DNA of 61,398 nucleotides, counting the filler, from Choristocarpus tenellus KU-1152 (Eukaryota; Protista; Phaeophyceae): NCBI GenBank assembly GCA_964200185.2. It is 9 parts of 9 records of this genome, joined end to end, with 100 filler letters (N's around TTAATTAATTAA, not from the genome) between each part and the next. Parts side by side here need not be neighbours in the genome. Positions count along the whole stretch, not along the records: positions 9,133 to 21,519 come from CAXNAD020001853.1; 8 more parts are not named here. One strand, written 5' to 3'. Position 1 is the stretch's first letter. Every line of letters begins with the position of its first letter. Under the pieces are notes generated by a model, which was given only the letters and a program-made list of their open reading frames with translations, was not told the DNA's origin and did no database searches. Below are positions 1-61,398 of the stretch, in pieces. The translations under genes were made by a program, and so were the position numbers.

Positions 1-77
1 GAGGAGGGGGGAGAGGAGGGGAGGGAGGAGACAGAGGACGTGGAACAGTGTTCTGAATTCAAACGATTTATCGACAC

Positions 78-192
78 GAATGAATGAATGAATGAATGTA
101 TGAATGAATGAATGTATGAATGAATGAATGAATGTATGAATGAATGAATGTATGAATGAATGAATGTATGAATGAATGAATGAATGAATGAA
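78..192. repeat. (GAAT)n microsatellite with GTAT interruptions
   Basis: Read directly from the sequence. Confidence 0.95.
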
Positions 193-1822
193 CTGCAGAC
201 GAAGGAGGTGTGGGCAGGAACACACCCATTAGTAAAATAAAAATAAAATAAAAAGCAATCAAATAATAAAAAAGCACCATGTGAATGAATCCGTGCTCAC
301 AGAGAGTCAACTCAACCACTGTAAGGCAGTAGTAATTCCCCCCCCCTGGTGAGGGCGCCACAACGGAGATGCAAATATTCTTGACCAACTCCTATGTGCC
401 TGGGGGGGGGGGTTCCCATCACTGGAAACAAAAAAAAAAATCTCTACCTGCCTGAGAGACTCCTACAAGCATGACAACCCATCACAACAAAGTGTTGAAG
501 AAAACGAAGTTCACCCACTCTTGCGCCTTAGTCCTGGAACAACATCCCATGCACAGCTGACTGCCAGACCTTTTTAGACCCTTGTGCCCATCCCCACCCC
601 CTCCAACTCACACAAAGCTTCCCAGTACCCAGATGTGGAACTCTCTGGGGGGGATTAATTGGATCAATAGTTACCGACTTCGAAGCCACCCAATTTGACC
701 TATCCTTCAGAAAAGTCCCAAACTTTCAAAACACTCATTGAGCATAGAGCTAGATCATTATCCACTCTTTCACACACTAACTATTCTTCTGCTCATTAAA
801 AAAAGCTCAACCTGAGTCATCAGGTCAGGCTCTTGGCCATTTTCATCCCTACCTTCTTCACCTTCTTCATCTTCCTTAACAACATAACCCTCATGTGGAA
901 GGGTATTATTATATCCAGCAGACAGTCAACGCCATTCTCATGGCCTATGTATGATAGGTACACAACCCCACAATACTTTAGAGTACCCAAAGGTCACTCA
1001 TGCCTCCCTCAATCATGCATCGAAGCAGAAACTAAAAAAAAAAATAGGCCCTTCGCTTTCGATCGACTTTTTATTTATTGCGGCATAATGGAACCGGAGT
1101 CATCCAATCACAAAAGTTCACATCACACTAGATTAATCCCAACAGTCAAAACGTCAGGCTTTCCAAGAGAGGAAAAGGTGTATGTGGGGAGAGACTGCTC
1201 CCTACCATCAGCACTTCTTTGATACAGGAATACAAAGGGGGGCAGTCACCAGCAAGACATATTGCATCCTACAGGGTTGTATGATGGATGTTGACAGTCC
1301 AGCCCATCATGGTCAGTGCCACATCAGGACGAATATATACATGCATGTATATATATATAGTCATCTAAGACAGCACTTTGACATAAAGAGTAGAAGAGGA
1401 ACCCGTAAGGTAAACCGCTCTTGTCTAGGAAACCCCGAGACATCCTTGTCTCTCTACCAAAACAACAAATCCTACCAGCATGATACACTCTCATACACCG
1501 AAACATCGCACCAAACATGGACATCAGCCATTCCCATCCCCCTCCCCAACATAAGAGGCGAACACCACACAGCACTACGGCACTCTCTACTCCACAGGAT
1601 TAGGGTTAGGGTTTTAGCTTCCTTCCAAACTCTTCAGCATAATCCTCACCCACAGCAGTAGCGTTGGGCCAATCAAAAAGGTACACAAATCATGCACACA
1701 TCCAACTGAAAACCATCAGCACATCAACATCAATCATCCTTGACATTAAATAAAAACTCTCCCTGTCTTTCACACCTGTCCATAAACCTATCACTAAGGT
1801 GCCCACATCACAGTTTGGTAAC

Positions 1823-2262
1823 TATTAGCAACACGAAGGCGTTTCTACCCTCACCTGTCGTAGGTTCTATTAACAACACGAAGGCGTTTCTACCCTCACC
1901 TGACGTAGGTTCTATTAACAACACGAAGGCGTTTCTACCCTCGACTTTCGTAGGTTCTATTAACAACACAAAGGCGTTTCTACCCTCACCTGTCGTAGGT
2001 TCTATCAACAACACGAAGGCGTTTCTACCCTCGACTGTCGTAGGTTCTATTAACAACATGAAGGCGTTTGTACCATCACCTGTCGTAGGTTCTATTAACA
2101 ACACGAAGGCGTTTCTACCATCACCTGTCGTAGGTTCTATTAACAACACGAAGGCGTTTCTACCCTCAACTGCCATAGGTTCTATTAACAACACGAAGGC
2201 GTTTGCACCGTCAACTGTGGTAGGTTCTGTTAACAACACGAGGGTGTTTGTACCATCAGCTG
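1823..2262. repeat. 45-bp minisatellite, about 10 copies
   Basis: Unit TAGGTTCTATTAACAACACGAAGGCGTTTCTACCCTCACCTGTCG; open in one frame on each strand (VGSINNTKAFLPSPV / LLIEPTTGEGRNAFV). Confidence 0.95.
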
Positions 2263-3193
2263 TTACAGCTTCAAGCCTCACTAGCCGCAAACTTTGCTTC
2301 TACATCTCAAGCAAGTTCCTGGAATTGAAGTACAGAACCTAGTACCTCAGTACCATGGTACCTCTTAGTACCACACAACACGCAGAGGACTAAAATGCTA
2401 TGCTTGTTAGATTGCAAAGTGGTGCTGCTGGACAGGTAGCCAGCACGCACTAGGTTCAACAAGCACCGGGATGGCACAACCCACTAGAAGAGCCACAACG
2501 CAAGGATAAGAGGAGGTACAGCCCAAGTGCGGAGGAGACATTAGCAGCACCCCTTCGAGGTCAAAGGCAGGCTAAGTGTAAACCTTATCACCAAGTGTGG
2601 TCACACAAAAGATTTAAAATACACACACTCACACACACAAAAATGAATGCAATGACCTAGAAAAAAAAGAATAATATTGAATAGAAATAATACTAAAAAG
2701 AATAATACAAACCGAATACTAACAGAATTACTAACCAAACGATTTTTTTTCAAATCATAGACTACAGAAATAGCAAAAGATCGAAAAATTAAGGAACAAA
2801 ACATACTCTATCAATAGATACAAAAAAATATAATACTCAGAGAAATAATAAATAATAAATACATAAAATCATTCTTCGAGAAACTACTAAAAAGCATAGT
2901 TAGAAGGTAAGACACAGAGAGTCAGCTCTTCAAAGTCACACACACACACACACACACACATGCAAACAGAAATACACACCTCACTGTGAAGGAATATGAA
3001 GCTCGCAGTCCGGTGGGCCATATGTTTTCGGACAATAACGCCATCCTTAAGACGGTGCAAAAAGATATGGAGGCGCTGCATCTTTTTTCTTTCAATCTCC
3101 TTCTTCCTCCGCGAAGTCAGACCACCCTGTATCACACAATGTAAAGAGGGGGGGGGGAGGGGAGGGGCATTGCCAAGACCATGTATGTGTACA

Positions 3194-3293
3194 NNNNNNN
3201 NNNNNNNNNNNNNNNNNNNNNNNNNNNNNNNNNNNNNTTAATTAATTAANNNNNNNNNNNNNNNNNNNNNNNNNNNNNNNNNNNNNNNNNNNN
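3194..3293. other. Artificial contig linker (also 9033-9132, 21520-21619, 25392-25491, 30707-30806, 33766-33865, 48721-48820, 53298-53397)
   Basis: Identical 44 N + TTAATTAATTAA (stops in all six frames) + 44 N structure eight times. Confidence 0.97.
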
Positions 3294-3446
3294 GGGCTGT
3301 CCCTTTGGGGCCAATTTTTTCATGTCGCGAATTTCGGGTGATTTGGTTGCATATGTCGGATGGATAATGTAAATACACGTTTCCTGGTTATGGTCCAAAT
3401 GGAAACCCTGGTGTAGACTCCCCCCTCCCCCTAGATACTTTGAGTC
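3294..3446. mobile_element. MITE family B, cut by contig edge (other partial or related ends at 9133-9198, 21620-21663, 25492-25513, 30680-30706, 52531-52631, 53276-53297, 53398-53453, 61331-61398)
   Basis: Interior and right terminus CCCCTAGATACTTTGAGTC match the full copies. Confidence 0.8.
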
Positions 3447-3498
3447 TTGATTTTTTCCATCCCTTTTGTTGCCATGATATCTGCCAATGTGCAACAGA

Positions 3499-4220
3499 TG
3501 CTGGAAACACTTCAAGCTAATTTTGTAGCTCGTGTTGAGTGGAGAATCCATCGAAAGATGGAGGCACATCGAGGAAGGGCTGTTATGCGTGCTGCCGAGA
3601 AAGAACTACAGAAAGAGGCACGAAGAAGGGTGAGATACACCTGGAACTACTTGAAACCCCATTCAGAATCTCTTGCGCTTACACACAGGGCAATTTGACT
3701 TCGTTTTCAGACAACAACAAAAAATACCTGCAAATCGCTGAAACTCACCGGAAAGATTCGAATCAACAGCCGTGTTTTTTTTGGGGGCAATCTAGATTAG
3801 AGCTACGAATCTTGTGGTATTGATTGACACGAAGTCAGAGGGCGAGGTTGCGAAGGGTATTAGTCGCATCAGAAGGCACACCTAACCGCGATGCCATCAG
3901 AATTTTCTCAAAGTAGATTTTGATAGGCAACTGAAGGTCTCCAGAAATAGTCTGCCCTCGAATTCCTTTCCAACACTGCCTAACGTGTTAAAAAGCAGGG
4001 CAACCAAACTGTAGAAGATAGTGACGACATGCAGACTAGGTTTCAGGCAGCAGGGCCCACGAAGTGCTTGCCACCACTACCGGAGTCAAAGGAGGTCATT
4101 CCCCCCCACAATTTTCCGTCAGCACGTTGGAAGGAGGACGAGCCAGAGGGGGATGACATATCCTTGGCAGGCTTATCTCTTGCTTCAGGGGACAGCATGG
4201 AGTATAGCATGGACTCTGGG
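3499..4220 (+). CDS. Possible exons of an unknown gene (about 3499-3630 and 3999-4220)
   Basis: cag|ATGCTGGAA..AGAAGG|gtgaga encodes a charged helical segment (AAEKELQKEARRR); a second exon-like acidic stretch ends at gtgagt. No full model could be built. Confidence 0.3.
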
Positions 4221-5362
4221 TGAGTGCAATTCTGCACAGAAAAAAGTACACAAAGAGTAAGAATGTGCTTTTGACTGTTTCGAACGGCCTAACTGTACAT
4301 CATTATGGAGAGGTGAATGTTTGACTTGCCAAAGACTGCTTTAGTACTCGGTTTTACCATAGATGTTAATTGTTAGTTCACAGAAGACGGGGAAATGAAT
4401 GAGTTGCCTGGATCAACAACAAATCAATCATGCTGTCTTGATCTCTCACGAGCACAGACAAGTATGACTCAGCCGACCTCTGCCCAACCAAAACTCTTGA
4501 CACAAGTGATGGGCTTTGAAAGTAGCACACTCTGCATTACCTCAGCCCCGGCAGGAAGTCAGTTAGAACTGAATCATTGCTTGGGGCGCTTGAAAAGGGG
4601 TTAGGAGGTTGAGGTCCACAGGGAGTTAAGATTTTGTCATGCAGGAGATTGAAACATCTGTTTGGGACTTGCATTCGAGCACAGTAAATGCTAGACACAC
4701 AACACTGGACATGATTTGAAGTATTGTTTCTGCCTTTGAATTGCCACTGCAGAGATGGAGCACAGTAATGGTGTGAGAATTTTCATCAAACATGATATCG
4801 CCAAATGCGAACCGAATTGGCCTATGGAAGGTGCTCAGGTGGCATGTTGGTGATGAGTAACCACAAAAAGTGGAGTAGGACAGCAGAGACACCTCAGCTA
4901 GATGATTTTCTAAATTTTGAGCTTGGGGTACTGGGTACTGGAGTAAGATGGATCATATCCGAACTGTACTCTGGATGAAAAGATTTTCTTGATGTGCATT
5001 CAAACCTTGAATGTTGTATTTCATGATAGGTGGTTGCTGGGATACGGTTGACTGCAAACACAAACCCTGCTAGACATTTTGGGTTCCAAAACATGTTCCA
5101 ACCTTCGCACTCCTAGTGACGACCTTTCCTTTCCTACAGTTACATCTGCCTGGGATGCGTCAAAGAATTTCCATTCTTGCAATGCAGAATGGTCTCTTCT
5201 ACGGAACACCTGCCCATATAAGAAAATTCCACCCTTAGCAAACATAACTGCATTTTGTCATTGGGAAGCACTGATTCAATCTGTTCAAACTGGTGCTGAG
5301 TGACTTGCTGGGGGTGTTGTTCAAGAGTCTAGAGTGTAAGTGCTATAACTTCAACTACTTCT

Positions 5363-5620
5363 GAGTGAAAGTATCTTAGAGAGTACGAGTTGTGCCCTGT
5401 TTGTCCATTTGGGGCTTGGCTTCCCTCGAGGGTTTTATGACACTTTCCTACTCCAAAATATTTCGGGCTAGGTAAAATGTGTATGTCATGAAAAGGTGTG
5501 TCCGGAACAAAGATAATGACACTTCCTTACAAACATGGTAGCCAAAATTACATTGAAATCGCATCATTGGATTTTGGACCCCAAATGGACACAGCTCTAC
5601 CCTCTATGATACTTTGACTC
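5363..5620. mobile_element. MITE family A (about 260 bp)
   Basis: TIR GAGTGAAAGTATCTTAGAG..CTCTATGATACTTTGACTC; 4-bp TSD TTCT. Confidence 0.9.
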
Positions 5621-7105
5621 TTCTACCTATTGCTATCTACCCCAGGTGGCTACCTAATATTGGTGACTTGGATGGTGACACTGATGCTGCATGTGCAAGT
5701 GAGAGCAGGGGAAGTGATAGCAATGGAGGCCTTTTCTGTCATGGCAATTGTGGGACATCTTTGCCTCTGATACACAACGAGTGCACACAAAGGGAGCTTG
5801 CACCCTTCACAAATGGAGGTGGGAAATGTGAAATTAAAACAACCCCTCCACTATTGTGAGGGGAGTGCTCAGGCATAAAGATAGCTACACTCTTGCTCCC
5901 TCATGATACTAACTCATTGTGACACAACAAATGGATGCCTTCTAACCCTTGTTTGTGACAGAGATCACACGCTTATGCTTTGGGCAAAAGAGTTGTGTGG
6001 AGTGCAGTGTTGAAATGCCAGCACATCACGAAATTCCTACGACGAGCTCTCGCGATGGATCTGTCCAGCTGGGAGAGTCGCCTGCAGTAAGAAAATCAAT
6101 TCAGTTTGAGAGTTCTGCAACAGGCAGCAATGCTTTTGGAGGTGTTTGACTCTCCTGAAAAATATGCCTTCGAACTCTTTGGTCCCCGCCGTGTCACACC
6201 AGCAGGTGCAAGGCCGTACATTGGACACAGACAGAAAGGTCTACACGGATCAAAGAGCCTTGCATCTCTCTATGGTGGACGACCACCTCAAGGAGTTGGT
6301 ACCATTGTATCGGGAGGGGGGTCAGATCAGGGACTAACAAAGAAGATACCGCTCGGCTCCAATAGAAGGACAAACATACCCGCTGGATCCATCTCAGCAT
6401 TAGACGGGAATTGTGCTAAAGATAGGGGGAAGGCCATCGGCTCACGATATAGGGGAGGAACCAATGGGGTGGTCATGGCGCCTATAAAGGGCATCAGCAG
6501 GGTTTTGGCCTTAGGCTGAGGAAAGGTCTCATAAACCTAAGAGCATACTGAGGTCATCAGAATCATAACAATGACAACAACAGTGCTTCATTTAATAATA
6601 ATAGTGCTTCTCCGAAATCAAGTCCCTTGTCGGCAAAGACTTCTTCCCAGCTTGTTTCTCCTGCTTTAGGGTATTGAGGAAAACAGTAATGCTAAACGTA
6701 CGCTGCTTCGTTTCTAAGGGTGTTGACACCCACAATTTTCTGACCCTCTCTCAAACTTACATTACAACCACAGAACACTAGACCTCTGTACAACGAAGAT
6801 GACCATACCGCAAATTTGGGCGATTGTTAACTCTCCGCCCTCAAACTCCAAATTTCTGTCTTCAATGTGGTACAAATCATGTAGCACAAAGAAAGATTTG
6901 AAGTGACATTTCTCGGATTGTCAGCATAGGGATACCCTTCTAAATTGTGCAGGTGCTTGTCACATACACGGACAAGTTCAAAACTGCATCATATCTAGGA
7001 GCACAACAAGGCAATAGGAAACAAGTCAGGGCAAATGTGCATGGAAAATTATGTTGGTGGGGATTTTCCGATACACATATCAACAGCTAGAATCGGTTTC
7101 AAGAG

Positions 7106-8770
7106 TCAAGTGTTGGCAGTAGGGGTGGTGCAAGATGGCAATAGGGCGGGTAGGTGGAAAGACTTGTTTGCTACAAGAACAGGGATGTGCTGCTGACACA
7201 ACGGCTCTTGTGTATCTCCTTTCTTCAGTTCTCCTGAATCTTTCCGGGCAGTTGAGTTCCTGGGCACCTCCAGCTGGACCAATTGAACTGAGTGTTGATT
7301 TCCCCTGCAAGTGACAGTAGGGTTGGCCACTGTTGGAGTTGGCGTTGTAGTAAAATAACTCTTCTTAATTCAAGACTTACCACCTAAGGAGAGCATCTTG
7401 TACTCTGGCATTGTGAGTGATGATTCCACAAATGGCCTTGACCTTGTGTATATGGGTATATTTCGAGATGGATAAGCATGTGAGATTCAAATACCAACTA
7501 CAATGCAGAACCCTCTCACATTCGGAGTTTACTCATTGGACCCATTATGTATTTCTTTCAACCCTAACCCTAACCTGATCTCTCATACATAACTGCAATT
7601 TTATAGGGACTAACCTTTTGCTATGAGGAAAAAAAATAATACAAGGACCCAGTCTGCGTAAAATGTCCTTGCACCGACTTACCCAGCCTTACTATTAGAG
7701 GAATATCCGATGTGTCATGACCTATAATAGCCTCTTTGCCCTCACCTAGTCTCCAAGATTTGGCGTAAGAGCTCAGACACAACCTCGGCCTCCTCATCCT
7801 CCCGTTTTTTCTCACATCTGCCTTTCACAATCCCTCCATCAAGTCTCCAACTCAAGAAGGGACCATTTGTCCAGCTTTGATGCATCTCTCCCCCTTCCCC
7901 TCCTCTTGGTTTCCATTGGGCACCAAATCCCTTTGAAACTCTTTCCTTGTCATTGGTAATACTGTGGCCAGTGACTTCACTGTTGAGGGCTGGTACAATG
8001 TAGCCCACATGGTTGTAATGCCAATCCTTCAAATTGCGTACTGCCTTCAGCTGACGAAGGGTGAGATCTGGAGACATGAATTCTGTCTGAATGTTGACCT
8101 CTACAGTGAAATCTCCATAGACCACCTTCCCATGGATAGGAGGGCAGACAGGGGGCATGTCTTGTAGACTTGGTATAACGTCTCATGCTCCTCCTACTGG
8201 ATCCATTAGGAAAAATAATAAACACACTGCAGGGGTTCATGGAGCGGTCTAAGATCTCAAGAAACTTCATGTTTACATTGCACCAGGAAGACCCAAAACA
8301 TTACTTCGTGCTTACTTACGACTGTTTCCATCTATTTGGACTACAGTGTGCATCACTGTACTCGCAAACACATCTTAAATGTTTTCAAGTAGGTGAGTCT
8401 TTCGGATTTTGATACTTGAGTGTGGTGTGTGCCCATCTTCCTCCTCAAGATAATCATGCTGTACACAGAAGAACGCCTTCTACTAGGATTCCGGCATGTG
8501 GGGCAGCGAGTTTGGCTGTGCCATGCTCTTTATATAATTTATCACTGCGATTAAAGCTAAGCAGGTTGAAAGATGCGCTCACAACATGTATCGGGAGGAG
8601 AATTTCTGGCAATAATGACTGTTCACAGTTTTAATTTTCTTGAGCATACTGAAACCCGCTGTAACAACTCAGTGCTTAATATGATTGGACACCTGTGTTT
8701 CCACACTGTTGTTTGAAGATAGACGCGCCTTTAGCACTGCCGCTGCTTGCTTCTCCTGCTCAAGTCCTAC
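7106..8770 (-). pseudogene. Multi-exon gene of unknown function with premature stops
   Basis: Phase-compatible exons 8770-8693, 8458-8320, 8196-7746, 7497-7381 and 7304-7106 with AG/GT borders; in-frame TAA at 8375-8377 and TGA at 8183-8185. No recognisable domain. Confidence 0.45.
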
Positions 8771-9249
8771 CTGTTTGTACATAATATCGTTGCGTAAAAC
8801 GCATTAACGTTCATGGAACTGACAGCGTCTTAGCATTCAATCACCGTGAGGAGCTGATGAGACTTGCTGGGAATCAGAACCAAGCATGTTCCGCACCCCA
8901 TCTAGATACTCCAGTTAACCAAGTGGCAAGCATGTTTTGTGACAAAAAAAAAAAAAATTGAGATGTGGGGCTATCATTGGTTCACTGCAAGAGAATTTTA
9001 TCTCTTGTCTCATTGATTTTACTTTATGGTAANNNNNNNNNNNNNNNNNNNNNNNNNNNNNNNNNNNNNNNNNNNNTTAATTAATTAANNNNNNNNNNNN
9101 NNNNNNNNNNNNNNNNNNNNNNNNNNNNNNNNTCTTGATTTTGGTTCAAGTGGACACCCTGGTGTTGACCCCCCCCCCCCTCCCAGATACTTTGGGTCAT
9201 CATGGTGATTCTGTATTTTTATCTGCTTTTTAGGTGGAGATCTCTGACA

Positions 9250-9375
9250 GAGTGAAATTATCTTAGAGGGTACGAGTTTTGCCCTATTTGTCCATTTGGG
9301 GCTTGACTTCCCACGGGTTTTTGTGACATTTGAATAATTCTGAAATGTTTCAGGGTAGGTCAAATGTCTACGCAC
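9250..9375. mobile_element. MITE family A, truncated
   Basis: One terminus GAGTGAAATTATCTTAGAGGGTA plus the gtccatttggggcttg subterminal motif; other end missing, so the end coordinate is approximate. Confidence 0.7.
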
Positions 9376-9519
9376 ATCAATGCAAGGGTATATGCTACAT
9401 CATAAACGGTAAACAGCACAATATCGAAGCCGTGTGCTCAACCAAAGTAGCAGCATTTCGCATGGCAAACAAGGACAAGACTTGTACAATACTAATATCT
9501 CTAAGAAAAAATGCCTCAC

Positions 9520-9748
9520 CTGGTATTGATCTGGAGTTCTGAATCTTCCTATATCCCACACCAGCAGGTACAAGGCCCATTGTGTCAAAAAAAATTGGTG
9601 CAATCCATAGTAGTCAAACTGCCCAGCAACATCATAGACTCGGATGATCATTGCCTCCACATTTTTCACATGCACTTCTATCCCCACAGTGCTAGGGTCA
9701 GCCCCTTCAGTACACTGCCCTTCACCAGCCAAAATGCTCTTTGTCACA
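9520..9748 (-). CDS. ROCO exon: Roc GTPase switch I / G3 region
   Basis: SVTKSILAGEGQCTEGADPSTVGIEVHVKNVEAMIIRVYDVAGQFDYYGLHQFFLTQWALYLLVWDIGRFRTPDQYQ; tgcag acceptor, gtgagg donor. Confidence 0.9.
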
Positions 9749-12700
9749 CTGCAGTTACCAACATTACACGGTTGCAGTAAGGAATGAAATCACTGAAAAA
9801 ACACATTTCCTCTGCAATTGGTGTCTGCAATAGCGTGTCCACGTTCAGCCAGATTCACAATATACCACTGCGTCACCTGTATATATATCACGCACCTTGT
9901 CTTTCCAGCGCCAGCCACACCCACCAGGACAACTTTGAGTAGATTATGCTCGACTGGATCACAGGCAGTATCTCTCATATCCGTCAAGTAGGCCTCCACT
10001 GCATCAAGGCCAACAGAAACCACAGCTTCAGGGGGCATGACCCACGCATTATCACTCAAAAAACAATATGCCACCCTCTTGAACATCTTGAGCAAATCCA
10101 CAGCCTCGTCCACTGTGCCCCATCCTGGATGTATAATTTTTATGGGGATCATTAACAAAATCGAATCTGAATGTTGCTCTCTGCAATAGCAACTCATGTA
10201 AACTCCTTCCAACTTTCTAGGCTGCAAGCAAGGTATCCACAGTAAAACCAACAGGTAACAAAGGAAATAAGTTAAGCATTATGCAACACATTCATACACT
10301 CAAATGGCTGGCATCAGATTGAAGTGGCCAGTTCATTTGGAAGAATATGAACAATACATGAAACGAAACAACTCATAAGAAAGAGAGGCATGCCATCTCA
10401 GAGGGATTGTTGTTGAATATTGGGGGCCCTTGTGAATGCCTTCTGGTTCATGTGCTTCTAGCAGTCCGGAGGGCAGTTTTGCACACATGTGGACAAACCT
10501 TTATCTCCGTTGAGTCAAAGTATCTTAGAGGGTAGCGCCGCGTCCATTTGGGGGCCAAAATCCAATGTTGCGATTTTGATGAAATTTTGGCTATCGTGTT
10601 TGTTAAGAAGTGTCAATATCTTTGTTCTCGACGCACCTTTTTACAACGTACACATTTTACCTATTCCGAAAATTTTCAGAGTAGGTAATGTCTTAAAATA
10701 CCCTGAGGGAAGTCAAGCCCCAAATGGACAAACAGGGCAAAACTCGTATACCCTCTAAGATACTTTCACTCCGTTTCAACAGACTTCTAGAGGGATTTAG
10801 CTGCATTTCAGGCATGGGATATGGGAATTAAGGCAATAGATTTCAGCAGCCCTCAATACTCAAATGGGCTTAATCTGACATCCGCCCAACATAGGATAGC
10901 TCAGATGTGCAACAACAAATACCTCATTGGAAACACTCACCAACCAGCTGGTTGCTACCCAGGTTCAGATATGTGAGCACTCTCAGCTGACTGAGCTCTT
11001 ACGGAATCGTCCCTGACAGGGAGATTGTTCAGATAGTCATTGTGTCAATCACAGTTACAAACACAAGCACACAAATGAATGAGAGAAAATTGTCAGAAAT
11101 ATGACACAACAGCAAAGCACCTCATCAGAACCTCTCACCTCTCAGCTGGTTACAGGACAGGTCCAGCCGCTCAATGAATTTCAGCTTACAGAGGCCTGAT
11201 GGAATTGACCCTGACAGGTAGATTGTTCAGTAAGTCATCCGCACCAACCACACTTTCAAACACAAGTACACAACAATCTGGCATACAACAACGATACAAC
11301 TCATGAGAAGCACTCACCACTGAACTGGTTGTAAGACAAGTCCAGCCCCTTGAGAGCACACAGCTGGCTGAGCTCCGGCGGAATTGAACCTGACAGGGAT
11401 TTGTTCAGATAGTCATCCCCATCGACAGCAACTACAAATAAATATAACCAACTCCATACTAACATGGTGCAAGAACAAATAACGTTTCATCAGCATCACT
11501 CACCATATAATTGGTTTGTAGAAAGATAGAGCTGCTGAAGGGCACCCAGTTGACCGAGCCTCGACGGAATTGAGCCTGATGGGGAGATTGTTCAGTTAGT
11601 CATCCGCATGAACCACATCTACAAGGTCAAAAACGCAGTAGTATGCCCTACAAGTGAATTGGAGCGTTTCAGAAAAGATGCTACCATAAACACCACATCA
11701 GAAACCCTCACCAATTAGCTTGTTCCTAGAAAGGTGCAGCTGCTGGAGAACTTTCAGTTGGCTGAGTTCTGGCGGAATTGACCCTTATATGGGGGTGCTT
11801 GTTCAGTTAGTCACTCACGCCAACCAATGCTGCAAATACAAAAACACAACAATCAACGCTAGCATTGAAAGGGAGAATAACAATACAAAGATGATACTAC
11901 AACAAAACACCCCATTAGAAACACTCACCTGTTAAGTGGTTACTAGAGAGGTATAGCTGCTGGAGGGCACTCATCTGGCTGAGCCCTGACGGAATTGACC
12001 CTGACAGGAAGTTTCTTCAGTTAGTCATCCATATTGATCACAGCCCCAAACACATGTTCAAAGCAATCTGTGCTACAAATGAAGGGAGAAAATCAACAGG
12101 AGCATAATATGACAACAGAACTCCTTGACAGAAAAACTCACCACATAGCTTGTTCTGAGATAGGTCCAGCTGCTGAAGGGTATTCATTTGGCCCAGATCT
12201 GATGGAATCGATCCTGACAGGGAGAGTGTTCAGATAGTCATCCACATCAACCACAACTGCAAACATAAGAATATAGTATTCTCGGATGCAAGTGGATGGA
12301 AGCAACTCCAAAGAACATCAATGCAATAAAAAGGGAACTATTTTGAAGCACTCACCACTCAGCTGGTTGCTAGACATGTCCAGGTACTGAAGGGATTTCA
12401 GCCGGCCCAGATCTGACGGAATTGACCCTGACATGGAGATTCTTCAGTTAGTTGTTTGCATCAATCTTCAGTTTTAGACATGAGGCCCAGCAATCTGGCC
12501 TACAAATGATCGGTGCAACTCGATAGAAATAAGATTCAACAACAAAGCACCTCATCAGCAATGCTTACCACTTAGCCGGTTATTACTCAGGTTCATCCAC
12601 TTGACACTCAGCTGGCTGAGCTCTGACGGAATCAACCCTGACAAAGAGATATTCCGATTAGTCATACACATCAACTACCGATATCACAAAATGCAACAAA

Positions 12701-15700
12701 ATGGATTACAAATTAATGGGAGCTACTCAGTAGTAACATGAAACAATCACAAATCACCTCTCACCACTCCGTTGGTAATCATGGTGGTAAAGGTTGTTGA
12801 GGGCACTCTGCTGGTTTTTAATAAATGCGAGCAATCCCGCAGAAACATTAAACAACAAAAAATACCTCATCAAAAACACTCACCATTCAGCCGGTTGTTA
12901 GAAAGGTTCAGCTGCTGGAGGGCTCTCAGCCTGCTGATCTCCAATGGAATTGACCCTGGTAGGGAAATTGTTCCACTAGTCGGATTATACACAGCAGGAG
13001 ACAAAAAGAACCGCAAGCCAGCCTAGAATGGAATGGGAGCCATTCAGCTTAAAGACGATACAGCAAGAAATCACCCATCAGAAGCATTTTCCACTTAGCT
13101 TGTTGTCATGGAAGTAGAGCTACTGGAGGGCACTACTCTATTGGCTACAAATTAATAGGGGCAACTCCACAGAAGAGTGATATAACATCAATAGACTTCA
13201 TCTGAAGCACCCACCGCTTAGCTGGTTGCTGGATAGATCCAGCCATATGAGGGCTCTCAGCTGACTGAGATCTGGCGGAATCGACCCTGGCAGAAAGATT
13301 ATTTAGTTTGTCATTCACATGAACCACAGCAATCTGGCACAAAAACATAGCAATCTGAACTACAATCAAATGGAAGACGCTCAACAGATAGATGACATAG
13401 CAATAAAAAGCAGAGATACTCACCACTCAGCTGGTTGTTTCCCAGGTAGAGTTTCTCAAGGTCATTCAGCTGACTGAGCTCTGACGGAATTGATCCTGAC
13501 AGCGAGATTGTGTAGAGTAAAAGTATCTTAGAGGGTACGAAATTTGTCCTGTTTGTCCATTTGGGGCTTGGCTTCCCACTGTTTTTTTTAAATGATATTT
13601 TCCAACTCCAAAATGTTTCAAAGTAAGAAAAATGTGTGTGTTGTTAAATGGTGCGTTCGGAAAAAGGATATTCACACTTCCTAACAAACGTAACAGCCAA
13701 AATTACATCAAAATCGCAACATTGGATTTTGGCCCCCAAATGGACGCAACTCTACCCTCTAAGATACTTTAACTCTTCAGTTAGTTGTTACACATCAATA
13801 CCTGCAAAACAAAAGAACTCAGCACTCCGGGTCTATATGAATGGGAGCAACCCCAAAGAATCATGATACAGCAAGAAAACATCTCATTAATAACACCCAC
13901 CACATAGTTGGTTGTTGCTCAGGTTCAACCATATGAGGACACTCAGCTTACTGAGCTCTGGTGGAATCGACCCTGGCAGGGAGATTGCTCAGTTAGTCAC
14001 CGGTGTCATCAACAGTTAAACAAAGTACACAGCAATCAAGACCACAATTGAATGAGAGTAACTCGACAGAAAGGTGATACAAAAATAAATATTTCGCCAG
14101 AAAACACTCACCGCTTAGCTGGTTGCTAGACAGGCGGAGTCTGCAAAGAGAACTCAGATGGCTGAGCTCTGACGGAATCGACCCTGACAAGGAAATTTTT
14201 CATTAGTCATTCGCATCAACCACAGCAGCAAACATTAACAACACAACAGTCTGGGCTACAAATTAATGAGAAAAACTCCGCAGAAATACAATGCAGCAGC
14301 GGAACACCTAATCAGAAACACTCACCACTCAGTTGGTTGTCATTGAGGTAAAGCTGCTGGAGGGGACTCAGCTGACTGAGCTCTGGCGGAATCAACCCTG
14401 ATAGGGAAATTGTAGATTTGGTCATTAGCTTCTATTACAGCTGCTAACTCAATATCACAGAAACTAAACCACAAAGGAACAGAAGCAACTCCAAAAAAGA
14501 CATGATATGAAAAGCAACAAAATATCTCAGTAGAAACACTTGCCATGTAGCTTGTTCCAAGACAGGTTCAGCTGTTGGAGGGTGTTCAGCTGTCCAAGGT
14601 CCAATGGAATGGATCCTAAGGGGGAAATTGTTTGATTAGTTATCGACACGAATCATAGTTGCAAACACAAAAGCAGAATATTCCTGCCTAAGAGTGCACA
14701 GGAAAGCAACAACATAACAAAAAGCTATGTACAGCAATAACACGCCTATATAAGAAACACTCACCATCTTGCTAGTGTCGCAAACACAAAATGTTTTATA
14801 CATAGTACTGTACATGTTCTGGACTGTTGTACTACAAGATATAACCTATGTTTGAGACTTGAGTGGTGCAAAATGTATGATACGGTTTGCATATATTGGA
14901 CTGGAGTGCTGTAAAACATAGCATTTGTTATTTGAATCTTAGGCTCCACTGTAAGGGGCATAACGTGGTGCTGTCTTCATAGCACACCACATGTTCTGTT
15001 ATAACATAGGGGCATGATACAGTGTTCCTTCATAACATAACACATGTTTTGTCACACAATCAGAACATACTTAAGTAGTGTTGTAAATAGTAGAAATTCG
15101 AATTTGATCGAATCAGGGTCAGTTGAAACCAAAATCCGAGGGGCTGGTCGTTTTGTTATTTGTTGACCCTAAGCATTTAAGAGGGTGAGAGTTTTGCCCC
15201 ATTTGTCCATTCGGGGCTTGGCTTCTCACGGGGTTTTTTACACCCCTTTTCAGTTTTCTGTGTGGATACAGTTACCAAAAATGTATACAACTATGAAAGG
15301 TGTGTATGGACACTTGCTAACAAACACAGTAGCAAAAATTCATCAAGATCGCAACATTGGATTTTTGACCCCAAACGTCTACGGCCCTACTACCCTCATA
15401 AATGCTTTGACTCATTTCGTTCTATTTTGGAGTGTCTAGAATTCAAGAGAAAGCTCACTAACCACTCTAATGAGTCCGTAAGCCATGGTTGCGCCCAGGT
15501 GCTCTGTCGACAGTGGTAAGGGTGAACACCTAAATGAGGCCAACATCAACCCAAATATCAGATATAACCCCATTCCTGTGGAAGATGATGGTAAAGAAGA
15601 CAAAGGATTGAGAAAAGAACGACCAAGGGCCTGATGAAACCCCGGTTGAGCTGACAATTGAGCAGCAGAAACTGAAGTATGTGAAGGGATGGACAACATT

Positions 15701-18700
15701 GTATGTAGCTCATTGCATCAAGGGCTGGCACCTGGTACCTGGCGCATTTTAGAAGTGTGCACGAGGTGAGAATGCCCAATCTAGGTGTCTGCTCAATCCG
15801 TGTGAAGAATGGAGATACTTTTCTAAATCTCAAGATCGAACTAGGAGATTTTATAGTCCACAACCCATGCAAGAAATCAACTCCAGAGGTTCAAGTCTGG
15901 GCACAGCGAAGCTATTTTTGAGTTGGAGGGGGGCGGGAAGAAGATATCCAAATCGGACTTTCAGGAACAAGTGGACAAATGCTATAGTCTGCAGCATCTT
16001 TGAAGTCACCATCCCTAAACCTAAATATAGGTTGAATAAAAATTGAAGCATCTGAGTCGCTTAAGTGATATTGACTGGTTCTAAGAACTGCTTTGACATG
16101 GTGAGGAGTATTCATCAATACTCCAAGGGTGAGATCAGGCAGTCCAGTGGGCTCATATGTTGAAGCAAGTGACCCGAAGTATTTGAGGGGGGTGGGGGAT
16201 CTACACAAGGGTGTCCATTTGGGACAAAACCAGGAAAAGTGCACTTACAATATCCATCCGACGTATGCAACCAAATCCCCCAAAAATTGCGACATGGAAA
16301 AAAGGACCCCCAAATGGACACCCGCCACCCCCCCCAGATACTTTGAGTCAGTTGTGACTACATGTCTGGACCCTGGGACCAAAATCCTGTGCAGGATTTT
16401 GCAGGATGGGCATAGAGTCATTTGTAGGAAGATGGAGTCTGAAGTACTAGGCATCCTCGAGTAGGAGCATGAGGCAAGGGATGAGGGAGAGATCGATACT
16501 GTGGTAGAGTCTATTCTACGCTTATTCACTGTTCATGTTCAGAGGGGGAAGCCTTCCCAGAAGAAAAAGAAGGGGTCTATAAGAGCTTTCCTTACTATTT
16601 ATGGGGGGAGTTGAACTGGTGGTGGTGGGGTGGTGGAACTAACGGTCACAGATTACATGCAGGAGGTATTCATGAAGGTGGAAACCTTCAAATCTGTGGC
16701 AGGCCTCATAATAGTATATGATTGATATTCACTTACAATATACTCTGGATTATTATGTAATGTCATGCACATTACACTATTGCGGCGGTGCAATGATCCA
16801 AAGTATCTTAGAGGGTAGAGCCGCATCCACTTGGGGGACAAAATTCAATGTTGCGATTTTGGCGCAATTTTGGCTATTGTGTTTGTTAGGAAGTGTCAAC
16901 ATCCTTGTTCTGGACACAACGTTTCGTAAATCTCATCAACAAAAATATATGGGAAGCCAAGCACCAAATGGACAAACAGGGCAAAACTTGTACCCTCTAA
17001 GATACTTTCACTCAATATGTACTGCTTTTGTTGGATGGTTAGGATATACCAACATCAATCATGGAGCACATCACCAAATTTTACAACTATTAGAACGGAG
17101 CATCAAGAAATGAGACACTGTGTCACCGCCAACCCTGTACACCATTGGGAGGATTCATTCCCTATGGCTGATGATGGCACCACACGCAGCAGTCAGTGTT
17201 GCTATGTCTTAGGTGATGAGATTCTGGCTGCAACTTTCCCCGTGGGCACCATAATGACCTCTATTGAGCTTTTTGTCCTGACCAGCGGTTTAGAAAAAGT
17301 GGTGGCAGAAAGCCATCATTGGCGGTATCTGAGGGTGTTGGGAGGGTGATTGGGTCTTTCACACCTCCAGAGGGATGTGTGAAATCAAAAGATGCTAGCA
17401 ATGAACGCTGGCCATTCACCCAGGAAGTATGAGTGGAGGAAGAACCAGCGAATGGTGTCACCTTTGACTCACAATGGTGTACTGCTCGGCGAGCATGCAT
17501 GCAGCGCAGATGCTGCAGCAATATACGAATCATATAAGAGTAAAGCATAACATCAAAAGCCAAAAGTCTATAATCCAGAAGTAACCCTGAATCGATTTCG
17601 AAATAGAAGGAAACAGCTGCTTGGAAAGATAAAATTTTAGTTCATTGTGCCTTGCATCCAGTACTGGTTGTGGTAGAGTGAGATTTTTAATTAGCCAGAC
17701 AAATGCTCTCTTCCAAGTGGGTCTTGAACAGGTTCAGTGAACACAGAGACGGTACTCTTTTGCTGAGGGTAATGCATTGTCGTTCCAAAAGAATTGCCAG
17801 TGCTCCTAGGGGAGGAGACCAACCAGCTGGGACCTGGTTGCTTTCGAAGTTCCTGAGAAGCTCTGAACTATGTTGCGGACTGTACATCGACAACCCCTCT
17901 CAAACTCCTGTCCATATATGTATACTTTGGTGCACCTGAGACAGAGGGTGCAGGTGGGGCTGGACCTGCTTTTGCCAGTGGATCAGTGACTAAGATCATT
18001 GAAGGTGGGGGAGTAGTATCACTACTATTGTGCTGGTACAAAAACAAATGTTGTAATCTACTCAGCACCAGAATGCATGTGATATGTTCATCTGCGGCTT
18101 CCATGCTATCAGAGTGAAACTATCTTAGAGGGTATGAATTTTTCCCTGTTTGTCCATTTGTGGGGCTTGTGGCTTCCATGTTTTTTTTAATGACATTTTC
18201 CTACTCCAAAATGTTTCGGAGTAGATAAAATGTATACGTTATGAAAAAGTGTGTCCTAAACATAGATATTGACACTTCCTAACAAACACGACAGCCAAAA
18301 TTTATCAAAATCACAAGATTGTATTTTGACCCCCAAATGGACACGTCTCTACCCTCTAAGATACTTTGGCTCATGACATACTCCAGTATAATACAATACA
18401 CTTGGTGAGCCTTGCAGTTTGGTATTCAGTGGACCTTGGAAAAAATCGAACTGCTAAAGCTCCCATATTCTGTTTTTTGTAACTGACGCCAGAAAACACG
18501 AATCTCAAGTAGTGTGCCAATCTTGCAGGTAAGTGACCAGGCATCAGCAGTAGCCAGCGTCCCTTCTTCAAGGCAAGCACAATTGTTCTCAGCTTTGATA
18601 TCCCCACTAATTCCTGTTGTGTAACAGCAACCTCTGCTCACCTCCCCAAGCTTGTTGTGGTTTGTGCGTTGCCCTATAACTGCTCTCACTCTCTACTACT

Positions 18701-20790
18701 TATTTTTGTGTCAACAAGATTTCTGCTCTTCCATCAGCCTTTTTCAGGATGTAGTTAGTCATAGACAAAATATGCTTGTTCTTTTTAACGTATTAAATTG
18801 AATTTGAGCAGTAAAGTAGAGGGTAGAAATGTTCTGTCTCTGTTTGGGTCATTTTCTGACCCGAAAGACAGAGAATTTGCATCCTTGTCCTATTCGGTGT
18901 GTCCAATTACAATAATGTGGTGCATGCATAGATTGAAGCAGTTTAATTGCCTTGCCAGAAGAATCACATCACACATTCTTAGCATAGCTATTGGCGACCT
19001 ACAGTATCTTAGGGGATGGGGCTTTAGCCCAACCTGTCCATTCAGGGCTTGATGAGGTTTTGTAAAATACCCCAGTTTAATGCCTGTTTTGCAGGTGATT
19101 TTCCTTCAGATTCGGTTCAGGCAGGGGCGTGGAAAAGGAAGATGCATTCAGATGGCGGAAATTGCCCTTAAATCTGACACTTTCATTTACGTAACATGAT
19201 AACCACAACAGGTTCACACAGGCCTCAAATGGACGCCTGATCCCTACCCTCTAGGATGCTATGGATCAGCGTAGCCAAGGACTTTGAGATGCTTTAATCC
19301 ATTCCCTGACACTATCTGAGATGGTGTGAGGAATGAAACCATGAAACGTGCATTGCAGCCAAAACCATTTTGGATTACCATGTCCAAAACAGAATTGAAA
19401 TGCAACTCGAATGCCCCAAAATGAGATTTAGTCACCTCTATCAACTTGTAGAGCTAGCAATACAAGAAATTGCCAGCTATCCGCTGATGTTGTTCACAAA
19501 GTATCATACACTTTCAGACTCCAATTGTGCTAACACTCAAGAAGAAATGAGCAATCTATGATAGTTTGGCAAGATAAAGAGATCTCAGTGATATGGTATT
19601 GCTCCTATAGATGCATTGCTTATGCAACCTCTTATAGTTTGGTAAGAAAACGTTCTTAGTGATATTTCATTGTTAGACTAAAACTCATTGCTCAACCAAT
19701 GCATTTTAATATTTTGGACAGATCAGTGATGATTCATCTCCAAGGCTGTTATAAGAAATTAAACAGCAGTGCAAAGCACATACAAAATGTTCTACAATAT
19801 CAGATCTCAAACCCAAGATATCCACTAGGTATTATAATTTACTGTCAGAAACACTCATTGCTATGAGTACAAATTATTATGGGAATTTAGGTAAATTCTG
19901 GTATTCTTTCACATACACAGTAACCCACGTTAAGTGCGCTGGATGATTTTGTGCATACCTCTTCGTTGCATGACTTGTATTTTGTTCGAGTATATTTTAA
20001 TCTTAAGTATTTGGTTATGTCTGCTTGTCATGAATACGTTGGTTTATTGTGAATACTAAAACTGATGAACTGTTTAGAGCCCTCTTGGGACCTATGAGAG
20101 ATATAGAGCTACTAATTATGCCCACTCACATGCTAGTCTGGCCCCACCCTTCCTCATACTGCTATCCTTGAGGCTAACAGAGCTTGCTTGGTTCATAAAG
20201 ACACCTAATTGTCAAGTGCTGTCTGTACCCCATAATCAGCCTTCCTCAAGAGATTTGAATTATTGATACTTCCTTCGATTTTATCTACATAGACCGTCCT
20301 GTTGGGTGTGTGAAATATACAGGATCTGGTCGCACGTGAGCACTTTTTCACGGAATGCCGATCTTATCCAAAAAAAAAGAGGTAGTATAAGATGAAAATA
20401 TATATTAATCAAGAAGTGTCAAGGAGTTTCTGCGCTGAACTTAAGAGAGGCCTAGATCAACTGTACTTGATACAAATACCTTTTAAACTCAAGCGATGTT
20501 CAGGTCATCTTGAATTCTTAGCTTTCAGTCGAAGGTGTAGTAATGGAGGGAACAGGGCAGTTTCGTGATTTTGAAGGTCTTGTAGGTATATCTCTCGCCT
20601 TCAAGGTTGTTTCCTGCAAGATATACACTGATCACATGTGAGGCTTCATCCACAGTCACACCATGCCTCGAGTCAACTCTAGGGTAGTTTATCTCGCTCA
20701 TCCAACCCTCGCTCTTGATCCGTGTTTTTCCTTTTGTTGATTGAAAAAGATGAAGAAGAACCATTTCTTGTGTGTCCAGACATCCTACTC
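9520..20790 (-). CDS. ROCO-type LRR-GTPase gene (LRR N-cap + LRR exon array + Roc GTPase); 3' part (rest of Roc, COR) lost at the contig gap; possibly pseudogenising
   Basis: Manually spliced: exon 20790-20599 (LRR N-cap), 16 phase-1 LRR exons between 14615 and 10941, exon 10124-9896 (..PPEAVVSVGLDAVEAYL..KVVLVGVAGAGKT, P-loop) and exon 9748-9520 (STVGI switch I, YDVAGQ G3 motif, HQFFLTQWALYLLVWD typical of Roc). Exon phases are compatible throughout. Confidence 0.9.
9896..10124 (-). CDS. ROCO exon: LRR C-cap/linker and Roc P-loop
   Basis: GWGTVDEAVDLLKMFKRVAYCFLSDNAWVMPPEAVVSVGLDAVEAYLTDMRDTACDPVEHNLLKVVLVGVAGAGKT; cag acceptor, gtgcgt donor; phase 1 to 2. Confidence 0.9.
10512..10771. mobile_element. 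MITE family A in ROCO intron
   Basis: TIR GAGTCAAAGTATCTTAGAGGGTA / TACCCTCTAAGATACTTTCACTC; TSD CGTT. Confidence 0.92.
12765..12814 (-). pseudogene. 5'-truncated, decayed LRR pseudo-exon
   Basis: Reads QQSALNNLYHHDYQRS|gtgag. The donor is kept but the acceptor and GSIP part are deleted. Confidence 0.7.
13092..13134 (-). pseudogene. Decayed LRR pseudo-exon
   Basis: Reads SALQ*LYFHDNKLS with an in-frame TAG, donor mutated to GAAAAT and 5' part deleted. Confidence 0.75.
13515..13775. mobile_element. MITE family A inserted within the LRR cassette array
   Basis: Same TIRs; splits the conserved intron motif gagattgttcagttag (flanks tgta / ttca). Confidence 0.92.
15165..15413. mobile_element. 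MITE family A-related, diverged
   Basis: Degenerate TIRs GACCCTAAGCATTTAAGAGGGT / ACCCTCATAAATGCTTTGACTC; interior homologous to family A. Confidence 0.75.
16171..16349. mobile_element. MITE family B (about 180 bp, poly-G TIR)
   Basis: GACCCGAAGTATTTGAGGGGGG..CCCCCCCAGATACTTTGAGTC; flanks agt / agt. Confidence 0.88.
16795..17013. mobile_element. MITE family A with internal deletion
   Basis: Family A TIRs, 219 bp; flanks aat / aat. Confidence 0.85.
18112..18372. mobile_element. MITE family A
   Basis: Family A TIRs; flanks atca / atga. Confidence 0.88.
18996..19267. mobile_element. MITE family C (about 270 bp)
   Basis: Termini GACCTACAGTATCTTAGGGG / CCCTCTAGGATGCTATGGATC; interior homologous to 29745-30012. 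Confidence 0.75.
20599..20790 (-). CDS. ROCO N-terminal LRR-capping exon
   Basis: Translates GVGCLDTQEMVLLHLFQSTKGKTRIKSEGWMSEINYPRVDSRHGVTVDEASHVISVYLAGNNLE, resembling an LRR N-cap (LF.ST.G..W....W....W.GV.V....V..L.L..NNL.G). CAG acceptor; ends in phase 1 at a GC donor (GCGAG). Confidence 0.75.
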
Positions 20791-21456
20791 CTGGAGAAAT
20801 AAAAACATTTTGAAGACAAGGATAGCAAATATTGAAACAGGTTTAGAGTACTCTAGCAATAGCAATATCGTGCGTATATCACAGCTAACATGACAACGTT
20901 GAGCACTGAAGAATCCAACTGGATAAAACACTTCGATAGAGAGATGAGCGTTAAGCACTTTCTTTCTTTGCGTTCATATGCTCCATGACCCTGTGCAATC
21001 GTGTCTCGGAGATGGCGTGCCCATCTCTTCTCCTGTTGTGCCGAACTTGCAGAGGATAAGCACAAAAAAGACACAAGTCATGAGTAGCGCCGTAAGCGCC
21101 TATCTATCAACTCTCTCGAGATAGGAGGAGAGTTTGGTGGGACTAACGATCCTGCCTTTGTACGTGCCAACTTGTAACTCATGGTAAACTTACCTCCAAT
21201 CATACGAGTTTTGGAAAGTGTTTTAGTTCTTAGACCGGTTATTGTCCACGACAGAGCTTCAGTTAGCTTCTAGTTTCAAGCCTTTGTTTAGAGATCAACG
21301 CAGCCGTTTGCATATTCTCGGATCAACTTTAGTCTGAACATCTTTGCCATTTCTAAGTAATGGTGATAAAGATCAGGAGTTGTTCTTGATACATACATAA
21401 ATACAGTTACTTTTGAAAGGTGAAGTAGAACCACTAATAATACATATAAACATTAT

Positions 21457-21519
21457 TGTGAATCGTGTGATTCTGTGGCGGCGTGGTTCACTCAGGCAAG
21501 GGTGGCGAAAAGAATCACC
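21457..21519. repeat. Terminus of an unassembled repeat (inverted copy at 48821-48882)
   Basis: TGTGAATCGTGTGATTCTGTGGCGGCGTGGTTCACTCAGGCAAGGGTGGCGAA is the near-exact reverse complement of 48821-48882; both abut gaps. Confidence 0.85.
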
Positions 21520-23053
21520 NNNNNNNNNNNNNNNNNNNNNNNNNNNNNNNNNNNNNNNNNNNNTTAATTAATTAANNNNNNNNNNNNNNNNNNNNNNNNN
21601 NNNNNNNNNNNNNNNNNNNGTGAAAAACGGATGCCGACACTCCCCCCCCAGATACTTTGACCCCATAATGTACCTTCCCCAAACAGGACTTACTGTACCT
21701 ACACAGTTTCGTAGGGGCGGGTGTGTAACATATGGTAGTAGTTGATGTATATACGGTAATATCTTTACTACTTTGTTGGTTACACTCACGTACATGGTAT
21801 AGAGGTTGGCATGTGAGACAGAAGCAAACTTGAGGAGTAGAACATGATAGTAATGTGGTAGTAGCACGGTAGAGTGTGGAGATGAACAAACAGTTTGTAA
21901 AGAGTACAGCAACACAACAGCAGGTGTTGACATCATAAATGACAGGTGTTGACTTCATAAAAGACAGAAGTTGACATCATAAACAACACGAGTTGTAGTG
22001 CCTGTAGATCATGTAAAGCAAGAAAATAACCAGAAGCAACTCCTAGACACCGTCAAGGAGGGTGAGAAGGGGAGTAAGGGAAGGAATCCCACAAATCAGT
22101 CAAGCCTTTCCTAGCCCAACATCCTGAGGTCTCCGGTTTGAAAGGTGAAACTTGCCTGGAGATTTCTCGGCAGAACAGTAGGCGATACAATCTGTCACAG
22201 GGATGTGTTTACTTAGCGTTGGAGAGCTTTGAATGTCTTGGTATACAGGCAGAGCATGTTCTGGATGACCTAGGAAATCAGATTACGTGGGTGGGGTAGG
22301 TGAGCTTAGGAATCTGGTAGGAAAGGAGGTGAGGGGTTCCACGGGGGATGCCAAAGTTTTGATGATGGTGATGCTCAGGCTCAACCAAGTACATGTAAGA
22401 AAGTAGCAAAGGTCCCGAATAGTCTCGATCAGCAGGCGCAGGCAATCAAAACTGTGAATGAGGGTGCTGGATGAGCGTATCACCTCCCATACCACCATGT
22501 ACAAACACGTGCTTGCACTGGCAATGTTGCTAATTTTATATGTCTGGGACCATCCGCCAGCATGTCATGAGGAGGAGTTCCAGGGTGTTCAGGCGATTGA
22601 CTGTGGTGCAATCCTGAACTACCATGGGAACCGTGTTGCCTACCCCTTGATTATATCATTACCACACGATACTATTTTTTTTTTCTTAAATTACTGTAAT
22701 GAGGTTTGGAATTACTAATGTGATCAGCCTTGGGTTTTTTCCCTCACATGTTGGTGAAACTTGAAAAGAGTTGGTGATGACACAATATATCATCGCTTGT
22801 GATATTTTGAAAAATACCTTACCTCCTTCATTCTCTCCCCTTTACGAATCACATTCATTCTATGCATAGCATGTCACTGTCCTGCATTGTCCTTTCCCTC
22901 CCCCTCTCCCACTGCCTTTTGTGCCAAAACCCCTCACCTCCCCATCCCCTCCCCATCCCCCAAACTTCTAGCGCCACTGCCTGTTCTTCTTCCTCGTCTA
23001 GTTTCCTCTCTCTTAATTTCTTCTTTTGTTTGTTGATATGTTATGCTGTGCAG

Positions 23054-24121
23054 TATTGATGAGGCGATTGAGCACATACAGGTCTACGGCAGTTCACACA
23101 CTGACTCTATTGTGACTGAGAACGAGGAGGACGCACGTGTGTTTGTTGAGACTGTGGACAGTGCCTGTGTGTTTCACAACGCCAGCACCCGCTTCTCGGA
23201 TGGGTACCGATTTGGGCTTGGGGCTGAGGTGTGTGCAAGAGGGTTGGACAGTGCTGGTTGAAATGGATTGGTTCATTACGAACGGTGGACTGGGTGTTGG
23301 TATTCAACAATTATTGTAGTGTATCTGTCGACCTTGGCACTATCCCTACCGTGTTCTGTTCTTCCTGCTGATGAAGTGACTGTCTTCAGTCAGTGCCTTG
23401 AGATCTTACGAAGTGTGGGATTTGTGCTGTATTCTGGTGAGGGAGATGTTGTAGGAGAGAGTTACTGGTGGATAGATTCGTTGCAGTGTGATAATTGCCT
23501 ACGGGCAGAGTGTTACTCCTGGGTGGGAAGATTCTTGCGCCCCTTGATTCCATATGTCTGGAATGTGTACATTTTGGGGCGAGCTTGCGCTGTTATTACT
23601 TGTGTCACAGGTGCTGTGTTGCTGGGTCTACCTTGTAGTGGACTGGCATAGCAAATTAAACCCATGGTATGTTTTACCTTGACTCCCTTATCACCTGTTT
23701 ATCTTCTCTGCAGCCCTGTGTACAGTCAATACCCAGTCCTTGCTGTGCTCCATTGCCATCACCTCATTCTCTGTGGTTGCACTTATCACCTTTCCATGAA
23801 GACCAATACCCTCTCTCCACATCAGATTCTCCAGTTTGGTATGCATTCCTTAATGAGTTGCATCGTTTTTGAAACATGTACAATTGCAATGCGTTTGGGG
23901 TTGTTTTTGACTGTTACATCACAATTCATTCACTCGGTCTTTCTTGACTTCCTCAGGTGGGAGTTTCCACCGGCCGAATCCATGCCCGTGGGCCAGTTGG
24001 TGTGCAAGGTCTCCTCACTACTAAATGGGTACTTCGCTCCCATGGCAATGAGGGACACACCGTGGGTAAACAGAAGGGCTACACACACAAGTCCCTAGAG
24101 CTTGAGAATGGGGCTTGGTGA
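23054..24121 (+). CDS. Gamma-glutamyl phosphate reductase domain (ProA / P5CS C-terminus), last two exons
   Basis: Exon 23054-23228 [58 protein letters not shown] and exon 23957-24121 [34 protein letters not shown]; hallmark [25 protein letters not shown] motif. Confidence 0.93.
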
Positions 24122-38217: not shown

Positions 38218-40080
38218 CTACCTCTGTCCAATAGGTCTGGGTCGTTAATTTGTAGCTCTTTGGGATGACCTCCGATTACAAAATGGACCTTTGCGTTAGA
38301 CTCCTTTGAATATTTTACATTAAAATGCTATGTCTCGCCTTTATTCGACAAAATCAAACCACCAATCCAGGGCTGCCGTCTATTTCGACTGATCGAGCCA
38401 ACCCACCCTCCCGCTGCCTTTTTTTGGTCACAATGTGCTCTACCTCGAAATCGTTCCCCCCCAGCGCCCTTAACATCTTATTGTACCTCTTAAACAGACT
38501 CTGCCACACCCTCTTGTATGCGTCTGCGTCATACAAGTGAACTTATCTTGGAGGGTAAGAATTTTTCCCTGTTTGTCCGTTTGGGGCTTGGCTTCCCATG
38601 GATTTTTTTATGACATTTTCCTTTCACCTGCTTACATTATAATCGCACAACATTGGATTTTGGCCCCCAAACTTACGCGACTCTAGCCTCTAAGATGCTT
38701 TCACTCTACGTGTGGAACATGCTTGAAACCCCATCCACAAGTTCATCAACAGTGCTGTAACGCTCCGCTCTTCAGAGATGCAAAACCCCTCAAATCATTG
38801 ATGTTGAGATCTGGCGACTGCACTGGCTGTATCACAAGCTTAATGTTCCATCCCTCCTCCATCCCTGCTGCGTTCAGCTTCTGCACCGTGCCCTTGCCTG
38901 TATGCGGGGTCGCACCATCCTGATATATAGAGGCCCCCCTCAATTCCAGCCACAGAATTTTCTCCTTCATCGCTGTCAACAGCTGCTCTGTGTACCACTC
39001 CAGGTACCACTTGGCATCGACAGTGACATCAACCTCATACTCCTCACCCTTTGTGTGTCATGCTGTAGTTCGTTGCGCGTCCTTTGTGAGACAAACCAAC
39101 CAGATCCCGACCTTGCGATCAAAATCATGGGGAGGATCCGGGTGCAAAACAGCGGAGATGAACATCACTTTGGGAATGTGTCTCTTGTGCTGCACCTTAG
39201 TTGAGTCCACCTTTTCCTCCCCCACGAACATGCGCGCTGTCTCTCGTTCGTGGATGAGGTAGAACCACGCCTTATCGATGTGAACGGTGTTGAGGTCAGT
39301 ACTGTAGGTTTTGCGGTTGCGGGAGATCTGGCTGAGGATGAAGTCCGCCCTTTTCTTCTTGTGAGAAAACAGAAGGCTAGGGGTGATGCGCCGCTGAACC
39401 CTCGTTGTCCACATGACTTCGAGCCAGTGATGAAGCCTTGAGCTGCTGACTGCGAGGCCCGCTTTGGCGAGCTTGGTGGAAAGTTGGTTGATAGTCAGCA
39501 TGCAATTACTGGCGTTGACTTCCCGCATCTTCGCTTGTTTTGTTGGCGTAAAGTTCGACAGCCGTCCAGATCGTGCTTGTGATTTCGGGGAGACGATATT
39601 CCCCCTGTCTAGCTGTTCTTTGATGCATGCCCACACCCATCTAGGGTGTCTCTCTCCCACTTCAAACTCTTTCACCAATCTAGATCCCACACCTCTTGGG
39701 AGAGTCTCGTGACCCTGAGGAAGAGCCCGTGTGTAACACAGAGCAAGTGTGGTCGGACCTTCCTCGGTCAGGTTGCAGTTCTTTCCCAGAGATGGTGGAC
39801 TTCGTGCTGGGGCCGACGGGCTGTGGGCGCTCGCCATGGGGGTTGTGATAGTGTTGTACGGCTCCACACTGCACCAGAAACATTCAAAAGTGATAGGAAT
39901 ATGCCCCATCCTGTGTTCCACTCTTTCGGAACCATTTCAGAACATAATTCATTGTTGGATTCTTCGAAATTTCGTTTATTGTAAAATATTCCAAGGAATC
40001 CAACGCAAAAGTCCGTTTTTGTAATCGGACGTCATCCGAAGAGCTAAAATTCAAGGCCCAGACTTACGGGACAGAGGGAG
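38218..40080 (-). mobile_element. Decayed Tc1/mariner DNA transposon (plant-type DD39D/Stowaway-like) with TIRs and TA target duplication
   Basis: Transposase fragments with VHIDKAWFY, IYQDGATPH and SPDLNIND (40 residues between 2nd and 3rd D). Left end ta|CTACCTCTGTCCAATAGGTCTGGG, right end CCCAGACTTACGGGACAGAGGGAG|ta. Broken into several ORFs and interrupted by a MITE at 38535-38706. Confidence 0.88.
38535..38706. mobile_element. MITE family A (deleted) nested in the mariner transposase
   Basis: Degenerate TIRs; flanks tac / tac; removing it restores ..FHTYDAD.. in the transposase frame. Confidence 0.8.
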
Positions 40081-42003
40081 TATGATATAAATGTGTACTG
40101 GCGAGTTTGTGTTGTTTTGTTGACATGTAATTCGTTTGTCACAACCCCCAAAACGACCTTTCTGTCCCTCCCTGTACGTTAAATGCCAAAGGAGCACCAG
40201 AGGCAGTCCAAGCAGATCAAGGCACATGCACACTCACCACAACCACCAGTCTCCTGATTTCTCCTTTCCTCAGTATTTTTTGGGGGCGGGTTGGTCTATT
40301 CTTGCATTCCTTTCCCTCTCTCTTGTGTCACATCACATGAAGAGTAACGTTTTCAGATTGAATGAACCTGGTGTGACTCAAGTATCTTGGCGGTGAGGGT
40401 GCAATCACTACACCTATAGATACACTAAGTTCTGTATCATTTCATCCTTTCTCGTCTTAGCTACTTCTCTTTAGCTATTTTCAAGTTTTGCACAGTAACT
40501 ACAAATGTCAAGTGGTTTGTATTGCCTTAATTCAGATTACCTCTTTACTATGGTTCTGCACCTCGGGTCTGGGACCCCTCAGACTAACATATACTATAAT
40601 AAGTAACCTCTGACTATCAAGCCTGGTCCCTGTTCCCTGTCAGCATCACATCATGGTCAAAACTCTGGTACAGAAGGGAGGGGTAAAAAGAAGAAGAGCA
40701 TGAGAGAGAAAAGTTTGAAACTATTTCAGAGTCACTCTATATCGATCAAGGTGTTGGTGCTGATGCTGTGTTAGTTATTCACTGATTACTCAATACATAC
40801 TTGCTTATCAACAAATATATTCAAGGCATCTCTGCCTTCATTATCTATTCATAATACTGATAATACCCACTTACAAGAATGTGTGTCAGGACTTTATCTA
40901 CTAAGTAAGTGTAGCGTGTCTCCGATAAAGTAACACACACCAAAAATGACAAGGTCTTCAATTTGCTTCTACAATCAAAGATCAATAGCCAATACAATAG
41001 GGCAAATTTGACGATTGGCATCATCATATTTCAACAAAGCACTACATATAAGTGATAAAACACAATGGCAGACCAGGCAAAAGAACATATATTTTCATCC
41101 CTTAGAGATCCTAATTCTTCTGCCAATATCCTACAACAGTGACAATACAACACCAAGGTAAGGAGTTAAATACAAAACCAACAATGCAAAATTTCAGAAC
41201 AAAGGCAGAATAAAAAACATCCAGGCAAGGCTCAGTATCTCAGCAGGTGGACGGCAGGACAACTTCCTCAGTAGTACACCAATGACAGCTCCAATCGCAT
41301 CCTGAATGAAGCACAAAGGTGACCCCCATCTACCAAAGTGTTGCTCTTCAGTGTTGCCCCACTGTTTACCTTTCGCACAGTGGTGAAATCAGTTTTAATA
41401 TCTTGATCAACCCGAACCATTCCAAAAATCTTCCACAAGGCAACAGCAATATCACTTATCAATACGACAAAAAGAGGGGGAGTACCAATATCAAGGTAAG
41501 CTTAGTTATATCCTCCCCTTAGGACAATGAAGACAGCGACACACACACCCCAGACCAACCATTAACATCAACCATCAACCATCAACCATCAACCATCACC
41601 CAGGCCTAGAGGGAAGTACAAAAAGGGCCACTGGCAGTTGAAACCACCAGTATACTAGTAGCAGCACTCAGGGAACTTCTCCACAACCATTTCTCCCAAC
41701 AGGAGTGATGGGAGGCGTGCAATCAGGTGTTCGTCCCAACTACCGTCTTTCCAATCTTGTACATTAGAGAGCCCTCTCACCCCACCTTTGTACCATCACT
41801 GTTAATCTCCCTGCGGAACATGATACTGCCCCAAACACCCTTTTGCTCCCATCTCTCTGTACCCTCCCAGCCCCTTAAATTCAACAACAAATTAATGCCT
41901 AACCTCATGTCCTCCACACCAATCATACACAGTACGTGACACAATTTCAAGGAACATTCACCACAACAAAACTATCGATCCTCTTTGTCAATCCACACAA
42001 TTC

Positions 42004-45000
42004 TCAATTAGCTCCTCCTCGCCCCGAGCTTGGAGGTTCTCCTTCCCCCCCACCCAAAAATCCATCAGACACTTTCCCCGGCGAGGTGCGTAAAAGCCGC
42101 TGAATGAAAAATATACTCAGTAGGGACATCCACCCCAAAAAGGTACACGCAAGGGGGAAGGCGCTTTCACAATGATGGGCTGGTGATGGCATCCCTTCCT
42201 CCAAACTCTCTGTCTCATTTCCTCCATCCCCACCGCGATCCGCATTCCCCACAGTGGTCTTTGCATCATTCCCCCCCCCTCCCACAACCTCCATCTCCAA
42301 CTCCCCAGGTCCAACATGCTCTGCCAAGCGGTTTAAATCTGGGCTTTCCTCCCCATGCGGATGTCTTGCTATCCCTTTCACTCTACCCTCAGCTATTCGC
42401 TCTCCTGTCACCCCAGTATCGATCCTATTTCTCTTTCCACCCTTGTCCCTGCCATCAACTCCCCTTGTGCCACCATTGATCCCGTTCCCCCCATCAATGG
42501 AGGGAGAAGGATTGTTGACTGCATCTCGGACCTCAGCAAGCACCTTTGCTGCTGGTAACCACTCCTCAACCTCAGAAACTCCATCGGTAGCAAGGGGTTG
42601 ATGCTGCAAACTACTCACACAGCCCAGCACCTAAAACAATCATGTTGGAAAAAGAGCATGAGAAAAACGTTCCCTAATCTTGATAAAAAAAAGTTCATCC
42701 AGTTACACAATGATTCATCATCATCTTGAGGTTCATGACCTCACCCTGATGCATTTCAATCCCTCCCAGTTGAACAGGAATGCATCATCTCACATGTAAA
42801 AATATGGAGGAAGAGGGATGAGCCATGGCCATGAAAAAATATACATCAAAGAGCATTCAACACAACCTTGAGATGGGGTGCTGCAACCATGCACGTTTTG
42901 GGGTCAACCCCAACAGGGGAGAAACAAAAAATGGTATAGGGGTTAGAATACTTAATGGGTAGTCATACCTCTCCCAGAAGTACCTCCTCACACTTTTGCA
43001 CAAAATTACAGAACCTTCAGCCTCTCCTACCCCTTTGCCCTTCCACCCCCCCCTCAAACCCGAAATGACTTGATTCCTCTGTTCCCAGCAGACACAGCAA
43101 GAAACACAAAAATCAAGAACAATGACCATACATAAAAACCAGCCCGACATACAAAAAAAAAATTGCCACACTCCTAAAACTTGGTCACCCCAACAGCTAC
43201 AGGATACACAACCATAGCCCATTCCCAGCTCCAATCCCATCCTTCCCACCCATTTAATATATTGAGAGCCTCACCGGGGTCTGAGGCAACCAATCCATCA
43301 TGAGACCCCCCACCATAGGTCCTATAACCTCCCCTGCTCCAATTGCTAATGCATGTGCTGAAGCCACCATGTTGTCAGCACCTCGTCCCAGAGACGCCCC
43401 TTCGCCCTGCATCAGCTCAAAGGCAGGCACCGCTGCCATTGCACTCCCAACCTGGAAGGTTGCCATACCCACCCCAACAGAGCCCCGTACTCCATGGGAG
43501 CCTCCAACCATGGGTTGAAGGAATAGACTTGGCCCATGCAGGAAGAGACTTCAAAGAGACAAGGGATTGATTGGTGAGATATGAATAAGGACAGGAGGTG
43601 TGAAGGGCATGGGATTGGGGGGTTGGGGAGGAAAGGGAGAAATGAAAGCACTCCTTGTTGTACTGCAAACGGTGGTAATAGCATACTATGTGAAGGTGTA
43701 TAACACAGGGTCAGTTAAGAGTGGCTGTGTTGAAACAATGCCAGGTACACCTTTGCCCCTTATCCTACAATATAATGACCCACAGCACGAGTCAAGAGGC
43801 AGTATCTACTGCTTCATAGTACCAAATAGCACCATCTACAACCCAAAGTACAATATCGGTTTTACAAACACAAAGGGACCTCACCGACAGAGTTGAACTT
43901 GACATGATAAAAACGCTCTCGAGATAAAAAAAAAAAAAAAACATCCAAACAAGCCAACAAGCAAGAAGCAAAGCATCAGGAGGTCCAAGCAGCAAAGCAT
44001 AGAAAGATCGAGTGATAGAGGAAGGGGATAGCCTCAATCCCAAGACTACATCCACCCCAGCAGCCATGATGTGCATACCTTACGCTCATGAGACCCACAC
44101 CCCACAACATGGTCCGCCTTATGCCATATTGCTCCACAATCGCCTCTGCCTTGGAAGCCATAATGGTGTAGACCACATTTGGCAAGATAAAAACAAACCC
44201 AATTGACCTGGGAGATGTTGACAGCGTACGGTGTATGTGTGGCGCTAGGGTCACCTACAATCAGGCAAGGCCAAAAGGTTAGAGATAGCCAAAGTCAAGC
44301 ATAGGGATCGAAAAGGTTAGGGTTAGGGTTAGGGTTGGGGTTAGGGTTAGGAGTGAGGGTGAAAGTCCGTCAAAACAGTCAACGGGAAGATGGTGACCCA
44401 TAGTTTAAAAACATTGGGAGTACTTCTGGGGAGTTAGGGTTAGGGTTAGGGTTAGGGAGGAGGATAAATTGTCATGATGGATAGAATGAGCAATCGTGTA
44501 AGAATATGATCAATGAAACTTTCATGCTGCTATTGAAGGGTGAACCACAGGGTGAAGATAGACCAAGTATATTGTATACAGCCAAGTATATTGCATACAG
44601 GAAAGAGAGAGGCTGAAAGAGTAAATTGTCGTCTTGCCTCAAGAAACCCAATGATGGCATAATTGTAGGCAGTGATCAGACCCCCTGCCATAACACTCTT
44701 GTTCCTGGCCACTTTCATGAACGGAACAGGTAGGGTAGGACCATCCTCTGAAAGAGCTTCCTGTAAAGAAGGGAGGGGAGAATCAATCACAAAAGAAACA
44801 GAACAGGGGGGAAAGTCAAAGTATCACAGAGGGTATGTCCCATTTGTCTGTTTGGGGCTTGGCTTCCCACGGATTTTTTACAACTTTTTTACAACTTTTT
44901 CCTACTCCGAGATTTTTCCAAGTAGGTAAAATGTATACGTTATGAAAAGGTGTGTCCAGAACAAGGATATGGACACCTCCTAACTAACACGATAGCCAAA

Positions 45001-48000
45001 ATTACCTCAAAATCGCAACACTGGATTTTGGCCCCCAAACAGGTGCAGCTCTATCCTCTAAGGCACTTTGACCCAGGACGTAAGGAGTTAAGGTATGAAA
45101 ATAAGTGGACACGTCAGAAGGCAGCGCATGTTGAGGAAGACAGAAGGCAAGGAAAGAGGGGGCAAGAAGGAAGGGTGATGACTACAAGGCGGTGTCTTAT
45201 ACAATCATTTTTCCTATCGTTAATATCCAGTGACTCTTGCCTGACTTCCTGTCAAAATGTACCACAGTACCTCTCCTCAAATATCCAGTTAGTGTGATGA
45301 GGTCCTCTCTGCATCATTTAGTAGTGTATCATCATGTCCAGGAATACAGTCAAAGAACTGCGATACCACCATCGCTTATTCCACTAGCTACCTAGCTTTC
45401 CTACTCCATGATACCATGGAGTGCTTCTACCACACTATAATATATGATCTACAAAACAACGATATTACCACCATCAATCTCCAAGAAAGACACACACACA
45501 CAAACAACACACATGTAGAAACACATCACTCATTAACATACCAAAGGAGACGCCAATTCTAGCACCAGCATCGCAACCATAGTTAGCACCATGCCACATA
45601 CATGGCCAACCTGCAACAATACCCTGCCTCCCCTGGATTATCTTCCACGCACCATACGGATTCCAAGCAAAAAAATGGGGAGTTATCTGATGCTTTACCT
45701 CTCATCTAGTGAGCAATTGGCATACTTCCAAAACCTTTACAAGAAAGAAAAAAAAAACATCCTACGGCTTAGACACTCATTGTTAAGCACTCAGCACATT
45801 GTGTCTTCTATCCTATCCTGCTAAGTCTAGCTAGCAGTGATCCTAAGTCGCAAATCAGTGATCTTCTCATCCATTCCACCCATCTCTACAAACCAATTCA
45901 TTCATACACAAGCACCACCCTTCGTAAATAAGCTAAAGAAGCTAAATAAGCTAAAAAATAATAATAACAATAATAATCTCGAGATTTTACCACAACATCA
46001 CAATCACACCCCTTCAGAGGTAACACCGCTTCAGAGGCATGATAATAATAATAATAATGATAATAATAATAATGATAATAATAATAATGATAATAATAAT
46101 AATGATAATAATAATAATAATCTGCTCAAAAAAACAGTCTACTACTCAAAATCTGGCTACAGTGTTACCAAGATCAAATCAAGTTCAAACGGTTTGCCCA
46201 CGATTACTATCCAACAGCGTGCCCACCTTGTTGGCCCTGGCCATCATGTGATGTATTCTCGGGACACATAGGAGCATAACCAGGGGGAAGAGAGTCATGG
46301 TGTAGAATACACATGGCACTCCTCCAAGTGGGTATACAACTGTACCCAAAGGAGGCCCCAGCACAAGCGCAATTCCTGACCACACCTGGAAAGCAACCAC
46401 AACGGAAGCAGATATGGCAACACCAAAAAAACACCCACCCGTGGACAAACTAGGAGTTGGTAGATCTTCCATGGGATTATTGGGGATTATTGGGGATTAT
46501 TGGGGATTAGAGGGGATTAGAGGTGATCAACCTCCACAATAAAAAAAAAGGTTAGGATAAGGTTGAGCACAGTAGGGTTAACATGGCTTCGCAAATGTGC
46601 AGCAGTTGTTAAGGTGAATCCTTGGAAAGGGAGGGGAGGGGCTTGGAGGGGGGGGAATAGAGATGAGGGTATATATCAAGAGAGGTTGGAAAGAGTTGGT
46701 TCACAGCATGAGGGGGGAACACCTGAGGAAGAGGACATCAAGAGTAATATTATGTTTTTTCCCTTTCTCCCACCCGCAGGAGAAAAGGATAGTAAGATAA
46801 AAATTTTAAAAGAAAAAAGTATAACAAGTAACGGTTGGTGGGCCTACCAAACATTGAACTTTCCCAACCCAATACAAACCAAACTCAGTCCAGTCCAGTA
46901 AATCGTGAATATTATAATGACTAGTTTCAATACAATACACAATACAACACACAAGGAGGTAACGACTAGTCACACGAAAACAACTAACCCTAACCCTAAC
47001 CCTAACCCACATGCCGGAAATGATCATCTTTATATATATATATATATATATATAAACTGTTGCTCACCTCTATACCTCCCATGGACTCTGTTAGGCGATC
47101 AGGGAAAGCGCTGAGCAATGCAAGGCTGCTGATGTGCACAAAGCTAAGAGCTGCACCATGCATGCCACTCGCAATGTAAAACCATAAAATACTATTTGCG
47201 AGTCCATAGAGCATGGTGGACACCACAAGAAGAACCAAGCCCACAAACAAGATGTGCCACCGACCATACCTGTAAACGAACAAACCAGTCCAGTCCCCAT
47301 TTCCCAGCACCAGGGGCACCCAGGACCAAAAAATATCCGAACCATTCCAGGTTATAGGCCCCACCAAAAATAAATAATTAACCGAACCATTCCAGGTTAG
47401 GCCCCACCAAAAAATAAAAACAAAAAATATAACCAAAAATAATAATAATAACCAAAAAAAAATATATATATATATATAACCGAACCATCCCAGGTTAGGC
47501 CCCAATCAATCCCAGGGTCCAAACCACACCACGTCAACAACCACAGAGTCGCCCAATAGCCAGAACCATCGCCCAAGCCAACAACAGCCACAAGGACAGG
47601 ACCACACGAGGACAACAACCGTGACGGTTCAGTTCAAAGGGAAAGCATAGTATAAATAGTATACATGTTGGAAATAGTATAAATGTTGAAAATAGTATAC
47701 ATATTGGAAATAGTGTCAATGTCGATGAGGTGGGATAGATACAGGCAAGGAAATGTTGAGTGTTGGGGAAGGGGATTTTGGTGGGGTTAAGGCCGAGGCA
47801 ACGGAGTGTGCACCAGATATTCTTCATTGTGAATTTGCCACCGCTCCCACCTGTTCATTAGCCAGCCACAGAACGGCGACGCTATAAGGTTCATGGTTGG
47901 ATATGCCGCCATCACCATGCCTACCTTTCTTGCATACACACAGGTATGCATTCACACCATACCCCAGAAAATGTAGGAGGAAAAAAGTAGACAGTAATTG

Positions 48001-48720
48001 GGCAAATATGGAAGTGTCAGGGACAGCAGATGGGGATGGGTCTGGCAGACTTCAGGAGAGTCAAGTGTGTGTGCTTGAGTCTAGCCCGGGAGACAAGGTC
48101 CATGCAATGTATGCAAAGGGTGTTGTTCACTCTTAGGGCTCACTGGAGGAGACTGCTAGTTTCTTGTCTAGGTATTTGTCGGTAGCCACTCCCCTCCTCC
48201 ACAAAAAACTACCCGGAAAAATATCACACACCTTCCATTTTTGGGTTTAGCATTTCATACAGCACAGAATGGTGTGAATCCACAAACGTACACTGGCAGA
48301 TGGTTTCTTTGTACATGCCTAATTCCAGGCGTGCAAGAGCAAGAGCAAGAGCAAAAAATAAAAAAAATATTTTTGGCTGAAAACAAAAGTTAATCAAGTT
48401 CCCACTGAAGAAAGTACATCTTGGGGATACCTGTGACACATTTCAAGCCAGATCTGATATTGGCATATTCTCATACCCTACACATATTCCTGACATCCCT
48501 ATAAACACGGAAATGAGACATAGAAATTATCCTAACATAGAAGAATATTAAGGTCCCCACCCCCTTGCCACTCTCCTTATTTCCCTATATGTACCCCCCC
48601 CCCTCATCTATCCACAACCGTTACCTGTGTGGATGTTGATCCGAACTTAAAAGCCAAATAGGATGGAAGGTACGGTCCTAGAGCAGAAAAGGACATGGCG
48701 TTAGCAAAGGCAACCGCCTT
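42004..48720 (-). CDS. Major facilitator superfamily transporter (SLC18/VMAT-like), 5' end truncated by gap
   Basis: Eight phase-compatible exons: 48720-48625, 47924-47851, 47269-47068, 46385-46227, 44760-44638 (GC donor), 44254-44079, 43548-43275 and 42630-42004. MFS motif A-like GWLMNRYGRW, GPPLG and GPMVGG motifs, multiple hydrophobic helices. Confidence 0.85.
44315..44456. repeat. Interstitial (TTAGGG)n telomere-like tracts
   Basis: Two tracts of about 4-6 units in an MFS intron; also (CCCTAA)n at about 46984-47008. Confidence 0.85.
44813..45074. mobile_element. MITE family A in MFS intron
   Basis: Family A TIRs and interior; flanks ggga / agga. Confidence 0.85.
46039..46121. repeat. 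(AAT)n/(GAT) microsatellite in MFS intron
   Basis: Read directly from the sequence. Confidence 0.9.
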
Positions 48721-49599
48721 NNNNNNNNNNNNNNNNNNNNNNNNNNNNNNNNNNNNNNNNNNNNTTAATTAATTAANNNNNNNNNNNNNNNNNNNNNNNN
48801 NNNNNNNNNNNNNNNNNNNNGTGATTCTCTTCGCCACCCTTGCCTGAGTGAACCACGCCGCCACAGAATCACACGATTCACATAAGAACTAGAATATAAA
48901 AGAGTTCAGGAATAGGAAACATTGTAGCAAGAAATATTTGATCAGTGTATACTGATCCATAGAATAGGATTGATTTGGTGGTTAGGACCCCCTCCCTTGG
49001 GCTTGGACGCTCCTTTCAACTTCCTTGGTTCATCTACAACCTGTTCAAACCCAATGAGGGTTTAATCAAATCATATACATGCACAAGTCTTGGGAATGTC
49101 AGCTTCTTTAACATGCTAGCTAGCTTTACTTTTTGAAGTGTGCGAAGTTATCAAGGCTAGTGTATAAGGATTGGAGGGAGAGTCCCATTGGAGGCTGCCA
49201 TCGATTACAGCAGACGTACTTCGAGAAGAGTGGGGTATGAGAGACAACACCTGCAACACCACTTGATGGTGGAGGAATAGTCGAGTCAGAAATCGAAGAT
49301 GAAGATGAAGAGGCGGTTAGCAGAACCGCGAACCAGACAACTATTACAGGACAGAGAACGTGGCGGCTGATCCCGCTCCCGTCGAAGTCAAACGCTTATA
49401 GTGGAGATGATGAGGGTGAAGGTTACTCTACATTTGAGAGAAACTTCCTTTCGTGTGCTGCCATGGAGGATGGAAAGATGTCCTTTGCCAGAAGGTCATA
49501 TAAGGGTGAGTTGTGATTGTTTTGACGAGTTGAGATGGATGGAACAAGAAGTGGAAAAAGCGAGATACCTATGACAGCTTTGGTGGTGGGTTTGGATTA

Positions 49600-50700
49600 G
49601 TAAAATGAATTGCAGGTAACCATGACAGTCCTTCGGAAGCATCTCAAGCCTTGAGGAACCAGTTTGCCAGAAATGGTGTTATTGAGAGAGCAACCATGTG
49701 GTCCAAGCTTTATTCTCTTTATCTACCGGTGGGGGAGGATCCGTCCATGGTCATCATGGAACAGGACATGATTGTCAAGAAGATGAGATCGATTGATGAT
49801 GAGCCTAGTGAGGAGGCTCAATTAAGTGCAATGCATAATTGCATTACGGATTAATACTTATCGAGATAGGTCAGGATACTGGGAGGGGGCGTGCAGCCAG
49901 ACCTGATCTTCAAAGACGAGTTTGTGATACCTAACCCTTACACAAACAAAAACGAGAACGACAGGTGGTGAGCAATGGTGGGGCATTGATGGTGGGTGGG
50001 GCACATGTGAGAGGTGGAATCACAGGATGTCGAAAGGATCGACAATCAGGACGGGCGGAGCGCTGGCCGTGTGGAGGACCACACTTTCAATCCTCTTGCC
50101 TCACTGCTGCTCCTCGCATTCCGGATCGTACACCGCCGCTTGTTGTGTTTGTGGCGTGACAGGACACAAGGCTTACTGTTGTCCTAAACGCGCTGGAGCT
50201 GTTGGAGTGACTGGTCAAATATCGACCAATTCTGGACCAAATCCCGTAACAATAAGGAAGAACGGTAAAGGAATGCAGAGAGGTGATGCTAACAACAGTG
50301 GTGAAGCTGGCAAGGAAGAATACAAAGCAAGTGGTACATCAGTGCAGCTTAGAGGATTCCCCTCGGTTAGCAATGATGGGGGTCTGATGAAATAGGATCA
50401 ATTTTGTTTCTTTGACAGTGCACGTTCACGACATATGACGAATAACCCTACTGCTCTGACAGATCCAGAAGAACCTGTGGTAGGGATATCAGCGACTGTT
50501 GGTGATGGAAAGGTCACAAGTTTCAGCCATTGGTGATTTTTCACTATGTTTTGTACAGAATGGGGAAGTCTCCAACTTCATCTTGCAGAATGTGTTACCT
50601 GTCCCTGGGTTGAAATTTAATCTCTTCTCAATGATCAAGCTGCACTCAGTCATTTTTATGTTTGCTGTAGTAAGAGTCAGACAACTACGATAGCAGAGAT
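49600..50700 (+). mobile_element. Degenerate Ty1/Copia gag-protease region
   Basis: Gag-like segment (49651-49854), two zinc-knuckle remnants (PCGGPHFQSSC; CCVCGVTGHKAYCC), protease FFDSARSRHMT, and NVLPVPGLKFNLFS typical of Copia pol; many stops and frameshifts. Confidence 0.8.
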
Positions 50701-53700
50701 GGCTATTTTATCACCACATGTTCTGCCGAGAGCCCGTACCGATCTACCAACCAACCACTTTTGCTTGAGACATCCTGCCATCCCTGCACGCATCTTCCAT
50801 TCTGTTATAGATAATGAGGGGAGGAAAGTACTATCAAACGCCTTGAAATTGTGGTATGATTATTTGTATGCTGCATTCTCACTCTCCTTCAATTGCCTCT
50901 TCATTTTTTCTATACATCTCCAGAACAAGAAAGAGACAAAGAGGAAGGAGAGAAATAGGGAGAGGAAGAGAGCGAGGAGGGTATTTTTGTTAGAATGTTG
51001 AACACCTATAGAAGGTTCAGTGAAGAAAGGACTACTGCCCGTATGAGATTGATCAAAGCTACTGAGATAGAGAATCACTGCTATTGTTGTAGTACGTATG
51101 ATATAAGTAGTATAATTGGCAGCACTGTTGCTGACATTATCAAGTACCCATGCACTTGCTGTTATCCTTTTCACCTTCGCCTATTTTGTAAGGCCTTGTG
51201 TTGCAAGCTTCTCAGCTGGTGACTCCATTAATAATGTAATGACTAGAAGAGCATAAATGACAACTACATATGTTTTCTATCTTTGCTGTGTACACTATCA
51301 TCAGCATTCATGTCTATATGTGTATGATAATTGGTAATAGCATTCTACGAGTTGGAGTGAATCTCTTTAGCCCAAATGCAAAAAATTTCACAAGCACAAG
51401 TATCACAGAGTCCTTGATCTTCTCATTACTTGCATAAACAATATCAAGATATAAGACCTCAGCCACGAACGCAGATTTTCTCGAGGTCCTACTAATATAG
51501 TATCACCCCAATTCTGTACCTCATGCAACCTTCAAAGGTGATCGGGCAGCATCAAAGTTATATGTTCATTTGGAAGGTCCATGGCATGCATATAGAGTGA
51601 GATGGTCTATTATTTTCTAGTACCAAAGAATATATGTGTGGAGACCCGGCAGCATAGCATGCGAACAAGGTCAGTTTCACCATTCCAGTGAAGAAGCTTT
51701 CCGCAATGCTATCTTCTTTATGGTCTCTGGAGAATTTCCCGGCCTGTCCAATGGTAGAGGCACTACACAATGCATTACTTGTCATACTACAGTACCAAAC
51801 TACTCGTGCACCACAACTCATTGCAATACCTACTTTCATGACTCACTTCTCACCTCCGGGGTTCAGTCATCCCATCATTCATCCCTCGGCATCCTTTCTG
51901 AAATCTTGTGAATTTGTCGGCTCAGTTTTAATCCACCATGACGCCTTGCTACCTCTTTTTAATTTTCCTGCGTTTTGTGGAGTAGCGACTGATAGGATGA
52001 TGCGATTGGTAGGTCTCGCCAGTTGGACTTTGGGTCATGAAAATAAAATTTCCTGAAAAAGAAGTCTCTTGTCAACCAGTTTCCAACCTGCGTGTTCCTG
52101 TAATGGATAATTGACCTTTGACTCCAAGCTAAGGGGATGAGTACAAAACACCTGGAGTGTCACGAAGAGGGGTGAGAAGGGGAGGGGGGGGGGTATTGGA
52201 TTAGAGGGGACTGTTAGACATCATCTACAGATTCTACATGTGGACACTTGTGCGGGCAAAGCACTCATTGATGGAGACCATTCAAAATGGCCATGGGCGA
52301 GTAGTTGTCCAGGCTGGGCAAACCTAGTCCATTGGTTGTGTCTTTCCATAGTTCTGTTCTGGCTTGGTAAACCTTGCCCAGGAATTCATTTTACACCTCA
52401 TCATAAACTTCCTTCCAGTATTGCACCTTGGGCACAATGAGCTCTGTCACCACCATGTTTGGGAGTTGGTTTGAGAGCAGAAGTACAAGAGGTAGGTGTG
52501 TCTATCGTACTTTGCATTCAATTCCTTTTCGTTGCATATGTCGGAAGGATAATGTAAGTGCACTTTTCCTGGTTTTGATCCAAATGGACACCCTGGTGTA
52601 GGCCCCCCCCCCTCCCCAGATACTTTGGGTCCATACTAGAATATGTTAATACATGTTACTTGCCGTGACGTGGTTGCGCGTAAGGTTATCTAACACATTG
52701 TGATGTCGACCTGATAACCTCACCAATAGTGCAAGCGTGGCGATAGGCCCCTCATCCCAAATATCTCCACTCCTGCAAGGTCTTGCCTACCCTCTCTTTT
52801 CTCCCCGTCCTGTGAAAGGATCTATCTTGCAGTCCAATGCAAGAGTTCGTAATTTCATGCTGGCAAAGGGATGATCAGAGTGTGACTGGTTCTCCACAGA
52901 TCTCAACCCACCCACCTTGGGTTGCACTCCCCTCGAGACCCTTGACCAACACTCTTCTCCTAACAAGCAAAGCAGACTAGAAGTAAGCAGTGATCCAGAG
53001 ATGCCTTACCTCATAATCCGTACCCTATCCCTAGATCCCTCTCCGAATCCTAGAGGGCGCGTCCACACAGTGGGAGGCAGTCGAAATACTCATCCCAAAA
53101 TGGAGTCTGACTGGAAAAACGGTTACACCACAACTGAAATGTGACCAGACAGGACTAAATGAGTCCAACATAACAAGGTTCACACTGTGATATATGTGAC
53201 TAGTTGGACAGTCAACTTAATGCGAGTGTGGAGATCTATAATGACTTAATTATACCTCAAAGGGCAAATGTAATAGACCCTAAGTATCTGGGAGGGGNNN
53301 NNNNNNNNNNNNNNNNNNNNNNNNNNNNNNNNNNNNNNNNNTTAATTAATTAANNNNNNNNNNNNNNNNNNNNNNNNNNNNNNNNNNNNNNNNNNNNATG
53401 AAAAAATTGGCCCCAACAGGACAGCCGCCACCCCCTCCCAGATACTTTGAGCCGGTCCTTGTGTGTTCAACCTATGATATACCTTCCTCATAAAACCAAA
53501 CTTTAGATGTACGCTTTAGGGCATTTGCTACTTATACTAGAGCCAACAACATATCTAACTGTCTGTGGTTAACATAGTTCAAAGCCTCGGGACAACATGC
53601 ATTTCTGCACAAAATTATTTCTATGACACATATCACGTTTCGTCCATTTGTTCATTCAAACAAGCGTTCCACAAATTGTCAAGCCTCAGCGCTTGGAAGT

Positions 53701-53808
53701 CTTCTTGCCACAAGGTGTAGTTATTTACTGATTGAATATATATTCTGTTTCAATTACTGCATAATTTGATAATGCATCTGATTGGCTTGATGCTCCCCCA
53801 CACATCAG

Positions 53809-54597
53809 ATTACTGAGTTTGAGAGATTAGAGCAGGTGAAGGCACCACCCAGAGAGGGTGTTTACATCCATGGACTTTATCTTGATGGTGCACAGTGGAG
53901 TCGAGCAGAAAACAGGCAAGAAGAAGGTACCCTAGCCCTAACCCTACCTTTTTTTCTCAAATAGGGCATATATTTCTCTCCTAAGCAAGCCTCCACTGCA
54001 AACCTTCAATAGGTAGATGCTTCAAAGCACTCAGTAGTACAATGTACTCAGAAACATGATACATCACTAATTCATTGATACAAAAAAAACACCCCTATTA
54101 AGTTGGTGATCTACAATCAACTCCAATATTATAATGTAGCAGGGATTGTTGCAAGGTGGATTGGATTCATGTTCTTGGCTCACTAAAAAATATTGATCAA
54201 GAATTGATCAAGAATTGCTTTTTTCCTTGCAATGCCGCCGACCCCTGAAACGTGGTATAAAACCTCCAAAATATCAGCGATATCTCTCTCCTCCCACTGA
54301 ACGTCTTACCATCACTCTCATTGCAACTTTTACAGTCTCATTGAGTCGAAGCCCAAGGAACTTTTCAGTCCTGTCCCTGTGATGTCAGTGACTGCTATCA
54401 CCAAGACACAGAAGAAGACCTCAAGTGCTGACTACGGTCCCTTTGGTGGATACAGCTGCCCAGTGTACAAGTATGCTCTACGTACTGACAAATACATCAT
54501 ATTCATGACAACCCTGGCAACAAGGGGCCACCCTCCTAACCACTGGACTCTACGAGGTGTTGCCCTTCTATGTGGTTCTGGCGAAAATGTTCAATGA
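53809..54597 (+). CDS. Axonemal dynein heavy chain C-terminus (outer-arm DNAH5/8-like), last two exons
   Basis: Exon 53809-53915 (PPREGVYIHGLYLDGAQW) and exon 54336-54597 (LIESKPKELF..YSCPVYK..RTD..HWTLRGVALLC*). The phase only fits with a GC donor at 53916. Confidence 0.92.
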
Positions 54598-57158
54598 ACA
54601 CGAAGAATGCCACCAACTACGAAGAAATTGAAATTTTAACGCTTGTGACTTGTGAACGCGTGCATTCAACTATATCCAACATAGCAAATACTCCGGAACA
54701 TATACTAGGAACACTATGTTTTTTCCCTTTGCTCCGCTGGAAGCTTAATCTATCGTGTTTACATCAATGTATGATTATAGCTCAGGTGTGTACAGTGAAA
54801 CACATTTTTTTATATTTTTCAGTGTAGAGGTTTATAGAGGGTGATATCCATTTTAATATTTATTGTTTTGATAAATGGATACTTGACTGTCACTCAGGTC
54901 AATTAATATTTGCTATTTCGTGGATACAGCAACCTGGTAGAAGTGGCTTCAACTGGTGCAGTAGCATTGAACCATGATTTTTCAACCTAGTACTTATAGT
55001 TGTGTTTTCTTATTGCAATCAAAATTATTTTCACACCGAAAATAGTGCGACAGAGCACGTATCTCTTCTTCCTCTCCTCATCAATGTTCTGCCCGCTCTG
55101 TACACTCGATGATAGAGAGTCCTTCAGTGCCGCCATGTCTAGTCATCAAAGTATCAACCCCCTTTATCTACTCTCAAAATACGCCCCACATGTCCAAGTT
55201 CATACAGAAATATTGCAATATGCTGTGAGTAGCATATCAGGTTAAATACTATATTGAATGCACAGCTCTTTTTCATCACTAGAGCATGCGATGAGTTGTG
55301 CATGTTTGCCGCATACACATTGACAAATTATTTTTCAGCTGATTAAAGAGCATTTAATTTTATGCCCACTGATATTTCCTGATGTTGTCAGGAGTGAGAT
55401 ACATCACAATATATTCTACTAGAGAACACATCTAACACAACAACATGGTCTGATTTGGTTGCAACAAAAACCTTCCCATGCAACAGTTGTATCATATCCT
55501 GCAACAAGAAAGATATTACGCAAACCATACTGCTACAACTCGATTAGCGCCCTTGCAGCTCTCAGTGGTTCATATTGACAGTGTTCCCTGCACTAACTTT
55601 ACGGGTATGAACTCCCTCAACTCTTTTGAATGTAGTTTACAAAATGAGGACAGCCTTGAAGGACATTGAAGAGGAGACAGCAAAAAAGCCCACCTCATTC
55701 CATAAGCAAATAAACCTATATTGGTGCTTCTACGCACTAGATACTTTCACTTGCAAGGTGCTTCTTTGGACTGTAATCTGTAATGTATGTCCGGGTAGAT
55801 GGGTGCTCCTCACTCTGCCTTTGTCCCTGGTGTTGACTAAAGTGTTTGTCTTCGCCACAACTTGCAAATAATTGGACTTTGCTTCTATATTTTTCTCAAA
55901 GTCTCTCTCTGTATGATCTTTCACATTTGTGTAATCCATAATGAAATTAATTTCTTAGAAGAGTACTCACATATTTGTGCTTCCTCCTCTTTCTTTTCAT
56001 AGTTTTTCTTCTGCGACCTTTGCCCACGACTCTGAGACCTCAACACAAGTGTGAAGATATATTCGCAATATATATTGTATACCCTATACATAATTCAAAA
56101 GACACATATATCTTCGTACACACATGGAACAAGAAGGCTCTACCGCCTACCTCATTCAATCTTCGCCACACAACGTATCCAATGCAACATGTGCTTTTCT
56201 AGCATTCCTTATGCAAAATGTGATGATGGGACTTGAAATAGTCAGAAAGACAGTGACAAAAAAACAAATCAAGGTTCTACCCCAAATAATAACGGATAAG
56301 TGATCGTTCCCACTCCCCTCTCAACCAAACCACTCGCTCCAATTGCACTGACATCCATGTGCCCACCTCAACCAGCACAGTTCTTGTACCAAGTGATCTG
56401 CCCAAGCGAAGGTCTCTACCTAAAGTAGGCGGTGCCTCTCCTGCCATACATCTTGCTATTCGTGCCATCCCCTTTGGTAACGAATTCCATCACTTCAAAC
56501 ATACTAATGTGTAGCTGAACCCAAACATAAAGAACTACCACGAACGAGAGTGATAGATAGGACGGAGGGGAATGGACTAGAGAGACATGTCCAGAGGTGA
56601 TTGTCGTGCAAGATGGTCATACAGCAAGAGAAACGGCAGAAACATTTGGAGATACATTGCTTGTCACCATTCCCCAAACCACTCCCTTCGATAGGTCATT
56701 CTGAGCTCCTTGCTTGCAGTCTTGAGTGATGCTGCAACCTGTGATAGTAGCAGAGGACAAGAAATGGGTCCATTAATATCAAGACAGAACTTCCAGTATG
56801 CAACAATTGCAAAGTGCGGATATCAGAACTGAGTAATGTGTGAAGGAGTAACCAAGAAATGCCTGTCCCAACTTATCATCTGGTGTAGCATTCTGGAGGT
56901 ATCAGTAGATATTAGAGTGGAAGGGCAAAATCATGGTATCTTGTACAAGCTGATCGTATCTAACATGATACACTTGTAGCGGGTTCGTAAAGATTCACAC
57001 AAAGCTCATAATGTTCTAGCAATAGAGCCTACCGTCTGAACAGATGCACTCCGGAGTACTCTCTACTGAACGTCACCCTCCCGTGGTTACTCATATCGAG
57101 CAAATATGCAATATGATGGTTGCCATCGCAAAACACAATACATAGTACATCCCGTCCT

Positions 57159-57343
57159 GGCTCAAAGTATCTGGGGAGGGGGGGGTAACGGCTGTCCATT
57201 CAACGCCCATTTTCCCATGTCGCGATTTTTGGGTGATTTGGTTGCATGCGTCGGATGGATAATGAAAGTGCACTTTTCCTGGGCAAGGCCCGAATGGAGA
57301 CCCTGGTGTAGACCCCCCCCCCCCCCCCCAGATACTTTGAGTC
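57159..57343. mobile_element. MITE family B
   Basis: GGCTCAAAGTATCTGGGG..CCCCAGATACTTTGAGTC; interior matches the other family B copies. Confidence 0.88.
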
Positions 57344-59646
57344 CCAGATTAGAGTTTCCTACACAACTTACTGACTTACTCCTTGCCCTACTGAGTTTAT
57401 GCCATACTAGACTTTACAAAGGAACAGCAATGGGGAGGGTATCTGGTCAATTTTTTACTAACTCGGTACGTTAAAATATTGCAGTATAGTTACTTATATA
57501 ACCAGGAATTACATTGCGGGCAATAGTGCTGGTGTGACCTCAACAAGGACAAAGAACGAGTTCCATTTCGTCGTGCATCTCTCTGTATTTACCCATGCGC
57601 ACCAAAAGATAATATGATCCAAAACGAGGTATATTTCATTCCGTGTGCTGACCATGCAGCAAGATAGGGACAGGTGAGTTCAGCCAGGGAGTATGTTTTT
57701 TAGGGCTCCTGAAATCTACGTAGTAGGGCTTCAGGTCATGTATATACACATTGATAAACAAGGGGTTTCTTTCATCTACTCCAAAGTACCACCATTTGGT
57801 ATACAACCTCTGAAGTTCGAGCCTTGATGTGTGGGCCTTGCAGCACGAATCAGCAATGCATCCCCATGGGCTTCACTCACGTTCATGTTTGCTCCGCAGT
57901 AGAGAACCACCCATGGTAAGCATGAATTACTGCTAGGAAGTCCAGAGCAGACAAGCTGGTCTGCGTGGGTGCACTGGCAGCTCCGGGCAAGGGCTTTGTT
58001 CGGGGCCTGTAGGTGATGACAAGCACGAATAAGCAAATGGAATCACCTTGGTGTTGACTCTCCTCTCATTTTCAACTTTGTTGGCAGCTTCTGTCTTTCG
58101 CTGCAAGTTCCTAACAGATAGCATGGGCAGGGGGGCCATGGCTGCAGGTCGGCCCATACCCCAACCATGCTGGAACAGTTGGTGATATGGACTGACCCTG
58201 TTAGAATATATTGGTACAAGGTCAATTCACGGCCAGGCCATGTTGAAACAGTTAACGTACCAGTCACATAGACCATACTTGCCCTCACACAACAGTACCA
58301 GGCTGAGTGGTGGTCCAGCCATGTTGAAAACTTCACCACCATGGATTAATAATAATATTGTATCTGGACCATCATGATGTGTCGGGCTGGTCTACCCAAA
58401 ACTCCTCTCAAGATCTCATAATGCATGTAGGAATAAATGTGTTTTACGTTGCGACACTTCCTTTCGGCGTGATTTTGATTACATAATTCAAGATCGGACT
58501 GGACGGAAAACATACCATCTACTATTTTTTTTTGTAATGAAGCGCACAGGGGAGCCGTCCTGTCTTCGGGAATCCCCACTGTCCTACTTTTTTCACTTCA
58601 AATGATGCTTTAGGGTAATTATTCACAGGGTTAAGATCAGGGTTAGGTTTTCAAAAATACATTCTAAAATGTGAAAAATATAGTACAGTGTGGGTGTTCC
58701 CGAAGACAATGAGGGCTCCCGAGAGAGGGGGGTTCACCTGTGCACTGCAGTGGTCGCGGGGCAGCTGGCGGTCCAGTCCGGTTACAATCTCTACACGCCC
58801 TGAATCAGGCCTATTAGGAAATATTGAAACCTATCCAGCGCACAGATGGGAAAGACTTCTATACTTGGTGGACCAAGTCGCAACTTGTCAGAAAATATTG
58901 GAATCGGTTAGGCCTGCGGACTGGTCTCTTCGCATTTGCAAGATCTGATAACAAGTCCTCATATCCAGAAGCTTAATTTTTTTTTATAGCACCTGTATTG
59001 GTTCTTCCATACATGCACCATCCACGTCTACACTGGAAGCACAGTGACAGCTTCTTCTCCCACTCCCTACTCACATATCAAACTGAGGCACAATGCTTTT
59101 ACTTCAAGGAAACTCCCCCACACAATCCCCAAATCACGCAAGACGTCGAATATCTTTTCCTTTAGGAGAGTATCTTAATTTACCAAAGGTTCAATCCTCT
59201 GACAATGGATAATGGGGAAAGGATTGAAATGGTTAAGGGTGCTAATGTCGGAAAGGATATCTTTCCGATACCATGAGGTATTTAGACCGTTCTACTGATT
59301 AGAAAAAAATTCAGGCAAACTCCATACCCCGCCTATCCTTGCATGACTCGAAGATTGGTTAACATATGTCCACCTAAGAAGCCTACATCTGTCGGGTTCT
59401 CAAGCCAACTGCCCTTCACATTGATGCCATCTGAATGAAAAGGAGCACCATTGCGTCACTAGATATTATGAGAGTGGATCTCTTCACCTGTAGGGCTTGC
59501 ATGTTGTGCAATATTTGCTCGAAAGAACTTGATTCCCTTGATGCAGGCTGGTGGCTTTCAGTCGCAACAAAAGAAGATGACTGTTGAATCCAATACAGGG
59601 AAGGCGGGACAGGGCTGAACATCAAAAGGAGCATCAGTTCACCTCA

Positions 59647-59910
59647 GAGTCAAAGTAAAACGAGAGATACCCAGGTTTGCATTTTATGGACGCTGCCAAA
59701 CTTGTGCAAAATACGACTTTTTACAAATAAATGTGTATAGGATATTGTGAGAATCGGATGGAAAACTTCCAAATAATAGAGAAATCAACTCACTGAAGTC
59801 ATTCTTGGCAATACGTTCATAGAGATATGAGTAAATTGCAAAAGCTATAAAAAATGGCATATTATAATGCAAAACGACCTAAAAATGGGTACCTCTCGTT
59901 TACTTTGGTC
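59647..59910. mobile_element. MITE family D
   Basis: TIR GAGTCAAAGTAAAACGAGAGATACCC / GGGTACCTCTCGTTTACTTTGGTC; TSD CTCA. Confidence 0.78.
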
Positions 59911-61398
59911 CTCAAGCATACAATTGCATTGCCGCCTCGTATATAGCATCTTGTGGACCAAATCATTAAAATCTTAAAAAAAGAAAGTGCTACATATAGT
60001 TCTCATACCCTGTCCCTGTGATCAAACTGTGTCCCATCCTGAAATAGTTTGCCTTTTCCAGAAATTGTCTTCCTCAAGAATCTGGCAACATCAGGTCGTC
60101 TCTCGTTCAGAACCAGCTCAGGTTCTCCATCCTTCACAGCACTTCCAGGAAGTCGCTCATTTGCGATCTGACACATGATGGAGGTGGAACGCTATTATAC
60201 GTGTGGGTCAAGCGATCGACAATATATTACTTCGAACTAAGAGAAGGGCAACCATAGACTACTTGCTGTTTCCTACGTTCGACAACAAAAAAACAGATAG
60301 AAAACTAACCTGCTGTTGCCGTCAAAGATAGGAGAGAAAACTACTAACGGTACTGCACCTTTAACCCTCGGATTAAAACCACCATCCTCCATTAAAGTCT
60401 CATTAGTTGCTCACCTCGTGTTCTTCCTGGTGGTGAGGCACCTCCATCTCGAAAAGCGACTTAGTAGCATATTGGGGGGGGTCACTTTCACCATTCACCG
60501 TCTTCCGTAAGAAGTCTGAAATGTGAGGCCGACCCTCATTCACAACCACCTGGAAGTGGCGTCGAAAAAGGTCACAACTCTTCAGGGAGGAAATCTATTC
60601 ATCGATCAAAGAATTCTCTACTAATTTCGCGATGTCACCCCGTGTTTGGTGTTCGCCCTTTCCCTGCAACCACAAAAAACAGGTGATAGTATAATTTCGA
60701 AGTACCCCGGGGTATTATATCAGGTGATGATTGAATTGTGTCAACGACGAGGTATCGTTGATCGTTTTTCCTTTTTGAGAAAACGTATGTTTTACTCTGC
60801 TGTAATACTCCGAAGTAGTACTTGGAAAATGCTATATACGAGGCGGCAATGCAATTGTATGCTTGAGGACCAAAGTAAACGAGACAGGGTATGAGAACTA
60901 TATATAGCACTTTCTTTTTTTAAGATTTTAATGATTTGGTCCACAATGTAGCATTTTACAGTTATTTCAGTGCTTACTAGCAAGTACTAAGACACTCACA
61001 AAACAAAAAGGAACAAAAAAACGTAAACACGTAACACACCACCAGATTTCATACTTCTTCCCAATACGGTGGTGGTGGATGGTAGAATCAACACAAAGAC
61101 ACAAGGAAAATACCTCGAAGTACTGCTATATATGCACTATATATATGCATCTGCGTAAATACTCATTGTTTCGTTGAGTACAGGTGACCCACTACGTTTG
61201 ACGTTCTGAAATAATTCAATCACGCCCACACAGCCTGTAAAGAGTATCAACATTTTTGGGGATGTACACAGGTAGCACTCCGAGCATGGTGAGGTTAAGC
61301 GATGGAAGATAGGTGTGAATGCTTCCAGATGGGTCAAAGTATCTTGGGGGGGGGTGCCGGCGTCCGTTTTTCACCTTTTTTTCGATTTTCACTTTTTT

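Follow-up and report, generated by a model that had tools for sequence, protein, structure and literature searches.

Brown algae have few known candidate immune receptors, ROCO genes among them, and the somatic diversification of these genes has been a provocative question since 2012. In the type I LRR-ROCO genes of Ectocarpus (for example Esi0032_0115 and Esi0032_0138; PMC3341825), an LRRNT-like N-terminal cap precedes a tandem series of LRRs that have one 72-nt exon apiece (GxxPxxLxxxxxLxxLxLxxNxLx), and a linker and Roc follow; LRR exons inactivated by nonsense changes or truncation lie inside the array, and variable residues occupy the x positions of the concave face. Signs of exon shuffling in the brown-algal LRR-ROCO groups 1/2, namely recent exchange within or between loci or LRR exons that lie in introns but on the non-coding strand, are known from 19 Ectocarpus loci and are frequent, not obligatory (Zambounis 2012/Teng 2024). 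Among the brown-algal ROCOs surveyed more broadly (PMC11378527), nucleotides 3-71 of the 72-nt exon encode 23 residues (what is called 'phase 2' there is the standard phase 1), the domain order is LRR-ROC, variable sites fall around positions 14, 16 and 19, and S. japonica SJ02233, for example, has 16 LRR exons. Pfam COR was detected in only 18 of 111 of these proteins, and splice variants were reported for Ec-06_001640 and Ec-08_002960 in this survey of four brown-algal species (Teng et al. 2024, PMC11378527). The architecture has been published previously, and so have the two mechanisms put forward for its diversification: somatic recombination by Zambounis 2012, and alternative splicing in the manner of Dscam by Teng 2024. 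The initial annotation of the locus described here, which regarded the diversification mechanism as an open question, was right in part, but PMC11378527 reports alternative splicing of such LRR exons in Ectocarpus, and the proposal of somatic recombination dates from 2012 (PMC3341825).

The locus is located in Choristocarpus tenellus KU-1152, on the 12.4-kb contig CAXNAD020001853.1, which occupies positions 9,133-21,519 of the window (the whole stretch of DNA analyzed, 61,398 nucleotides including filler). On the minus strand, the contig encodes an N-cap exon, 16 exons with one LRR each, and two Roc GTPase exons, in this order. With the Ectocarpus type I genes it shares the tandem 72-nt exons, the linker, the inactivated LRR exons and the location of the variable residues, with a putative LRRNT-like cap in front; with the other brown-algal ROCOs it shares the register of the exons, the order of domains, a similar number of LRR exons and the variable sites. 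In contrast to the Ectocarpus genes, its non-coding strand is free of LRR exons and it shows no signal of recent recombination within or between loci; the identity of its Roc exon to the best brown-algal matches is only about 45-57%, and COR is not visible on the contig. The assignment to the brown-algal type of ROCO LRR-GTPases, made in the initial annotation, holds: the closest relatives of the Roc exons are proteins of Ectocarpus, Nemacystus and Scytosiphon, and the LRR exons match the published 'type I LRR exon'. The locus is a real yet ordinary member of the described family of brown-algal LRR-Roc GTPases, very probably a germline-encoded gene (or a very young pseudogene) of the LRR-Roc(-COR) kind that is truncated by the end of the contig.

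The LRR array spans positions 14615-10941 and, as initially annotated, comprises 16 symmetric phase-1 exons, which all measure 72 nt except for one of 69 nt (12637-12569); both the junctions and a profile of the repeat unit bear this out. Each exon consists of 2 nt, 22-23 codons and 1 nt, with introns in phase 1 on both sides, and encodes a single LRR with the consensus SIPSELSQLxxLQxLxLSxNQLx. All 16 exons are preceded by an AG acceptor and 15 are followed by a GT donor, the exception being E01 with a GC donor (gcaagt). On the minus strand lie E01 (14544..14615, SIPLDLGQLNTLQQLNLSWNKLH), E02 (14326..14397, LIPPELSQLSPLQQLYLNDNQLS), E03 (14112..14183, SIPSELSHLSSLCRLRLSSNQLS), E04 (13901..13972, SIPPELSKLSVLIWLNLSNNQLC), E05 (13424..13495, SIPSELSQLNDLEKLYLGNNQLS), E06 (13215..13286, SIPPDLSQLRALIWLDLSSNQLS), E07 (12884..12955, SIPLEISRLRALQQLNLSNNRLN), E09 (12356..12427, SIPSDLGRLKSLQYLDMSSNQLS), E10 (12142..12213, SIPSDLGQMNTLQQLDLSQNKLC), E11 (11929..12000, SIPSGLSQMSALQQLYLSSNHLT), E12 (11712..11783, SIPPELSQLKVLQQLHLSRNKLI; weaker acceptor, atataag), E13 (11504..11575, SIPSRLGQLGALQQLYLSTNQLY), E14 (11318..11389, SIPPELSQLCALKGLDLSYNQFS) and E15 (11139..11210, SIPSGLCKLKFIERLDLSCNQLR), all of 72 nt. 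E08 (12569..12637, minus strand, LIPSELSQLSVKWMNLSNNRLS) is the 69-nt exon, with one codon deleted, and E16 (10941..11012, minus strand, 72 nt) reads TIP*ELSQLRVLTYLNLGSNQLV, with splice sites and LRR consensus intact. With E values of 5e-30 to 4e-40 for the copies in the unit-profile search, and 15 copies spaced by about 213 nt in a repeat search, the array is far above chance; Tandem Repeats Finder reported no repeats in it because the units are less than 70% identical.

Where free of inserts, the introns of the array are 107-146 nt long. The E04-E05 intron reaches 405 nt because a MITE (13514..13775) was inserted there, and another MITE copy (10511..10760) lies between E16 and the first Roc exon. 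Two introns harbor half-units that were overlooked in the initial annotation. The one in the E06-E07 intron (13065..13134, minus strand; profile positions 70-140, E 1.6e-10) consists of the 3' half of an LRR exon and its 5' intron flank, lacks an acceptor, and is a dead cassette; the one in the E07-E08 intron (12746..12814, minus strand; profile positions 63-131, E 8e-06) retains only the 3' half.

Upstream of the array, the N-cap exon (20599..20790, minus strand; 192 nt, that is, 2 nt, 63 codons and 1 nt, phase 1 on both sides) encodes VGCLDTQEMVLLHLFQSTKG...RHGVTVDEASHVISVYLAGNNLE(G), contains an in-frame ATG at 20764 as a candidate start codon, and ends with a GC donor (G|GCGAGA). Homology searches were performed exon by exon. 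The N-cap exon is 37-46% identical to eight paralogous N-cap exons that belong to LRR loci elsewhere in this genome, on separate contigs, and all nine are closed alike by an NNLxG|GT (or GC) junction; the motif recurs at the N-terminus of Nemacystus g1813.t1. A search of this exon against Pfam for an LRRNT_2-like cap, which measures about 45 residues in this family, produced no match at E<=1. The exon is separated from E01 by an intron of 5,983 nt (14616..20598, minus strand), enlarged by MITE copies, in which no LRR unit and no recognizable domain were found; ORFs in this intron and 5' of the N-cap exon matched no Pfam family above threshold. This MITE-filled stretch of 6 kb corrects the initial annotation, which described a 3.7-kb array between the N-cap and the Roc exons.

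The repeat unit, which the initial annotation did not recognize as such, is the entire segment of ~212 nt comprising an exon and an intron, and the units align end to end. Pairwise identity of the units is 56-69%, with adjacent units (0.625) no closer than non-adjacent ones (0.627). Among pairs of LRR exons, pS is 0.52 and pN 0.27, pN is below pS in 99% of the pairs, and dS is about 0.93; third codon positions are 57% identical, comparable to the middle of the introns (50-60%), and the final ~31 intron nucleotides, with the branch-point-like TGACTAAC, the pyrimidine tract and AG, are 70-75% identical. The units are under purifying selection; they are old and equally diverged, without recent duplication or exchange. 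In Nemacystus decipiens g1813.t1, by contrast, the LRRs are nearly identical to one another (…ALGALSNLT…).

These properties bear on the possibility that the array is remodeled in somatic cells by recombination or gene conversion between cassettes, in the manner of VLR or V(D)J loci. Reshuffled LRR exons, together with intronic ones on the opposite strand, prompted the proposal of such a mechanism for the ROCO genes of Ectocarpus (PMC3341825), and the two intronic half-units do indicate that cassettes can be lost. The lamprey and hagfish VLR loci resemble the present one in that LRR modules are the unit of diversity of a candidate immune receptor. In the germline, a VLR gene lacks part of its sequence, which copy-choice then supplies from cassettes that flank it in both orientations. 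The array studied here, in contrast, is complete, colinear and spliceable in the germline and contains introns, and it is not an incomplete gene with donor cassettes beside it. Its 16 full units and two half-units share a single orientation: the unit profile, run over the whole contig, found no plus-strand unit and no unit outside the array. Nor do the units show tracts of recent exchange. A search of the genome at the DNA level with eight of the units produced matches on this contig only, a result that gives a lower bound on the number of similar arrays, and the intron flanks at other type I LRR loci differ from those found here.

Contigs from two genomic DNA samples run colinearly across the locus and show 0 differences in a comparison made at the contig level, which does not reach rare somatic variants; the joints listed in the two samples sit only at MITE copies, and on their shorter side no more than 25 letters match. 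According to Teng et al. (PMC11378527), neither somatic recombinants nor recombinases have been reported. We consider somatic recombination at this locus extremely improbable.

A tree of single LRR exons points in the same direction, with the window exons clustering by locus: 3 changes were required compared to 12.6 with shuffled labels, and none of 500 shuffles gave a number as low. The tree comprises 72 columns and is poorly resolved, with the other loci represented by about 3 kb each; a single clade of window exons was not rejected (AU p 0.435). The initial annotation had depicted the locus as a library of cassettes in active diversification. This picture finds no support in the age and equal divergence of the units, the lack of opposite-strand cassettes and of copies detected on other contigs by the DNA search, the locus-wise clustering of exons and the identity of the two samples. 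No result obtained here shows active diversification of the array, and the DNA evidence lends that hypothesis no support. An old array with a single orientation, a history within one locus and the same sequence in two DNA samples is not what the 'highly dynamic shuffling' picture predicts.

The initial annotation further missed an in-frame TAA in E16 (11001-10999), which is present, without differences, in the contigs from both DNA runs. Given this stop, reading all exons yields a truncated, LRR-only product. The exon retains all the consensus residues, so the nonsense change is recent. Either E16 is a nonsense cassette that splicing has to leave out, or its stop marks the locus as a young pseudogene. 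The latter, a dead ROCO copy with a decaying LRR array, would also accommodate the two truncated units, the intronic MITEs and the 6-kb first intron; in Ectocarpus, the family shows a high rate of birth and death with many pseudogenes, and the Choristocarpus genome itself holds several ROCO copies laden with stops. However, no stop interrupts the reading frame of the N-cap exon, of either Roc exon or of the remaining 15 LRR exons, the splice sites are intact, the P-loop and the DxxGQ motif are canonical, and the exons bear the mark of past purifying selection. The stop itself, being recent, would be harmless if the exon is skipped because the frame survives skipping. We therefore regard a pseudogene as possible but doubtful.

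If E16 is skipped in a functional gene, the question arises whether other cassettes are skipped as well, so that regulated omission of subsets of the phase-1 exons, with E16 optional, generates many receptor isoforms from one gene. The N-cap exon and all 16 LRR exons are symmetric in phase 1, so the frame is kept whichever exon is skipped; reaching Roc requires skipping of E16; and two splice sites, the GC donor of E01 and the acceptor of E12, are weaker than the rest. In Ectocarpus, two ROCO genes have annotated isoforms that differ in their sets of LRR exons (PMC11378527). Against these points, the strong and nearly uniform splice signals across the units fit constitutive inclusion. The locus was found in two sequencing runs, both of genomic DNA, and in none of the RNA runs searched.

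The comparison with the variable exon clusters of arthropod Dscam1 likewise extends only to tandem duplicated exons of equal length and phase. In Dscam1, one exon per cluster is chosen in a mutually exclusive manner, through pairing of docking and selector RNA elements. The repeats of the present locus are additive and must stack serially, and no conserved intron structure of the docking/selector type was detected: for within-intron pairing, the RNAalifold consensus of 12 introns reached -0.05 kcal/mol, and its 5 pairs were trivial. On balance, combinatorial splicing of the Dscam kind appears unlikely. Less likely still is the specific scenario in which the 16 same-phase cassettes are used combinatorially and E16 serves as a splice-controlled switch, its skipping giving the full-length LRR-Roc protein and its inclusion a truncated LRR-only or NMD-targeted product. 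If true, it would endow a brown alga with a tunable receptor repertoire from a single locus.

Under the reading we prefer, that of an ordinary germline-encoded gene, the LRR domain would have arisen long ago by tandem duplication of the ~212-nt unit, that is, the 72-nt 'type I' LRR exon together with ~140 nt of intron. The LRR exons are predicted to be read in series because all units keep intron phase 1 and nearly identical strong splice signals. The product, a putative receptor, would be a horseshoe of about 17 LRRs (the N-cap, 15-16 cassettes and the C-cap) joined to a Roc GTPase whose P-loop and DxxGQ motifs are canonical. The repeats vary at the x positions of LxxLxLxxN. This variation probably stems from germline evolution by duplication, point mutation and cassette death, with no demonstrable diversifier based on somatic change or splicing. 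The locus poses neither a new question nor a new mechanism; it contributes one clean and compact example, with 16 cassettes and short introns, which can serve for calibration and, being easy to cover by amplicons, for tests.

The Roc exons flank the array on the side opposite to the N-cap exon, as initially annotated. Roc exon 1 (about 10124-9896, minus strand) encodes a C-terminal capping LRR, a linker (…CFLSDNAWVMPPEAVVSVGLDAVEAYL…) and the P-loop (KVVLVGVAGAGKT); its acceptor is tentatively placed at 10124, and its donor is AG|GT at 9896/9895, in phase 2. Roc exon 2 (9520..9748, minus strand), which reads (S)VTKSILAGEGQ…STVGIEVH…RVYDVAGQFDYYGLHQFFLT…, includes the Thr of switch I as well as DxxGQ, the G3 motif, and ends with CAG|gtgagg in phase 0; on its own, this exon matches Pfam Roc PF08477 with 30.2 bits, above the 27-bit cut-off. 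Together, the two exons carry the P-loop GVAGAGKT, the switch I Thr and DVAGQ, whereas G4 and G5 lie beyond the contig end. The beginning of the next intron (9133..9519, minus strand), with a MITE at 9249-9372, occupies the 387 nt between Roc exon 2 and the contig end, where the gene leaves the contig before COR; the rest of Roc, the presumed COR and the C-terminus are off the contig. Since the whole contig is the piece included in the window, COR is not visible here. When a paralogous Roc-COR sequence was used as the query for the continuation, 13 contigs of another, divergent ROCO subfamily were retrieved, and the remainder of the gene was not among them.

The pattern NPWxxPP…GAGKTS…YDVAGQ..YYGLHQFFLT is common to the locus and the brown-algal LRR-Roc proteins. 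Nemacystus decipiens g1813.t1 (EukProt EP00752_P001882, 1082 aa) is laid out like the locus, with the N-cap first, followed by the LRR array, the NPWxFPP linker and finally Roc; it also has the motifs GAGKTS, YDVAGQ and YYGLHQFFLT and is 39-46% identical over the Roc exons; Roc exon 1 aligns with its residues 367-417 and with paralogues from the Choristocarpus genome. The closest Logan relatives, L056 and L057, are on contigs that are short or have few LRR exons. In L056, an intron is located at the matching point, after the GKT of Roc exon 1.

Positions 9133-21519 of the window correspond to one entire contig, C1853 (12,387 bp), of a 164-Mb assembly comprising 27,310 contigs. Reading and scripted extraction place on its minus strand, from 14615 to 10941, an array of 16 exons (E01, the most upstream, to E16), each encoding one LRR and no more, with the consensus SIPSELSQLxxLQxLxLSxNQLx. 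The exons are 72 nt long in 15 of the 16 cases and 69 nt in the remaining one (12637-12569). In each, the register is 2 nt, 22-23 codons and 1 nt, so that every intron splits a Gly codon after its first base, in standard phase 1 (the identical register is termed "phase 2" by Teng et al., PMC11378527). All 16 acceptors are AG, and the donors are GT except for the GC of E01. The repeating element is the full exon-plus-intron unit of about 212 nt rather than the exon by itself, the introns being mutually alignable end to end. The 16 one-LRR exons reported in the initial annotation were confirmed by extraction, by a repeat search that yielded 15 copies spaced by about 213 nt, and by a unit profile that retrieved all copies (E 5e-30 to 4e-40). 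In this profile search of the contig, every unit lies on the same strand, with no LRR units on the plus strand and none outside the array on either strand.

The array also contains damaged units. E16 (11012-10941, minus strand), the unit nearest the Roc exons, carries an in-frame TAA at 11001-10999, despite which it retains all LRR consensus residues and both splice sites. The unit profile search also detected, within over-long introns, two truncated units (13134-13065 and 12814-12746), each consisting of the 3' half of an exon and the intron flank after it; a third long intron is accounted for by a MITE (short inserted repeat element) at 13514-13775. The initial description held for the exons themselves but overlooked the E16 stop, the two truncated units and the exon-plus-intron nature of the repeat. 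The gene is either functional, with E16 skipped, or a young pseudogene.

Upstream, an N-cap exon (20790-20599, minus strand, 192 nt, phase 1-1), which ends in …YLAGNNLE(G) followed by a GC donor, is separated from the array by a 5,983-nt intron crowded with MITE copies. It gave no Pfam hit; the N-terminus of Nemacystus g1813.t1 matches it, and eight further contigs of this genome carry N-cap exons with 37-46% identity to it, which share the NNLxG|GT end junction, one of them with a GC donor. Two junctions of the gene have GC-AG introns (E01 donor, 14543-14538; N-cap donor, 20598-20593), as does a paralogous N-cap junction (L023, on C6323), and GC donors seem to be recurrent in the gene family.

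Downstream of the array, Roc exon 1 (about 10124-9896, minus strand; the acceptor position, about 10124, is inferred) encodes a capping LRR, a linker (…FLSDNAWVMPPEAVVSVGLDAVEAYL…) and the P-loop KVVLVGVAGAGKT, and Roc exon 2 (9748-9520, minus strand) encodes (S)VTKSILAG…STVGIEVH…YDVAGQFDYYGLHQFFLT. The second exon alone clears the Pfam Roc cut-off (30.2 bits vs 27), and the GKT|S exon junction rebuilds the family pattern GAGKTS, with an intron at the matching site, after GKT, in a contig from a related alga. The contig ends after Roc exon 2, so the visible gene stops before G4/G5, COR and the C-terminus. Among 1.84 billion representatives, with the exons searched one at a time, the best Roc matches are 45-57% identical, and those named are all brown-algal (Ectocarpus sp. 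6, Ectocarpus sp. 12, Nemacystus decipiens g1813.t1, which is LRR-Roc by Pfam, and Scytosiphon promiscuus). As far as the contig reaches (it ends before COR), assignment to the brown-algal LRR-ROCO family is correct. L056, a related brown-algal ROCO locus (Logan SRR23272291 contig, 4,930 bp), shares the intron after the P-loop GKT and the linker DNPWxMPPE; it has only one LRR exon within about 1.5 kb upstream, so that cassette density is strongly unequal among relatives.

The initial annotation proposed a receptor cassette diversified by Dscam-like alternative splicing or VLR-like recombination between cassettes. A currently shuffling library does not fit the divergence pattern, which is that of old, constrained duplicates. 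Pairwise unit identity is 56-69%, and neighbouring units are not closer than distant ones (0.625 vs 0.627). Exon pairs show pS 0.52 and pN 0.27, with pN<pS in 99% of pairs (dS ~0.93, dN ~0.33), and third codon positions, at 57% identity, have diverged as far as mid-intron columns, at 50-60%. Identity is 70-75% over the last ~31 nt of the intron, which contain a branch-point-like TGACTAACTGAAC, a pyrimidine tract and AG, and ~77% over the first ~10 nt; RNAalifold found no conserved structure in 12 clean introns. The divergence values are the mark of old tandem duplications later kept under coding and splice-signal constraint. The variable LRR residues (positions 10, 11, 13, 14, 16, 19 and 23) overlap concave-face sites reported as positively selected (PMC11378527).

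Exchange of cassettes across loci was likewise not borne out. A DNA search of the genome with eight units matched no contig except C1853. With a 23-residue LRR profile, over 20 further contigs proved to carry type I LRR exons, spaced 360-1300 nt at the loci examined; every exon of the C1853 array scores 36-50 bits, above all but two of the exons on other contigs (those two at most 40). In a maximum likelihood tree of 42 exons, built on 72 columns only and weakly resolved, C1853 exons cluster (3 label changes vs 12.6 when shuffled; 0 of 500 shuffles as low), and the AU test does not reject a single C1853 clade (p 0.435). Intron flanks at the other loci examined are locus- or subfamily-specific (for example, gttggtgtttggcag in C2037; ctcttttcctcacag in C6580 and C3396). 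Together, the clustering and the distinct flanks indicate that exon relationships follow loci, an outcome that the initial annotation itself had named as refuting.

Nor do cassettes differ between samples at the contig level. Only two public runs contain the stretch, from two samples of one study that are perhaps not independent individuals. Against 9400-15000, contigs from both are colinear with the genome through exons and introns alike, without a single differing letter or gap, which identifies both runs as genomic DNA; no RNA run contains the locus. The two samples agree in the number of cassettes, in their order and in the E16 stop, on the scale of contigs, where rare somatic variants could escape detection. 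All 15 joints listed (of 49) in the run contigs fall at MITE copies, about 10511-10776 and 13511-13709, and their shorter side matches by at most 25 letters. Overall, nothing measurable supports the proposed diversifying system, and at the DNA level the balance of evidence is tilted against recombination.

Both mechanisms are already in print. Zambounis et al. 2012 (PMC3341825) described the same architecture in Ectocarpus, with a cap, as many as 18 LRRs, each on a 72-nt "type I" exon, a linker and Roc-COR (in the present gene, any COR would lie beyond the contig); they also reported LRR exons lying inactivated in introns, and put forward targeted somatic recombination as a mechanism. The architecture was extended to four brown algae by Teng et al. 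2024 (PMC11378527), who described its occurrence there, including a Saccharina gene with 16 LRR exons, as in the C1853 gene, reported Ectocarpus splice variants differing in LRR sets, drew the Dscam analogy, and pointed out that neither somatic recombinants nor recombinases are known. The present locus is a convenient, compact one on which to test questions on brown-algal LRR-ROCO genes.

A second, larger ROCO subfamily of this genome (C3396, C6580, C11170, C945, C1068, C8892, C20879, C5366, C1789, C12091, C1841, C21713 and C908) encodes Roc-COR in one long exon (open frame ~400 aa) and has a degenerate G3 motif (DFGAH vs DxxGQ). Several copies contain internal stops (12 in C1789), which suggests that these may be pseudogenes and that the family turns over.

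A low-copy repeat in the 6-kb intron (17600-18050), with no Pfam domain, is 67-82% identical to stretches on C18395, C8709, C22773 and C15955. The MITE-like element (~260 bp; terminal inverted repeats …AGTATCTTAGAGGGTA … TACCCTCTAAGATACT…) is present on C1853 in at least six copies, all intronic and in both orientations (9249-9372, 10511-10760, 13514-13775, 15164-15410, 16794-17013 and 18111-18373), and degenerate copies lie around 16160-16350 and 18990-19260. Searching the genome for it yielded 4,075 first-look candidates, and contig word depth, summed across the copies, reached ~450,000.
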